Source: a virus. Taken from it: a stretch of DNA of 64,000 nucleotides. Numbering within the stretch: position 1 is the stretch's first letter; each line of letters begins with the position of its first letter. The stretch lies in IMG/VR virus record IMGVR_UViG_3300033146_005950, positions 1 through 64,000 of that record. One strand, 5' to 3'. The position numbers were made by a program, and so were the translations under genes. The notes under the pieces were generated by a model that did not search any database, had not been told where the DNA came from, and saw only the letters and a list, made by a program, of their open reading frames with translations. Below are positions 1-64,000 of the stretch, in pieces.

Positions 1-82
1 TATTGCACCCCGGAAATTTACAAGTCTTTTCTTTTGTAACCATATAGCCGTTACCACGCTTTGCTAATTGAATTCCGCCCAT
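1..82 (-). CDS. hypothetical protein, 5' part only (runs off window)
   Basis: ATG at 80-82 with AGGAGG SD; reads MGGIQLAKRGNGYMVTKEKTCKFPGCN... Confidence 0.55.
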   Translation of the reverse strand, partial: MGGIQLAKRGNGYMVTKEKTCKFPGCN

Positions 83-212
83 TCTTCCTCCTAAAAAAAT
101 ATTTTATTTATAATAACTAATTTATAGTTCGTTTATTTACTATACTCAATTCAAAATCAAGAACTTTCTCACAAAGAGACTGTTGAACATCATCCACAAA
201 AAGGCAAAGTTT

Positions 213-560
213 TTATTTTATTTTTGATAATTCAATATAGTTTGTATGTAACGTAGCTGAGTACTCAGGATAATACTTAAGTAATATATCAGAAAATAAC
301 TCAATACTACTATTCAAATTTTTATTAGTAGTAGTGTCCTTTTCAATAAGTAATTCTAAATTAATAACTAATTTATCACGAAGAATAGCGTCTTCAATCA
401 ACTGTAAAATTAATAAAGTAGTCTTTCCTACACCCCGGAATTTGCATAATTTCATTAGCTGATATTCATTTAATTTGAACCCTCTAGCACTGACACTATT
501 TACAAAATTTATTAAAGAATCATCATTACTTCTTAGTATTAGCTTTTCATAATCAAACAT
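213..560 (-). CDS. hypothetical protein with P-loop-like GVGKTT motif
   Basis: ORF track; start moved to MFDYEK (ATG 558-560), which has an AGGAG SD. Confidence 0.6.
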   Translation of the reverse strand: MFDYEKLILRSNDDSLINFVNSVSARGFKLNEYQLMKLCKFRGVGKTTLLILQLIEDAILRDKLVINLELLIEKDTTTNKNLNSSIELFSDILLKYYPEYSATLHTNYIELSKIK

Positions 561-571
561 AAAGTCTCCTA

Positions 572-610
572 TCAAAATAATTTTTTAAGTAACTTGTAAT
601 TTATTTTCAT
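572..610 (-). pseudogene. 12-codon truncated paralogue of the YD-like repeat genes (MKINYKLLKKLF*)
   Basis: First 11 aa identical to those of 876..1436; has its own AAGGAG SD. Confidence 0.6.
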
Positions 611-622
611 TTCTATTCTCCT

Positions 623-883
623 TTAATTATGTACATAAAACTCATCAATCTTAACATTATTTTTGTACACTACCAAACTATTTACTAATATAAATTTATT
701 ACATATTATATCACCATTAATATCATATCCGGTGGGTTGATATTTTACAGCATCCATATTTTTTTCTTCACACTTCCAAATTCCTTGAAACGGAATGTTT
801 CTCCATTTACCACCGTATTTATCTTCAAGCTGCTTCGTTATTGGTTTTCTTCTGGCAACTTGTATTCTTTTCATACTACCCAC
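623..883 (-). CDS. hypothetical protein
   Basis: ORF in early cassette. Confidence 0.6.
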   Translation of the reverse strand: MGSMKRIQVARRKPITKQLEDKYGGKWRNIPFQGIWKCEEKNMDAVKYQPTGYDINGDIICNKFILVNSLVVYKNNVKIDEFYVHN

Positions 884-1436
884 TCACTTCAAATTCTACT
901 GTAAAATTATATTTGGGAACTCCGTCTGAAGTTTCAACTTTTATAAGATTAGCATTTTCATCATAAGTATTTTCTTCCCAATAACCATTAGAATTTTCAA
1001 GACGATTTATTAAACCTTTTTCATTATAAATAGTTTCTTCCCAAAAATCATCAGAATTTTCATAACGAATTAAAAGACCTTTTTCGTTATATTTACGTAT
1101 CTCCCAAAAATCATTTGAGTTGTAAGTTTTTTCATACCAAAAATCATTAGAGTCCTCATAACGAATTACTAAACCATCTTCATTGTAAGTTTTTTCATAC
1201 CAAAAATCATCAGACTTTTCATATCTAACTATACAGTTTTTAGGTTTAATCTTTCCAACAAACCATTTTACATCTTCTGAATCATATGAATCATCTGAAT
1301 CATCTGAATCATCGCCCTTAAAAATTATTTTTGAAACATCATTAGGTACTTTAATTTCTCCAAAAGTATTGATAAACTTATTAATAGTATTTTTATCAGC
1401 ATCTAATTTTTTAAGTAACTTGTAATTTATTTTCAT
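876..1436 (-). CDS. YD/RHS-like 22-aa repeat protein (short paralogue)
   Basis: Repeats of YNEKGLLIRYExSxxxWxExT; N- and C-caps shared with the next gene. Confidence 0.75.
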   Translation of the reverse strand: MKINYKLLKKLDADKNTINKFINTFGEIKVPNDVSKIIFKGDDSDDSDDSYDSEDVKWFVGKIKPKNCIVRYEKSDDFWYEKTYNEDGLVIRYEDSNDFWYEKTYNSNDFWEIRKYNEKGLLIRYENSDDFWEETIYNEKGLINRLENSNGYWEENTYDENANLIKVETSDGVPKYNFTVEFEVSG

Positions 1437-2380
1437 TTTGATAACTCCCTTTCAAATTCTACTGTAAAATCATATTTTGGAACTCCATCTGAAGTTTCAA
1501 CTTTTATAAGATTACCTTTTTCATCATAAGTGTTTTCATTCCAATAACCATTTGAATTTTCAACTTTTATAAGATTAGCATTTTCATCATAAGTGTTTTC
1601 TTTCCAATAATTATTAGAGTTTTTGTGACGAATTAATAAACCATCTTCATTATAAGTTTTTTCGTACCAATAATTATCAGAGTCCTCATAACGAATTAAT
1701 AAACCTTTTTCGTTATAAGTATATTCTGCCCAATAACCATTTGAAGTTTCAACTTTTATAAGATTACCTTTTTCATCATAAGTGTTTTCTTTCCAATAAC
1801 CATACGATTTTACAAAACGAGTTAATAAACCATTTTCATCATAAGCATATTTTTTCCAAAAACCATCAGAGCCCTCATAACGAATTAATAATCCTTTTTC
1901 GTTATAAACATTTTCATACCAATACTCATTTGAATTTTCAAAACGAATTAATAAACCATTTTCATCATAAGCATATTTTTTCCAATAATCATTAGAGTTT
2001 TTGTGATTAATTAATAAACCGTCTTCATTATAAGTTTTTTCGTACCAAAAACCATTAGAGTCCTCAAAACGAATTAATAAACCTTTTTCATTATAAGTTT
2101 TATCTTCCCAATAATTATCAGAATCTTCATACCGAATTAATAAACCTTTTTCATTATAAGTATTTTCACGCCAATAATTATTATAATCTTCATACCTAAC
2201 TATACAATTTTTAGGTTTAATTTTTCCAAAAATCCATTCTGCATCATCTAAATCGCGGCCCTTAAAAATTATTTTTGAAACATTATTAGGAATTTCAATT
2301 TCTCCAAAAGTATTGACAAACTTATGTATTATACCTTCATCGGTATCTAATTTTTTAAGTAACTTGTAATTTATTTCCAT
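1433..2380 (-). CDS. YD/RHS-like 22-aa repeat protein (long paralogue, about 11 repeats)
   Basis: 66-bp tandem repeats; start moved to MEINYK (ATG 2378-2380) after SD AAAGGGG. Confidence 0.75.
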   Translation of the reverse strand: MEINYKLLKKLDTDEGIIHKFVNTFGEIEIPNNVSKIIFKGRDLDDAEWIFGKIKPKNCIVRYEDYNNYWRENTYNEKGLLIRYEDSDNYWEDKTYNEKGLLIRFEDSNGFWYEKTYNEDGLLINHKNSNDYWKKYAYDENGLLIRFENSNEYWYENVYNEKGLLIRYEGSDGFWKKYAYDENGLLTRFVKSYGYWKENTYDEKGNLIKVETSNGYWAEYTYNEKGLLIRYEDSDNYWYEKTYNEDGLLIRHKNSNNYWKENTYDENANLIKVENSNGYWNENTYDEKGNLIKVETSDGVPKYDFTVEFERELSK

Positions 2381-2557
2381 TTTGATAACCCCTTTGTTTT
2401 GTTGTTTTGTTATATTAATAATATACAACAAATATTGAGTTAAATATGCTTTTTTATAAAGAAAAAGTGTAACTTATTAAAAATCAATAAGTTACAAAAT
2501 GAAATTTTTTGTTTTATTTTTGTGTTTTTTATATCTTATTAAAAATCAATAAGTTAC
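2381..2557 (-). promoter_or_regulatory. repeated early-promoter module, copy 1
   Basis: Near-identical to 23469-23650 and 43587-43772; contains SD, TATATT -10-like box, palindrome TGTAACTTATT-N7-AATAAGTTACA and two WATCAANNNNTTR sites. Confidence 0.75.
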
Positions 2558-3126
2558 AAACGAATATTAGTTAAATCTGCAAATTTAGGTAGTTTTATCA
2601 TATTTTCACAGAAATAATGCCACTCTAATAATTTGTGATTTTTTCTTTGCTGTAATGCTGTTTTTAATTGTAAATAATTAGTGGAGATTCTCATTCCTAA
2701 TTCAAAACCCATTGGAGTATTTGCGATAATTTGTTGAAATAATAATTTTTTGTTAGTTTTGTCATTTTCTGAATTATATTGCTTAATTAATTTTTCAACA
2801 ATTTCAATAATTTCAGGCAATACAAAATTATTACATTGTTTTGTAATATCCATATTTAAAATTTTATGCATTTTTGATTGGCTGCTGACAATATCAAAAT
2901 ATGAATATCTCATAAATTGAATTAAAAAGTAATGAGGCGCAACCAAATCAAATGAAACTCTAATTCCCTTTAAAAAATTGTCGTGTCCGCTGCCAGATTT
3001 AACCGAGCCTAGTTTTTTGCCTCTTTCAATACTTGCTTTTGTTTCGTCCATTTCAATTGACATAGGATAACCGCTTGCGGTTAACGATTCTTCTAAATCA
3101 TAAACTTTTATATTTTTAATTTCCAA
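2554..3126 (-). CDS. ThyX-like (flavin-dependent thymidylate synthase-like) protein
   Basis: GSGHDNFL..I.VSFDL.AP..F..QF.RY...SSQSKMH and QRKNHKL.EW..FC motifs; directly downstream of RNR. Confidence 0.5.
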   Translation of the reverse strand: MEIKNIKVYDLEESLTASGYPMSIEMDETKASIERGKKLGSVKSGSGHDNFLKGIRVSFDLVAPHYFLIQFMRYSYFDIVSSQSKMHKILNMDITKQCNNFVLPEIIEIVEKLIKQYNSENDKTNKKLLFQQIIANTPMGFELGMRISTNYLQLKTALQQRKNHKLLEWHYFCENMIKLPKFADLTNIRL

Positions 3127-3167
3127 TTTTTTATCATCCTTTTTATAATTTCATAAAATAGATCTGC

Positions 3168-3186
3168 GGGGGCTAAAATAACCCCC
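3168..3186 (-). terminator. hairpin downstream of RNR C-fragment
   Basis: GGGGG-N9-CCCCC. Confidence 0.4.
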
Positions 3187-3195
3187 ATTCTATTT

Positions 3196-4341
3196 TTAAC
3201 TACATTTACTATACCCACAACTCTTACAGCTTATACAGCCAGATTCATAAACCATTCTGTCACCGCAATCTGGGCATTTTTCAGTACTCTCTGCGTGTTC
3301 TTTAATATATTTTTTAAGAGTTCTTGCAATACTTTTATGAAATGCTGTTAAATAATTTCCCTTTAATAATTGTTCTACAATAAATTGAAGCGGAACAAAG
3401 TGTCTCATATTTAAACTAATCTGACGGCTTAATGCTTCAACTTCAGGAATAGAATGTGAACCGCCAACACGGTATTCATTATTGCCTGCAATTAAAATAT
3501 ATTCGCCTTTGTTCTTTTTCTTTAATTTACCAAATTTAACTGATTTTGGTATAAAAATATCTCCTTCAGAATTATAGTTCTCACCAGTAAAAACCTCATA
3601 AGGTTCATTATCAACCAAACCAATTATAACATAATATTGTTTTTTATTGACAGAAGTGATATTTACTTCACAATCAATTTTAACAGGTCTTTTTGGCGCA
3701 GCTCTATTTGCAGTTTCATTTTTTTCGCTTTCTTTATTTTCAGTTGTTAAAATACCGTCTCTTGAGCCGTCTCGATAAACAGTTACTCCAATGATACCTT
3801 GTTTATATGCTTCAATATAAACATCTGAAACTTTTTCTTTTGAAATATCTTTAGGTAGATTAATTGTTTTTGAAATTGAAAGACTTGTGTTTTTTGCCGC
3901 TCTGCCAAGCGCATTTAAATGTTCCATTGGTGTTAAATCAGTTGCAGTAATAAAAATAGATTTGTCTTCTTTTGTTAAAATTTTACATTTTTGACAAGAG
4001 CCTCCATTTTTTGAAACACTTTCTAATATTTCAGTTTTATTATTTGGGTAATGTTTATTTATATAATCTTCGAATACGCTATCTGTAATATAAACGACTT
4101 CATATTCACTGTTTGTTTTTTCGATTTTACGACTATAAGCTAATGCAAATACAGGTTCTATACCAGAACTTGTGTCTGCGATGTAAGAAATTGTATTATG
4201 CGAAACAATGCCATTATCTAATTTATAATGATGAACATCTTCAACTTCAATATCAAAAGTATGCTTAATTGATTTATCAAGTTTAGAAACTTTTGATACT
4301 TTATAATCGTCAAGATTTATTTTTCCTTTAAATTTTTCCAC
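3196..4341 (-). CDS. nrdJ: class II ribonucleotide reductase, C-terminal fragment led by C-intein (aa 1-49)
   Basis: FDIEVEDVHHYKLDNGIVSHN|TISYIA intein blocks F/G; then SSGIEP, SISKTINLP, GVTVYRDGSR, C-terminal CPDCG..CISCKSCGYSKC; GTG start with SD. Confidence 0.9.
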   Translation of the reverse strand: MEKFKGKINLDDYKVSKVSKLDKSIKHTFDIEVEDVHHYKLDNGIVSHNTISYIADTSSGIEPVFALAYSRKIEKTNSEYEVVYITDSVFEDYINKHYPNNKTEILESVSKNGGSCQKCKILTKEDKSIFITATDLTPMEHLNALGRAAKNTSLSISKTINLPKDISKEKVSDVYIEAYKQGIIGVTVYRDGSRDGILTTENKESEKNETANRAAPKRPVKIDCEVNITSVNKKQYYVIIGLVDNEPYEVFTGENYNSEGDIFIPKSVKFGKLKKKNKGEYILIAGNNEYRVGGSHSIPEVEALSRQISLNMRHFVPLQFIVEQLLKGNYLTAFHKSIARTLKKYIKEHAESTEKCPDCGDRMVYESGCISCKSCGYSKCS

Positions 4342-4420
4342 TATATATCCCCTTTATTTTATTAATTTTATTGTTTCGCCAAATAATCTTTAGATCACAA
4401 TTTAATTTCTTTTTCATCAT
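4328..4420 (-). pseudogene. 30-codon mini-ORF, possible relic of a deleted homing endonuclease
   Basis: MMKKKLNCDLKIIWRNNKINKIKGIYSGKI*; starts 1 nt after the N-fragment stop and overlaps the C-fragment start. Confidence 0.35.
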
Positions 4421-4421
4421 A

Positions 4422-6035
4422 CTACTTTTCAATAAGTATTTCGTCGCCAATTTTGATTTCATCTAACCGTTTCCAATATAGTTCTCCATCAACCTTAACA
4501 ATTATTTTATGATTTTCAGTTGCATTAATTCCCTGGCCATCTTCAGTCTGCAATTTGATAATCGGTTTTAAACCGTTTGCATATAATTTTAATATTCTGT
4601 GCAAACCATCTGTTGTCTCAACATTTGTCTCAACAATAGGTTCAAACCAAGTATCTTCATTAATTTTATTTAAATCATCAATTCCATTTAATTTGAAAAT
4701 ATCTTCAATACTCAAAACACCCCTATCAGTTTTAATATTTGTAGATTTTACAACGCATCCTGTAGGAGCTAAACTTGTTGAAGATGAATTCCTTATCCCA
4801 TATTTTTTAATTAAAGGAACTAAAGTATTTTTATAATATGAATTTTCATTAAATCTTTTATTTGCAAGTAAAAATGTTTTTTCATCATAAGAGGGATAAG
4901 GGCCTTCTTTTATTGCTAAATCAATTGAAGTCTTCATTGAAATTAAAGTTAAGTTTGTAGTAATATCTTCAATAAACTTTAACCCTTCTTCAGAATTATA
5001 AGGAATTCCTAATTTGAACAAAGCGTGAGCAAGACCCATATATCCTAAGCCGATTGGTCTTGTATTTTTTGTAGTTTCATCAATTATTTCAAGTGGAAAA
5101 TTATTTATATCTATTATTGAATTTAAAAATTTAGTTGCGGTCTCAACTGCTTCTGCGAATTTTCCATATTCAAATTTAGAGTTCTTTACAAACTTACTTA
5201 AATCAATTGAACCTAAATTACAAGACGCGTAAGGAATGTTTGTAAATTCTGAGCAAGGATTACTAAGCACTGTTTTATTTACATTAGTAACTGTGCATTG
5301 TCTTGTTGCAATATCAGAATTAAAAATACCAGGTTCAGCCGAAAACCAAGCTGACTCAATTATAGTGTCCCAAAGTTTTTTATATGTATAAGTTTTACCA
5401 TTTTCATCAATTAAAACGTTTTCTTTTCCATCAACAACATTTATAGTTTTAAATATTTTATCAGGAGTTTTCTCTAAAGTCTGATAAAATTTATCAGGAA
5501 CTCTTACAGAAAAATTTAATCGATTAAATTTATTAATATCTTTTTTAGCATTTATAAATTTTAATATATCAGGATGGTAAATATTTAACATTGCCATACC
5601 GGCGCCTCTTCTTGCACCGCCCTGTTGAACTCCATCTAAAACGGAATTTATAATGCCAATAAAACTAAGCGGCCCGCCTGACGATTTACCATTACTTTTT
5701 ACTAATTCAGAGGAAGCTCTAATATCGTCCCAACTATAACCAACTCCGCCTGCCATTTTTGTTACGATCGCTGCTTCTTTAGCTGAGTTCATTATATTAT
5801 CAATTGAATCTTTAATATCCATTGTGAAACAACTGCTTAAAGTACCTATTCGCTCACCATTTGTATTTGCGTTCATTAAAGTTGGTGAAGAAGGAATAAA
5901 TTTCTTTTCCTTAATTAAGTCTTTTATTTCAGGATAAATTTTAGAAACTCTTTCAACAATATCTTCCCATTTAGTTTCGTTCTTTAAAAAATATCGTTCC
6001 TTAAGTAATTTATTAATTTGTTTCTTTGTTGGCAT
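4422..6035 (-). CDS. nrdJ: class II ribonucleotide reductase, N-terminal fragment ending in N-intein (last 111 aa, 4425-4757)
   Basis: FIPSSPTLMNA, LSSCF, QQGGARRGA, NPCSE, CNLGSIDL, SLAPTG|CVV..; block B ATENHK; start moved to MPTKK with GAGGAG SD. Confidence 0.9.
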   Translation of the reverse strand: MPTKKQINKLLKERYFLKNETKWEDIVERVSKIYPEIKDLIKEKKFIPSSPTLMNANTNGERIGTLSSCFTMDIKDSIDNIMNSAKEAAIVTKMAGGVGYSWDDIRASSELVKSNGKSSGGPLSFIGIINSVLDGVQQGGARRGAGMAMLNIYHPDILKFINAKKDINKFNRLNFSVRVPDKFYQTLEKTPDKIFKTINVVDGKENVLIDENGKTYTYKKLWDTIIESAWFSAEPGIFNSDIATRQCTVTNVNKTVLSNPCSEFTNIPYASCNLGSIDLSKFVKNSKFEYGKFAEAVETATKFLNSIIDINNFPLEIIDETTKNTRPIGLGYMGLAHALFKLGIPYNSEEGLKFIEDITTNLTLISMKTSIDLAIKEGPYPSYDEKTFLLANKRFNENSYYKNTLVPLIKKYGIRNSSSTSLAPTGCVVKSTNIKTDRGVLSIEDIFKLNGIDDLNKINEDTWFEPIVETNVETTDGLHRILKLYANGLKPIIKLQTEDGQGINATENHKIIVKVDGELYWKRLDEIKIGDEILIEK

Positions 6036-6183
6036 TTTTGTTATTCTCCTCTTCTTCAACTAAATCTTCAAAAATAGTTGTTTTTATATCAGTTTTATAA
6101 TCTCCAGTAAAATTTGGGAAAAACTCAAACAGCATACCCATATCATTTAGTTTTTTGTACTGTTCTTCTGTCATTTTTATCAT
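6013..6183 (-). CDS. small hypothetical protein (56 aa)
   Basis: MIKMTEEQYKKLNDMGMLFEFFP...; AAGGTG SD; below the ORF-track cutoff. Confidence 0.5.
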   Translation of the reverse strand: MIKMTEEQYKKLNDMGMLFEFFPNFTGDYKTDIKTTIFEDLVEEEENNKNANKETN

Positions 6184-6228
6184 AAGTCAGCACCTTAGTA
6201 AAAATTATTATTTTGATTTATTTTTTTA

Positions 6229-6456
6229 TTATACAGTCTCATTTTTCATTCCAATATAAATTAAAAGCAATGCGCTAAAAATAAATGTAAATACTCCAAA
6301 AAGAGCATAAGAAATAAGTGCTCTTGTTGAACCAAATTCTATATATTTTAACTCTTCTGCATCATATCTGATTAGCATCACTAATGCAACTGACGACCCA
6401 GATAATAAACCAATCATAAGCCACAAAAATATTACTGCCGTTACTTCTAATAACAT
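6229..6456 (-). CDS. small membrane protein
   Basis: Two hydrophobic segments. Confidence 0.55.
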   Translation of the reverse strand: MLLEVTAVIFLWLMIGLLSGSSVALVMLIRYDAEELKYIEFGSTRALISYALFGVFTFIFSALLLIYIGMKNETV

Positions 6457-6539
6457 TTTATAATTTACATTTCATATTAAATTGGAGTGCAACACCATTT
6501 TTAAAAAATGTAACACCCCAAAAAAAAATTATTTTCAAA

Positions 6540-6695
6540 TTACTTCCCGCGTCTTGCAGGTCTTCCTGCGGGCTTTCCCAAACCGGGTGCGCGCCCTAAT
6601 CCCGGCGCTCTTCTATTACCTGGTCCGGCATTACCGCCGTTTCTTCCGGTTTTTGGGTCTTGCCCCCTTGACCCTGTTTTATCTCCCCTTGGCAT
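6540..6695 (-). CDS. small Gly/Arg-rich basic protein (DUF5320-like)
   Basis: MPRGDKTGSRGQDPKTGR resembles the MPRGDGTGPxGxGPxTGR start of DUF5320; GGAGGTG SD; locally high GC. Confidence 0.6.
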   Translation of the reverse strand: MPRGDKTGSRGQDPKTGRNGGNAGPGNRRAPGLGRAPGLGKPAGRPARRGK

Positions 6696-6737
6696 ATTTC
6701 TCACCTCCTTTCTTTTGTTTTTTATATACAAATTATT

Positions 6738-7673
6738 TTAAAGCAAACTTATTAATTCCATTATACAAGCAGCTAAATTTATTTCAGCATCAATCACGAC
6801 AGAGTGTCTTTGCATATAATCTGCGATCGTAATTAATGAATTTGCATAAGCAGATTTTGGAATTATTGGCAAATAGTTATCATACAATAATCTATAAACA
6901 TCATCAATATTTACTCCATTTTCAATAATATATTTTCTTGCTGCATTAAAATTTTTGTTTAATATTAATTGATAAAAAGAGTCGTCTAATTTTGAATAAT
7001 TTAATATTCCTTTATTTATAATGCCTGCGTTTTGATTTGCATACATTTGTAGCAAGCCATACATTTTTCTAATATCAGGAATATTTTTGATTACAAAATT
7101 AATAATTGTGTCTTTATCATAATCAACATTTTCAGCTTTTAATATTTGGGTAATTTTCTTTGCGGTGCCCATTATCATTTCTTCTCTAATTTTTTTATTT
7201 GAAAAATTAAAATCAAATAATTGGCTTCTTGATTTAATTGCGTTTAATATTTTAGTCTCTCTATTTGCTGTAAATATAAATCTACAATTATCTGAGTACT
7301 CTTCCATAAAGCTTCTCATTGCGTCCATTAAATCAGGTGTTCCGCCATCAAACTCATCTAAAATTATTATTTTATGTTTGCATTTATAATCAGTAAGAAA
7401 AGATTTTGTTGTTGCAAATTTAGTTAGGGTATCTCTTAATGTTGCAATTCCTCTATCTACAGACGCGTTCACAAATAAATATTCTGCTTTTAATTCATTC
7501 ACTAAAACTTTTGCTAAAGTTGATTTACCAGAGCCTGAATGAGCTGATGTAAATATTAAGTTTGGAATTTGTTCATCTTTAATATAAGACTTGAAAGTGT
7601 CTTTATATTTTTTAGGTAAAATCATTTCATCTAATGATTTTGGTTTATATTCATCTTGCCATATAAAACTCAT
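6738..7673 (-). CDS. gp44: clamp loader large subunit (RFC-like AAA+)
   Basis: W..EYKPKSLDEMILP, GSGKST, IIILDEFD, NCRFIFTAN, IKSR. Confidence 0.92.
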   Translation of the reverse strand: MSFIWQDEYKPKSLDEMILPKKYKDTFKSYIKDEQIPNLIFTSAHSGSGKSTLAKVLVNELKAEYLFVNASVDRGIATLRDTLTKFATTKSFLTDYKCKHKIIILDEFDGGTPDLMDAMRSFMEEYSDNCRFIFTANRETKILNAIKSRSQLFDFNFSNKKIREEMIMGTAKKITQILKAENVDYDKDTIINFVIKNIPDIRKMYGLLQMYANQNAGIINKGILNYSKLDDSFYQLILNKNFNAARKYIIENGVNIDDVYRLLYDNYLPIIPKSAYANSLITIADYMQRHSVVIDAEINLAACIMELISLL

Positions 7674-7741
7674 ATTTAATACTTTCCTTTAAAATATGTT
7701 GTTCGCTGCCGAGACAAATATAGTCCCGACAGCGTTTTTAT

Positions 7742-7787
7742 AAACTAAGCCGTAAAAATACAACTCTTTAGAGTTGTATTAGTTCAC
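7742..7787 (+). mobile_element. 46-bp non-autonomous IS200/IS605-type element (PATE)
   Basis: TTTAT|AAACTAAGCC...ATACAACTC-TTTA-GAGTTGTAT-TAGTTCAC; 45/46 identical to 50303-50348. Confidence 0.75.
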
Positions 7788-7807
7788 TATAGAATTATAA
7801 TTAAAAT

Positions 7808-8527
7808 TTACCCTTTATATCCGGCGAAAAAATCTAAATCATAATCTTCAACATTTGCGCTAAATTGTATTAATCTAATATTTTTAGTTGAAAATTTAAT
7901 TGTGTAATTAGCGTTTGGTAAATCAAGCAATGCACTTACATTTGCCGACTCTGTAAAATCATCAGGAGTTTCTGAAACATTATCAAACTCATACTCCAGT
8001 TTGTCGTTTGATAATTCATTTTTAAATATAAGTTTTATTTTACTATTAAAGGCAACGATTTCAATTCTTGGTCTGCTTGAGTCAGAAGTCATACCCATCA
8101 AACCTGCAAACTTTTTAATTTCAGCAAGCTTATCAGCAGATAATTCAATTTCTCCTTGTACAGCTTCAAGTTTAATATCAGCAGTCACCATATCAACAAT
8201 TTCATAATCACCCATTGTGTAATTAATTTCTACTTCGCCACTTTTAATCTTCGCAATATTTGTATCATCAATTGATATAGTAGGTGTATCTTTGAACACA
8301 TCAATAATATCATAAAATTCTTTAAAATCATTAAAAGCAACATCATAATCGCCCGCATCAAACATTTCTTTATCTGTGATTAGCCTAAAAGACATTCCCG
8401 CATTTTTATGAAATATTAAATTTTTATCGCCTTTGTTTTGAACTGCTATCATATTCGCAATATGACTACAATTTTTTAGTACTTTAAATATTTTTTTATC
8501 ATATTTAATTTCCATCATTTTCTCCAT
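7808..8527 (-). CDS. gp45: DNA polymerase sliding clamp
   Basis: Size; VLKN.S.I and DVAFNDFKEFY motifs; between gp32 and gp44. Confidence 0.75.
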   Translation of the reverse strand: MEKMMEIKYDKKIFKVLKNCSHIANMIAVQNKGDKNLIFHKNAGMSFRLITDKEMFDAGDYDVAFNDFKEFYDIIDVFKDTPTISIDDTNIAKIKSGEVEINYTMGDYEIVDMVTADIKLEAVQGEIELSADKLAEIKKFAGLMGMTSDSSRPRIEIVAFNSKIKLIFKNELSNDKLEYEFDNVSETPDDFTESANVSALLDLPNANYTIKFSTKNIRLIQFSANVEDYDLDFFAGYKG

Positions 8528-8544
8528 TTTTAATTAGTGAGGTA

Positions 8545-8576
8545 CGGTGTCATCACTTTTAATTGCAATGACACCG
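8545..8576 (-). terminator. hairpin after gp32
   Basis: CGGTGTCAT-N14-ATGACACCG. Confidence 0.45.
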
Positions 8577-8609
8577 CTTAAATTTAAAAATTATATTTTT
8601 AATTTTTTA

Positions 8610-9473
8610 TTAATCGTCAATCGATGCTTTCATTTTTGCTATAAAATCATCATCGTCATCAGCACCATCATTGTCATCTAATATATCTTTTACTGGAGTC
8701 GAGTCTTTAACTTCGTCTTCAGCTGGGATATTTTCAACAGGAGTCCCGGCGACAGTGTTTCCAGCCACTTCATCAAATTTTTTCTTTGCTGCTTCATAAG
8801 ACGAAAAGTTATCTGGTGAAATAAAAGGCTTTAAATCAAACAGTACTTCATCAACTTTATCAGCAACACTTTCCTCAAGAGGCTTAGGTGGTTGAAAATT
8901 TGAATTATCATAACCAAAGTAATTTATTAATTTGCCTTCATCATTTTCAAAAGATTCAGGAATACCTATCAAATTAAAATCTGCCCCTTCATCATAATCA
9001 AATACAATGCAAGGTTCTTCAAGAGAATCTGAAGCAGGATTTATTTTACCTTGTATTTTTTTATAAAGTTTATTAGTAAATTCCCACAAAAACACTTTGC
9101 CATTATTTTCAGGTTTTACAGGATCTTTAATTACTAATATATTACAAATATATTTAACTTTCTTTTTCCTACGACGGTAAGCAGCTTTATCCCCGCGGTC
9201 CCAAGTAGCGCTTTGTGTTTCACAAACAGGACAACGTTCGCCAATATCAGTATGGCATCTTTCAGAATAAGTTCCGTTTTCTTGAAACCAATGACTTGTT
9301 TTTGATACAATTGGTGTTGGGGTATCTGGGGCAGGCAATAGTCTTATCCTCACTGAAATTTCACCTGCACTATTTTTTGTAGGTTTATAAAATCTGTCGT
9401 CCGATTTCTTTTCTGATGATTGCTCAAATGCTTTGCGAGCAGCTTCTTTGTTTATAATTCCTCTACGTGCCAT
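8610..9473 (-). CDS. gp32: single-stranded DNA-binding protein
   Basis: DDRFYKP, IRLLPA, His/Cys Zn ligands (CPVC), NILVIKDP..PENNGKVF, GADF, acidic tail. Confidence 0.93.
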   Translation of the reverse strand: MARRGIINKEAARKAFEQSSEKKSDDRFYKPTKNSAGEISVRIRLLPAPDTPTPIVSKTSHWFQENGTYSERCHTDIGERCPVCETQSATWDRGDKAAYRRRKKKVKYICNILVIKDPVKPENNGKVFLWEFTNKLYKKIQGKINPASDSLEEPCIVFDYDEGADFNLIGIPESFENDEGKLINYFGYDNSNFQPPKPLEESVADKVDEVLFDLKPFISPDNFSSYEAAKKKFDEVAGNTVAGTPVENIPAEDEVKDSTPVKDILDDNDGADDDDDFIAKMKASIDD

Positions 9474-9477
9474 ATTT

Positions 9478-10059
9478 TTATTCTCCTTGTAAAATATGTT
9501 TATTAATTTTTATAATTTTTAAGAATGTTTTATATCTAAAACTTATTCTTTTTGATTTTGCAGATTTATGTAAAGTTTCATAAAATTCGCAAGCTAAAAT
9601 ATTATTTAAGTGATTTTTAATTATTAATTTAAACAATATTGGCTCTCCGTCTTCATTAATTTCAAAATAATCTTTATAATCAATTCCTCCTTGAGCAGTA
9701 ATATTTTTTAACTTTGTTATATTAAATATATAATTTTCATTTGAATATTCAAAACTTTTTTTCATAATTTTTTCAGATAATTTATCATTATAATAAAATT
9801 TATTAAAAAGTTCATTATTTTCAAAATAATAATCTGATGCAAATAATGCAACATCTCTTAGCTTGTATTTATTTGACTGAATATCATTAAAAATTTCCTT
9901 TGAAAAATGTTTAATATTATTAAAACTATTCTCCCAATCTCTTTCCGCTCTTTCTCTTCTAATATGATTTATAAAATATTTATCTGCTTCAGTTTTTCTG
10001 CTTAAATACCGATTTACATTTGAAATAATCGGAACTACATATTTGTAACTATTGCACAT
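9478..10059 (-). CDS. hypothetical protein (at the position of the gp59 helicase loader)
   Basis: Synteny only: directly upstream of gp32; basic and helical. Confidence 0.45.
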   Translation of the reverse strand: MCNSYKYVVPIISNVNRYLSRKTEADKYFINHIRRERAERDWENSFNNIKHFSKEIFNDIQSNKYKLRDVALFASDYYFENNELFNKFYYNDKLSEKIMKKSFEYSNENYIFNITKLKNITAQGGIDYKDYFEINEDGEPILFKLIIKNHLNNILACEFYETLHKSAKSKRISFRYKTFLKIIKINKHILQGE

Positions 10060-10072
10060 AATATTAAAAACC

Positions 10073-10366
10073 TTATCTTAATTTTTTAACTCTTCTAAAT
10101 CTTGGCAATGAATGATGCGAAGTTGGAATGTAAATAAGTTTATTATTTATAATATAATCTTCAATATTATCTAATGAAGTATTTACGACTAATTTATTTT
10201 GTTGTATTTTTTTATTTGTACCCATTATTAAAAATCTGTACAAAACATCCCCAGGAGCGATTTCGTCTCCATTTAAATCGTGAATTGCCATTATATCATC
10301 AATGTCTTCATCAGTCACTCTATCAAAAGTTCTGTATTGATAATCAAATATTTCTTCTACATTCAT
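10073..10366 (-). CDS. hypothetical protein
   Basis: ORF with AAGGAG SD. Confidence 0.6.
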   Translation of the reverse strand: MNVEEIFDYQYRTFDRVTDEDIDDIMAIHDLNGDEIAPGDVLYRFLIMGTNKKIQQNKLVVNTSLDNIEDYIINNKLIYIPTSHHSLPRFRRVKKLR

Positions 10367-10399
10367 TGTCGTTTTCTCCTTTTTTTTAATTACAATAAT

Positions 10400-10435
10400 A
10401 ATATATAATTTTATTTTCCAAAATAAAATAGAAAA
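10400..10435 (-). promoter_or_regulatory. palindromic replication-gene (middle-type) promoter
   Basis: CTATTTTATTTT-GG-AAAATAAAAT-TATATATT; also at 12934, 16416 and 62347. Confidence 0.65.
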
Positions 10436-10447
10436 TATGTTTTTTTT

Positions 10448-10798
10448 TTACATAAATAAATTTAATGTTGAGTCTTCAGTATAATTATTATGACTTTTTA
10501 AAATTTCAGCCAATAACCATTTTACATCCGGGTTTATTAAATTCTTTAATTTATTAGCATCTATTATATGTTTTGTTATTTCAACTAAAACAGAAAAAAT
10601 ATCAATTCCTTTTGCTTTGCTTGCATACAATAACAACTCATTAAATAAACCAATTTGCCGTTTGCCAATTTCTGCAACAGAATAAATTGCGAATGTATCT
10701 AAGTTTATAGATTCATACTTTTTAGTATTTTTTATTAAATCTAAAAACTTTTTATATTCAACATTACGCAGAATGCTTTCAACATTTTCATTTTCCAT
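10448..10798 (-). CDS. gp33-like late transcription co-activator
   Basis: Size, helical core and C-terminal clamp-binding-like STLNLFM (T4 gp33 ends TLDFLL); near gp32. Confidence 0.5.
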   Translation of the reverse strand: MENENVESILRNVEYKKFLDLIKNTKKYESINLDTFAIYSVAEIGKRQIGLFNELLLYASKAKGIDIFSVLVEITKHIIDANKLKNLINPDVKWLLAEILKSHNNYTEDSTLNLFM

Positions 10799-10815
10799 AA
10801 TTAAATTTTCACCTC

Positions 10816-12252
10816 CTAAGTAAAATCTAAACTCGTCAAACGAGTTGTTTTATCATCATCATTTTTCTTTTTAATTTCTTTTACAAAACTAACTGTGTCT
10901 GACACATCATCATCTAAACTTTGCAAATTTGGAGCTTCGCCAGCGACTTCTCCAACTTTATGAATCGTATCCCCAATATCAGTCATTCTCATTTTAGGAT
11001 AATACATACCCACTTGAGTATAACGGTTATTTTCTTTATACCTATTTTTTACTACTACTAAATTCATTTTGTTTTGATTTTGCAATTCTGCATCAGCAAT
11101 AACACCGATTACTAAATCTGCACCCATTACAATTCCGAAAGACTCTGCAATATCGGCAACACTTAAAATAGTTTTTGAAGTCCCCTCTCTATTTGTTTGA
11201 ACTGCTGAAACAATTGGCACATCATCGGTCACTCCAATTGCTCTTACTTCTTCTGAAATTACTTTCTGTTCTCTATAAGGATTATCGGCTGAGACTCTTC
11301 TTGTGCTTCTCATTAAAGAAAGATAATCAATATAAATAATTTCAGGCACAAAACTTTTTTTATTTTTTAGTTCTTTTAATAAAGCTTTGATATGATTAGC
11401 ATTTATTGTACTTGGGGGAAATTCTTTTATAAATAAATTTCCATTATTTACAATACTTTTATTATATGCTTCAATAAATGATTTCTTTGGTATCGTTTTT
11501 AAATCATCCATTTTTACATCTAATAAATTTGCTAAAATTCTTTGCCCAATTCTTTCTTCTGACATTTCTAACGAAACATATAATACTTTTTTATTATCTC
11601 TCAAATTTTGAGAAGCTTGACTACACATTATTGCAGATTTACCAACACCAGTCCCTGCCATATATAATGACAAAGCTTTAGTATGATGACCGCCGTCTAC
11701 AATTTCGTCAAGTGCTTTAATACCAGTTGAAATTGAGAATTCTTTTGAATGCAAAAAAGAAAACATTTTTTCTGCACTGCTCTCAGAATTAAAGTCAAGA
11801 CCAACTTCATTATCAAAATTGAAAGCAAGAACTTCTTCAATCTTTGAAGATAAATCTGTCTCTTCATTTATATCAAAATCATCACTTTCCATCCGCTCAT
11901 ATAAGTTAGCAATTTCATTAGTTAACAAACTTTCTTTAATAAATTGCTCAATTACTAATAATAGAAAGTCTTCATTAAAATCATCAATACTAATATCAAA
12001 ACACTGTTTAAAATATTCTAAATGAGCAGGTTTTTGCAGCACCAATCTAAAGTCGTGTGCGCTTGGCACTTTATCGAACTCAGTAATAAATTTTAAATAA
12101 TTTTTTACAATAAAGACTGCTTCAACTGCATTAAAAAAACTTGCGTCAATATAAGGCAAAAGTTTTTCACGAACAGCAGGTTTTGTAAACATATATTGAA
12201 TTATTAATTTTTCTAATACAAGCGGATCTCTCTTAATTTCATTTATATTCAA
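10816..12252 (-). CDS. gp41: replicative DNA helicase (DnaB-like)
   Basis: MAGTGVGKS, YVSLEMSE, IYIDYL, SAVQTNR, DIAESFG, VKNRY. Confidence 0.95.
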   Translation of the reverse strand: MNINEIKRDPLVLEKLIIQYMFTKPAVREKLLPYIDASFFNAVEAVFIVKNYLKFITEFDKVPSAHDFRLVLQKPAHLEYFKQCFDISIDDFNEDFLLLVIEQFIKESLLTNEIANLYERMESDDFDINEETDLSSKIEEVLAFNFDNEVGLDFNSESSAEKMFSFLHSKEFSISTGIKALDEIVDGGHHTKALSLYMAGTGVGKSAIMCSQASQNLRDNKKVLYVSLEMSEERIGQRILANLLDVKMDDLKTIPKKSFIEAYNKSIVNNGNLFIKEFPPSTINANHIKALLKELKNKKSFVPEIIYIDYLSLMRSTRRVSADNPYREQKVISEEVRAIGVTDDVPIVSAVQTNREGTSKTILSVADIAESFGIVMGADLVIGVIADAELQNQNKMNLVVVKNRYKENNRYTQVGMYYPKMRMTDIGDTIHKVGEVAGEAPNLQSLDDDVSDTVSFVKEIKKKNDDDKTTRLTSLDFT

Positions 12253-12285
12253 TTTGTTTTCCTTTTTAAGCTATGAAGTGAATAA

Positions 12286-12672
12286 TTATTTAACATCGTG
12301 GTGATTACAATGCCAATAAATATTACGAAGATCTCCTCTGACGGTAACATTAGTAAATGTTGGAGTAAATGTTGGAGTATTTCTTTTATTAATTTTTTCA
12401 TCTTTTTCTTTTAGTTTTATGTAACACCATAATAGCCCTAACTCAATATTTGAGTCGTCACGATCTTTTGTGACTGACGCTTTAATATTATTATATGAAA
12501 ACATTACAATTGTGATTTTATCCTCAAATTGATAAATTTTAATTTTTTTAATAAAATTTTGTTTTTTCTTTATTCCAGGCCACGGCGCTTTAAATCTTTT
12601 ATAAAAATAATTTATCAAATCAGGATAACATTTCGTGACCTCAATAAAATTCTTTTTATTCTTTTTACTCAT
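12286..12672 (-). CDS. hypothetical protein
   Basis: ORF with AAGGAG SD. Confidence 0.6.
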   Translation of the reverse strand: MSKKNKKNFIEVTKCYPDLINYFYKRFKAPWPGIKKKQNFIKKIKIYQFEDKITIVMFSYNNIKASVTKDRDDSNIELGLLWCYIKLKEKDEKINKRNTPTFTPTFTNVTVRGDLRNIYWHCNHHDVK

Positions 12673-12688
12673 TTTGTATTATCTCCTT

Positions 12689-12886
12689 TTATTTTGTAAT
12701 ATCAAAGCCGAAATTATTGTCAATTTCTCTTTGCATATCAAATTCTTCAATTGTGCTGTCGTCACCTACAACTTCTATTAATTTAAAACCGCGTTTTTCT
12801 TTATAAAGAACTGTATCAATAACAACACATTCGTCAGACAAATGGTTTTCTAAGTCTTCTTTACCATTAAGTATTAAAACTGCCAT
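12689..12886 (-). CDS. small hypothetical protein
   Basis: Start moved to MAVLIL (SD AAGGAG); the upstream ORF extension is promoter sequence. Confidence 0.6.
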   Translation of the reverse strand: MAVLILNGKEDLENHLSDECVVIDTVLYKEKRGFKLIEVVGDDSTIEEFDMQREIDNNFGFDITK

Positions 12887-12933
12887 AATCAATTTCTCCT
12901 TTTTTTTATAATTGATTTTTTTAATTATATTAA

Positions 12934-12969
12934 AATATATAATTTTATTGTTTAAAATAAAATAGAAAA
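12934..12969 (-). promoter_or_regulatory. palindromic middle-type promoter
   Basis: Same motif as 10400-10435 with one mismatch in the arms. Confidence 0.6.
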
Positions 12970-13056
12970 ATGTATTTTTATGAGGAAAAAAATTGAGCAT
13001 AAATTGATTAAAAACCAAAATATGCTCAAAATATATAATTTTTTTAAAAAATAGAT

Positions 13057-13665
13057 TTATTCATCTTCCGCTTCACCGATATTGTCCTGTTCTAATACAT
13101 CGACAATTTCGGCATTATCCTGTAATAATTGTTCTTCAGCAACAGTTAAATTTACAGGTATTTTATAAAATGCTTCAATTACCTCTCTCAAATTACTGTG
13201 CTCAAATACTTTATCCCAAAACTCTTTATTTGTATGAATTTCAGTTGTTAAACATACCCAAGTATTTTCATCAATAATCTCTTCTTCATCTTCAGATTTT
13301 ATTGTGAACTTCCAACCACCCGAACGCCCTACTTTACATTGTTTTATAAAACCTGTATTTTTTGCAATATCAAATAAACCAGAATATTTTAGAATTCCTT
13401 TATCATAATGAACTGTAATTCCAATTTTAGACTTTTCTTTTATAAATCTACTTTTATCAACAACTAAAGTAAAATTATAACCTTCTAATTCATTTTTATT
13501 ATTTTTTGCTTGAGACTTTCCAATAATGAATATGGAGTCAGCCGCATAAGTAGTTCCTGTATTGTGAGAAACCACTCCGTTATCAAAAAAGTATTGTTCT
13601 TCATTTTCAACTGAAATATCATAAACTTTTCTTCTGCCAACAGGTTTAATAGATTTAATTTTCAT
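13057..13665 (-). CDS. uvsX: RecA-like recombinase UvsX, C-terminal fragment led by 35-aa C-intein
   Basis: MKIKSIKPVGRRKVYDISVENEEQYFFDNGVVSHN|TGTTYAADSIFIIGK..KSRFIKEKS..YSGLFDIA; ATG 13663-13665 with AAAGGAG SD. Confidence 0.9.
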   Translation of the reverse strand: MKIKSIKPVGRRKVYDISVENEEQYFFDNGVVSHNTGTTYAADSIFIIGKSQAKNNKNELEGYNFTLVVDKSRFIKEKSKIGITVHYDKGILKYSGLFDIAKNTGFIKQCKVGRSGGWKFTIKSEDEEEIIDENTWVCLTTEIHTNKEFWDKVFEHSNLREVIEAFYKIPVNLTVAEEQLLQDNAEIVDVLEQDNIGEAEDE

Positions 13666-13813
13666 ACATTCTCCTTTTTTATTTGAGTCAGAATTTTCTT
13701 GACTCATTTTAGATTAAATTTATTTTTTTTAATAATTTGTATTTACTAACATATTTGTGAAGATTAAAATTTAATCTCCATAATTTATTGTATATTTTTC
13801 CACCATACAAGTT

Positions 13814-15385
13814 TTAATTTGTCTTAAAAAACTTAAGCATACCTGAGTCTCTATATTTTAAATACCCATTAAGTTCTAATATTTCGGCACCTGTTAAATT
13901 TTCATCATAATATTTCCAATCTTTTAATTTATGTTTTTGCAAAGAATACCTATTATAAATTAATTCATTTTTAACGTAAAATAAACCTGGTTGCAAAATA
14001 TTAATTAATTCAAACCCAGCTGCTTTATATCCTTCCCCATTAAAATAATCTCGATGGCAATACGAAACTAAATTATCAAAGCCTTTTAATAATTTAGATA
14101 ACCCTCCCACAACTGTAATATTTGACTTTGTAACGTATCTAAGTAATTCATTAGTGTCCTCAAATCTGCCCTTACCTATTCCCACTGCTGAAACTAATTC
14201 ACCATCATAAAATAAACCAATTTTATGTTTACTATTTACATACCCTTGAATATGAAATTTGTTAACGAAATTTCGGTATTCTTCAACACTCAATTCTTTT
14301 TTAATTGTGTTTCTTGCATAAATTCTTTGATTATTTTTACAAAGTCTATTTGAAATTATATTTTTTACAATATCTTTTTTATACGCCCAAACATATTCAT
14401 TAATGTGAATAACATCTATATTGAAATTATCTTTAAAAAAATTTGTTTTATCAAAATGATAATTAGGATCTTTGAATTTACTTGAGTGCCAATAAATACC
14501 ATTAAATTCTATGCCAATATTTTTAGATGGCGCATAAATATCTAATTCATATTTTTTATCTTTAACAACAAAAAATTTATTATTTATTACTTTATCATCA
14601 ATTATACTTTTAACAAAATCTAATAATTCTTTTTCTCCTTTAGAATAATTAGATTTAGAACAATTAGGACAAACATTATAACGAGCCAAAATGTAATGAC
14701 TATTATTTTCAAATTCTAACTCCCATTCGTGAGAGCAAACTTTACACTTATATTTCATAGTGTTTTTATTTACAAAATCATCTTTATTTGACAATACTTC
14801 AATATTTTTAGAATTTAAAATATCAACATATTTTGAATAGTAATTTTTAATTTTTGTTTCATTACCTTTCTTTCTATCAATCAACTTTAAATTATTATCG
14901 ACGCCGTACCGTTCAATCAGTGTGCATTTCATTTTTTCTTTAACAATATCTGATTTAGCTACATTATCAACTCCATATTTTTCAATTACTGTTTCTTTAG
15001 ATCGTTCTCTAAAATCATCAGTGCTCATATATGAATTAGTTCCATATTTAGTTAAACAAGTCTGCTTAATTTTTTCTTTAACAATATCTGATTTTGAAGC
15101 CCATTCAATTCCATATTTTTTTAAATTAGTTTCTTTAATTTTTTTAATTTTTTCATTCATTAACTTCTTATCTTTTGCAACACATTTTTTACTGCAATAA
15201 GTTAAATATCCTTTGGAGAAATTTTTAAATTTCACAGGTTTATTACAAATTTTGCATTTTGGCTTTTCTTGTTTAGATATGAATTTATCATAATAATCTT
15301 CAAGGGGCATAGTATGCTTCTTTGAAATATGACAGCCCAGCCCCTGCAAAGATTTATATTCTTTATTACATAATTGGCATTTCAT
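13814..15385 (-). CDS. free-standing homing endonuclease (Hef-like; Zn finger + KYG repeats + Vsr/PD-(D/E)xK-like nuclease + GNAT-like C-domain)
   Basis: CQLC..H...H finger, KEKIK.T...KYG repeats, ELDIY....IGIEFNGIYWHS; lies between the split uvsX halves. Confidence 0.8.
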   Translation of the reverse strand: MKCQLCNKEYKSLQGLGCHISKKHTMPLEDYYDKFISKQEKPKCKICNKPVKFKNFSKGYLTYCSKKCVAKDKKLMNEKIKKIKETNLKKYGIEWASKSDIVKEKIKQTCLTKYGTNSYMSTDDFRERSKETVIEKYGVDNVAKSDIVKEKMKCTLIERYGVDNNLKLIDRKKGNETKIKNYYSKYVDILNSKNIEVLSNKDDFVNKNTMKYKCKVCSHEWELEFENNSHYILARYNVCPNCSKSNYSKGEKELLDFVKSIIDDKVINNKFFVVKDKKYELDIYAPSKNIGIEFNGIYWHSSKFKDPNYHFDKTNFFKDNFNIDVIHINEYVWAYKKDIVKNIISNRLCKNNQRIYARNTIKKELSVEEYRNFVNKFHIQGYVNSKHKIGLFYDGELVSAVGIGKGRFEDTNELLRYVTKSNITVVGGLSKLLKGFDNLVSYCHRDYFNGEGYKAAGFELINILQPGLFYVKNELIYNRYSLQKHKLKDWKYYDENLTGAEILELNGYLKYRDSGMLKFFKTN

Positions 15386-15397
15386 AAAGAAAATACC

Positions 15398-16366
15398 TTA
15401 TATATTAATGTTTTTAATTTCCATACCCGGAACCATATCTTTAACATAAACATACACTCCGTTCATATCCATTAATTTATGTTTGTCAGACACAACATAT
15501 TTGTTTCCGTCTTCAAATTCAATTTCATAACATTCAGGAAAACCGTCTTCAATTGTATCAGGATCCCAAACCGCGGTAACTTTTTGCTCACCTTGCAATG
15601 TTTTAACTTTATCGTCAACTGTCATATTTTGAATTTCTTTTAAAGAGCCATCTGCCATTATAATCTTAGTTCCTTCAATTACACAACCAGAAGAAACAAC
15701 CTGTCGTGAAAACATTTCCATTGTGGCATATGTATGAGCAATTACGTGCATTGGAATTCCAAGCATTTTAACTTTTGAAGTAACAATTCTGAAAAATGAT
15801 TTAACAGCTTTTGCCCTGGTCATATCCACGGTTAGCTTTCCGTCAATTGAATCTTGTGTTTCTTTATTACTTGCTAATTGGCCAATTGAGTCAATTAATA
15901 TAAAGACTTTAGGTTTATCAGCTTTTTTAGATTTTTTAAATGCTGCTTTATATTCATCATAAATTGCTTCAATTTGTTTTGAAGATTCGTGTTTAAGTTC
16001 TTCAACAGTTGTAATTGGAATATGAATAATTCTATCTAATTTATCTTGAATATGTGGGAACTGTTTTAAATAATCTTCAGTAATACCATATTCTGAATCA
16101 TAAAACAAACAAACTCCATCTTCTGCATTTTTGAAGAAAGCATCAAGAGCATTCAGCGCGTACATTGATTTAAAATGTTTTGAAGGTCCTGCCCAAACAG
16201 TCACGCCGCTTTGATAACCTTTATCCATTGAACCGCTAAATGCAACATTTAACATTGGAATATCTGACGGAAAATGTACTTCTGAATTATCAGTAACAAA
16301 ACTATCGTTTATTGTTCTGGCAAATGGAGTTGAAGTATTTTTTAATAAAGTATTTAATACAGACAT
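15398..16366 (-). CDS. uvsX: RecA-like recombinase UvsX, N-terminal fragment ending in 95-aa N-intein (15401-15685)
   Basis: IPMLNVAFSG, AGPSKHFKS, FYDSEYG, IDSIGQLAS, DMTRAK; VSSG|CVIEGTKIIMADGS..; block B SDKHKL. Confidence 0.92.
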   Translation of the reverse strand: MSVLNTLLKNTSTPFARTINDSFVTDNSEVHFPSDIPMLNVAFSGSMDKGYQSGVTVWAGPSKHFKSMYALNALDAFFKNAEDGVCLFYDSEYGITEDYLKQFPHIQDKLDRIIHIPITTVEELKHESSKQIEAIYDEYKAAFKKSKKADKPKVFILIDSIGQLASNKETQDSIDGKLTVDMTRAKAVKSFFRIVTSKVKMLGIPMHVIAHTYATMEMFSRQVVSSGCVIEGTKIIMADGSLKEIQNMTVDDKVKTLQGEQKVTAVWDPDTIEDGFPECYEIEFEDGNKYVVSDKHKLMDMNGVYVYVKDMVPGMEIKNINI

Positions 16367-16415
16367 ATTTTTGTTTCTCCTTTTTTATTATTGTTTTTTA
16401 ATTTTTCATAATATT

Positions 16416-16451
16416 AATATATAATTTTATTTTTCAAAATAAAATAGCAAA
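16416..16451 (-). promoter_or_regulatory. palindromic middle-type promoter upstream of uvsX
   Basis: Same motif as 10400-10435. Confidence 0.65.
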
Positions 16452-16604
16452 ATGAAAATAATTTAAATATTTTCATTTATTTTAAAGTCATTCTAAAGCT
16501 CATTTAAAGCTATCCAAATAAAAGTCGTATTATAATATTGTGAATATATCAAATCATCAAAAACTATCTCAGATTCTTCTTCTACTTAAATCTTACTATG
16601 TTTT

Positions 16605-17312
16605 TTATGATTTTCCACCAAATACAAAATCTCTTTCGGCGTAGCCAGGTTCTTGTTTTTTTCTGTTCTTTTTCTTTTTTGGCGGGGCAAAGACTTCCTG
16701 TATATATTGTTCTTCTGTTTCAATATTGATTAAATTATTTCTAATTTTTAATTCAAATAAACCTAACTCAAATATTGCGAAAGCATCTATTATATTATCA
16801 ATTGGGTTGCCTGACTTTTTATCAACAACAGATGGCAAAAATCTCAAATCAGGTTTATATAACGATTTATTATTATTGTAAGCAATTTCCATTTTAATTT
16901 TATCAGCATTACCTTTTCCACTGAAAAACTTTTTAATTGAAGGAACTGAGTATAATCTAAATGGAATTGAATTATTAAACAAAAGTCTTTTGATTAAACC
17001 GGTTGACTCTGCAATAGAAAATACTTGGCCAACTGCTGCAAAAGCATAATCTTCAATAAAACCATAATCATATTTAATATTATCAAAATCAGCCCATTTT
17101 TCAAATTCTTCATTCATAAATACAATTTTGTTATATTGATGATTAAAGTCTTTATTATTATAATATATTACATTTACAGCTCCACTTGCTGCAAATCGTT
17201 TTGAAGAAGTAAAAGTAAGCATTTGAATATCTTCTACTTCAAATGAATTATTAAGTCTTGCTTTTACAAACCCGGGAGAAGAAATTGAATTATCAATTGT
17301 AATAATGTTCAT
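16605..17312 (-). CDS. RuvC-like Holliday junction resolvase
   Basis: IITIDNSISSPG, FIEDYAF, IAESTGLIK, SIKKFFSGKGNADK, NIIDAFAI. Confidence 0.8.
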   Translation of the reverse strand: MNIITIDNSISSPGFVKARLNNSFEVEDIQMLTFTSSKRFAASGAVNVIYYNNKDFNHQYNKIVFMNEEFEKWADFDNIKYDYGFIEDYAFAAVGQVFSIAESTGLIKRLLFNNSIPFRLYSVPSIKKFFSGKGNADKIKMEIAYNNNKSLYKPDLRFLPSVVDKKSGNPIDNIIDAFAIFELGLFELKIRNNLINIETEEQYIQEVFAPPKKKKNRKKQEPGYAERDFVFGGKS

Positions 17313-17429
17313 TTTATATACCTCCATTTTAAAGTGAACTAACACAACTCTGTATAATTATAATTTATTATTTTTTTTTTTTTGAAAAATAGTGAGAATC
17401 TTCTAAGTCAAAAAATAAATAAAATTAGA

Positions 17430-17770
17430 TTTAATTCCGTAACGGTTTTCGTTTAAAATTGAATCTTTACATCTTTGTTAGTAGCGACGAACCTTATTTT
17501 TGCCTTTACGCTACGAAAACTTGTTTTGATTATGAATGGATGGTAATTAATATACCTAATCAAAACACGGAGACCAAAAGCTCCGATAGCAAACCTAAAG
17601 TACGGATTGTGTTTGCAATCAAAACACACTTGATATTAGCAGTTGTATCATAAAGTTCTTTATATTTTAATATCTCGTAGGTCGGGGCATATGCCAAAAG
17701 CATATAGTAGTAGTCTGGGAGAAAGCAATTAATTAGTATTCATTTACCCTTATAGTGCTGAGTTTATAAA
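17430..17770 (+). ncRNA. candidate structured non-coding RNA
   Basis: GC-richer segment with many nested helices, just downstream of AATAAATA (17414-17421); no credible ORF. Confidence 0.35.
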
Positions 17771-17974
17771 GACTGAATGAACAAATTTCAAAACAAGTTT
17801 GAAATTTGAAAAATCAAAAACTCTTAAAAAACTTATATATTGTTGAAGTTTAAAAAAAACTTCAACAGAAATTGGAAGTTAAAAAACTTCCAATTTCAAA
17901 ACAACGAAAGGAAAAAAAGACTGAATGAAAGAAATAAAAAACTATTTTTTTTTTAATTAGAGTACTATACTTAC

Positions 17975-18060
17975 TTCAACAGTTTAATTAAAAATTATCT
18001 TTTTTCAACAGTTTAATTAAAAATTATCTTTTTTCAACAGTTTAATTAAAAATTATCTTT
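17975..18060. repeat. 3 x 29-bp direct repeat (iteron-like) in candidate origin region
   Basis: TTCAACAGTTTAATTAAAAATTATCTTT(T) at 17975, 18004 and 18033. Confidence 0.85.
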
Positions 18061-18669
18061 CTTTTTATTTTCACAATTTTTTTTATAAAACCTTCCGTAA
18101 CCGAGTTCTTAATTTACTAAAAATTTCTTAATTTTTCCTAATTTTTCTTTAATTCAAAAATAATTTAAAAATAATTCAAAAATTTTAATTTTCTGGAGAT
18201 TTTTACTTGTTAAAATCTACAGAACTTGTTTTAGCTTTAGCTGAAACAATACAATAAAATAAAATAAAACTAAAATTATTTAAGACTTATAAATTTTAAT
18301 TTAAAATATTTCAATTCATATTTAAAATACAATTGTAGATAGTTCCAAATAAAATTGGAACTGAACCATTTTTTAAATCATCATACAGATGCTAAAAAAT
18401 TCTAAAGAATTTGCTTCTCTATATATAATATAATAAAGGTAGGAGAGCACATCCACCATCGCTTTTTAGCTATTATTAATCAACACATTAACATTTAAGA
18501 AATTTCTTGAAAACTTTTCTAAGCGATTTTCATTTTTTTCTTAAGTCTTCATAAAAATAACTAATATTTGGTAATTTGAAATTAAAAATTTTTTAGTTTC
18601 AAAAAATAAATATAATTTAAATAAGATAAAAAAAAAATCAATAATTAAAAACATAGGACTTCGCAGATT

Positions 18670-18921
18670 ATGATTAGCCACATACCAATTTGGGCAGGTA
18701 AAGCAAATAAATGGCCAAAACCCCCTTTGTATAAAAATCATATTAATAATAGTAAGTTATTTATTGAACCTCCAACTGCAGTTTATTTAAATCATATTGA
18801 TAGTAATGAATTATTTGCTGAGCCAGAAACTGCAGTTTATTTAAATCATATTGATAGTAATGAATTATTTAAAGCACTTTCAACTTATAATTTTGAAATT
18901 GATAAAGATATTTTAACTTAG
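18670..18921 (+). CDS. small hypothetical protein with 18-aa tandem repeat
   Basis: TAVYLNHIDSNELF twice (54-bp period); late motif AATAAATA at 18605. Confidence 0.55.
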   Translation: MISHIPIWAGKANKWPKPPLYKNHINNSKLFIEPPTAVYLNHIDSNELFAEPETAVYLNHIDSNELFKALSTYNFEIDKDILT

Positions 18922-18949
18922 TGAAAATAAAGGATATAAAAATAATATT

Positions 18950-20236
18950 ATGGCAGAATTAAATCATTTCCCGTTTTATTTTGAAATTACTGCGACTGAA
19001 AATTGCCCACAAAATTTTTGGGAAGATTGCCGTATCAAAAATATTACAAAAAGTAATATTAGATTTGAGGATATTAATGGAAATAATTTAGATAGGTATA
19101 TAATGCATTTTAATTCTGCAATTGGGTCAGAAAGACTTACTGCTTATATCAAAATGCCCCAAATAACAGACTCAACAAACACATCATTTAAAGTCGTTTT
19201 AGATAAAGACGCTTCATTGACTTCATTAAAATCTGCGACTTATTATATGCCTGCTTACAATACAACATATTCAAATAAAGGAACCGACCATTCATTACGA
19301 TACCCAATTTTTGCAGGTGAAACGAACCCAGGAACTGCGTTAGGGTCTTCAAATCAAATTACATTAGATTCAAACACAAGCATTGTAATTGATGAAAGTA
19401 AAACAGGTTTAGATAAAGGCTATATTGAATTTACAGGTGCAGCATCAGATCCTTGTATAATTACAATATTCGATACTGATATTCATACAAGATTTATGCA
19501 CCCGGGAAATAGTTATTGGGATATTTTAGAATTTTCATTAAAAACACCAGCAACAATACCAGATAAATTTGAAATATTAAATTTTACAATTTCAAATACA
19601 ACTTCAAATGTTGCGCCTGATGCGAACACGAGGGCGGACGATTTTTCAGATCGCACAACGGGTACTAACACAGTTCTTGGAAGTATAATGTATATGAACA
19701 CTCCAACGAATGACGACCAATCAAAATTTGTATATACAAATGCTTATAATACTCCTAACAGTGATCATTTTTTTAAAAAAATATTCAATACAAATGACAC
19801 TTTAACTCCAAACACTTGGTATAATTTTAAAATGATAATGGGTAATGTTGGGGATAATTATAATATAAATTCTCTTAATAATGTTATAAGTAACAACAGT
19901 AATGCAGACTCTATTGCTTATCTTGATGACAGTTATCTTTCCAGAATTATTAATAATGATTCTTTTATCGGGAGAATAAATTTAGGAAGTTTGGACGGTA
20001 AAACATTTAATTATGACACCAATTATACAAGTATTGGAGACCACACAAAAGGAAATTGTCCAAATATAAAATTTTCAAATATAAATTTACAAACTATAAT
20101 GTTTGAAACGGGCGGTAGTGCTGACTGGTATGATGAGGGGGATGTTGGCGCAGATAAAACAATTTATTCAACTGAACAAATAACAGCGATAAATAGAAAT
20201 ATTCAAAATAATGCAGATTATGTAATTGTTCTTTGA
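18950..20236 (+). CDS. putative virion protein (DUF2341-like N-terminus, beta-rich body)
   Basis: NFW...NIRF.D.NG..L..YI.......AY(I)K.P pattern; Asn/Thr-rich. Confidence 0.55.
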   Translation: MAELNHFPFYFEITATENCPQNFWEDCRIKNITKSNIRFEDINGNNLDRYIMHFNSAIGSERLTAYIKMPQITDSTNTSFKVVLDKDASLTSLKSATYYMPAYNTTYSNKGTDHSLRYPIFAGETNPGTALGSSNQITLDSNTSIVIDESKTGLDKGYIEFTGAASDPCIITIFDTDIHTRFMHPGNSYWDILEFSLKTPATIPDKFEILNFTISNTTSNVAPDANTRADDFSDRTTGTNTVLGSIMYMNTPTNDDQSKFVYTNAYNTPNSDHFFKKIFNTNDTLTPNTWYNFKMIMGNVGDNYNINSLNNVISNNSNADSIAYLDDSYLSRIINNDSFIGRINLGSLDGKTFNYDTNYTSIGDHTKGNCPNIKFSNINLQTIMFETGGSADWYDEGDVGADKTIYSTEQITAINRNIQNNADYVIVL

Positions 20237-20250
20237 TTTAGAAAAGAAAA

Positions 20251-20285
20251 GAGGAGCAACTTTTTAAAATAAAAAGCCACTCCTC
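20251..20285. terminator. hairpin between convergent genes
   Basis: GAGGAG..CTTTT / AAAAG..CTCCTC. Confidence 0.45.
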
Positions 20286-20321
20286 CAATCCAACAAAACA
20301 AAACAAAAGAATTTTTTTTTT

Positions 20322-21746
20322 CTAACTAAGTCCTAAGACCATATTTTGATTTTCTTTAATTTGCTGCAATGTATCAGCAACATTTTTATCAGTTCTAATT
20401 TCATTAAAGCTTGGGTGCAATAAAGAATAATTCATATCAACATCGTGACTCAAACCACAGCTTTTTACTTCAATTATTTTACCGATATATTTTTCTTTAT
20501 TATTCCAAATTTCATCTCTTAAATCTTCTTTAATTCCACCAGGATCACTTTTCAATAAACCATCTTCACTTTCACAAATAAATGAACCGAGGCTTCCTTC
20601 ATATTTAGTTCCTTTATTTCCTTCATTAAAACCAATTATTTTCAAATCAACAGTAAGTTCTAATTTCATTTTAATTTGATAAACAGGTTTGCCATCTTTC
20701 CATAGTCCTGAATTTGATTTAAGAATTGCACCTTCTTCACCAGCTGCTAATAATTTTTTAAATTCTGTCATTGCTTCTTCAAAATTATTTACTATTTTAT
20801 AATTTATAAAAGAAATATTTTTTGTGTCAGCAACTGCAGTTTCTAATAAATTTCTTCTTTCTTCCCTAATTAATTTAAACTCTTCACCACTTCGATAATT
20901 TTCAAGCGGCACAAAGTCCCAAATAGTTGCAGTAATTCTTTTCTCTGCTTCAGTTATTGAAATTGAATTTGATTTTTTAAATTTTTCTTTATCTTTTTCT
21001 GTATTTATACCGTTTAATTCTTTTTCCCTAATCTGAGAAATTGCATTAATAATCCCATTTGCTTTATACCTATCAAAGCCTTTCACTAAAAGTTCTCCGT
21101 TTAAAACAACATTATCAAAAGGCAAATTATAAGCAATTTCAACTGCTTCTTTATAAAAATTAAAACCATTAAAATAGCTTTGTTTACCTGAGCGTGAAAA
21201 TATTTCAACTTCATTATTATTCACAATTATATTTGCATATCTTCCGTCCATTTTTGTGTTTAATTCTACACTATTTCCATTTTCAAATAGTTTTTTTGCT
21301 TTTTTCTCACTGTAAGAAACAGCGCCCATATAAGGAGTTGTTTTTATAAAGTTTTTTCCAAATGCTTTATTTATTGATTTAATGTTGCAACCAAATTTTA
21401 AGTTTCTATCAAAAATCGAGAAAATTAATTCTTGATAATCTTTATCTTTATTATTCAATAAACTTGACACTAAATCAAATAAATCATTACCAACGACTTC
21501 TCTATTATATGCTTTCTGTAATAATGATAAAATTGAAATATTAATTGTATTATCACCTTCAATATAATTCTTTCGTAGATAAGAACCGCTTATCCCAAAA
21601 TTGTATGTATTTGAATAAACTAATTTAATTATTTCAAAGTCTTCATCAGTCAGCTTATTTTTATAATTTGTTAAAATTTCAATTTTTGCAATTGAGCCTG
21701 GCTCATTTTTCATTTCATTTATCAATTTTATTAATACATTGCTCAT
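20322..21746 (-). CDS. gp30: ATP-dependent DNA ligase
   Basis: KMDGRY, VLNGEL, WD, EGAILK, IKMK, SLLHPSF..IRTDK. Confidence 0.95.
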   Translation of the reverse strand: MSNVLIKLINEMKNEPGSIAKIEILTNYKNKLTDEDFEIIKLVYSNTYNFGISGSYLRKNYIEGDNTINISILSLLQKAYNREVVGNDLFDLVSSLLNNKDKDYQELIFSIFDRNLKFGCNIKSINKAFGKNFIKTTPYMGAVSYSEKKAKKLFENGNSVELNTKMDGRYANIIVNNNEVEIFSRSGKQSYFNGFNFYKEAVEIAYNLPFDNVVLNGELLVKGFDRYKANGIINAISQIREKELNGINTEKDKEKFKKSNSISITEAEKRITATIWDFVPLENYRSGEEFKLIREERRNLLETAVADTKNISFINYKIVNNFEEAMTEFKKLLAAGEEGAILKSNSGLWKDGKPVYQIKMKLELTVDLKIIGFNEGNKGTKYEGSLGSFICESEDGLLKSDPGGIKEDLRDEIWNNKEKYIGKIIEVKSCGLSHDVDMNYSLLHPSFNEIRTDKNVADTLQQIKENQNMVLGLS

Positions 21747-21814
21747 TTTTCAAACCTTTTTAATATTTTACAATTACTTTATATTATCAGAAACGAAACA
21801 CCTCAGCAATTAGT

Positions 21815-22243
21815 TTAACCAAGTGCACCGTATTGTTTTTTAACAAACTTTTTAGCAGCTCTTAAATATGCTCTTGAATTATAAGCGCCAACAAGACCAA
21901 ATTTATCTTTAGGATATACTGTTTCTCCATACTCAGAGTCATCTTCTTCACGAACGTCAAATAAATGTACTAAAGTTTTATAATCTTTATTTGACAGACC
22001 GGTGATATTTTCGTATGCGAATTTATCAACAAGGTCGCCAAAATGCTGGTCAATATCAGCAGTTTCAACATTTCCATAATTTTCATCGATTAAATCAGCG
22101 AGATCATCAAGTTCAAAAAGACTATAGTTTTCCTTTTTAAACATCTTTTCTATGAAATTATAATAGTCGTCTTCAGTTGGGCGTTGAGATTTATTTATTG
22201 GCTCTTCAGTCATTTGGTTTAGTTCAGATTTTGTAAAATTCAT
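21815..22243 (-). CDS. hypothetical protein
   Basis: ORF in early cassette. Confidence 0.6.
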   Translation of the reverse strand: MNFTKSELNQMTEEPINKSQRPTEDDYYNFIEKMFKKENYSLFELDDLADLIDENYGNVETADIDQHFGDLVDKFAYENITGLSNKDYKTLVHLFDVREEDDSEYGETVYPKDKFGLVGAYNSRAYLRAAKKFVKKQYGALG

Positions 22244-22256
22244 TTTCTTATCCTTT

Positions 22257-22562
22257 TTAATATTTTATTTTTACTTTATCGCTTGTTAAAATATAAGTAA
22301 ACGATACATCAGGCACTTGGCCTTTTTTAAAAATTCCCCAACCAGTGCTTTTTGAGTCATCAAGATTATATTTTTTACAATCAAAAGCAGATGACCGTAC
22401 TAATTGTGCAAATTTATAATCTATATCGCTTGCTCCTCTATTTTCATTAAATTCTTTATTAAATTCTTCTAACCATTTTAATGTAGCGTCCGGGTACCCA
22501 TCATAATGTTTGTACAAAACAAAGTCACAATTTTCGATTAAAATATTTGCATTAGTGCTCAT
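22257..22562 (-). CDS. hypothetical protein (MST...YxHxDGYP type)
   Basis: YKHYDGYP motif, common in phage early hypothetical proteins. Confidence 0.65.
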   Translation of the reverse strand: MSTNANILIENCDFVLYKHYDGYPDATLKWLEEFNKEFNENRGASDIDYKFAQLVRSSAFDCKKYNLDDSKSTGWGIFKKGQVPDVSFTYILTSDKVKIKY

Positions 22563-22564
22563 TT

Positions 22565-23467
22565 TTAGTTTTCCCCTTCAATAAAAGACATAATTTTTAT
22601 TAGTTCATCAATTGATTTAACTTTAAGCGAAATATTTGCATTATATTCTTTATCTTCATTTTCATCAAAATCAAGATTTATATTCATTTTAGCTTGAGAT
22701 TTTTCGTTATTAATTTTAAAACTATATTCATCATAAGAAGAATATTCAGCACCCCTTTTATTAATGCGTCTGTATTTGCGTTCTGCATTGAAAATAACAT
22801 TACCCTCTTTACGATTTGCAAATTCTGATAATAAGCTTTTTCTATTTTTCTCATACATATTTTTCTTCATTTTCAGAATTTCATCATTATATTTATCCAC
22901 TGCTTTATTATAAAGAGTTTGAAGATTTTTGTATGTCCTAAAACACCTGCTAATATCATAACTTTCATAATTGCCGTCTTTAAAGTTGACAAAGTGGTTA
23001 TTAAATTTTAGCTTATAAGCAAACTGTTTTATTGTTATTTCTTTTTTATAATAATATTCTCTATCATATTCACCCTTTTCTATATTTTCTTTATACACTT
23101 CAATTATTTTATCATAAAGATTTTCCCAACCATTATCATTACCATAAGTTTCTTTTAACGCTTTTTTTACATTTATTTTTATATCTGACTCAAAATATCT
23201 GATCATAAAAGGATCTTGCATTGTAACATCTTGAATAATTTCAAAAACAACTTCAACACCATCAACAGTTTTCAGATGTTTTATATCTTCTTCTATTTTG
23301 TTATATTCCTTTTTCTTAATTTCATAATTTTTTTCTGCGTTTTCAATCTCTTTCTTAATTTTTGAATCTATATAATCATCAATTTTTTGTATTGCTTTGT
23401 TATAAGCAACTTTATTTACGTTTCTCATTTTTTCTACCATCTTGATTTCTTCTTTTGTAAGTTCCAT
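22565..23467 (-). CDS. hypothetical early protein
   Basis: First gene after early-promoter copy 2. Confidence 0.7.
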   Translation of the reverse strand: MELTKEEIKMVEKMRNVNKVAYNKAIQKIDDYIDSKIKKEIENAEKNYEIKKKEYNKIEEDIKHLKTVDGVEVVFEIIQDVTMQDPFMIRYFESDIKINVKKALKETYGNDNGWENLYDKIIEVYKENIEKGEYDREYYYKKEITIKQFAYKLKFNNHFVNFKDGNYESYDISRCFRTYKNLQTLYNKAVDKYNDEILKMKKNMYEKNRKSLLSEFANRKEGNVIFNAERKYRRINKRGAEYSSYDEYSFKINNEKSQAKMNINLDFDENEDKEYNANISLKVKSIDELIKIMSFIEGEN

Positions 23468-23468
23468 T

Positions 23469-23650
23469 TGGTAACTCCTTTGTTTTGTTGTTTTGTTATA
23501 TTAATAATATATAACAAATTTTAAGTTAAATATGCTTTTTTATAAAGAAAAAGTGTAACTTATTATAAATCAATAAGTTACAAAATGAAATTTTTTTGTT
23601 TTATTTTTCTGTTTTTTATAAAGTATTAAAAATCAATGGTTTATAAGTTT
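23469..23650 (-). promoter_or_regulatory. repeated early-promoter module, copy 2
   Basis: As copy 1; IHF-consensus sites at 23568-23580 and 23631-23643. Confidence 0.75.
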
Positions 23651-23677
23651 ACATAAAGATTTGATATTAGCTAATTT

Positions 23678-24112
23678 TTAAGAAAATCTTGGTGCTTGTA
23701 TTTTTGAAGGGTCAAACCGTCTGTCTTTCAAATAGCTTGAAACTAAGTCCCAACTATTGTTTTTTATTGAATAAAAAGTCCAAGTATTTATTGCTTCATC
23801 AAACATATAAATATAAATTATATCTAAATTATCTGCGATTTTAATTGCACTTTGAAGTCTTGAAGTTTTACCTGGCAAATATTCTGTTTTTTCTCCACTT
23901 GGGATATAATCACCATTTGATTTTATTTTTAATATTGAACCTTCTAAAGTATCGAAATCTAAATCATCTGGGGTAACGTTTGGTTCCTCACCTTTTCCTC
24001 TTAATGTTTTGCCAAGACTTTGAATTCTTCCGCCTCTCTCAACGACATTATATTTATAAATTGTATTTTGTTTATTTGTTGTAATTAGCAACGCTTGCTG
24101 GTTCATAGCCAT
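23678..24112 (-). CDS. hypothetical late protein
   Basis: AAGGAG SD; AATAAATA at 24155-24162. Confidence 0.65.
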   Translation of the reverse strand: MAMNQQALLITTNKQNTIYKYNVVERGGRIQSLGKTLRGKGEEPNVTPDDLDFDTLEGSILKIKSNGDYIPSGEKTEYLPGKTSRLQSAIKIADNLDIIYIYMFDEAINTWTFYSIKNNSWDLVSSYLKDRRFDPSKIQAPRFS

Positions 24113-24154
24113 AATAAGTATTTCTCCTTAAAAAGTTTACTTTTGATTTTAATA

Positions 24155-24192
24155 TATTTATTTTTAAAAATAAGAAGCTTCAAAAATAAATA
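24155..24192. promoter_or_regulatory. divergent pair of late promoters (AATAAATA)
   Basis: - strand 24155-24162 and + strand 24185-24192, at a strand switch. Confidence 0.6.
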
Positions 24193-24209
24193 TATGTATA
24201 AGTATTGCA

Positions 24210-26813
24210 ATGACATTAAAAATTAAAGGTTTTGAAAATAATATGGCGAATAATGAGCAAAACAGAGCTGAGAAAAGAGCACAGCAATATAAAGACTTTA
24301 TTGCAAATAACAGTCAGCGAAAAAATGATAAAAATACAGAAAATTTAATTAAAGCTATAAATGAATTAAATAAAAATCTTAAAAATACAATTAAACCTAC
24401 TGTATCTATTAAAACCAATTCTATTAAAAACAGTTCTAATAAAGAAACGACAACTGTATTAAAAACTTTAATCGATGAAAATAAAAAATGGCGCACTGAA
24501 AATAAATCAACTTATATTAATAACTTTAATAAAATATCTACAAACTTAATAAAAAGTCAAAATGATAATAAAAAAGATTTAGCTAAAATATTTAATACAG
24601 TTAAAAATAATAATAAAGAACAAGATTTAAAAAAAGACAAATCTAAGTTAGTAAGTTTAAATGTTTTAAATAAACCTGATTCTAAATCAGATGAACAAAT
24701 AAAAATAGAAAGAAAGAAGCAAGAACAGCTTGATAAATCAGAACATAAAATAGAAATAAAAGACTCAAAAAATCTAAGTACTTTAGTTTCAATTTCAGAT
24801 TTAATGTTAAAGAAATTTGATAATCTTGGTAAAGACAACAAAGATGAAAATAAAGATGATAATAAAAAACAAGAACAAGATTTAAAAAAAGGCAAATTTA
24901 AGTTATTAAATATTTTAAAGGGTGTAGGTTTAATAACTGCAATAGTCACTGGACATTGGTCACCATTTTTAAAATCATTAGCAATAGGTCAACAGTCAAT
25001 AAAAAAGATGTTTGCAAATATAATCAATGATGTTGGCGGTGGTTATGTAAAAACAGCGTACAGTACAACTAAAAACTTTTTCAGTAATATTTGGAATGGT
25101 GCAAAAGATGCTGGAAAACGTATTCCCAAAGATGGTCTTGATGATGCAGCAAAAAAACCAAGTATATTTAAAAAAGGTGCAGATTTAATTAAATCTGGGG
25201 CAAATAAAGTAAAAACATTTGCTGAACCTGTAATATCAAAAAGTAAAAGCGCAGTAAGTAAAGTTGGAAAAGGTGCAGCAGGCGCAGTAGGTGCTGTAGC
25301 AAATAGTACAAAATCAGTTTTAAAGAACGGTATTGAAACTGGTTCAGCTGCAATGAAAAATGTTAAAAGCGCAGTGGGCAAAGTTGGAAAAGACGCAGCA
25401 GGCGCAATACTTGATAAAACAGGTCTTAAAAAATTAATTGCATCTGCAATGGCACCCGTTAAAACTTTAACAGATAATGTTGGAAATATTGTTGCTGGTA
25501 AACTTGGTTTACTTAGTAAAGGTTCTAAAACAGGCACAAGCGGTATTAAAGCACTTGGCAAAGAATTTGGTGAAAAGAAAATAAAGAAAATTATTGGTAG
25601 CAAAGTAGCAAAATTTATCCCTGGTGTTGGGGAACTTATTTCTTTATATTTTGCAACTGATAATTTTATGAAAGGCGACTGGGGCGGCGGTTTATTAGAT
25701 TTAGCTTCACTTGGCGTTGGGCTTGGTAGTGACTTAACCGGTGCTTTAACATTTGGTGGGGGAAAAATTGCTGGGTCAACAATACAAATACCTATAATTG
25801 CGGCACAAATATTACACGATTTAAATAATATTAAAACTGGAAAAATTAATACTTTCCGCCCTGGTTTAACTGATAAAATTTTCAATACGAAAAAGAATAA
25901 ATCGTACAAGGCAAGTAAATCAAATGAGACTGGCGATTCAAACGCTGCAAATAGTTTTAATAAAAAATATACTAAAAAGGCAATTACTAAACAAGATTTA
26001 AAATTATATGCTGCCAATAAAAAAGGCTCAAATGCATCTGTTTTAGATTCTAAAAAATTATCAATGCCCAATCCTACTTTAACAGAAAGTGAAAACAAAT
26101 GGAAAAATAATGTTTTTGTAAAAGCTTTCAAAAAGGTAAAACAAATAATAAAACCAGAGGAGCTCCCTGCGAACATTATTCCTAACAGTGATAATTTAGA
26201 TTTTAGTGGGATTATACCAGACGCATTAAATAATTTACAAGGATTAGCAGCAGACTATCAATTGTTGCACCCTGAGAAACCTAACTTATTTTTGAATTCT
26301 GCTTACAGGAGTTATGAAGACCAAGTAAGATTATATAAAGAAAAAGGACCGGGTTGGGCTGCTGTTCCTGGAACAAGTAAACACGGTTTTGGTTATGCTT
26401 TTGATTTAAACAGTGCTGAAATGAACCAAGCAGATAAAGATGGCTTATTATCAAAATGGGGATTTGTGAGACCTATGGTGAAAGAACCTTGGCATATTCA
26501 ATCAAAAATTAGTGGGGATAAATATTCTTCTAATAAAACAAATAATATTGCCGATACTCCTAAACCAGCAAAAAGCCAAATTGGGGATTCAAACCCTGCT
26601 GCATTAAACCCATTTGTTAAAAAAACAGTAACAGTATCAAATAATAATAATCAATTTGATAGTAATTATAAATCATCAAATAATAATGTTGTCGTTGTTG
26701 CTTTAGATAAAGCTTCAATAAAAGCATTATTAGATGGTCAAGATAATATTGCAAATAAATATAATATTAAAATGACATCAACACCTGAAATAAATATAAA
26801 CGGTAGACTTTAA
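24210..26813 (+). CDS. tape-measure/baseplate hub-like protein with C-terminal M15 (VanY-like) peptidoglycan peptidase
   Basis: Long Lys/Ala/Gly helical region; SAYRSYEDQ..LY, PGTSKHGFGYAFDL (SxHxxGxAxD), EPWH. Confidence 0.8.
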   Translation: MTLKIKGFENNMANNEQNRAEKRAQQYKDFIANNSQRKNDKNTENLIKAINELNKNLKNTIKPTVSIKTNSIKNSSNKETTTVLKTLIDENKKWRTENKSTYINNFNKISTNLIKSQNDNKKDLAKIFNTVKNNNKEQDLKKDKSKLVSLNVLNKPDSKSDEQIKIERKKQEQLDKSEHKIEIKDSKNLSTLVSISDLMLKKFDNLGKDNKDENKDDNKKQEQDLKKGKFKLLNILKGVGLITAIVTGHWSPFLKSLAIGQQSIKKMFANIINDVGGGYVKTAYSTTKNFFSNIWNGAKDAGKRIPKDGLDDAAKKPSIFKKGADLIKSGANKVKTFAEPVISKSKSAVSKVGKGAAGAVGAVANSTKSVLKNGIETGSAAMKNVKSAVGKVGKDAAGAILDKTGLKKLIASAMAPVKTLTDNVGNIVAGKLGLLSKGSKTGTSGIKALGKEFGEKKIKKIIGSKVAKFIPGVGELISLYFATDNFMKGDWGGGLLDLASLGVGLGSDLTGALTFGGGKIAGSTIQIPIIAAQILHDLNNIKTGKINTFRPGLTDKIFNTKKNKSYKASKSNETGDSNAANSFNKKYTKKAITKQDLKLYAANKKGSNASVLDSKKLSMPNPTLTESENKWKNNVFVKAFKKVKQIIKPEELPANIIPNSDNLDFSGIIPDALNNLQGLAADYQLLHPEKPNLFLNSAYRSYEDQVRLYKEKGPGWAAVPGTSKHGFGYAFDLNSAEMNQADKDGLLSKWGFVRPMVKEPWHIQSKISGDKYSSNKTNNIADTPKPAKSQIGDSNPAALNPFVKKTVTVSNNNNQFDSNYKSSNNNVVVVALDKASIKALLDGQDNIANKYNIKMTSTPEININGRL

Positions 26814-26837
26814 AAAAGCATAGGAGAAAATTTTATT

Positions 26838-27764
26838 TTGAGTTATACAAGCATTTTTAGTTCAGATGTTAGTTACGATTCAGATGTGAACAGTTCATTA
26901 TTTGATATTGCAATATACCCTACATATGTAAATGGAGAATTACAAGAAAAAGATAGAGTTTGCATTCGTGGCAAAATGGATGCGGATAAATCTATTAATT
27001 ATCAATTATCAGCAAGTTGGGAGAAGGGTTTATTAAATAGTTTAGTTTCAAATTTGACAAGTGGGGGTGTTCTAAAATCTATTTCAGGCGACACGATGAT
27101 GGCTGAGTTTGGAATACAAACAGGAAAAACTGGTTTTACAACAAGGAGAACTTTTACAGGTGCAAATAGCCCTCAATTTACAGTTGGGATGAAAATATTC
27201 AATGACGGGACTCAAGACGGCTCAGCCGCGTTTTATAAAAAAATAAATGATTTGCAACAATTAGTAATGCCGCAAATAACTGAAGGCGCAGACGGTTCAA
27301 AACAAACGCAAGATGCTGTTTATGAAATTTTTAAAAGTAAACAAAAGAAAATAAAAGAAAAGAAAATAAAGAAGGATAAAGAAGTAAAGACTGAAGAAGA
27401 AGCACCAATATCTGGTTTAGCAACCGCTTCTGATGCCCAATTAAAAAAAGCTGGAGTAACTAAAAGAATTGGCAATGTAACAAAAGATAGCGGCATTGAT
27501 ATTACAAACGCGCCGTCTGATTTTGTATTGATTGTTGGCAATTATTTTGGAATTAATAGGGGAGTAATGGATTCTGTACAAATAAATTATTCTGTTGCAA
27601 AAAATGCTTACGGCCCGGTTTATTGCGATGTTGAGCTACAGTTCTCAATTATGTACACTCCTAAAATAACTTTATACGATAACGGAGATCCTGCTAAAAT
27701 CGATAATATATTTGTAGGTTCTAATCAAGTTGCAGATTTAATGAAGTTGGAAGGAATTGAATAA
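26838..27764 (+). CDS. baseplate/tail tube cap-like protein (gp48-like)
   Basis: Context; P..F.L..G..F.....VMDSVQINYS....GP..CDVELQF pattern. Confidence 0.5.
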   Translation: MSYTSIFSSDVSYDSDVNSSLFDIAIYPTYVNGELQEKDRVCIRGKMDADKSINYQLSASWEKGLLNSLVSNLTSGGVLKSISGDTMMAEFGIQTGKTGFTTRRTFTGANSPQFTVGMKIFNDGTQDGSAAFYKKINDLQQLVMPQITEGADGSKQTQDAVYEIFKSKQKKIKEKKIKKDKEVKTEEEAPISGLATASDAQLKKAGVTKRIGNVTKDSGIDITNAPSDFVLIVGNYFGINRGVMDSVQINYSVAKNAYGPVYCDVELQFSIMYTPKITLYDNGDPAKIDNIFVGSNQVADLMKLEGIE

Positions 27765-28111
27765 TGATAAAAAGTAAATTAAATCGCACAAATTTTTATG
27801 ACGATTTTAATAATAATGGAATAGCAGAAAAAGTACTTGATTCCGATTATTATAAATTGTTTAAAATGAATTTTAAACCAACAATTTATATAATTAAAGA
27901 TGTTGATATTGCAAGGTGGGATATGATAAGTTTTAAACATTATCGTTCATATGATTTTTATTGGATTATATTAAAAGTAAACAATATAAATGACCCTTGG
28001 AACGATATCGAACCAGGGGATGAAATTATCATTCCTGATAAAAGAGACGTTTATGATTTTTATACAGCTGTAAAAAATTCAAAAAGGGATTGTGAAAATG
28101 GAAAATGCTAG
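27764..28111 (+). CDS. baseplate wedge protein, gp53/LysM-like
   Basis: RWDMISFKHY....YWIILKVNNINDP....PGDEIIIP. Confidence 0.75.
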   Translation: MIKSKLNRTNFYDDFNNNGIAEKVLDSDYYKLFKMNFKPTIYIIKDVDIARWDMISFKHYRSYDFYWIILKVNNINDPWNDIEPGDEIIIPDKRDVYDFYTAVKNSKRDCENGKC

Positions 28112-28301
28112 CAACCAATATGGTTTATTAGATTCAGAGTATTATGCACTAATGAAAATTAAATCACAAAGCTCATTTTTATTTAACGATATTTTAGATA
28201 CATATTATGATAGCGGGCGAAATTTAATAATTACAAAACTTATTTTAAATATTGCACAAAAATTAAATATCAAAAGCAAACCACAGAACTTACTATCTTA
28301 A
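28098..28301 (+). CDS. small hypothetical protein
   Basis: ORF within baseplate operon. Confidence 0.45.
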   Translation: MENASNQYGLLDSEYYALMKIKSQSSFLFNDILDTYYDSGRNLIITKLILNIAQKLNIKSKPQNLLS

Positions 28302-28322
28302 CAGAAAATATATTTTAATAAA

Positions 28323-29567
28323 ATGAGAAATAAAACACTTACAAAATTTGAATTTGATACTGCAAAATATCAACAATTTTATGGAACTTTATTTATAAAT
28401 AATAGAGAAGTTCCCGCAAGTGATATTTATTCATTTACTGTTAGAGAGTGGATTTTACCTAATTTATTTTTACCCCGTTTAGAATTAGTATTGATTGACG
28501 GTGGAAGATTATCTGAATTAGAATTGCCAATACACGATACACAAATTAAATTAATGATTAGCAAACACGAAGAATCCGCTGAAGCAGAAGATTTATTATT
28601 TAATATTTTAGATTTTGAAATATTAAATGGGCAAAACCCAAACGACCAAAGAATTATAAAAATATCTGCATATTTAGATATTCCTAACTTATTTTCAATC
28701 GAGAGCAAAAGTTATGACGGTACTTCATTAGATGTATTTAAACAAATAGCAAAAGAACTTAAATTAAAATATAATAAAGTAAATAATATTTCTGCGCAAG
28801 ATAAAATGATTTATTATAAACTTAAACAAAATAATATAACTTTTTTCAAACACATTTTAGAGAAGTCTTATATTGGTAAAGACGATGTTTTATTTGCTTA
28901 CATTACGACTGATAATTTATTAAATACATTATCATTGAAAGATGCATATTCTAAAAAACCTGTTTATAAATTAAGATATGACATTGAATTAGCAACTGCA
29001 AATTCAAAAGATAATTTTAAACAATTATTAAAAGATAAAAGAATTAAAGAAGACGATAAATCAATTTATTATTCAAATTATGGAATAATAAACAAGAGCG
29101 GCACATTTTTCAATAACGGCGGGTATTCTGTGTTGTCTTCAAATTATAATTTAGAAGATAATGAATATTTTGAAACAGAAGTAAATTCTTCAGAGAGTTT
29201 TTTCAACACTGATTTAAATAGTTTTAAAGACTTCGCGTCAAACACAAAATATATTTATAATGGTTTAAACATTAAAACTAATGTTTATTCTGATTATGAA
29301 ATAGCAGCATCGGTCAGACATAATATATTAAATTCATTTTTCGCAAACTCAATTGAAATTGAAATAGATTCTTATTCAAACCCTAATATTGGAGATATGA
29401 TTGACTTAATAATTCCATCAAAGTCTCAAACAACTGCAAAATTAAATAATGAACCTTTAAGTGGTAAATATATAATAATAAGTAAATTGAGAACGGCGAG
29501 CAAATTAAGCATCTTTAAAAAACGAATAATAGTTGCGAGACTTGGAACAAATGAAGGGATTTATTAA
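28323..29567 (+). CDS. baseplate hub protein (gp27-like)
   Basis: Precedes gp5-like gene; IGDMIDL..P and LSGKYII C-terminal motifs. Confidence 0.6.
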   Translation: MRNKTLTKFEFDTAKYQQFYGTLFINNREVPASDIYSFTVREWILPNLFLPRLELVLIDGGRLSELELPIHDTQIKLMISKHEESAEAEDLLFNILDFEILNGQNPNDQRIIKISAYLDIPNLFSIESKSYDGTSLDVFKQIAKELKLKYNKVNNISAQDKMIYYKLKQNNITFFKHILEKSYIGKDDVLFAYITTDNLLNTLSLKDAYSKKPVYKLRYDIELATANSKDNFKQLLKDKRIKEDDKSIYYSNYGIINKSGTFFNNGGYSVLSSNYNLEDNEYFETEVNSSESFFNTDLNSFKDFASNTKYIYNGLNIKTNVYSDYEIAASVRHNILNSFFANSIEIEIDSYSNPNIGDMIDLIIPSKSQTTAKLNNEPLSGKYIIISKLRTASKLSIFKKRIIVARLGTNEGIY

Positions 29568-29569
29568 AA

Positions 29570-30406
29570 ATGGAAAATATAAATGACATTATAACAGAAG
29601 ATATATTTTTAGTATTAAAAAATATAGTAAATAATGTAGAATCAAATTTTGCGAAAAAAGTTTATATTGCGACCGTAGTTGATAATAAAGATCCTGATGG
29701 AGAAGGTAAAGTTCAAATAAAACCACACGGATTATTTGATGATATAAAAGAAAAAGATTTACCTTGGGCCGTTTACGAAACTCAATATACAGATGTTGAA
29801 AATATTAAAATAACAATACCTAAAATTGGTTCAAAAGTTAAAGTTTATTTTGATAATGATGATTTATATAAACCAATTTATAATTTAAACGTCCCAACAT
29901 TTGCAAGCATTAATTCTAAAGTTAAAGGGGCAGGCTCAAATCCTGATATTTATGTTTTATATGAAAACGAACAAGGAGACTATATTTCAATTGATACAGC
30001 AAACTCAGTTTTTACAATAAACCATAATAAAGGAACTGTTTTAACAATTGATACAGATGGTTTTGTTCATTTAACTCAAACAAACCCAAATACAAAATTA
30101 ACAGTTGGAACTTTAGATATTGATGATAAAGGTTTTAATGTAGTGAGATATGACTCGATTGGTTTAAAGAAAACAAATGTAAGTGCAAATAATGATGGGA
30201 CTGTTGAAATTAAAAATGCAGGCACGGCAGGGCTTGGCTCAGGCGGTATTTCAGTTGCTGCAAATGGAATGTTATCTGTAAATGATGGTATGGCGACCCC
30301 AAACCCTTTAGGACCTTTTTGTGCAATTCCGGTTTGTCCTATTTCAGGTGGAGTGCATACAGGAGCAATGGCGGCCCCGGGATTATCCTCTCCCGGAGCA
30401 ATTTAA
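29570..30406 (+). CDS. central spike gp5-like protein (OB fold, no lysozyme domain)
   Basis: VVDNKDP...GKVQIK..GL....DLPWA....PKIGSKVKVYF..D...PI; C-terminal CAIPVCPISGGVH. Confidence 0.8.
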   Translation: MENINDIITEDIFLVLKNIVNNVESNFAKKVYIATVVDNKDPDGEGKVQIKPHGLFDDIKEKDLPWAVYETQYTDVENIKITIPKIGSKVKVYFDNDDLYKPIYNLNVPTFASINSKVKGAGSNPDIYVLYENEQGDYISIDTANSVFTINHNKGTVLTIDTDGFVHLTQTNPNTKLTVGTLDIDDKGFNVVRYDSIGLKKTNVSANNDGTVEIKNAGTAGLGSGGISVAANGMLSVNDGMATPNPLGPFCAIPVCPISGGVHTGAMAAPGLSSPGAI

Positions 30407-30413
30407 AAAAAAG

Positions 30414-31313
30414 TTAAAATAAATCTTTTATTAATAATGTGTTTATTGATTTTTCAAATTCCAATTTAATTTGTGCTTCTTTTATTAAATATTCATCATT
30501 CCAAAGACTTCTTGCTTTTTGAAATATATCTAATGTTTTTTCAAAAAATAGTTCTTTATTAACTATTTTTTCCATTGCTCGTTCATCAGATATTTTGATT
30601 AACATATTATCAAATATTGGAAAATAAATACTTAAATATTTTGTAACTATAATACTAAATACTTCAACTTTTTTCAAAACAAACTGTTTAAGTTGCTCAT
30701 CATTCATTTTATAAAAACCATTTAATCTGAAAGATTGACGGTATGCTTTCATTAAATCAATTTTAAAAGCACTCCTTAATGATTCTTTATATAATAAATA
30801 TTCTTTGCTCAATAATTCAGGTTCGTCTAAATATATGAAATTTTTTTGTAATTTTATTTTATCTTTATCAGAAATAAGATCATTATCTGCGTTTTCATCA
30901 AATGCAGCTTTGGCTAATCGTATTTCAGAAATTTTTTCTTCTTGCAAATTTCTATACAATTTAACTAAATTATTTATAATTTGGTCCAAAATATTTTCAG
31001 CATAGTCCAATTGCATTCCTGTAATTTGATGTTTTAATGCTAATGAATCATCTTTATATTTTGTATGAATCTCAAACAAATATATTAATATTGAAGTATT
31101 AATTGTGATCACTTTTCCTTCAGTGACATTATCAACATTACTATTTTCAGTCGGCGCTCTTCTCTCTGTATTTTTTATTCCTTTATTTGCTTTTTCAACA
31201 ATCATAAGTAAAGGATTTATACTTAAAACCGCAACTATTAATAATATTAAAAATAATGCGATTAATCCATAAACAGGGCCAAAAGCTGATACAACTTGTG
31301 CTATTCCATCCAT
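30414..31313 (-). CDS. membrane-anchored hypothetical protein
   Basis: N-terminal TM helix followed by a helical domain. Confidence 0.6.
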   Translation of the reverse strand: MDGIAQVVSAFGPVYGLIALFLILLIVAVLSINPLLMIVEKANKGIKNTERRAPTENSNVDNVTEGKVITINTSILIYLFEIHTKYKDDSLALKHQITGMQLDYAENILDQIINNLVKLYRNLQEEKISEIRLAKAAFDENADNDLISDKDKIKLQKNFIYLDEPELLSKEYLLYKESLRSAFKIDLMKAYRQSFRLNGFYKMNDEQLKQFVLKKVEVFSIIVTKYLSIYFPIFDNMLIKISDERAMEKIVNKELFFEKTLDIFQKARSLWNDEYLIKEAQIKLEFEKSINTLLIKDLF

Positions 31314-31319
31314 TTTTTA

Positions 31320-32045
31320 CTATTCCCAATCGTCCTTAAGATTCATTGTATATTTTATAACACTTAACGGGTTTTTCTTAAAATCATTTTCCATTTTTTC
31401 AATAAATTCTATTGCTTTATTATAAATTAATTTTGTTTGTCCTGCTATTTGTAATGAAATAATATAGTCAGGATTTAGTTCGGGATTTTTAGGCAAACGA
31501 CTTTTTATAAATTCTTTGCGCTCTTTGTATGTTATTTTAAATGAAAAATTAAATCTCGGCCAAAGCAATCTTATTTTTTGATTTATTACTTTAGTAAATT
31601 CGTTTAATATTAATTCCGTATAATCTTCTACAGAATAATCAACGTATTCATAATTTTTTAAGCTTACAATTACAACTTCTTTAACACTTTCTTTAATAGC
31701 TCTATCTAACATTAGCTCATATAATTGAATATTTATTTGCATAATTTCAGGTGCTGCTTCGCATTTATGATTTTCAGAAATGCAAAAAGTGTTTTTATCT
31801 AATTTATAAATTTCATTTAATTGTTCAATAAAAGAAGATAAATAAGTTCTTTTAATTGATTTAATGCAATTTTTTACAACTTTAACTTGAGCTTCAAAAA
31901 CTGAAACAAAAATATTATTTTTAATTACAATAAATAAAAGTCTTAAAATTACTTCTGAAACTCTAATGCTGCCATATACAAGCAAGAATGTAATTGAAAC
32001 CATCGCCCATATTAAAACATCTGTATTATTGATTTGTTCAAACAT
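31320..32045 (-). CDS. membrane-anchored hypothetical protein (probable paralogue of 30414..31313)
   Basis: N-terminal TM helix; similar helical layout. Confidence 0.55.
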   Translation of the reverse strand: MFEQINNTDVLIWAMVSITFLLVYGSIRVSEVILRLLFIVIKNNIFVSVFEAQVKVVKNCIKSIKRTYLSSFIEQLNEIYKLDKNTFCISENHKCEAAPEIMQINIQLYELMLDRAIKESVKEVVIVSLKNYEYVDYSVEDYTELILNEFTKVINQKIRLLWPRFNFSFKITYKERKEFIKSRLPKNPELNPDYIISLQIAGQTKLIYNKAIEFIEKMENDFKKNPLSVIKYTMNLKDDWE

Positions 32046-32047
32046 TT

Positions 32048-32311
32048 TTAATAATACACCTTTTTAACATAAAGCGAATCTTCAGTTGACAATTTATCAA
32101 TATTAATCGCACCAAATTTAAAATATGAAAATAGTTTATCACAACCGTCTACAAACTCAACAATAAAACCTTCTTCAGTTGAAGCAATTACAGAGTGAAC
32201 TGGAAATTCATCTCCAACATTTCTCCATTTAATTGTGTCATTTGAGACTCGCCCAAATGAAATAGAACCATGCCACCCCGGTTTAATTGAATACGAATCT
32301 AAGATTTCCAT
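32048..32311 (-). CDS. hypothetical protein
   Basis: ORF in fibre operon. Confidence 0.55.
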   Translation of the reverse strand: MEILDSYSIKPGWHGSISFGRVSNDTIKWRNVGDEFPVHSVIASTEEGFIVEFVDGCDKLFSYFKFGAINIDKLSTEDSLYVKKVYY

Positions 32312-32314
32312 TTT

Positions 32315-32719
32315 TTATTCTTCTACGTTTTCCCACTCAGTGCTATCCCAAGTAATATCGAACACTTGGTCAACAGATGTGCATTTATTGATTAAATCAC
32401 CTTTTTTGATATTTTTATAATACATATTAAACCCCCAATTTCTAACATCAGTTATCATTGTTGCCATTTCTTCAATCGTGCATTCAATTATTTCTTTTGT
32501 AATTGAATCTCTAACGAACGGCTGAATATCTGTATTATCTACAAAATAACCAAGAAAGCCTTGAAGACCTGAAAGAACTTGAAGCCCTCCAGCAATATAA
32601 ATATTTTTACTTCCTAAAGTAAAATAATCGCCTTTCATTATTAAATTATTAAAAATATCGTCAAGCTCAGCTTTTCGTTGTGCTTTTACAGATGCTAAAT
32701 TTTCTTCTTTTGTAACCAT
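32315..32719 (-). CDS. tail fibre assembly chaperone-like protein (DUF4376-like)
   Basis: C-terminal I..C.S.DQV..I.W motif; downstream of fibre genes. Confidence 0.55.
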   Translation of the reverse strand: MVTKEENLASVKAQRKAELDDIFNNLIMKGDYFTLGSKNIYIAGGLQVLSGLQGFLGYFVDNTDIQPFVRDSITKEIIECTIEEMATMITDVRNWGFNMYYKNIKKGDLINKCTSVDQVFDITWDSTEWENVEE

Positions 32720-32737
32720 ATTATTTTTATTACTCTC

Positions 32738-33313
32738 CTAAGAAATTATAATGATTCTTCTGTTTATAGAACTGTATATATTTATTTTTATATTTTTGAA
32801 TGTATCATAACAGTTCCATTGACTTGACGGATAAACAAAACCAATATTGCCTGTTGTGTAAGTAGAATCTGATGCAAGAACAGTATAAGCAGAACCATTA
32901 AATGAAACACTAAAATCATCACCCACTCTTTTTATTTTAATTTTAAATGAAGTTGAGTTTCCGACAAATACAGCAGTACTTCCAAGTTTTGTCCCACTGT
33001 CACCTTTACCACTTGTGTTATTTTTATAAAGAGTGAATTTTGAATTTGAGCCGTCAATTGTCCATAACAATACATAGTTTTGGTCTATATTTAATGTGTT
33101 TAAACAAAATGATAAACCACCTTTATCATCAGTTCCCCAAGCTTCAGTTTCAACATCAACTTCAAAATCAAAATCACCAATTGAATTATTAAACTCATTT
33201 TTTGTTAAAAAACTACCACCATCTAATACTGACATACTGTCTGGAGATATTCCGTTTATTTCATCGCCGCTCCAAGTTCTGTCACCATATTCTGTCCATC
33301 CTGATACTGACAT
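32738..33313 (-). CDS. ConA/lectin-like beta-sandwich protein (possible fibre tip or adhesin)
   Basis: DFDFEVDV...GG.SF, KIKIKRVG....V.FNG, YTTGNIGF...FKNIKI. Confidence 0.6.
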   Translation of the reverse strand: MSVSGWTEYGDRTWSGDEINGISPDSMSVLDGGSFLTKNEFNNSIGDFDFEVDVETEAWGTDDKGGLSFCLNTLNIDQNYVLLWTIDGSNSKFTLYKNNTSGKGDSGTKLGSTAVFVGNSTSFKIKIKRVGDDFSVSFNGSAYTVLASDSTYTTGNIGFVYPSSQWNCYDTFKNIKINIYSSINRRIIIIS

Positions 33314-33316
33314 AAT

Positions 33317-36300
33317 TTAATTAATCTCGTATTCAATTGTAATATGAATATATGAAACAGTACCAGAGACAGCCGTAACTTCTAACCAAACATATTCATT
33401 TTGATTTATTGCAATTCCACTTTTTGTTACTTCAGCCCCGTTTAAACCTGATGAAACTAATTGCCCATTTACAATTGTGTTTATTGCAGTCCCGACTGAA
33501 GTTCCAGATTTAATATTAAAAGTAACTGAAGAACCGTCTTTAACAACGGCTTGAACTGTATTTACTTTTAACGCTTTTGTTGTGAACCAAATGGGTATTA
33601 AATCTGTATCAACTGGAGCAGGTAAATAAATTGCTTTACTTAATAAATTTTTAGATTTTTCTAATTTATTATTTAATTCTGTATTTAAATCTGTTTGGTT
33701 CGTTATTATTCCGGTTATCCCACCCCAAGCAATGTTAGAAGATGCCCCGGGTGAAAGTACTTTTTTAATTGTAATTGTGTTTGCTCCTGAAAGCGCTTGT
33801 ATTTGAGCTGTACCACGGGTGCGCATTAAATGAACTTCAATAACATCATTTACTTGTAAATTTTTAATAATTGATGAAGAAGCGGAAGACCCAAAATTTG
33901 CCTGTCTCATATATAATTCGCCATAAGTACCCGAAACATCATTTGAATTTATTACTAATTTAGATGCAGCTTCAGATCTTACATTTCCACTGTTTCCTTT
34001 TATTGACACATTATAAGTAATTTCATATTGCCCCGCTTCTTGAATTTCAATCGTTCCCGCTGAAATTACTGAATACGCAGAACAAGTTGCAGATACGGTA
34101 TTAAATGGAACTTTTTGCCAAGTCCCGTCTAATGCTAAATCAGTATTATTATATAAACTTAAAACTTTAGGGTCTTCTTTAGAATCATCAACATATTTTT
34201 TAGTCGCGGGTTCATAATCAGATGCCGGAGTAAACGAAGCTGTATTATCTAATTCTAATACATTATTTTTATTTGCCTTTAAATTTAATGCAGTTTGTGT
34301 ATCATTTGAAATTGGTTTATTTAAATCTGAAGTATTATCAACATTGCCCAAACCAACATCAGATTTATTAACATTATGAGGATTATTTGTGTTTGAAATA
34401 TGACTTTGAATATTTGTGTTTTTAGGTTCATAATCAGAATCGTGATTATGATTTCCTTCTGCAACTTCTCCACTATTATTTCCAAAATTTTTATTGAAAG
34501 CGGTGTTTTCTGTGAAGTCATCTTTCTTTCCAGCTAATTCATTTTGTAAATCTGTTTGATTAGTAATATCCCCGATTATATCACCCCAAGTAATATTCTC
34601 AGCTGTGCCGCCTGAAATTGAAGGAATTAATATTTTTTTAATTGTAATTGAAGTTCCGTTCCCAGATGCTTTTACTGTATTACTTCCATCTACCACTTTT
34701 GCTCTTATTCTTAACATATCACTGTCATCTAAGTCAAAAATATAGCTGTATGATGCAACTGCTCCATATTGAGTTTTCTTTATAAATAAAGTATTTTCAG
34801 TACCCGGGATATTAGTGTAATTTTTTTGTAGCATTATTTTTACAGAAGTATCAACAGTCCCCGCTGAGGCAACTAAATCAATATGAAAATTTACTTCATA
34901 TTGTCCTGCATTATCTAAAGTTATTTCACCGTTGCTATTTGTGTAACCACCACCTGTAATATCAATAACATTAAATGGTACTGTTTGATAGTTCATAGAT
35001 GAAATTGTAAAATCATTAGTGTTCCTTGCTGCAAAAACATCCGGGTCTTTTAATTTATCGTCAACATATTTTTTAGTTGCAGGTTCATAATCAGCCGCCG
35101 GAACAAACGAAGTTGTGTTATTTAATTCTAATACATTATTTTTATCTGCTTTATTATTTAAAAGATTTGCGACTGCGTTGCTAACAGGTTTATTTAAATC
35201 TGAAGTATTATCAACATTGCCCAAACCAACGTCAGATTTATTAACATTATGAGGATTATTTGTGTTTGAAATATGACTTTGAATATTTGAATTAGCAGGT
35301 TCGTAAACTCCATTATGATTATGATTTCCTTCTGCAACTGTTGAAGCAGCCGTACCAAAGTCTTTATTAAAAGCACTGTTTTCGGCAAAGTCATCTTTCT
35401 TTCCATCTAATTCATTTTGTAAATCGGTCTGATTAGAAATGTTTCCAACAATTGTACCCCAAGTTGTATTACCATTGCTTTCAATAACACCTGCTGCAAC
35501 GATCTTTTTAAGATTTAACGAAACACCTTTTACAGTCGTATTAATTGAAGAAGTACCAACCGTTCTACTTGCGATTACCTTTAATACATCATTTTCGTTT
35601 AAATTTAATATTGCGGTTGCAGTACCGTGTGTACCATAATTTTTTAGTCTACAATATATTGTTGATTGAGTTCCATTCACATCTGAGCCATTTAATTGTA
35701 ATTTAGTTACGACAGTGCTTCTTGAACTTCCACTGGCTACTTCAAAATCAGCGTGATAAATTATTTCATATTGTCCATCTTTTAATATTGTAACTTCACC
35801 ATTATTATTATGAGAATAAGAATCATCTATTATATCAACCGTGTTTAACGGGATTGTTTGAAAACTACTTGAGATAGAAAATGCATTATTGTTATGCGCA
35901 AAATATACAGACGGCTCATCAACAGAATCATCAACATATTTTTTAGTCGCAGGTTCATAATCAGCATCTGGAGTAAATGAAGTTGTATTATCTAATTCTA
36001 ATACATTTGTTTTGTCTGCTTTTAAATTTAACGCAGTTTGTGTATCATTTGAAATTGGTTTATCTAAGTCTGAAGTATTATTTACTGCTCCTAAACCTAT
36101 TTGGCTTTTTGTCACTACGTGCGGGTTTGTTTGATTGCTAATATGACTTTGAATATTTGAATTGACAGGTTCATAAACAGTATCGTGATTATGGTTCCCC
36201 ATTGAAACAGTGTTAGAAGTAGTTCCAAAGTCTTTGTTGAAGGCTGTTTTTTCTGTGAAGTCATCTTTCTTTCCATCTAATTCATTTTGTAAATCTGTCT

Positions 36301-36655
36301 GATTGGTAATGTTGCCTGATATATTGCCCCAAGCAACTTCTTCGCTCAAATCAATTTCACCATCACCATCTTCATCATAAACCGAACCGCCAACATTTGA
36401 TTTATGATAAAAATTAAATGTGTTTTGTATTATTGCAATATAAACATCTGCACTTGTAGATGTTGGGTTATATGTGTTTAGTTCATTAGTAATTAAAGAA
36501 ACATCTTTATTACCACTAAAATTTATTAAAATGTCATCTGCAAATTTTCTTGTGTATAATAATCTATTTATATTTGTAGTTGAACCCGAAGTATAAAATA
36601 CTCCATCTAAATAAAGGTTTGAACCTGAAATATAAATTTGATCTACTCTTTCCAT
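33317..36655 (-). CDS. long modular fibre protein with three ~290-aa repeats
   Basis: Unit WG.I.G.I.NQTDL / HISN..NPH.V.K..VGLG.V.NTSDL.KP / YEPATKKYVD / C1q-BclA-like beta domain, three times. Confidence 0.8.
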   Translation of the reverse strand: MERVDQIYISGSNLYLDGVFYTSGSTTNINRLLYTRKFADDILINFSGNKDVSLITNELNTYNPTSTSADVYIAIIQNTFNFYHKSNVGGSVYDEDGDGEIDLSEEVAWGNISGNITNQTDLQNELDGKKDDFTEKTAFNKDFGTTSNTVSMGNHNHDTVYEPVNSNIQSHISNQTNPHVVTKSQIGLGAVNNTSDLDKPISNDTQTALNLKADKTNVLELDNTTSFTPDADYEPATKKYVDDSVDEPSVYFAHNNNAFSISSSFQTIPLNTVDIIDDSYSHNNNGEVTILKDGQYEIIYHADFEVASGSSRSTVVTKLQLNGSDVNGTQSTIYCRLKNYGTHGTATAILNLNENDVLKVIASRTVGTSSINTTVKGVSLNLKKIVAAGVIESNGNTTWGTIVGNISNQTDLQNELDGKKDDFAENSAFNKDFGTAASTVAEGNHNHNGVYEPANSNIQSHISNTNNPHNVNKSDVGLGNVDNTSDLNKPVSNAVANLLNNKADKNNVLELNNTTSFVPAADYEPATKKYVDDKLKDPDVFAARNTNDFTISSMNYQTVPFNVIDITGGGYTNSNGEITLDNAGQYEVNFHIDLVASAGTVDTSVKIMLQKNYTNIPGTENTLFIKKTQYGAVASYSYIFDLDDSDMLRIRAKVVDGSNTVKASGNGTSITIKKILIPSISGGTAENITWGDIIGDITNQTDLQNELAGKKDDFTENTAFNKNFGNNSGEVAEGNHNHDSDYEPKNTNIQSHISNTNNPHNVNKSDVGLGNVDNTSDLNKPISNDTQTALNLKANKNNVLELDNTASFTPASDYEPATKKYVDDSKEDPKVLSLYNNTDLALDGTWQKVPFNTVSATCSAYSVISAGTIEIQEAGQYEITYNVSIKGNSGNVRSEAASKLVINSNDVSGTYGELYMRQANFGSSASSSIIKNLQVNDVIEVHLMRTRGTAQIQALSGANTITIKKVLSPGASSNIAWGGITGIITNQTDLNTELNNKLEKSKNLLSKAIYLPAPVDTDLIPIWFTTKALKVNTVQAVVKDGSSVTFNIKSGTSVGTAINTIVNGQLVSSGLNGAEVTKSGIAINQNEYVWLEVTAVSGTVSYIHITIEYEIN

Positions 36656-36702
36656 TCATAGCCTTTGAAAAAATTAAAATTTACTAATTATATTTATTAT
36701 TA

Positions 36703-36734
36703 AAAATGGGGGAATTTTAATTCCCCCCCATTTT
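36703..36734 (-). terminator. intrinsic terminator
   Basis: AAAATGGGGG..CCCCCATTTT inverted repeat. Confidence 0.6.
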
Positions 36735-36747
36735 ATTTTAAAAATTA

Positions 36748-36951
36748 GTGAACTAATGCAACTCTAAAGAGTTGCATCTTCCTGTTTCATAGTCTAATTC
36801 TTACAGCTGGATTCAATGAATCCAGCGCAGAGGAATTAAACTCCGCAGGCTTAAAATCCCTGAGTCCCTCAGGTACTATTAATATTTATTATTTGTAATA
36901 ATTGTTAGTTCACAATATTATGTCATTTAGAAGCCTTAAAAGGCTTAGTTT
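36748..36951 (-). mobile_element. 204-bp non-autonomous IS200/IS605 element with a TnpB omega-RNA-like scaffold
   Basis: - strand: TTTAT|AAACTAAGCC..TACCTGAGGGACTCAGGGA..AAGCCTGCGGAG..ATGAAACAGGAAG-ATGCAACTC-TTTA-GAGTTGCAT-TAGTTCAC; ends shared with the two 46-bp copies. Confidence 0.75.
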
Positions 36952-36980
36952 ATAAAAAGATTTTAATTAATTAAATTTCA

Positions 36981-38777
36981 CTAATCAATATCAAGTATTA
37001 AAGTAGCAGCAGGGTTATTGCTCCAATTGCTTAATGCAATTCTAATTGTGTCACCCGCAGCAACTGACAAACCATTAAACTCAAATACAGTTGTGTCATC
37101 TGAACCACCGCCTGTATTTGTTGAAACGGCATCAGCGGTAGTCGTTGAAATAATTTCACTTGTATTATTTTTAAATAATTTCAAAGTTGAATTACTTGCT
37201 CCACCATCCATTTTAACTGAGATTTTATGAATTGTTCCTGCAAATGCCATACTCCAACCAGGATTTATTACTGAGCCGTCTGAAGTTCCGCCTGCCCAAA
37301 TTTCTTTATTTGCACCAAGTGCTTCATTTCTTGCAAATAAATATGTAATTTTAGCACCTGCTGTTGAAGCATCAACATAAGCTTTAACAGATTGCTGTGT
37401 AGGAACTGCTGTATCAGAATCTGAAGTAAAATCATCTTCATCAATAACTTCAAAACCTGAATCTGTTAAATTGCCATTTGAGTCTAAAGCAGCAAGATTA
37501 CCATCCGTTGCTCCGGTGACTTTATCAGCTTTAGAATCAAAATTAGGTTTATTTTGAATATAAGCATCTGAACTATTATCAGTCTCATCCCAATCAGCTT
37601 GTACATTTACTTCAGCACCATCAGCAATTCCATTTAATTTTGTTAACTGAGCATCGGTAACATAATTTTTATCTGTAACTGTTGTAATATCACCAGTATT
37701 TAATACAACAACACCAGTCTTTCCATTGACAGATGCAACTTGGTCTGTATTATCAATTTTATCCCAATTACTTCCATTATAAACAGCCCAATCTCCGATT
37801 TCATAAACTGTACCTGAAATTGTACCCGCTGTATCAATTACATAATAATCTCCATTTTCAGGTGAAGCAGGATAAGAGCCGCCTGAGGCATCTAATGTTC
37901 CTTTATATTGCAAACCGCCTAAAATTGTATCAGGCAATTGAGAAGTTGGAACTTTACCGTCACCACCTAATGTTGCGACTCCATTTGCAGATGCTTTTTC
38001 TGAAGTATCAATTTTATCAGCAAGTTCTGAAGTAATTTGTGAAGCAGTCCAAATATCAGAAGTACTTGAACCAGAGTCATTTATTTTTGCTCCACTATCA
38101 ACTGCGTCTCCATCTGAATCTAATACAGTAATGTTACCAGTTGTTCCTGCCGCATCTCTTACAGCATAATAAGCAGGCAATTCCCCACCTAATTTATCTG
38201 CATCTTCAGCACCGTCAACTTTTCCATTATCATTTGTGTCATAGACAGATTTTAACATATCTCCGTTACCAGAAGCAGCGTACGAATCATCAACATATTT
38301 TTTAGTCGCAGGTTCATAATCAGCATCTGGAGTAAATGAAGTTGTATTATCTAATTCTAATACATTTGTTTTGTCTGCTTTTAATGCAAGACCATTTGTA
38401 AGGTCAGTGTTTGAAGCATAGTAAGAAGCGTCATTTCCTCCTAAATTATATGCGTTTTCTGCATTATCAACAACACCAGTTTCATTACTGTCATATTGAT
38501 TTATTGTCATATCAGAATTATGCCACTCATTATAAGTAGTTTGTACCCAACCTGTATAAGTGTCATTATCTGAAGAAGGCGTAATTGTTGTGCTCGAACC
38601 GTCGTCAAGCACCATCGTTACAACACCACTTCCACTTTCATAATCGCTAATTATATCATTAGCATATTCTCTTGTAAAAATAAAAACATCTAATGATTCT
38701 GTGTCTCCATTTGTATAACTATGGCCGTCTAATGTTACGCTACCAGCAAATGAAAGACTAATCGCTTTTGTACCCAT
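36981..38777 (-). CDS. modular fibre/decoration protein
   Basis: GDMLKSVYDTND, ANGVATL..DGKVP.SQLP, V.SVNGKTG.V.L, KL.GIA.GAEVNVQADW fibre motifs. Confidence 0.75.
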   Translation of the reverse strand: MGTKAISLSFAGSVTLDGHSYTNGDTESLDVFIFTREYANDIISDYESGSGVVTMVLDDGSSTTITPSSDNDTYTGWVQTTYNEWHNSDMTINQYDSNETGVVDNAENAYNLGGNDASYYASNTDLTNGLALKADKTNVLELDNTTSFTPDADYEPATKKYVDDSYAASGNGDMLKSVYDTNDNGKVDGAEDADKLGGELPAYYAVRDAAGTTGNITVLDSDGDAVDSGAKINDSGSSTSDIWTASQITSELADKIDTSEKASANGVATLGGDGKVPTSQLPDTILGGLQYKGTLDASGGSYPASPENGDYYVIDTAGTISGTVYEIGDWAVYNGSNWDKIDNTDQVASVNGKTGVVVLNTGDITTVTDKNYVTDAQLTKLNGIADGAEVNVQADWDETDNSSDAYIQNKPNFDSKADKVTGATDGNLAALDSNGNLTDSGFEVIDEDDFTSDSDTAVPTQQSVKAYVDASTAGAKITYLFARNEALGANKEIWAGGTSDGSVINPGWSMAFAGTIHKISVKMDGGASNSTLKLFKNNTSEIISTTTADAVSTNTGGGSDDTTVFEFNGLSVAAGDTIRIALSNWSNNPAATLILDID

Positions 38778-38897
38778 TTAGAATTTCTCCTCATATTTTT
38801 GAATAAAGTAAAGCTATTTAATTTTAATTATATTTATTTTTTAAATTAATTTAAACAAACAAACAAATAAACAAACAAATAATCATTAAAATACAAA

Positions 38898-38935
38898 AAT
38901 AGCAGCCAATTTTAATTAAAAAATTAGCTGCTATT
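38898..38935 (-). terminator. hairpin after hexapeptide gene cluster
   Basis: AATAGCAGC.AATTTT / AAAATT.GCTGCTATT. Confidence 0.5.
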
Positions 38936-38977
38936 TGATTTATAGGGGAAAAAAACTAAATTAGTTTGTCTGTTTGT

Positions 38978-39703
38978 TTAAATTAATTTAAAAACATTCG
39001 TCAATATATTCACCTTCTGAAATTTCTGCATCTCCAGCAACAAAACATTCACCTCTAATAATTGCGTTTCCATAAACTTCTGCTCATAAACTTCTGCGTT
39101 TCCATAAATTTTCGCATTATCATAAATTACTGCGTACCCAGAAACCAATGCATCGTCGTAAATTTGTGCATCGCCATAAACTTGTGCATTACCAAAAACT
39201 TTTGCACCATCATAAACTTGTGCATCTCCATAAACTTGTGCATTACCAAAAACTTCTGCATCGTCATAAATTACTGCGTATCCAGAAACCAATACACCAC
39301 CATAAACTTGTGCATCGCCATAAACTTTTGATTTACCAAAAACTTCTGCATTTTCGCAAACTTCTGCAGCACCGTAAACTTTTGCACCATCATAAACTTG
39401 TGCTTCACCATAAACTTTTGCGTCTCCGTAAACTTGAGCTTCACCGTAAATTTCTGCATTGTCATAAACTTCTGCGTGCCCATAAATTACTGCATTATCT
39501 TTAACAACTGCTGACTCAAAAACAATCGCGTCTTGAAATACCCAGCAATTATCTTTTTGGTTTAAATTATCTTTATTTTCAACTAAGCCGCCCCAGTCGC
39601 CTTCTTTTACTTTTTTACCAATTACAGTTCTAAAGTTTTTCAGTGCTTTAATTCTGTAATATTTGCCTTCAGGTACCATTTCATATTTTAATTTTTGACT
39701 CAT
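38978..39703 (-). CDS. hexapeptide-repeat (left-handed beta-helix-like) protein, paralogue 3, frameshifted near the C-terminus
   Basis: (V/I)Y(G/D)(N/D)A(E/K/Q) repeats; frame slips at 39083-39085. Confidence 0.75.
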   Translation of the reverse strand: MSQKLKYEMVPEGKYYRIKALKNFRTVIGKKVKEGDWGGLVENKDNLNQKDNCWVFQDAIVFESAVVKDNAVIYGHAEVYDNAEIYGEAQVYGDAKVYGEAQVYDGAKVYGAAEVCENAEVFGKSKVYGDAQVYGGVLVSGYAVIYDDAEVFGNAQVYGDAQVYDGAKVFGNAQVYGDAQIYDDALVSGYAVIYDNAKIYGNAEVYEQKFMETQLLEVNVLLLEMQKFQKVNILTNVFKLI

Positions 39704-39724
39704 TTTTTTATTTTTCCTTTTGTT

Positions 39725-40213
39725 TTATGTAAACTTTATGTCTAATTCAGTTAAAGTATCTTCAATTGGGTTTATAATTAATTTTTTAAAAAATGGAAAA
39801 TATTCTTCAATATGTTCTTTTAAATCTTTATTTTTTAATTTTTTAACATTTTCTTTAATTTCATCTAATGCCATTAAAATAGTTATCCTAATATCATATA
39901 GTGTGTCGTAAATTTCAATAACTTCTGTATCAATAAAATCAACTGTACTAAATGAGTGAAATATTTTTCTAATTGAAAAGAAAAATGCATTTAATTCTTT
40001 TATTGAAATAGTAGTTGAAGATTCACTTAACGTATCAATAAACGCTGCCTCAAATACATCTTCAATATAAATTCGACAAATATTATTACCACTATCTTTA
40101 ACGGCTGGTAATTCAACAAACTCACTATAAACAGCGTCATTTTCTTGCAAACCCTTGATACTTTTAATACCTCTTTTATAATTATAACGAAATTCTTTAT
40201 TTGTTTTATTCAT
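39725..40213 (-). CDS. hypothetical protein
   Basis: ORF between hexapeptide paralogues. Confidence 0.6.
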   Translation of the reverse strand: MNKTNKEFRYNYKRGIKSIKGLQENDAVYSEFVELPAVKDSGNNICRIYIEDVFEAAFIDTLSESSTTISIKELNAFFFSIRKIFHSFSTVDFIDTEVIEIYDTLYDIRITILMALDEIKENVKKLKNKDLKEHIEEYFPFFKKLIINPIEDTLTELDIKFT

Positions 40214-40302
40214 TATTTACTTTTCTTTCCTTGCATATTTTTAAAATTGAAACTGAAATTAATCAAAATTTTCAATATGGTTTGTGAACTATTAAAATAG
40301 AC

Positions 40303-41346
40303 TTAATCTTCACCAAATACTTCATCTTTACCAAAAATTTGTATATCGCCGTAAACTTCTGCGTCTCCATAAACTTTTGATTTACCATAAATTTTTGCAT
40401 CCTCATAAATGTCTGCATTTCCATAAACTTCAGCATTTTCGTAAACTTCAGCATTTTCAGAAATTTGTGCATATTCGTAAACTTGTGCATTGTCGTAAAC
40501 TTTTGCGTCTTCGTAAACTTGTGCATCGCCGTAAATTTTTGCTTTGCCATAAACTTCTGCATCGTCATAAATTTTTGCAAAATTATAAACTTGTGCATCT
40601 TCGTAAACTTGTGCATTTCCACAAATATCTGCACCACTAAATACTTCAGCATTTCCGTAAACTTGTGCATTGCCGTAAACTTGTGCAATACCATAAATTT
40701 TAGCAAGATCATAAACTTTCGCATTACCAAAAACTAATGAACCTTCGTAAACTTTTGATTCACCATAAATTTTTGCTTCACCGTAAACTTGTGCAGCACC
40801 ACAAATTTTAGCATCGTTATAAACTTTTGCTTTACCAAAAACGTTTGCGCCATCATAAACTTCTGCATCGTCGTAAACTTCTGCATCTTCGTAAACTTGT
40901 GCATCGCCATAAATTTTAGCAAAATTATAAACTTCTGCATTGTCGCAAACTTCTGCATCTTCGTAAATTTTGGCAAAATTAAAAACTTCTGCATCGTCAT
41001 AAATTTTTGCAGCACCGTAAACTTTTGTGTCACCATAAACTTTTGCTTCACCATAAACTTGTGAATCATCATAGATTTCTGCATTTCCGTAAATTTCTGC
41101 ATAGTTATAAACTTCTGCGTGCCCATAAATTACTGCACTATCTTTAACAATCGCTGACTCAAAAACAATCGCGTCTTGAAATACCCAGCAATTATCTTCT
41201 TGACTTAGATTATCTTCATTTTCAACTAACCCACCGAAGTCACCTTCTTTTACTTTTATACCAATTACAGTTCTAAAACTTTTAAGGGCTCTAATTCTGA
41301 AATATTTACCTTCAGGTACCATTTCATATTTTAGTTCTCTACTCAT
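40303..41346 (-). CDS. hexapeptide-repeat protein, paralogue 2
   Basis: RIRALK.F...VKEGD.GGLVE...NL.Q..NCWV head followed by 18-bp repeats. Confidence 0.8.
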   Translation of the reverse strand: MSRELKYEMVPEGKYFRIRALKSFRTVIGIKVKEGDFGGLVENEDNLSQEDNCWVFQDAIVFESAIVKDSAVIYGHAEVYNYAEIYGNAEIYDDSQVYGEAKVYGDTKVYGAAKIYDDAEVFNFAKIYEDAEVCDNAEVYNFAKIYGDAQVYEDAEVYDDAEVYDGANVFGKAKVYNDAKICGAAQVYGEAKIYGESKVYEGSLVFGNAKVYDLAKIYGIAQVYGNAQVYGNAEVFSGADICGNAQVYEDAQVYNFAKIYDDAEVYGKAKIYGDAQVYEDAKVYDNAQVYEYAQISENAEVYENAEVYGNADIYEDAKIYGKSKVYGDAEVYGDIQIFGKDEVFGED

Positions 41347-41413
41347 TTTCTGTTCTTCCTTTTGTTTTATTCATTATTTAATTTTCTTTACTTGCATATT
41401 TTTAAAATTGAAA

Positions 41414-42229
41414 TTAATCAAAACTTTCACCAAATACTTCATCTTTACCAAAAATTTGTGTATCGCCAGAAACTTGTGTATCGCCAGAAACTTGTGTATA
41501 TCCAGAAACTTGTGCATCTTCGTAAACTTGTGCATCTTCGTAAACCTCTGCATTCTCAAAAACTTCTGCGTTTCCGTAAACCTCTGCATTTCCATAAATC
41601 TCTGCATTTCCATAAATCTCTGCATTGTCGTAAACCTCTGCATTTCCATAAACGTGCGCATTTCCATAAACTTGTGCGTTATCAGAAACTTCTGCATTTC
41701 CAGAAACCAATGTATCGCCGTAAACTTGAGCTTTACCGTAAACTTTTGCATTATTATAAATTACTGCATTATCATAAATTGCTGCTTTATCATAGACTTT
41801 TGCATTTCCATAAACTTCTGCGTATTGGCAAACGTCCGCATCGCCGTAAACCTCTGCATTCTCAAAAACTTCTGCGTTTCCATAAATTTCTGCGTTTCCA
41901 TAAATTTCTGCATTGTCATAAACTTTTGCATTGCCATAAATTTTAGCAGAATTATAAACTTTTGCTTCACCGTAAACTTCTACATAGTTATGAATTACTG
42001 CGTTATCATAAATTACAGCGCCGCCATAAATACTTGATGACCCATTAACAATTGCCTCTTCAAATACCCAGCAATTATCTTTTTGGCTTAAATTATCTTT
42101 ATTTTCAACTAAGCCGCCCCAGTCGCCTTCTTTTACTTTTATACCAATTATAGTTCTAAAAGTTTTCAGTGCTCTAATTCTGAAATATTTACCTTCAGGT
42201 ACCATTTCATATTTTAGTTCTCGGCTCAT
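41414..42229 (-). CDS. hexapeptide-repeat protein, paralogue 1
   Basis: Same head and repeats. Confidence 0.8.
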   Translation of the reverse strand: MSRELKYEMVPEGKYFRIRALKTFRTIIGIKVKEGDWGGLVENKDNLSQKDNCWVFEEAIVNGSSSIYGGAVIYDNAVIHNYVEVYGEAKVYNSAKIYGNAKVYDNAEIYGNAEIYGNAEVFENAEVYGDADVCQYAEVYGNAKVYDKAAIYDNAVIYNNAKVYGKAQVYGDTLVSGNAEVSDNAQVYGNAHVYGNAEVYDNAEIYGNAEIYGNAEVYGNAEVFENAEVYEDAQVYEDAQVSGYTQVSGDTQVSGDTQIFGKDEVFGESFD

Positions 42230-42260
42230 TTTTTATTTTTCCTTTTGTTTTATATAAACT

Positions 42261-42536
42261 TTATAACAAATTATCTATTATTTTATCAAATTCTTTTTTG
42301 AACATTTTTTCTTTTCTTGCGTTATCAATGCTTCCAATTAAAACAATAAAGTCATCAATAGCATCTAAAAATTTTATTGTTTTGTTTATTAATTCAGAGC
42401 CGTGGAAATAATCTTCAAATACATTTTTAATATCTTCAAAAATGTTTTTATCAAACTCTTCTTTATTTAAGTATTCTGAAGTTTTTGCTTCTTTTAACAT
42501 ATAATTATATAAAAATGTTTTGTCATCAACTCTCAT
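42261..42536 (-). CDS. hypothetical protein
   Basis: ORF with AAGGA SD. Confidence 0.55.
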   Translation of the reverse strand: MRVDDKTFLYNYMLKEAKTSEYLNKEEFDKNIFEDIKNVFEDYFHGSELINKTIKFLDAIDDFIVLIGSIDNARKEKMFKKEFDKIIDNLL

Positions 42537-42580
42537 AATAATTTCCTTTAGTTTTTAATAATTAAAAAATAACCTTTGTT

Positions 42581-42826
42581 CTATTTATTTTTATATTTAA
42601 AACATTTATCTTTAAGTAAGAAACCGCATTCATCATTATTGACACAGCTTGAGCAAAGACTTTTTTGCCATTTTTTTCTGAATTCTGAAGCGTTATCTCG
42701 TACCCAATCTAATACATATTGTTCTCCAGGATCTTTTTGAATTGTTTCACCATAAAGCCATTTATCGTGGTTTATCCAATACAGTTCGCTTTTGAAAATA
42801 TTATCAGCTAGGTTCATAACATTCAT
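42581..42826 (-). CDS. small protein, DUF4032-like with Cys-rich tail
   Basis: EL.WI..DKWL.GE....DPG...V.DW....A..FR..W; CSSC...C....C. Confidence 0.5.
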   Translation of the reverse strand: MNVMNLADNIFKSELYWINHDKWLYGETIQKDPGEQYVLDWVRDNASEFRKKWQKSLCSSCVNNDECGFLLKDKCFKYKNK

Positions 42827-42833
42827 TCCGTTT

Positions 42834-43238
42834 TTATTTTAATTTTATGTTCCGTTCTAATTTTTTAGCGAAAAATTGTCTTTTATTTTCATCAATATTA
42901 TGTATTGATTTATTATTATGGTAATTTTCTACTATTAAAACAAATACTGTATAACCGCCTTCTTCAGCAACTTTTTTATAATTTTCAAATTCAAATTTAG
43001 TTGCGTTTGTGTTTGATTGTATAATTGTGCTTACTCCAATTTTTATAGCGTTTTCCCATTTTGTAAAACAGCGGAGATGATTTTCTGCTAATTTAGTCAT
43101 ATCAAATTTATAATTTCCATCTTCATCATAAAAATAATCGTCTGCTTCGCAAATTACCCCATTTTTACCTTTTAAATTTTTTGCTAAAGTTGATTTACCT
43201 GCTCCGGGCACGCCCCTTAAAATGTACGCTATTTTCAT
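42834..43238 (-). CDS. P-loop kinase (AAA_33 / polynucleotide-kinase-like)
   Basis: ILRGVPGAGKSTLA, EADDYF, SNTN, SIHNI. Confidence 0.8.
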   Translation of the reverse strand: MKIAYILRGVPGAGKSTLAKNLKGKNGVICEADDYFYDEDGNYKFDMTKLAENHLRCFTKWENAIKIGVSTIIQSNTNATKFEFENYKKVAEEGGYTVFVLIVENYHNNKSIHNIDENKRQFFAKKLERNIKLK

Positions 43239-43253
43239 TTTATTTTTTCCTTT

Positions 43254-43379
43254 TTATAAAATATGAAAGTCATATTGTGTTTCTTCATTATCTTCTTTTA
43301 TAATTGAGATTATATTTTTTATAATTATATATATTGAAATAAAAATCATCATAATTAAAATAATAGTAAGCATTTTCAT
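43254..43379 (-). CDS. small single-TM protein (41 aa)
   Basis: MKMLTIILIMMIFISIYIII...; AAGGA SD. Confidence 0.45.
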   Translation of the reverse strand: MKMLTIILIMMIFISIYIIIKNIISIIKEDNEETQYDFHIL

Positions 43380-43388
43380 TTTTCCTTA

Positions 43389-43586
43389 TTAAATTTTATT
43401 AAAACGTTTTACATAAGTTCCATTTACTTCTACCCAACACCAGGTTCTCTGACTTGGAGAATTGGTGCTAAATTTTGGGGCATTGTATTTTCTAAATACA
43501 TTTGCTTGTTTTTTACTTTCATCAATAATACCTTCAACAGTTGTTGCTCCAGTATAAATTCCGTGGCTTAATCCTTTTTTAGCCAT
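43389..43586 (-). CDS. small early protein
   Basis: Start moved to MAKKGL; first gene after early-promoter copy 3. Confidence 0.6.
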   Translation of the reverse strand: MAKKGLSHGIYTGATTVEGIIDESKKQANVFRKYNAPKFSTNSPSQRTWCWVEVNGTYVKRFNKI

Positions 43587-43772
43587 TTTGATAACTCCTT
43601 TGTTTTGTTTTTGTTTTGTTATATTAATAATATATAACAAATATTGAGTTAAATATGCTTTTTTATAAAGAAAAAGTGTAACTTATTAAAAATCAATAAG
43701 TTACAAAATGAAATTTTTTTACTTTATTTTTGTGTTTTTTATAAAGTATTAAAAATCAATGGTTTATAAGTT
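43587..43772 (-). promoter_or_regulatory. repeated early-promoter module, copy 3
   Basis: As copy 1; IHF-consensus sites at 43691-43703 and 43754-43766. Confidence 0.75.
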
Positions 43773-43833
43773 TCTTTTCAATTAAAGAAGAAAAACACCA
43801 AAAAATGTTAAAAATGTTAAAAATGTTAAAAAA

Positions 43834-46800
43834 TTAAGTTAACTTTGTCTCAACACCAGCGTCATTTTTGAAATATAAACAACCATCTGTTTTCACATAT
43901 AATTGCCCATAACCTGCTAATGTTGTTTGAGGTGTGTTTTCTCTTATTTGAATTGTACCATTTGAAAATAATGAAGTAATATCAGTATGCCCAATTGTGA
44001 CCGTGTTTGAGCCTTTTCCAACTGCATTTGCTCCAATTACAATTTCATTAGTGCCATTATCTGCTCCAGCTCTGACATTATAACCTAAAAATATTGAATT
44101 ATTTGCTTTCGTTAAAAAATCACCACCTGTATTATAATATCTACCTGAGGAACTTCCTATTGATATATTATTATTTCCTTCTGTCAAATTATATAATGAA
44201 ACAGGTCCTAAAACAGTATTATTTGCGCCTGTTGTGTTTGAATATAAAGAAGATGAACCAACTGCAACATTATTGCTACCAGAAGTCGTAAGAGTACCGC
44301 TTCTATAACCGTAAAAAGTATTTGCCGTAGCATTTGAATTTTGGCCGCTCTGGTATCCAATAAAAGTATTTTTATCTTTATCAGATGTTCCTTTACCTGA
44401 ATATAAACCAATTGCAATATTATAGCTCCCTGTTGTATTTGAAGACCCCGCGTCTCTTCCAATAAATACATTATAAAACCCAGATGTATTATTAAGACCT
44501 GAATAATAACCCATAAATATATTATGGTACCCAGTTATATTATTATACCCTGAAGTTGTTCCAACAAAAACATTGTTTGATGCAGTCGTTGTTTTATTGC
44601 CTGAGTTGCTTCCAAGAAATATATTGCGTTCCCCACTTGTAATTGATACACCTGCACCTTTACCATTAAAAATATTATGGGCGCCTGTATTTGAATTATT
44701 TCCCGCTCCGTTTAAATAAATACTGTAAGTCGGTCCTGATTTTATTAAATCGGTACCATTTGATTTAATTCCACCGTATATTGGCATTTGAATAAAAGTC
44801 TCTGAATTTGCAGGGCTTAATATATTTCCATTTTTTGTCCATTTACTTCCTGAGTTCGCTGCAGCAGTCAAATCAAACTCTGTTCCTGAGTCATTTTGAA
44901 AATATAGTTTGCCATCTGTTTTTGCAATCATTTGCCCATAACCTGAAACAGCTGAGATTGAGACGGCTTCTTTAATAAAAAGATTTCCATTTGAAAATAA
45001 TGAAGTATTATTAATATCTCCAATTGTTGTTGTATGAGAGCCTTGCCCGTAAGTTGTGTTTGCCCCAATTATTACTTCTGAAGTTCCATTATTTGTAAGT
45101 GGTTTTGAATTATTTCCAATAAAGATTCCGTATGTTGCATTTGAAACAGAGTTTGAGTCTTTATCTAAATACCCTGCCCAATAGCCCATTGCAATATTAA
45201 AACTTCCATCTGTCAATGTTGAAAGAGTTCTATTTCCAATTGATATATTATTTCCACCTGTTATATTATTTAATAATGAATGATAGCCAAAACCTAAATT
45301 ATGGATTCCTGTTGTTAAAGAATATTGTGCGGAAGCACCGAGCGCGACGTTATAATCACCTTCTGTCATTGAATAAAATGTCTGTGGCCCAATACCAACA
45401 TTATTACCACCGGTCGTAAGTACTCTTCCTGAATTAACTCCTGAGAAAATTGAATCATTTTTAGATTTTATTAAATTTAAATTATTTTGTGTTATTGAAC
45501 CGTTTTCTGGGATGTTTAAAATACTTTCATTTCCTGCAAAATTTAAAACTGAACCGTCTGTTTCCCATAAACTTGAACCGCCACTTGATGCTTCTACCCA
45601 TTTTAATCCGCTTACTTCAGAACTATCTGCTGTTAAAACATATCCATCCGTCCCAACAGGCAATCTTGCGTCACCTGAGCTATAAACAAAAATATCTCCT
45701 TTTGTTGTTAAGGGCGATGAAATTCCGCTTTCCCCAACTTCAGTCAAATCATACTCAGTGCCATCATCTGAAACATAATAAAGTTTTCCATCTGTTTTTG
45801 TATATAATTGTCCGTAGTCATTTAAATTTGTGTATGCTGCGGTTTGTTCTTTTATAAAAACTGAGCCAACAAAATAATTTGCTAAATTTGTTGAAGCACC
45901 TATCGTGGCTGTATTTGAACCGTTTCCTGCCGCATTTGCTCCAATTACAATTTCATTACTTTGTCCGTTTGCTTTACTTTTTGTTGAGAATCCTAAATAA
46001 GTACAATGATTATATGTAGTAATTTCAGCACCGTTCTTATCATATCGACCTGCGTTTGAACCTAAACCTAAATTATAGTCTCCATCTGATAATCTAATTA
46101 ATGATTGAGAGCCAATCGCAACATTATGGTCTCCCCCAGCCGCATTCTCATCATTCGTACAAAGTGCAAAAGAACCAATTGCTAAATTATTAGCTCCACT
46201 TAAATACCCAGCTGAAGTTCCAATCGCGACACAATCAGATAAATCGGTCGCAGTTTTTCCAGATGCATTGCCAATTAATATATTATTATCTCCGTTTACT
46301 AAATTTTGTCCTGCAAAAGTACCAATCGCAGTATTCTGGTTGCTTGTTGAAATATTTTGTAATGCGCCGCGGCCAAACGCAACACTCCCCCTTGCTGTAG
46401 TAATATTTTGTAAAGCATTTACACCATAAGCAAAATTCTGCCCGCTTGACGTATAAGTTGAAATATTTACAGGACCAGCATACCCAAGAAATACTGCATT
46501 TTTATAGAACCTTGCAAAACCATTTATTCCATTTGCATCTGCCGTATTAAAATTAATTGTAAACTGTGTATCGGCTAAAGCAATAATAGATTCACCATTT
46601 TTTGATGATAAAATATTACCGTCTGTTTCCCATAAAGATTCTGCTATTTCTGGTTTATTTAATATATAAGCATCTGAATTTGTATCAGTTTCATTCCAAT
46701 CAGGTTGTACATTTTCTTCAGCTAATTCATTTATTAAATCTAATTTTGTTTTGTATGCGGAAGTGAAATTCTTTTCAGAGAGTTCGCCATCTTTTATTGA

Positions 46801-47223
46801 ATAAGTTGTATCTGTAAAAACAGCATTTTGAGGGACTGCAGTTTCAACTGTTAAATTATTTACTTTATTTGCGTTTTCGGCTAAATCAACAATACCGTTA
46901 TCGTTTGTGTCATAAACAGATTTCTCCATATCTCCTGTGCCGCCCGGAGCAGTTCCGCCATTACCTAAATTCGCGATTTCCCAATCTGTGTTTTCTAATC
47001 CGTTTATAAGAGTATAAAATTTCTGTTCCCCATTATCATCAAGAACATTTACAAGCATTCCAATTTTTCTACGGTCAGCAGTAATTGCGTCTCTGCCATT
47101 TATTGTTTGTACAGTTCTATAACCGCCACGATTCCAAAATTCATCTTGAGTAGCGTAAATATCTTCCGTATCTGTTGGTGCAATGAAACCACCTAATCTA
47201 ACTGAACCTGGTATTATAGCCAT
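43834..47223 (-). CDS. fibre protein with three blocks of YadA-head-like Gly/Asn repeats
   Basis: N.A.G..A...NTTG 14-aa repeats; GYGQLY.KTDG.LYF..D.G.E three times. Confidence 0.8.
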   Translation of the reverse strand: MAIIPGSVRLGGFIAPTDTEDIYATQDEFWNRGGYRTVQTINGRDAITADRRKIGMLVNVLDDNGEQKFYTLINGLENTDWEIANLGNGGTAPGGTGDMEKSVYDTNDNGIVDLAENANKVNNLTVETAVPQNAVFTDTTYSIKDGELSEKNFTSAYKTKLDLINELAEENVQPDWNETDTNSDAYILNKPEIAESLWETDGNILSSKNGESIIALADTQFTINFNTADANGINGFARFYKNAVFLGYAGPVNISTYTSSGQNFAYGVNALQNITTARGSVAFGRGALQNISTSNQNTAIGTFAGQNLVNGDNNILIGNASGKTATDLSDCVAIGTSAGYLSGANNLAIGSFALCTNDENAAGGDHNVAIGSQSLIRLSDGDYNLGLGSNAGRYDKNGAEITTYNHCTYLGFSTKSKANGQSNEIVIGANAAGNGSNTATIGASTNLANYFVGSVFIKEQTAAYTNLNDYGQLYTKTDGKLYYVSDDGTEYDLTEVGESGISSPLTTKGDIFVYSSGDARLPVGTDGYVLTADSSEVSGLKWVEASSGGSSLWETDGSVLNFAGNESILNIPENGSITQNNLNLIKSKNDSIFSGVNSGRVLTTGGNNVGIGPQTFYSMTEGDYNVALGASAQYSLTTGIHNLGFGYHSLLNNITGGNNISIGNRTLSTLTDGSFNIAMGYWAGYLDKDSNSVSNATYGIFIGNNSKPLTNNGTSEVIIGANTTYGQGSHTTTIGDINNTSLFSNGNLFIKEAVSISAVSGYGQMIAKTDGKLYFQNDSGTEFDLTAAANSGSKWTKNGNILSPANSETFIQMPIYGGIKSNGTDLIKSGPTYSIYLNGAGNNSNTGAHNIFNGKGAGVSITSGERNIFLGSNSGNKTTTASNNVFVGTTSGYNNITGYHNIFMGYYSGLNNTSGFYNVFIGRDAGSSNTTGSYNIAIGLYSGKGTSDKDKNTFIGYQSGQNSNATANTFYGYRSGTLTTSGSNNVAVGSSSLYSNTTGANNTVLGPVSLYNLTEGNNNISIGSSSGRYYNTGGDFLTKANNSIFLGYNVRAGADNGTNEIVIGANAVGKGSNTVTIGHTDITSLFSNGTIQIRENTPQTTLAGYGQLYVKTDGCLYFKNDAGVETKLT

Positions 47224-47290
47224 TTTATATTAAAGTCCTTGCTTTGAAATTTTCATTTGCTTTTTTAATAATATTTATTTTTTTTGTCAA

Positions 47291-50239
47291 TTATTTTACT
47301 TCAACTGCAATTGGTGCTGCCATTACATTAGTCGACCTATGTACATTATAATTAGTTGTAATTCCATAACTATTTGTAACTTGAACCGTATAAGGATCAT
47401 TAAAAGGAACATTAAATTGAGTCGTTGGGTCTATAAAACTTGTTGCTGTTCCAAATAAGCTTGGGTACGCAATATATTTATAACCGCCGCCTTGGAAATT
47501 GTATGTTCCCTCAAATGATGCCGCTAATTGATTTACTCTTAAATTATGTACTCCATCTTCATTAATTGATGTTGCAGTATTTTCTCCATAGAATCTTCTC
47601 CATTGCCAATAAACTACATAATCTTTACTAAATTCTATATTATTTGTATTCAATGCTTTTATCCTAAATCTATTATTTGTTGCTGAAGTTTTTGTAATTG
47701 GGGATAATATTAAATTTTCAGTACCGTCATTTGCAAGATTATCTTTAATTGTTGTTCCTGCTGTTAAATCTAAAATACTAATTGAATCTTCCGTCACATT
47801 TTCTGGGTTTTCAATATTCCAAGTTGCTGTTGGGTTTTCAGGTGTTGAAGCGCCAACTTCAAGAGGAGTAGCCCAACCAAAATGAAACAAAGTAAAATTT
47901 GGAGTTTGATAAGGGTATAATAAATCATCCCACATTTCTTGAAGAGTTCTGTTATCAAAAGTACTCCCCTTCGCGATTCCGTGAATTGCTTCTGGAGTAG
48001 GATTAGGATTATTATAATAAATGTTTCCACCTGGCGATTCACCACCGCCGCCGTTTGATACTGAACTATAAAATAATATTGCAGCTGGGTTATTGCTCCA
48101 ATTATCTAAATTAATTCTGATAATATCGCCCTTTGATAAAGCAACAGTATTAAATTCAAATATTACAGTGTTATCAGTTCCACTATCATTTGTTGAAACT
48201 AAAGTTGGTTGAACCGTGCCGCTTGCAATATTACCTTGTTCATTTATATAAATATTCATTTTTGTATTTGCTGCAATTTTATTTGTTTTTAAAGTGACAC
48301 ATTTTATAAAACCGTTTTCGGTTACTTTCCAACCGGTGTCAATTGTTGAAGTGTCATTTGTACCGCCTGCAAATATTTCAGCATAAGGCGGTGCAGCAAT
48401 ATTTAATGAATAATTATATTGAGACCCCGACGCTGATGAAATTGCTGAGACTGCTGCGGCCACATAATCTTCAACATATTTTTTATATACAATATCATAA
48501 TCTAAAGACGGAGTAAATGTTTGGTCAACTTGAACTGAGCCATCTTTTTTAAGGAATTTATCAAACTCCATTTGTAGATCTAATTGATTATTTACATCAC
48601 CTGTTATTTCGCCCCATTTTCCACCACCGCTATTGCCGCCGTCATAATAGCCGCCACCCCCGCTATAAGATGCTGCGATTTTTTTAACTGTATCAATTGT
48701 CGCTAAATGATTGTCATTTACAGGAGTGCTGTTTGTTGAAATATTTCCGTCTATAAAATATTCTTTGTCACCTGTTTTTTGTAATGGAAATTTGGGTAAT
48801 TTTTTATTTACTTTTTTTTCAATTATATTTGCAGAATTTTTAATGTCTTCTTTTATTGAATTTGTAATATCATCTAAATCATCAAACGTAATGTAACTAT
48901 GTTTTGAAGTAAGTTTACCGTCTATTATTTGAAATTCATCTTCATCAAAATTGAAATTTAATATATTATCAGAAGTTAAATTTAATGCAGAATATTTTGC
49001 AATTGTCAATGGTTCAATTTTAATATCAGAAACATTACTTGCAACGACGTTTTCTTTTTTTGCCCCCGATATAATTAACTCTTTTATTACATTAATTTTA
49101 TCAGTAATATGTTTTTCTATTTTAGCTAAGTCTTGGTCTGTCGCAAATTTTGTATTGTTTATATAAACTTCGTCATTTTCTAATTTAATTGGTACGTCAT
49201 TTATTTTTTCAGCAAATATATCGCCGCTTAAATATAAATCTCCATCTTCATTTTTAATTGTTAAAGATTTGCCATTTTTATTTATGAGCTGTATTAAATT
49301 TTGTTGAACATCTATTTTGAAGGCATTATGTTCGTGATTTAATGCAAGTAAACGTTCTGACATTACCCAATTATTTGAATATAAGACACCGCCCTCTTCT
49401 TTAATATCAGACTCAATTAAATCTCCATTTTGTCCTTTTTTAACAAACTGAAAATTATTTAATTTATCAATTTGCGATAATAATGATTTTAATAAACTTA
49501 AAGTATTATTATCAATATGGGTATCATTTTCTTTTACATCTTCTAAATCAGAATGTTTTGAAATTTTAGAAGTAATATTATAAGTTTCTTCGCCAATCTT
49601 TACAAATAAGTCTTTCTCATCTGCAAAGAAACTAAACATCGTCGTTTCAATTGAACCGTTTGGGTTTATTATAAATGTTTCATTTAACTCGCCATCTGCA
49701 TTTGAAACAAAATATAAAAACCTCCCTTCTTCATCTAATCTTATTAATTGAGATGTTTTATTATTATTGATTTTTTTATAAGAGTCGCCGTTAAAACCCT
49801 GCGGTATGAATAAATTATTTGAGATTTCTAATTTATCATTTTTATTATAAAAACCGTTTTTATTAGTAACAAAACCGTTTAAGTCATCGTTCCATTTTAT
49901 TTCGTCATTATTTAATTTGATTAATGACTTGTTAGATAAAATTGAATTTTGAAATTCTTCATCAGAATAAAAAGAAACATTGTATAATTGTTCGGCAAAT
50001 TCATTAACTTTTTCATCAAGAGTTATTTCTATATATTCATTTAATTTATTAATTATTTGTTGGTTTGTTTGGTCTTTTACTAATGATAAAATTTTAGAAT
50101 CATCTGAAAACACAAAAGTTGAATAACCAGTTTTTGTTTTATATGCAATTGTGCCGTCTGCAGTAAAGCCTATGTCGCCGCGTTTTATATTATTAATTAA
50201 ATCATCAATACTTAAAAACTGATTAAACATAAAAATCAT
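47291..50239 (-). CDS. large virion structural protein (fibre base or decoration)
   Basis: Shares modules with 33317..36655 and 36981..38777; late promoter at 50273. Confidence 0.65.
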   Translation of the reverse strand: MIFMFNQFLSIDDLINNIKRGDIGFTADGTIAYKTKTGYSTFVFSDDSKILSLVKDQTNQQIINKLNEYIEITLDEKVNEFAEQLYNVSFYSDEEFQNSILSNKSLIKLNNDEIKWNDDLNGFVTNKNGFYNKNDKLEISNNLFIPQGFNGDSYKKINNNKTSQLIRLDEEGRFLYFVSNADGELNETFIINPNGSIETTMFSFFADEKDLFVKIGEETYNITSKISKHSDLEDVKENDTHIDNNTLSLLKSLLSQIDKLNNFQFVKKGQNGDLIESDIKEEGGVLYSNNWVMSERLLALNHEHNAFKIDVQQNLIQLINKNGKSLTIKNEDGDLYLSGDIFAEKINDVPIKLENDEVYINNTKFATDQDLAKIEKHITDKINVIKELIISGAKKENVVASNVSDIKIEPLTIAKYSALNLTSDNILNFNFDEDEFQIIDGKLTSKHSYITFDDLDDITNSIKEDIKNSANIIEKKVNKKLPKFPLQKTGDKEYFIDGNISTNSTPVNDNHLATIDTVKKIAASYSGGGGYYDGGNSGGGKWGEITGDVNNQLDLQMEFDKFLKKDGSVQVDQTFTPSLDYDIVYKKYVEDYVAAAVSAISSASGSQYNYSLNIAAPPYAEIFAGGTNDTSTIDTGWKVTENGFIKCVTLKTNKIAANTKMNIYINEQGNIASGTVQPTLVSTNDSGTDNTVIFEFNTVALSKGDIIRINLDNWSNNPAAILFYSSVSNGGGGESPGGNIYYNNPNPTPEAIHGIAKGSTFDNRTLQEMWDDLLYPYQTPNFTLFHFGWATPLEVGASTPENPTATWNIENPENVTEDSISILDLTAGTTIKDNLANDGTENLILSPITKTSATNNRFRIKALNTNNIEFSKDYVVYWQWRRFYGENTATSINEDGVHNLRVNQLAASFEGTYNFQGGGYKYIAYPSLFGTATSFIDPTTQFNVPFNDPYTVQVTNSYGITTNYNVHRSTNVMAAPIAVEVK

Positions 50240-50302
50240 CCCTCATATTAAAAAATACATCTTATTTGATAGTATTTATTTTTAAGGGATAACGTGGTTT
50301 AT

Positions 50303-50348
50303 AAACTAAGCCGTAAAAATACAACTCTTTAGAGTTGTGTTAGTTCAC
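50303..50348 (+). mobile_element. 46-bp non-autonomous IS200/IS605-type element (PATE)
   Basis: TTTAT|AAACTAAGCCGTAAAAATACAACTCTTTAGAGTTGTGTTAGTTCAC. Confidence 0.75.
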
Positions 50349-50569
50349 TTTAAATTTGCGTTTTCTGGGTTTTGATTGCAAATTATGACTTTAGGGTGTT
50401 TTGCTTTTTTGAATACTAATTTATTTTTGTATTTCTCCCAAAGTCTTTTTGAAATTATAATTTGGTCATATTCAAACATTATTTGGGGGTGTCCTTTATA
50501 ATTTTCAGACACGACTAAAGTTAGTAAGCCATTTAATTCAATCCAAATATAGTTTTCTACTTTTCTCAT
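50345..50569 (-). CDS. small hypothetical late protein
   Basis: AATAAATA at 50612; stop codon supplied by the PATE. Confidence 0.5.
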   Translation of the reverse strand: MRKVENYIWIELNGLLTLVVSENYKGHPQIMFEYDQIIISKRLWEKYKNKLVFKKAKHPKVIICNQNPENANLK

Positions 50570-50644
50570 ATGTTATATAAAATGCTTCCTTAAATATTAT
50601 GAGCTTTTTTATATTTATTTTTTGAAACTGTTTTAAGACTAAAA

Positions 50645-50678
50645 AAGAGGTTTGAAAATAAAAATTTACAAACCTCTT
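50645..50678 (-). terminator. terminator after major capsid gene
   Basis: AAGAGGTTTG..CAAACCTCTT followed by a T-run on the - strand. Confidence 0.6.
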
Positions 50679-50718
50679 AAAAATTATATAATTAAAAAAA
50701 TTAATTATTAAATTTTAT

Positions 50719-52194
50719 TTACCAAACGTCGATTCCAGTTACAGTATTTATACCTTTGAAATTAATCAAACGATAAAAACTACCGGCTGAAAGCAAGCTG
50801 GTACTAATTGCATAACGTGATTTAACACCAACTCTTGGAGCGAAGTTATCTTCACTTGTTGCAGAATACTGTACATTCATTTTGTATGGACTAAAAACAA
50901 CTCCACCGTCTGTCATTCCTGGTCCTTTATACCCAATAAGAGCATATTCATTAGTAGCGAACTGATCAAGATAAACAGAAATTGAGTTATTAAGAGTACC
51001 AATAAGAGTTGACTCAGAACCTGAAAGAATTATACCTGGTTCAACATTTGAAGTATTCGCAGTAAAAGCAGCGTTTGCAGCTTTAAGAACTGATGCAACT
51101 CCATTCGAAACAACAACGAAGTTACCTGGACCACGAAGAGCCGCGCCAGCAATAACAGTTGAAGCATAAACGATTGCATTTGTTACCATTGCAGTTTTAG
51201 CACGAATATCAGAAACAGAAGTAATATCAACATTTGCAGCAACATCTCCACCGTCACCATTAATAGCAGTCCATTTCAATGCCTGAAGCATTTCACGGTC
51301 AAGCTCCTGAACAACTTCCTGATGAAGTGTATTAATCATATCAAGCTTAAGATCGAAGTTATGCATTGCAAGTACATCTTCAAGTACATTCAATGAAAAA
51401 GTAGCAGCAAGCATTCTGTCACCAGCGCGAACTGTTTTCTGATCCCATTTAGTTGTTAGCTCAGGCCATTTAGTATTTGCATCATTAGAATTAAGAATCC
51501 AACCTTCAGCGTCATTTGATGCAGCAGCTTTACCGAAGTCAGCAGCACCAGAAGTTGCTTGAGTTCCACGGTCAGCTTTACCCTCAATATCCCCAAGAAT
51601 CTGAGTAGGAGTTGTGTCATCATCAACCTGAACAGTTTGCCCTTCAACAAAACCAGAATCTTTTGCAAAACCAGTTGTAACATCAGTAGAAGTTAAAGTA
51701 TAAGTGTCACCTTTATATCCACCAGTATAACCAGAATACTCAGGAACTGATTTCCAAGCAGCTTCAACACCTTGATCTGTTGCAGAGGAAATAGAATCTT
51801 TATAAACAGTTCTCTTTGCAAAAGCAATTCCAACAGGTCCAGTCATAGGCTGAACAGCAACAAGTTTATTAGCAAAAAGTGAAGGAACAACACGACGAGC
51901 AAGAGCAAAAGAAATGGGTTTGAACTCGTGAGCTTGTGCATTAGCAGTTCCGTTAAGCATTCCACCAACACCGTAAGCAGGAAGGTTTGTACCGTCCGAG
52001 AAAGCACCTGAGTGAGTTGAAGCATTTGCAGCAGCTTCCTCAACCATTTCTGTTGCGCCTTCATCAATATTATTAAGCACAAGAGTAGTTGCGCTCTTTA
52101 CAATTTCATCTTGGATAAGGTCTACACCAAGAGCAGCATTTTTTCCAGATGTCCATTTTTTAAGAACGTCTGCAGTAGCAATATTTACTGACAT
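50719..52194 (-). CDS. gp23: major capsid protein
   Basis: LARRVVPSLFA..LVAVQPMTGPVG.AFA, ELDREML, RGPGNFVVVS, VYLDQFA, GYKG....DGG..FSPY, F.PRVGVKSRY. Confidence 0.97.
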   Translation of the reverse strand: MSVNIATADVLKKWTSGKNAALGVDLIQDEIVKSATTLVLNNIDEGATEMVEEAAANASTHSGAFSDGTNLPAYGVGGMLNGTANAQAHEFKPISFALARRVVPSLFANKLVAVQPMTGPVGIAFAKRTVYKDSISSATDQGVEAAWKSVPEYSGYTGGYKGDTYTLTSTDVTTGFAKDSGFVEGQTVQVDDDTTPTQILGDIEGKADRGTQATSGAADFGKAAASNDAEGWILNSNDANTKWPELTTKWDQKTVRAGDRMLAATFSLNVLEDVLAMHNFDLKLDMINTLHQEVVQELDREMLQALKWTAINGDGGDVAANVDITSVSDIRAKTAMVTNAIVYASTVIAGAALRGPGNFVVVSNGVASVLKAANAAFTANTSNVEPGIILSGSESTLIGTLNNSISVYLDQFATNEYALIGYKGPGMTDGGVVFSPYKMNVQYSATSEDNFAPRVGVKSRYAISTSLLSAGSFYRLINFKGINTVTGIDVW

Positions 52195-52299
52195 ATTAAA
52201 AATCTCCTTTTTATATTATTTGTTTTATATGTAAATGATTGGCTAAATTTTCACTTAACCAATCTATTGTTTTATTTATTTTTGATTAAAGATGCTTTA

Positions 52300-53187
52300 T
52301 TAGAGATACTTTGCAGCTTCTTCAATTAGAGGATTAACCTCAACTTTCTGTTCATTGTCTTCATTAGATTCAAACTGAGCAAAAATGTTTCTCTCTGTTT
52401 TATCTACTTTATTATTTACAGACTCTTCAATCATAGTCTCTATATAATTATCAATCCTGCGAGCAATAAATCTATCACTCTTGTTTGAAAATTTCTTTAT
52501 TACTTGTCTTGAAAGTTTCGCAGGTAGACCTTTGATTGACTCTTCAACAAGAGGGTTCAGTTTTGGCTCTTCAATAGATTCTTCAACCATTCTGCGTTTT
52601 GAAGGTCTTGGTCGTCTTGTCCGTCTTTTCAAAAATCTTTCACGGGCGATTTTTACTGATTCCTCAATAACATCTTCTTCATCTTCAGATTCTTTTTCAT
52701 CTTCAGATTCTTTTTCATCTTCAGATTCTTTTTCATCTTCAGATTCTTTTTCATCTTCAGATTCTTTTTCATCTTCAGATTCTTTATCTTCAGCTGATTG
52801 CAACCTGTCAATATGGCTTTCCTCTTCAACAAGTTTTAACTCAAGATAGTCAGAAATGTAATTCATTACCTTATCATTAAGTTCTTCTTTATATTCTTCA
52901 GCTTCTTCAACAAGAGCATCAACTTCTTTTTGAACCTTAGTTTTTACTGATTCCTCAATAACTTGTTCATTTTTAGCAAGCTCATCTGCAACTCTTTTAT
53001 TTGCAATTTCTTCAGCAATTTTTGTTGCTTCTTCAACAAGTTTTGCATCTCTCTTTGCTTCTTCTTCAACAAGCTCTTTAGCCTTTGAATCTACAGCAGC
53101 CGCGAAACTATCTTCTATTGAAGACATATCTTTTGCTTCTATTATTCCGTCGGCTACGAGTTTTGTTAGTACGTTTTTATAACTCAT
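52300..53187 (-). CDS. gp22: prohead core scaffold protein
   Basis: Acidic coiled coil with many (L/I/V)xEE sites; between gp21 and gp23. Confidence 0.8.
   Translation of the reverse strand: MSYKNVLTKLVADGIIEAKDMSSIEDSFAAAVDSKAKELVEEEAKRDAKLVEEATKIAEEIANKRVADELAKNEQVIEESVKTKVQKEVDALVEEAEEYKEELNDKVMNYISDYLELKLVEEESHIDRLQSAEDKESEDEKESEDEKESEDEKESEDEKESEDEKESEDEEDVIEESVKIARERFLKRRTRRPRPSKRRMVEESIEEPKLNPLVEESIKGLPAKLSRQVIKKFSNKSDRFIARRIDNYIETMIEESVNNKVDKTERNIFAQFESNEDNEQKVEVNPLIEEAAKYL
52678..52785. repeat. 6 x 18-bp perfect tandem repeat (KESEDE) in scaffold gene
   Basis: TTCATCTTCAGATTCTTT six times. Confidence 0.95.
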
Positions 53188-53211
53188 ACTAATTTATCTC
53201 CTTTTCTATTA

Positions 53212-53865
53212 TTATAAATGATAAAAAAGATTCTTTATTGCGGCTGCAATATCTTCATCTTTTTTCTTCTTTTTACTTACTTCAGTTTTAAGATTTTTGA
53301 TTGAGTTTGATAAAAATACATTACCTTGTTCATCTATATCATATTCAATTGATTCTAATATTGGATCAACCATACTTGAATGATTGGATGGGTTAAAAAC
53401 TAAATCAACGGCAAGAACTTTAAAATTGTTTTGCATTTCTCGTTTTTCATTAAAAGTACCTAATGCACGAATTGAAACTCCGAAAGGTATTTTTTCATCT
53501 ATCAAAGTACAAGCAACTCTACCTGTGTCTGATTTATTTGGGTTTAATATTCTACTTGTGCCAACTAATTCATTTCCAATATATTCGAGCTGATTAATTT
53601 TATGAACAATTTTATTTAATGTTATATCAATTTTATGAGGGTGGTCGAGCTCGCCAATGCCACGTCCTGTTTTAACGTTTTGCTCAATAAAAGTATCCCA
53701 ACCAGCTTTAACATTTTCTAACGGGTAAATATTTCCATTTATATTTTTAGCATTGAAAGTTTGATATGGGCCAACTATTTTATAAGTTTTATTATCTCCA
53801 ACACCTTCTTCAACAACATCATAATCATACCCGTTATTATATAAGCTTTCTTCAATAAGTTTCAT
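53212..53865 (-). CDS. gp21: prohead protease
   Basis: KNINGNIYP, GELDHP, GVSIRALG, VDLVFNPS. Confidence 0.93.
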   Translation of the reverse strand: MKLIEESLYNNGYDYDVVEEGVGDNKTYKIVGPYQTFNAKNINGNIYPLENVKAGWDTFIEQNVKTGRGIGELDHPHKIDITLNKIVHKINQLEYIGNELVGTSRILNPNKSDTGRVACTLIDEKIPFGVSIRALGTFNEKREMQNNFKVLAVDLVFNPSNHSSMVDPILESIEYDIDEQGNVFLSNSIKNLKTEVSKKKKKDEDIAAAIKNLFYHL

Positions 53866-53867
53866 TA

Positions 53868-53996
53868 TTATTCCTCAGTTTGTTCTTCTGTTTTGTTTAT
53901 TTTTTTAAGTTTTTCTTTAGATTTTTCAATTTGCTCATCTAAAATCTTATTTGCTTCACCAGTTAAATTTTGCTCTATTGCTTCAACTAAATTCAT
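53868..53996 (-). CDS. small prohead core protein (gp67-like position)
   Basis: MNLVEAIEQNL... 42 aa; GGAGG SD; between portal and protease. Confidence 0.5.
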   Translation of the reverse strand: MNLVEAIEQNLTGEANKILDEQIEKSKEKLKKINKTEEQTEE

Positions 53997-54045
53997 TTTA
54001 TTTTCCTCCACTTATACATTATAATTTATTTATTTTTTAAAAGTT

Positions 54046-55638
54046 TTACCACTTTCTTTTGCTGCCTGAATCTTCCCCATCATCTTTAGGTTCTAATTTT
54101 TTTTGTTCTTCTATTAATAATCTGTTCTCTTCTAATTCTGATTCTGTAAAGCCACAAACGCTTTTTAGCACCCAATCTCTACTTAAAAAACCGTTTGGTG
54201 CATCTTCTGAGTCATAAATATAATCTGACGCATTATCATACATTTCTAATTTTGTCGACCATAACTCAGATTTTAGGTAAAGTTGATATTTTGATGCTTC
54301 ATTCCATACAATTGAATAAAACTTCTTATCAATATATTTGTCATCAACACCTTCAAGTTTTAGTAATAATTCAAATGGCGTTATTAAAACAGGACTAAAA
54401 TTTCTTTTATATTTTTCTAATTTTTGAGCAAATTGTTGTTCATCTCTTGTTATCGACTCTGTTCTTGCTTCCCACTCTCCCATTTCGTCTGAGTCCCATC
54501 GCCCTTTTGGAATTCCTAAACCTTTATATAACTTTGCAATAAACATTTTAACATCTTCAAGTTCACCTAATTGCATTCCGCCTGAAATTGAATCTACTTC
54601 AGTTTTATTTCCGTCTTCCCCAACTGCAAACCATAAATCGTCAATTATTGATTTAATATGAGATTTTTGCGATATTTCACCTGTATTATAATTATAATCG
54701 TTTACTTTATTATAACGCTTTGCTAAATTTTTCAAATAATTTTGTGCCGGGCCTGATTTTAGTTTTCCTGTATAAACATTAAAAACTCTCATTTCAGGAG
54801 CTCTTGTCCATCTATAAATTGCTAAAGAATCATCAATCATTTTCATATGATTGTAAGTTTTCATTACAATATCGTACGGGCTACGGACATCATATAAAGA
54901 ATTACCATATTTTCCACTATTCAAATAAATAATTTGATTGGGTGCAAATTCTTTTATAATATCCTCTTTTTTCAATTTATATAAAGAATTTGAAATAGAC
55001 TTTAATTTAATATCATTTATTTGAACGAACTTCTCAATAATGTTCATTTTATTATAAACAGGTAGCATTGTATAAGATGGCAATATTTGATAACCTATTA
55101 TTTTTGTTTTATCTGTGCTTGGAATCAATTCTATAAATAATTCAGCTTCTATAAATAATTTTTCGAACATTATATCCGCAACATTATTAAAATCAAACAA
55201 ATCATAGTAAACTTTATAAAATACTTTAGAATAAATCTTTTTAATATTTTCAGGTATTTTTTCGGTTGTTTCATTTATTTTTAATTTGCAAATTTCGTCG
55301 TCGGTGTTCTTTGTAATTGTTTCATTTACAATTATTTCAGTCGCGTCATATATTTCTGGGTAATTCGCCATCTGCTGATATTTTGCGATTTTTGATTTTT
55401 TAGAATTTACAATATTTAAAAAGTCAGAACCTTCATTTGACACTTCATTCGCTGCAAATGCTCCAGAACCATTTTGTTCTGAAGTAAGTCTTTTTTGTAG
55501 TTCTATTAAATCTGGGTCAACATAACCTTGTGCTTGTGAATTATCGCTTGCTTGCTTTACTTCTTGTGTTAGTTCTTTGCTAATTAATTTTTTGAAAAAA
55601 CCAAAGAACTTATTTTTGTTATTCTGTGAAACAGCCAT
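54046..55638 (-). CDS. gp20: portal protein
   Basis: MA.YPEI..A...IVNE, DSLAIYR.TRAPE.RVF.V..G.L, DDLW, TEV....GG..LGE.ED, ITRDE..F. Confidence 0.95.
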   Translation of the reverse strand: MAVSQNNKNKFFGFFKKLISKELTQEVKQASDNSQAQGYVDPDLIELQKRLTSEQNGSGAFAANEVSNEGSDFLNIVNSKKSKIAKYQQMANYPEIYDATEIIVNETITKNTDDEICKLKINETTEKIPENIKKIYSKVFYKVYYDLFDFNNVADIMFEKLFIEAELFIELIPSTDKTKIIGYQILPSYTMLPVYNKMNIIEKFVQINDIKLKSISNSLYKLKKEDIIKEFAPNQIIYLNSGKYGNSLYDVRSPYDIVMKTYNHMKMIDDSLAIYRWTRAPEMRVFNVYTGKLKSGPAQNYLKNLAKRYNKVNDYNYNTGEISQKSHIKSIIDDLWFAVGEDGNKTEVDSISGGMQLGELEDVKMFIAKLYKGLGIPKGRWDSDEMGEWEARTESITRDEQQFAQKLEKYKRNFSPVLITPFELLLKLEGVDDKYIDKKFYSIVWNEASKYQLYLKSELWSTKLEMYDNASDYIYDSEDAPNGFLSRDWVLKSVCGFTESELEENRLLIEEQKKLEPKDDGEDSGSKRKW

Positions 55639-55683
55639 ATTTTATTTTACCTTTTTAATAATAATTAAACATTAAATTCAAAA

Positions 55684-56187
55684 TTATTTATTTTTTTCAT
55701 AATTGCGCATTCTTGCTTCAAAAGTTGATTGTTCATATGTTTTAGTTGCAATTTGTATAAACTCATCAATATTTGTTTCATCTACTTCATATAATTTTAC
55801 AACACTGTCAACTAAGTATTTCCTGACTGCGAACGGAGAAGTTTTTTCTATTACTTTTAAATCATTATAAGAAATTGTTTTTAAATTTTTAGAAAGAAGC
55901 CCATCTAAAATTTTCTTTCTAATTTTTATAGGTAGATGATGGAAATTTATTCCAGTAAAATATGTTTGTGTTGAATATGTTATACTGTAAATAAATGTAA
56001 GTGGGTAGGAATCAAAAAATTTTAGTTCATTAAAATTATAATCAAGTTTATAGTCATAAACAAAAGTATAAAATTTACCTTTTTGAATTTTTGATTTTCT
56101 TTTCGCATTTTTAGTTACAAATCTATCATATTGCTTGAAAGATTTAGTTTCAAATAAAGAACGTAAAAAACCAGTTGTAAATAACAT
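55684..56187 (-). CDS. gp2: DNA end protector protein
   Basis: GKFYTFVYD.K....L.FFD.YPL, GINFHHLP...R, VRKYL. Confidence 0.8.
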   Translation of the reverse strand: MLFTTGFLRSLFETKSFKQYDRFVTKNAKRKSKIQKGKFYTFVYDYKLDYNFNELKFFDSYPLTFIYSITYSTQTYFTGINFHHLPIKIRKKILDGLLSKNLKTISYNDLKVIEKTSPFAVRKYLVDSVVKLYEVDETNIDEFIQIATKTYEQSTFEARMRNYEKNK

Positions 56188-56194
56188 TTTTTTT

Positions 56195-56587
56195 TTACTC
56201 TTCTAAATTATCTGGTATTAGCGTAAATTCACCATCTTTTAAAAGTTCTATTAAATCTTGATTTATTTTTTTGACAATATTATAGTTTGCTAATTGTTTA
56301 GAAGGAATTATTTTATCCCAAACACTTGTATCTTTATAAAATTTTGAATATTTTATATCGTAAAATTTTAATATTTTCGATTTTAATAAATAACGAATTG
56401 TTATAAGCATTAAATCAAAGGAGTTTAGTGCTTGTTTTTCTTCTTCAGTTTTGGGATCTTTTAATATATTGCCTGCTTTATCAACTAAACCAAGTCTTAC
56501 TGCATCAAATTTATTTATGTCTTTAAATAAATTATTTGCTAATATGAAGCCAATTGCTTGTTTATCTATAAAATTGTTATCTTTCAC
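56195..56587 (-). CDS. conserved T4-like hypothetical protein
   Basis: DA..LGL.D..GNILK.P.T.EEK.A motif seen in T4-type phages. Confidence 0.55.
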   Translation of the reverse strand: MKDNNFIDKQAIGFILANNLFKDINKFDAVRLGLVDKAGNILKDPKTEEEKQALNSFDLMLITIRYLLKSKILKFYDIKYSKFYKDTSVWDKIIPSKQLANYNIVKKINQDLIELLKDGEFTLIPDNLEE

Positions 56588-56647
56588 TAATTTCCCCTAA
56601 ATTAAAACTTCTTTCAAATACTAATTAATATATTTATTTTTAAAGTT

Positions 56648-57208
56648 TTAGTTTTCTAATAAGTATTCGAACGGCTCAATTTTGTCGTAAATTAATTTCA
56701 TTAAATGTTTTTGTAAACTATTTCTTCCTTTTACTCCTGCTAATATTGAATATGTTTGGTCAATGTATTTTGTTACCCATTTTACAGGTGCAATGCTAAA
56801 GTCAGAGACATTATCTAATCTATCAATTAATTTTATTGTTAAAGCATTATCTGAAATTTTGTTCATTTTATTAATAATATATTTAGTTTTTCCTAAAGCA
56901 TCAATTTCATTTTTATCATTTGTCAATTCTTTTACTAAATTTGCGATTGCTGTTCCAAAATAATCTTCTAAAGTTCCTTCGGTGACATCAGTGTCTTCAA
57001 GAGTATCGTGTAATAATGCCGCAGCAGCTAAATTAAAATCATCTGTTAAATTATAAATTTTAGTAAAGACTCTAACAGGGTGATTATAATAAGCTTCTTT
57101 TTCTCCAAATTTGCGTCTTTTACCTTTATGATTTAATTTTATAAAATCAATAATATCAGACAATTTTGCATTATCTAATTTCGACATTTCTTCAATTAAT
57201 AAAACCAT
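56648..57208 (-). CDS. HD-domain (p)ppGpp hydrolase-like protein (small alarmone hydrolase / Mesh1-like)
   Basis: H....R......Y..HP..V, AAALLHDTLEDT, LVKELT, IKL.DRLDN. Confidence 0.85.
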   Translation of the reverse strand: MVLLIEEMSKLDNAKLSDIIDFIKLNHKGKRRKFGEKEAYYNHPVRVFTKIYNLTDDFNLAAAALLHDTLEDTDVTEGTLEDYFGTAIANLVKELTNDKNEIDALGKTKYIINKMNKISDNALTIKLIDRLDNVSDFSIAPVKWVTKYIDQTYSILAGVKGRNSLQKHLMKLIYDKIEPFEYLLEN

Positions 57209-57211
57209 ATT

Positions 57212-58105
57212 TTAAAACCATTTCCCAACTGTGTTTGAATTTCTTGGCGGTTGTTTATGTTCATCAGAATCATCATAAATGACTTCATCTCTTCTGTCTT
57301 TTATATAATCTTTTATATCAAAAATATCATCTGCGTTTTCTTGGTCAACATAATCGCCAATTTGGTCTTGCATAACATCTGCCATATCATATTTATTATC
57401 AATACCTTGATGATTGTCAATATATTTTCTAATACTTAAAGTCCAGTATGCTTGACGACTTAAAAAATCGCCTGCTTCGGTTGCTCCGTCATCTACAAAA
57501 ACTATTTTATATAATACTTCATCTAAACGAGATTTAATTAAGTCTCCAATTTTTGGTGCATCTAAAGATTCAAAAATTTTACTATCATCAATTAAAAATC
57601 CTTTATCTGGGCTTGTCGTTTCATCTGATTTTTTTGATGCGTATTTTGAAGCTTCTTTAAAATGTAATTTAGGAACGTGAATTGTTCCAATATTCATATC
57701 TTCAATTCCATACGCACTAAAATTACTTGTATGGTCTGGCACATCTTCATACTCAATCATTAAATTAAATGATCTTACAATTTTTGTATCCTGGTCATTA
57801 CTTTCTAATATATTTTGATTTCCATTTTTATCAAACTCAGTAACAAAATACTCTGCAATATTTCCATTTATTACTGTTTTTTCTGATGCGATTCTTGCGT
57901 AAGTTAAAGCATCTGTTTTATATTTTTCAGTTTCTTTTAATAACAATTGGTTAGGCATAACTGTTATTGGATTATTTTCAGTTGGGTAAAGTTCTATTTT
58001 ATCATAAAAAGAGCCAAACTCATCTACAAACGGAATTAATTTAATTGATAATTCAGAAGGCTTTGAATCTTTAAGTGGCTCTTTATTAAGATTTTTTGTT
58101 ATCAT
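57212..58105 (-). CDS. neck/head completion protein (gp14-like)
   Basis: F..YGI, PKIGDLI....LY.I.FVD.....F....YW.L..RKY pattern. Confidence 0.6.
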   Translation of the reverse strand: MITKNLNKEPLKDSKPSELSIKLIPFVDEFGSFYDKIELYPTENNPITVMPNQLLLKETEKYKTDALTYARIASEKTVINGNIAEYFVTEFDKNGNQNILESNDQDTKIVRSFNLMIEYEDVPDHTSNFSAYGIEDMNIGTIHVPKLHFKEASKYASKKSDETTSPDKGFLIDDSKIFESLDAPKIGDLIKSRLDEVLYKIVFVDDGATEAGDFLSRQAYWTLSIRKYIDNHQGIDNKYDMADVMQDQIGDYVDQENADDIFDIKDYIKDRRDEVIYDDSDEHKQPPRNSNTVGKWF

Positions 58106-58557
58106 TAATCCACCGCAATTAATATATTATGTTCTGTTTTTGATTGAGGTAATGCAAATAAAACATCAGAATTTTTTACAATTGATTTATTTCCATATAA
58201 ATATGTAAGTATTACATAATTATTTTTAATTATTGCAACTCCATAAACTTCAAAGTTAAAATTATTATTAATAAAAATAATATCGTCACAAGAAATGTAA
58301 ATTCCGTCGTCATCTTTTTTATTTGGGTTATTTATAAGTTGGCCGCCAAGCGTATAACCTGTTTCAGAGTCACTAACTTCAAATTGTTTTATATCAATTG
58401 CAGAACCTGTATTATATTCTGTGTAAGTCTTAATATTTCTTTGTTCTTCTTTAGTCAGTTGCTTTAATAAAATCACCCTTGAGCCAACAAATTCATTTAA
58501 TAATGAGTCTGCAATTAAGTGTCTAAACGCGTTACTTTTTACAGCGTTTGCTACCAT
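58105..58557 (-). CDS. hypothetical (probable virion) protein
   Basis: EVS...TGYTLGG motif; in late operon. Confidence 0.55.
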   Translation of the reverse strand: MVANAVKSNAFRHLIADSLLNEFVGSRVILLKQLTKEEQRNIKTYTEYNTGSAIDIKQFEVSDSETGYTLGGQLINNPNKKDDDGIYISCDDIIFINNNFNFEVYGVAIIKNNYVILTYLYGNKSIVKNSDVLFALPQSKTEHNILIAVD

Positions 58558-59120
58558 CTTGCCTCCTCGTCCTCATAATCATCATAATCATCATCATAAT
58601 CCAAATAATCATCTTTATCTGGAAAGGGGTTATTTTTATGTGTTTTTAAATATTTTTGTTTTGCTTCATACTCTTTATCAATTTCTTCTTCATAATAATC
58701 AATTATATCTTCAACAGCATCTTTTATTGCAACTGATAATGATTTTGAAGCTATATCGTAAATTATATCCCCGACTAAATTTCTAAATTTGGTTGAGGAC
58801 AAATAGTTTTCAATCTCATTTGTAATATCAATAGAATTAGTTTGTTTATTAAACGGCCCTCTTTTAATTTTTTGCTTAGGACTTTTTTGTGTTGGTGTTG
58901 CTGAGAAAGAACTTAAAAATTCTTTCATATTTTCAGCGTCAGTATTTTGAGTGTTAGGCGTTGTTGGTAAAGGTACTGTTGGTAAAGGCGCAACGTTTTG
59001 TTCAGGTATTGCAGACTCTTCTACAACATTTGTATCATTTTTGTTTTCTGTTTTAACACCAGCACCTGATTCCACAACAGATTTAATTTTCTCAGTAATA
59101 TCAATTGTTTTTTCTGACAT
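58551..59120 (-). CDS. hypothetical protein with acidic C-terminus
   Basis: AGGAG SD; AATAAATA at 59146. Confidence 0.6.
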   Translation of the reverse strand: MSEKTIDITEKIKSVVESGAGVKTENKNDTNVVEESAIPEQNVAPLPTVPLPTTPNTQNTDAENMKEFLSSFSATPTQKSPKQKIKRGPFNKQTNSIDITNEIENYLSSTKFRNLVGDIIYDIASKSLSVAIKDAVEDIIDYYEEEIDKEYEAKQKYLKTHKNNPFPDKDDYLDYDDDYDDYEDEEARW

Positions 59121-59140
59121 TTCTTTGTCTCCTATAATTT

Positions 59141-60724
59141 TTAATTATTTATTTTTGCAAGTTCACTATATTTTATATTTTGTTCTTGCCAATCATACTT
59201 TTCTTTTTTATAATGTAATTGTCTTTTAATGTAATGTTTATAAGCGTGGTTTGCAGTTCTATCGTTTAATACTCCATTTTTATTTATTTCTCTAAAATCA
59301 TCAACAATATCAAACAAGAAAAATTTATTTACACCATTTTTAACTTTTCTTAAACCTCTACCAATTGATTGCAATACTTTAAATTTACTTTTATAACTTG
59401 ATAAGAAAAAACCTATTTGTAAATTTTTAATATTAAAACCAGTTGAAACCGTTGCGTAAGTGGCAACTAATATTGCTCTTTTTGATTTTTCAACCTTTGC
59501 CCTAATTTTATCACGTTCTTTTGCAGAGACTCCACCGTATATTAAACTGACTTCACTATCTGGAAATAACGATTTTAATTTTGAAACAGTTTCTTTTAAA
59601 TGGTCTATCTTTTTTACTAACACAATAACATTTGCATCTGTCAATTCTTTGGTTTTCCATAAACTTTCAACTTGAGGTTTTATAACATTTGTTCTGTGTT
59701 CTAAAGTTTCAATATATTCCATTTCATTCGCAAACTCCCTTGATCTGCCATATTTTTTAATTTCTTCAGGATATTTTATAATTAAAGACTTTATAAATAG
59801 TTTAGATGTTAAATTCATATCTTCAAGTTCTTTTGCTGATATATCAACTAACACAGGTCCTAAATAAGCAAATACTGTATATAAACCAACTTTATCCTCA
59901 GACGCATTATGTAATGTTCCAGTATAACCTAATTTATAAGTGCAGCTCATTTTTGATAAAATATTTTTTAATGAAGTCGCCGCATTGCCGTGGCTTTCAT
60001 CTGTTAAGACTGCATTAAATTGATTTAGCCAATCTGCAGATTTTTTAGTAATGCTTTGCCAAGTTGTAATTAATAATTTTTTATCAAAATTATCATTTAT
60101 TCTTTTACGTTCTTTTGCAGGTATTTCAGATGAAAGAACATCAACATTATTATCAATATCTTTCCAATTATAGCTTTTCATATCCCCGTACATCTGATTT
60201 ACTAAACCTTTATTTGGAACAATTAATAAAACTTTTTTTGCTTCACCTGATGCTAATAAATATCTAACTGTTGCATATTGTATATAAGATTTGCCGCCGC
60301 CCATTGAGATTCTTATAATACCTCTTTTATGATTTATGCCCTTATATAATGATTCGACTTGAAACGGGTGAGATTTAAATTCTTGTTGTTCATCAAGCAT
60401 ATCCATAAATAGTTTTGCTTTTTTTCTTGTAATAACATCTGGGTTATTAAATGTTTTTTTAACATCAAAATTAAAAGTATATTTTATATTGTTTGCTTCA
60501 CAATAATTTAATAAAATATTCCAAAGCCCGATTGGTAATGCTCCTTTAGCCCTATCAAAAAATCTTACTTTACCATCCCATATTTTATTTCTAAATCTCG
60601 GGCTGAATTGAGCACCAGGTTTAAATATTGCAAAGTGATTTGAAATAGCATTTAAAACAGAAGTATCTGTCGAAGTTATTTTAAAATATATTGAATTATA
60701 CTTACTTATAAATATTTCTGACAT
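59141..60724 (-). CDS. uvsW: SF2 DNA helicase UvsW
   Basis: FSPRF...WDGKVRFF, GGGKS, LLIVP..LV.QM..D, TWQS, DESH, TGT, STGFNIKNL, LQSIGRGLR. Confidence 0.95.
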   Translation of the reverse strand: MSEIFISKYNSIYFKITSTDTSVLNAISNHFAIFKPGAQFSPRFRNKIWDGKVRFFDRAKGALPIGLWNILLNYCEANNIKYTFNFDVKKTFNNPDVITRKKAKLFMDMLDEQQEFKSHPFQVESLYKGINHKRGIIRISMGGGKSYIQYATVRYLLASGEAKKVLLIVPNKGLVNQMYGDMKSYNWKDIDNNVDVLSSEIPAKERKRINDNFDKKLLITTWQSITKKSADWLNQFNAVLTDESHGNAATSLKNILSKMSCTYKLGYTGTLHNASEDKVGLYTVFAYLGPVLVDISAKELEDMNLTSKLFIKSLIIKYPEEIKKYGRSREFANEMEYIETLEHRTNVIKPQVESLWKTKELTDANVIVLVKKIDHLKETVSKLKSLFPDSEVSLIYGGVSAKERDKIRAKVEKSKRAILVATYATVSTGFNIKNLQIGFFLSSYKSKFKVLQSIGRGLRKVKNGVNKFFLFDIVDDFREINKNGVLNDRTANHAYKHYIKRQLHYKKEKYDWQEQNIKYSELAKINN

Positions 60725-60869
60725 TTATTTTATTTCCTTTACGAGACTTTTTTGAATACTTATTTTTACTCTCAATTGACTTTTTAAAAATTCCTGTTCT
60801 ATCAAACTTATAATTTGTTTTAATTTCATAGCGATTACTTCTATCAATAGGCATATCAAAAATTCCTTT

Positions 60870-61121
60870 TTAATAGGGGTTTGTATTATGGTTAGTATTT
60901 GGGTTCATTAACGCTTGGTTTATTTTATCAATTTTTTTATTATGCTGATATGTCCCTGGCACAGAAGGAGCAAAGAATGAAAATGTTTCAACCTTCTCTA
61001 ATTTACTTTTATTGCATTTAGGGCAAATCTCAGGGTGCCAATTTGTTTTTGATACAGAGGAGCTCTCAATATATTCGTTTTGAAAACCACAAACTGGACA
61101 TTTATATTCTCTAATAGCCAT
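60870..61121 (-). CDS. FmdB-like zinc-ribbon protein
   Basis: M.I.EYKCPVCG...E....CPKC....LEK. Confidence 0.75.
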   Translation of the reverse strand: MAIREYKCPVCGFQNEYIESSSVSKTNWHPEICPKCNKSKLEKVETFSFFAPSVPGTYQHNKKIDKINQALMNPNTNHNTNPY

Positions 61122-61136
61122 TTTTAAAAATATCTC

Positions 61137-61901
61137 CTATGCTTTAATGAAAGAAATTTTTCTTTCGTTCTTTATTAAATTAGCTAAAGTTTTTGAATTA
61201 TATTCTATAAAATTATTATTATTTACATTTGTATATTCAATCACAATATTACCACATTCAGGACAGTTAAAGTTCTTAGTAGGAATATCGTGCTCAGTCT
61301 TAAAGAAATGAGGGTTCCCACAAAAAGGACACTCAAAATATAGAAAATTTGTAAGTATAAAATCTTCAGATTGAATGAACTCATTTTCAATGCTTGAGTG
61401 CTGAGAAAAAGCATTAAATAATATTTTATTTGCATTTTCAACAGTCATATCATTTTTTATTTTTCCGTTAGGTAATACACCAGAATGTTCAGTAGAACTT
61501 AACATTGATAAAGATATAAAAATGTTTAAAGTTGAAAAATATGAATATGCATTAGCAATAATACTATTTATCTTGTCATCATCATATTCATCTTCATCAT
61601 CTAAATTTTCATCAAAAAATTCACCTTCAAATACATTATCTGACCGCTGTGTATCTTCTTCAATTAAACCTGCATCAAATAAAAAATCTATTGCTATTTC
61701 AGGCAAGACTTGAGATAATGCTTCATAATAATTTATTTTAGCAAATCTAAATCCTTTAATATAATTTATTAAAGTTTCTCTGTTTTTAATTGAAAACGGT
61801 ACCCAAATCTGAAGTTCTCCATTTTTATTTTTTTGAAAATCATAATGTTTCATTTTTAGTAAATTAATTTTATTAAAAATCTTATTAAGTATTTTTTTCA
61901 T
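61137..61901 (-). CDS. hypothetical protein with C-terminal zinc ribbon
   Basis: CPFCG...CPECG. Confidence 0.6.
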   Translation of the reverse strand: MKKILNKIFNKINLLKMKHYDFQKNKNGELQIWVPFSIKNRETLINYIKGFRFAKINYYEALSQVLPEIAIDFLFDAGLIEEDTQRSDNVFEGEFFDENLDDEDEYDDDKINSIIANAYSYFSTLNIFISLSMLSSTEHSGVLPNGKIKNDMTVENANKILFNAFSQHSSIENEFIQSEDFILTNFLYFECPFCGNPHFFKTEHDIPTKNFNCPECGNIVIEYTNVNNNNFIEYNSKTLANLIKNERKISFIKA

Positions 61902-62314
61902 TTCACTTTCCTCTTTATTTTGCCGTGTTCATACTTACTTGTTATAAATTTAATTTGTTCATCTGTCAATTGATTATAATAAATTAATGCTTCTCTTGGA
62001 GAAATTTCATAATATTTAGAAATACATTCAATCGAAAAATCTCTATCATTATTCTTATCTTTTTTTGATTTTATATAATTAAATCTATGAAATGCTTTTG
62101 GAAACACACTTTTATAAAAATTATAATGTGCTTTTTTAGGTATATTACCATTACTTACTTGATTAATTGCATTTGCTAAATTTAAATGTAAATTAGACAT
62201 CGACACAAATCTCGTTATCATATAAGGCGAATATGATGATTCTTGTTCTTCATCAAACTCAGCTTTAGTTTGTGTGATGTCTCTTAACCAATCAAATAAT
62301 TGTTTTTTTGCCAT
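61898..62314 (-). CDS. gp62: clamp loader small subunit
   Basis: LFDWL..I...K, YSPYMI.RF.S, AN..NQ, HY.FY, KYYEIS.REA..Y. Confidence 0.85.
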   Translation of the reverse strand: MAKKQLFDWLRDITQTKAEFDEEQESSYSPYMITRFVSMSNLHLNLANAINQVSNGNIPKKAHYNFYKSVFPKAFHRFNYIKSKKDKNNDRDFSIECISKYYEISPREALIYYNQLTDEQIKFITSKYEHGKIKRKVK

Positions 62315-62346
62315 TTTTTAACAGTCTCCTTTTTTTCAATTATTTA

Positions 62347-62382
62347 AATATATAATTTTATTTTTCAAAATAAAATAGAAAA
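62347..62382 (-). promoter_or_regulatory. palindromic middle-type promoter upstream of gp62/uvsW
   Basis: Same motif as 10400-10435. Confidence 0.65.
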
Positions 62383-62445
62383 GGTCAGAAATATTTTAAA
62401 ATATTCCCAACCTAATCTAATTTTAAAAACATTAAAAGTCTTTAA

Positions 62446-63021
62446 TTAAAATACAAACTCATAATCATCAATTTTGAACACAATATCATAAACTATTTTC
62501 TCAGCACCGTCTGCCGCGAGAGACACTTCAGGAACTGATGTAGGCCAAAGATTTTTAAGTTTTATCTTTTGCAATGGAGTCATATCGTACTTAAAAGTTG
62601 TTATAAATGCAGTAACTGCAAAACCGCCTTCTTTATGACTAAAACCAGGTAATGCTCCACCAGTTGAAGTTTTTTCTTTATTGATATTCTGAATCACTTC
62701 TCCCCAGTTCTCAAATAGTTTTCGTACTGCGCCTGTGTTACCATCTTCTTCAAACTGAACTGTAATATCAGTCACTGGTACTTTTTTACCAGGGTGCCAA
62801 ATTTGGTCTCCCATATAATCAGACTGTATTGGATCAATTGTCCATCCTGGTATATTTACTGCTCTTACTGAAGTTGTAAAACCTTCAGGTTGCCCGATTG
62901 TACTTGGCATACCAGCAATACCATTTAGTCTTGAAATTTCAGGAATACTAAATTCATATAACCAACTACGCTGTACATCTCTTGTTTGTATTGAAGTTTG
63001 AGGCACTGTAAATCCTGCCAT
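62446..63021 (-). CDS. gp19: tail tube protein
   Basis: AVNIPG, MG.....PG, ITVQFEED, FENW, LWPTSV.EVSL, F.IDDYE; late promoter at 63087. Confidence 0.85.
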   Translation of the reverse strand: MAGFTVPQTSIQTRDVQRSWLYEFSIPEISRLNGIAGMPSTIGQPEGFTTSVRAVNIPGWTIDPIQSDYMGDQIWHPGKKVPVTDITVQFEEDGNTGAVRKLFENWGEVIQNINKEKTSTGGALPGFSHKEGGFAVTAFITTFKYDMTPLQKIKLKNLWPTSVPEVSLAADGAEKIVYDIVFKIDDYEFVF

Positions 63022-63286
63022 AATCTCTCCTTTTTAAAAATATTTTTATATCATACAAAATTAATTTCGGTTCTTTTTTATAATTCTATTTATTTTTATT
63101 AAAGAAAGATAATTTTGATTTTTTATTAGAAAAATGACTCAAAACCAAAATCGTTGCCAAAAGATTCTTCAAGTGCTGCGCCGAGTGCTTCAGCTTCTTC
63201 AATATCTTCTTCTGTAATATTAATTTCTTCAACACTATTATTTTTTTCTTCAACAATAGTTTGTTTTTTATTTTGTTTCTTTTTCA

Positions 63287-64000
63287 TTAATCTTCTCCTT
63301 TTAATTTAAGATATTCTTTTCTTTCAAATATATTCTCAGATTTTATAATATCAGGAACAAAGTCTGATATTACAACCGTCTCAACATCTTTGTTCAATAA
63401 TAACCTGCTTCTACCAATTGCTTGAACCATTTCAGAATTTATATCGTCTAATTGTGTTTTTCTAAGTCCAGTGTCAAGAAATGTAAAAAACTTAAAATAA
63501 TGTTTTCCATTTTTAACACCCATTGTTGATTTAGAAAATGTATTTGGCAAAGTCAATTTAGTTTTATTTTTATTATTTTTATTATTAAAATTTAATTTAG
63601 CAATATGTTTCAATATATAAAATTGTTCAGGTTTCCTAAATGTTGCTGCAACGACTGTGTTCTTACCGCTTAATGAATTGTATCCGGAAGTATTGCCCAT
63701 ATAAATTTTATAATGTTCATCAAAATTCATTTCGCTTGCATATTTTTTATATGTAATTATGTCGTCCGCGCCCGCTAATTCTGCTATTTCGGCGATTTGT
63801 TTTTTTAAATATTTGTTTTTATTAAAATTTACTTTCCCGGTTGGAATTTTTACTTGATTTAGTTCTCCTAATAATTCCATTTCAATTTCATAAACATTAA
63901 CTTTTCTATCTTTATAATATTTTTCATAAAAATCTGTATCAATTGTCGCGGATAATATTACAATTGTTTGAGAAGGAAGTTCTCTTACTGATGCAAATGT
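63287..64000 (-). CDS. SF2 helicase-like protein, C-terminal part (runs off window)
   Basis: Frame open to the window edge; ILSAT (motif III-like) and QAIGRSR (motif VI-like). Confidence 0.55.
   Translation of the reverse strand, partial: TFASVRELPSQTIVILSATIDTDFYEKYYKDRKVNVYEIEMELLGELNQVKIPTGKVNFNKNKYLKKQIAEIAELAGADDIITYKKYASEMNFDEHYKIYMGNTSGYNSLSGKNTVVAATFRKPEQFYILKHIAKLNFNNKNNKNKTKLTLPNTFSKSTMGVKNGKHYFKFFTFLDTGLRKTQLDDINSEMVQAIGRSRLLLNKDVETVVISDFVPDIIKSENIFERKEYLKLKGED

Follow-up and report, generated by a model that had tools for sequence, protein, structure and literature searches.

We report that a 204-bp segment of a phage genome (36748..36951, - strand) is almost certainly a gene-less derivative of the IS200/IS605 family that still carries the scaffold of a TnpB omega-RNA. 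Positions are those of the window, that is, the whole stretch of 64,000 nucleotides that was analyzed. The segment contains no ORF of at least 30 aa; although derived from the IS200/IS605 family, it has ceased to function as one of its members, and it is best described as a relic of the PATE type. The initial annotation of this DNA had proposed an orphan TnpB omega-RNA-like cassette, in which the scaffold was kept and the protein genes were lost. Homology bears this out, and the motifs on which the proposal was built are all present, each in its place on the - strand. As it stands, the element is an ordinary though well-preserved relic and, when this reading as a whole is weighed against its rivals, we consider it somewhat probable that the relic is not kept by selection.

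The window comprises bases 1-64000 of a virus record of 82,180 bp, the completeness of which is estimated at 43%. Phage functions encoded by this record include a portal protein (PHROG 213, 2e-74), which is less than 30% identical to the portals of T4-type and related large phages, as well as a clamp loader, a sliding clamp, a helicase and several tail proteins; the carrier is a large T4-like phage of lytic type. The element lies on the - strand within a 325-bp gap separating two tail-fibre-like genes of that strand, one of 598 aa located upstream (36981..38777) and one of 1112 aa (33317..36655). Its insertion site, 3' of a TTTAT, separates the upstream tail-fibre gene, which stops at 36981, from what was probably the terminator of that gene. 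Other repeated non-coding cassettes are also found in this phage.

The identification is carried by homology. The last approximately 126 nt of the element match tnpA+tnpB elements of other phage contigs at the 3' end of tnpB and at the right end; in blastn comparisons, positions 36748-36861 align with such ends over 114-118 nt at 77-81% identity (E-values of 1e-18 to 6.5e-26). When IMG/VR was scanned for exact matches to the right-end hairpin and TTAGTTCAC, nine other viral contigs were recovered. In five of these nine loci (L005, L006, L010, L011 and L012), the scaffold and right end stand behind tnpB-like coding sequence, and the motif closes an ORF that has a zinc ribbon (CPECG) and a ..DRDIHSAKNIL.. 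motif; the contig of a sixth (L008) ends 100 nt upstream of the motif, which leaves the scaffold alone visible. A metagenome scan with a conserved word of the scaffold yielded 16 loci: the scaffold follows tnpB-like coding sequence in 13, stands without tnpB in one (L023), and the last two are unrelated chance matches. Of the viral loci, L010 holds an element that is complete (about 1.9 kb), with a TnpA of 132 aa (Pfam Y1_Tnp, 3e-38) and a TnpB of 414 aa (OrfB_IS605, 1.5e-12, and Cas12f1-like_TNB, 2.7e-10); L012 is 86% identical to it across 1,953 nt. The cassette is homologous to elements that encode a Y1 (HUH) TnpA and/or TnpB. Moreover, the frame of the former tnpB tail still reads VPEGLRDFKPAEFNSSALDSL in the element, which fits the ..IPMExRxFKPVEFNxSA.. 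of TnpB tails in the family, and a 1-nt insertion in an unpaired column disrupts this old frame while breaking no helix. The same scaffold is followed by different right flanks on different contigs, as is expected of a mobile element. Readings of the locus as a DGR, an intron or a recombination site were abandoned when the tnpB homology appeared.

Neither tnpB nor tnpA was found in the 82-kb record, which represents about 43% of the genome, and no tnpB was found in the fragmentary records that hold L009, L007 and L004. As for the parental TnpB, FKPAEFN is read in none of the 120 TnpB tails listed, and the sole match to the 32-aa TnpB tail, P0121, proved to be a repetitive protein unrelated to TnpB and was discarded as spurious. 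A scan of a collection of species genomes with the right end gave no match, and a TnpB protein scan of the same collection returned two distant relatives only. A blastn comparison of the locus with 50,697 phage records was likewise without a match. Two exact scans of IMG/VR together with the metagenome scan revealed a single further copy of the same scaffold subtype, in L009.

The limits initially proposed for the element, 36748-36951, coincide with the ends that it shares with other copies. Three copies in the record have TTTAT and AAACTAAGCC at one end and the hairpin with TTAGTTCAC at the other: the 204-bp element itself and two 46-bp copies on the + strand (7742-7787 and 50303-50348), each of which has one hairpin and no scaffold. 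The proposal of TTTAT (36952..36956, - strand, next to the left end) as the insertion target is backed by six copies with the same type of left end and by L018. Indeed, TTTAT stands directly 5' of AAACTAAGCC in the 204-bp copy, both 46-bp copies, L007, L009 and L037, and the DNA upstream is unrelated among them. Insertion thus occurred at a fixed target and left no target-site duplication: TTTAT precedes all six of these copies in unrelated flanks, and the right end is not followed by a second copy of the target. The same TTTAT is the target-adjacent motif (TAM) to be expected for the cognate TnpB. At the right end (36748..36778, - strand), a subterminal hairpin at 36778-36755 (GCAACTC-TTTA-GAGTTGC, 36775-36758) is followed by the rest of the 10-nt tail ATTAGTTCAC, which stops at 36748, the cleavage site; a subterminal hairpin with a cleavage site a few nucleotides 3' of it is what an IS200/IS605 right end looks like. 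The distance from right-end hairpin to cleavage site is likewise 10 nt in IS608. One pair of this hairpin is G-C here and A-U elsewhere, a compensatory change (alignment pair 128-145).

The left end (36914..36951, - strand) is eroded. Alignment with L009 shows that it consists of AAACTAAGCC, a collapsed outer stem AAGCC-TTTTAA-GGCTT (36946-36931) and CTAAATGACATAATATT. The initial annotation had taken AAGCC-TTTTAA-GGCTT for the left-end hairpin; the sequence is indeed there, but it is not a working hairpin, since it is the outer stem that collapsed after the inner hairpin of the TnpA type was deleted. L009 (1504-1867) is a gene-less sister that contains no ORF and has both ends intact, in the order TTTAT, 18 nt (AAACTAAGCCGTAAAAAT), hairpin, closing arm of the outer stem, about 250 nt of interior, scaffold and right end. 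Its left-end hairpin is identical to its right-end hairpin, and an intact left end of this kind (TTTAT, 18 nt and hairpin) is also present in L037 and L018. By comparison with L009, the 204-bp copy has lost the inner hairpin with the 5' DNA guide (GTAAAAAT-ACAACTCTTTAGAGTTGT-GTATAT), including the 8 nt that precede the hairpin, and also another 8 nt and about 190 nt of the interior; what survives of the left-end hairpin with its target-matching guide is the outer stem AAGCC/GGCTT alone. From element to element, the 4 nt preceding the left-end hairpin co-vary with the target: AAAA goes with TTTAT (L009, L018, L037 and the 46-bp copies) and AAAG with TTTAC (L010, L012 and L022). Because TnpA needs the left-end hairpin and its guide, the 204-bp copy is presumably unable to excise or to move. 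An element-free allele of the locus, which the initial annotation had suggested might be found in relatives, did not come to light: the predicted junction gave no match in an exact scan of IMG/VR, and the flanking tail-fibre protein has no close relative, its single match covering 35 residues at 69% identity.

The scaffold has been preserved in full at the other side of the element. In L009 it is identical to that of the window over columns 9-127 of alignment A1; the two elements differ at three positions, all in the region of the right-end hairpin, and two of these are the compensatory G-C/A-U pair. Folding of 36690-36985 (- strand) as RNA gave -87.5 kcal/mol (z = -8.5, with none of 200 shuffles as good), and 36732-36876 (- strand) alone gave z = -6.07. 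We aligned 13 distinct scaffolds with MAFFT (alignment A1) and prepared a second, model-fitted alignment that adds L035 (alignment A2). Eleven of the 13 rows of A1 follow tnpB-like coding sequence directly or are its last codons, the other two being the window and L009; by homology, then, the scaffold is of the kind that overlaps the 3' end of tnpB and spans the right end, as an omega-RNA does. The RNAalifold consensus of A1 opens with a 5' hairpin and continues with a long stem in three parts, the apical hairpin of which is variable; the right-end hairpin, 7 unpaired nt and the flank come next. Helix 1, CCUGAG-GGA-CUCAGG (36859..36873, - strand), corresponds to CCUAU-GGAAU-GUAGG in tnpB-linked copies, with two pairs changed on both sides. 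Helices 2 to 4 of the consensus (36781..36849, - strand) form a long-range stem (CCUG/CAGG and AGUUUAAUUC/GAAUUAGACU) and a capping hairpin, GCUGGAUUCA-U-UGAAUCCAGC; the DNA motif GCTGGATTCA-T-TGAATCCAGC is located at 36826-36806 on the - strand. Five of the nine pairs of helix 3 are changed on both sides, and the single-sequence fold yields the same helices 2 to 4 as the consensus. Taken together, the differences between the scaffold of the element and those linked to tnpB include compensatory pairs in helices 1, 3 and 4 along with the unpaired 1-nt insertion.

In A2, which leans towards structure because it was fitted to the model, 97.2% of the cells of the 34 consensus pairs are paired, versus 30-43% when the 3' partners are slid, and 12 of the 34 pairs are changed on both sides; none of 500 shuffles reaches the observed values. 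The MAFFT alignment A1 has six pairs changed on both sides. One of the pairings listed in the initial annotation, GCGGAG..CTCTGC, is present as sequence, but as a helix it has no support from covariation and conflicts with the covarying long-range helices 3 and 4; its columns barely vary, which accounts for the missing support, the variation being confined to position 2 of GCGGAG and, in a single row, the final position of CTCTGC. A pseudoknot between GUGAACU in the scaffold and AGUUCAC at the 3' end was also considered and rejected on inspection of the alignment, as the nested helix 3 is preserved in the variants TAGACT and TGAGCT and the pseudoknot is not.

A search with covariance models, suggested at the outset, came out differently for the two sources of models. 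Rfam 15 detected no family in the 64-kb window at gathering scores, and in E-value mode over 36400-37300 it returned unrelated families only (PrrB_RsmZ at 22.5 bits for a threshold of 44, and Ref70 at 23.4 bits for a threshold of 115), a result that says little since Rfam holds curated families only. In contrast, a model built here from tnpB-linked scaffolds (R1) matched strongly. The 204-bp element is its sole full-length match in the window, the 46-bp copies being matched through the hairpin only. R1 also matched two loci outside the set from which it was built, L035 at 55.4 bits and L036 at 31.3 bits, where TnpB is 49% and 30% identical to the query, respectively; both matches lie at tnpB 3' ends. 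We conclude that the scaffold (approximately 126 nt) is complete and structurally intact.

Several features bear on whether this scaffold could be expressed. The initial annotation had placed a late-promoter motif, AATAAATA, just upstream of it, and this sequence is present at 36890-36883 on the - strand. A promoter at this place is plausible, but the case is weaker than was claimed: the motif of this phage is AAAAATAAATA, and the element has a variant of it, AATAATAAATAT (36882..36893, - strand), that ends 8 nt before the first scaffold hairpin. The motif AAAAATAAATA occurs at 20 sites in the 82-kb record, 18 of which lie no more than 120 nt upstream of an ORF start on the same strand, a zone that accounts for 5.8% of strand positions. 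The T4 late promoter TATAAATA was rejected as the motif of this phage, as no more than two of its 33 sites are upstream of ORFs. The variant AATAATAAATAT has two sites in the record, the other being 35 nt upstream of the 1112-aa tail-fibre gene. In L009, the full motif AAAAATAAATAA occupies the corresponding place, directly before the scaffold, and the promoter-like motif stands exactly where homology to tnpB ends. Judged from sequence, this position supports the idea of a promoter, which we regard as putative.

Downstream, the terminator that had been noted just beyond the element is confirmed as a strong terminator-like site 20 nt past the right end (36700..36727, - strand), with GGGGGAATTAAAATTCCCCC followed by ATTTTTAATA (stem 36727-36708 and a T run). 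It was probably the terminator of the upstream tail-fibre gene before the insertion. Since no terminator-like site was found on the - strand from the tail-fibre stop codon (36981) to this terminator (36727), read-through of the tail-fibre mRNA into the element is expected, and the scaffold is probably still transcribed. Transcripts could arise by such read-through or from the promoter-like AATAATAAATAT 8 nt upstream, and either one would stop at this same terminator.

The guide of an omega-RNA is about 16 nt of sequence flanking the transposon, according to Wiegand et al. (preprint, 10.1101/2023.11.30.569447). By analogy, the predicted guide here is the 16-nt right-end flank TAATTTTTAAAATAAA (36732..36747, - strand). 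No other site made of TTTAY and this guide, with up to three mismatches, exists in the 82-kb record, which leaves the element-free allele of this locus as the sole target to be expected. A transcript of the scaffold would carry TAATTTTTAAAATAAA as its guide, and the RNA alone would be inactive. Were another element in the cell to supply a cognate TnpB, the RNA would guide this nuclease to cut TTTAT followed by TAATTTTTAAAATAAA; the DNA cut would be the element-free form of the same locus, as in the homing role published for TnpB, in which the nuclease cuts the element-free allele (PMC10055086). We regard present-day use of the RNA by a TnpB encoded elsewhere as possible if doubtful.

Among the explanations that compete with an unselected relic, the most radical denies any descent from a transposon and makes the cassette an independent structured RNA or control region of the phage, resembling IS ends by chance. 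The want of an omega-RNA-type match in Rfam and the occurrence of other repeated non-coding cassettes in the phage would fit this, but it is hardly credible in the face of homology to tnpB 3' ends at E-values down to 6.5e-26, a remnant of the tnpB frame that can still be read, left and right ends shared with other copies, the TTTAT target, and R1 matches at distant tnpB 3' ends. Alternatively, the remnant may have been co-opted for a role that involves no TnpB, either as a 3'-UTR element stabilizing or terminating the tail-fibre mRNA or as a small regulatory RNA. Such a role is favoured by the very stable fold, by the position of the remnant (the 3' UTR of a late structural gene) and by the 46-bp copy at 50303-50348, which is terminator-like on the gene-sense strand (ACAACTCTAAAGAGTTGT then ATTTTTACGG); the other 46-bp copy (7742-7787), however, was not scored as terminator-like. 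A separate strong terminator already follows the 204-bp element, all of its helices are inherited from the tnpB-linked scaffold with none that is new, and nothing indicates a target, which makes co-option of this kind very unlikely.

A further alternative is that selection keeps the cassette as a guide-only device for homing or exclusion: an omega-RNA made from the late promoter would be loaded by TnpB from the unsequenced part of the genome, the host or a co-infecting phage, and the element-free tail-fibre alleles of competitors would be cut and then repaired from the carrier. The promoter-like motif directly 5' of helix 1, at the point where tnpB homology stops in both the element and L009, would suit this device, although the site in the window is a variant of the motif. 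Decay has also been one-sided, with three deletions in the left half next to a scaffold that equals that of L009 and a right-end hairpin altered by a compensatory pair only; yet the subtype has just two copies, the identity of which may simply mean that they are young, and L037 decayed in the opposite direction, keeping its left end and losing scaffold and hairpin. Scaffolds without tnpB occur in at least two further lineages, namely L023, a cut contig in which the scaffold lies behind unrelated ORFs, and L006 (3179-3338), a locus that scores 59.3 bits and has a 61-aa TnpB tail, with a full tnpB of another subtype about 900 nt away. Counts of relic types are, however, not a fair sample, for every search took as its query the scaffold, the right end or a single left-end string, and relics that keep the scaffold are over-represented as a result. 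Five of the nine viral loci sharing the right end have tnpB elements with related scaffolds, and the record contains no self-target; on the other hand, it contains no TnpB partner either, and the guide is low-complexity A+T. On balance, we consider maintenance by selection unlikely. Its most specific version, in which the cassette is a selfish guide-only module, immobile, gene-less and fixed in the phage behind a late-type promoter, that borrows TnpB for cutting the element-free tail-fibre allele of rivals, is distinctly unlikely. We therefore retain the unselected relic: the element shows no sign of being maintained by selection and looks like one stage of ordinary decay.

Elements of this general kind are already known. 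Meers et al. (preprint, PMC10055086) present PATEs (palindrome-associated elements) as gene-less IS200/IS605 elements that 'often encode' omega-RNAs requiring TnpB in trans. The PATE-like elements of Geobacillus stearothermophilus (same source) and the element in the window alike have no protein gene and IS200/IS605 ends, with an omega-RNA scaffold that extends across the right end, a guide in the flank, and a need for TnpB and TnpA from another source. As far as that description goes, they differ in that PATEs reside in a bacterial chromosome and the present element in a lytic-type T4-like phage; in addition, the latter has lost its left-end hairpin and is presumably no longer mobile, a phage promoter-like motif adjoins its scaffold, and no partner TnpB was found for it in the 82-kb record.

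Within phages, the account given of ISCaje1-4 by Timms et al. (2010; PMC2853527) places these IS200/IS605 elements in the T4-like Campylobacter phages CP220 and CPt10. They belong to one transposon family with L010, L012 and the element described here, all in virulent T4-type phages, the likeness to ISCaje being drawn from the published description. L010 and L012, on contigs of related uncultured phages, share with the element the right-end hairpin, the tail GTTAGTTCAC and the architecture of the scaffold, and at their left end an outer stem surrounds a hairpin like that of the right end. Unlike the element, which encodes nothing, L010, L012 and the ISCaje elements encode TnpB with or without TnpA. 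Targets also vary: TTTAT here, TTTAC in L010 and L012, and ATTTT for ISCaje2 and ISCaje3 in the same published description (PMC2853527). Another point of comparison is TldR, introduced by Wiegand et al. (10.1101/2023.11.30.569447) as a TnpB of prophages that has been domesticated, is nuclease-dead and has fixed guide RNAs. In both cases a phage genome holds a TnpB-type guide RNA outside a mobile transposon, but TldR, as presented there, keeps its protein beside the guide and targets a host promoter, whereas the element has no protein and a guide that matches its own flank only. Gene-less IS200/IS605 elements carrying omega-RNAs have thus been published before, and it is the phage setting that is unusual here; full-text searches of the literature on TnpB and IS605 in lytic phages, and on TnpB homing in T4-like phages, brought up no entry on an orphan omega-RNA in a lytic phage.

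When the copies are arranged by what they retain, they form a decay series of one IS200/IS605 lineage in phages, leading from full tnpA+tnpB elements to gene-less elements with an omega-RNA, then to an immobilized form with only the scaffold, and finally to left ends alone and 46-bp copies. The 46-bp form, found once more in L007, comprises exactly the 5' part of the left end, one hairpin and the right-end tail, and would be the expected leftover if the two 18-nt hairpin repeats had recombined or slipped against each other. An omega-RNA scaffold can evidently outlive its nuclease gene with every helix kept. The family further provides a compact scaffold (approximately 126 nt) with natural variants for the study of RNA recognition by TnpB. 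Should the selfish-module reading be true, TnpB would be lent by another IS copy residing in the host, in a co-infecting phage or in the genome's unsequenced part, the tail-fibre module of the carrier would be inherited preferentially in mixed infections, and the cassette would parallel, by RNA alone, the homing endonucleases of T4-type phages. More generally, if TnpB from other copies loads such orphan guides, phages carry RNA-only modules for homing or exclusion, and these would matter for the spread of tail-fibre, and hence host-range, modules in mixed infections.

Copies and relics of the transposon family to which the gene-less 204-bp element belongs are found elsewhere in the window and in other phage contigs. 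Some are 46-bp single-hairpin copies, made up of the 5' part of the left end, a hairpin and the right-end tail (the 10 nt that lie 3' of the right-end hairpin); two are on the + strand of the window, at 7742-7787 and 50303-50348, and one is in contig L007, at 12492-12537. TTTAT is immediately 5' of every copy, the flanks are unrelated among copies, and all are antisense to the genes beside them. The 50303-50348 copy has a terminator-like score on the gene-sense strand; the 7742-7787 copy received no terminator-like flag in the terminator check. Three contigs hold other relics: a second tnpB-less copy of the omega-RNA-like scaffold is present in L006 (3153-3338, - strand), at a distance of about 900 nt from a complete tnpB; in L023 (the whole contig, - strand) the scaffold follows unrelated ORFs, among them one that seems ThyX-like; and L037 (11398-11530) has a left end, and all that resembles a right end there is a tail of 11 nt.

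Within the 204-bp element, positions 36885-36913 may be what is left of another insertion, nested and inverted: on the + strand, that is, opposite to the element, there is a TTTAT and, 24 nt further on, the right-end tail GTTAGTTCAC is repeated exactly. An A+T-only hairpin precedes this repeat of the tail. A 9-nt sequence of this region, GTGAACTAA, could pair with the 3' end of the scaffold; the same 14-nt string that includes GTGAACTAA in the element is also present in a 5' UTR of L007 (12018-12031). Around the element, the two flanking tail-fibre genes (598 and 1112 aa) have in common an exact 101-nt repeat (38284-38384 and 35925-36025), of which the 1112-aa gene holds additional internal copies at 86-88% identity; the insertion is therefore surrounded by recombination-prone repeat DNA.

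Non-coding repeats of another kind are cassettes of about 150-180 nt, at 2375-2550, 23462-23650 and 43583-43773 in the window and at 331-466 in L009, with 93-98% identity between copies. Every copy is found immediately 5' of a gene on the - strand, with AAAGGAG and the start codon at its end. The cassette looks like a common promoter and 5'-UTR module. A second intergenic element is repeated at 16394-16630 and in L009 (8386-8613; 88.6% identity over 237 nt), with shorter pieces at 62330-62407, 12904-12971 and 10396-10435 of the window and at 76580-76646 of the whole record.

The whole record contains 20 sites with the promoter-like motif AAAAATAAATA. For 18 of them an ORF on the same strand starts 18-94 nt downstream, and the genes concerned include portal, tail-fibre and tail-spike-like genes; the T4 motif TATAAATA showed no enrichment upstream of ORFs there (2 of 33 sites). 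A second promoter-like motif is found in the intact gene-less element of L009 (1583-1592, - strand). Because it points outwards through the left end, toward the adjacent gene, insertion of this element may have supplied its neighbour with a promoter.
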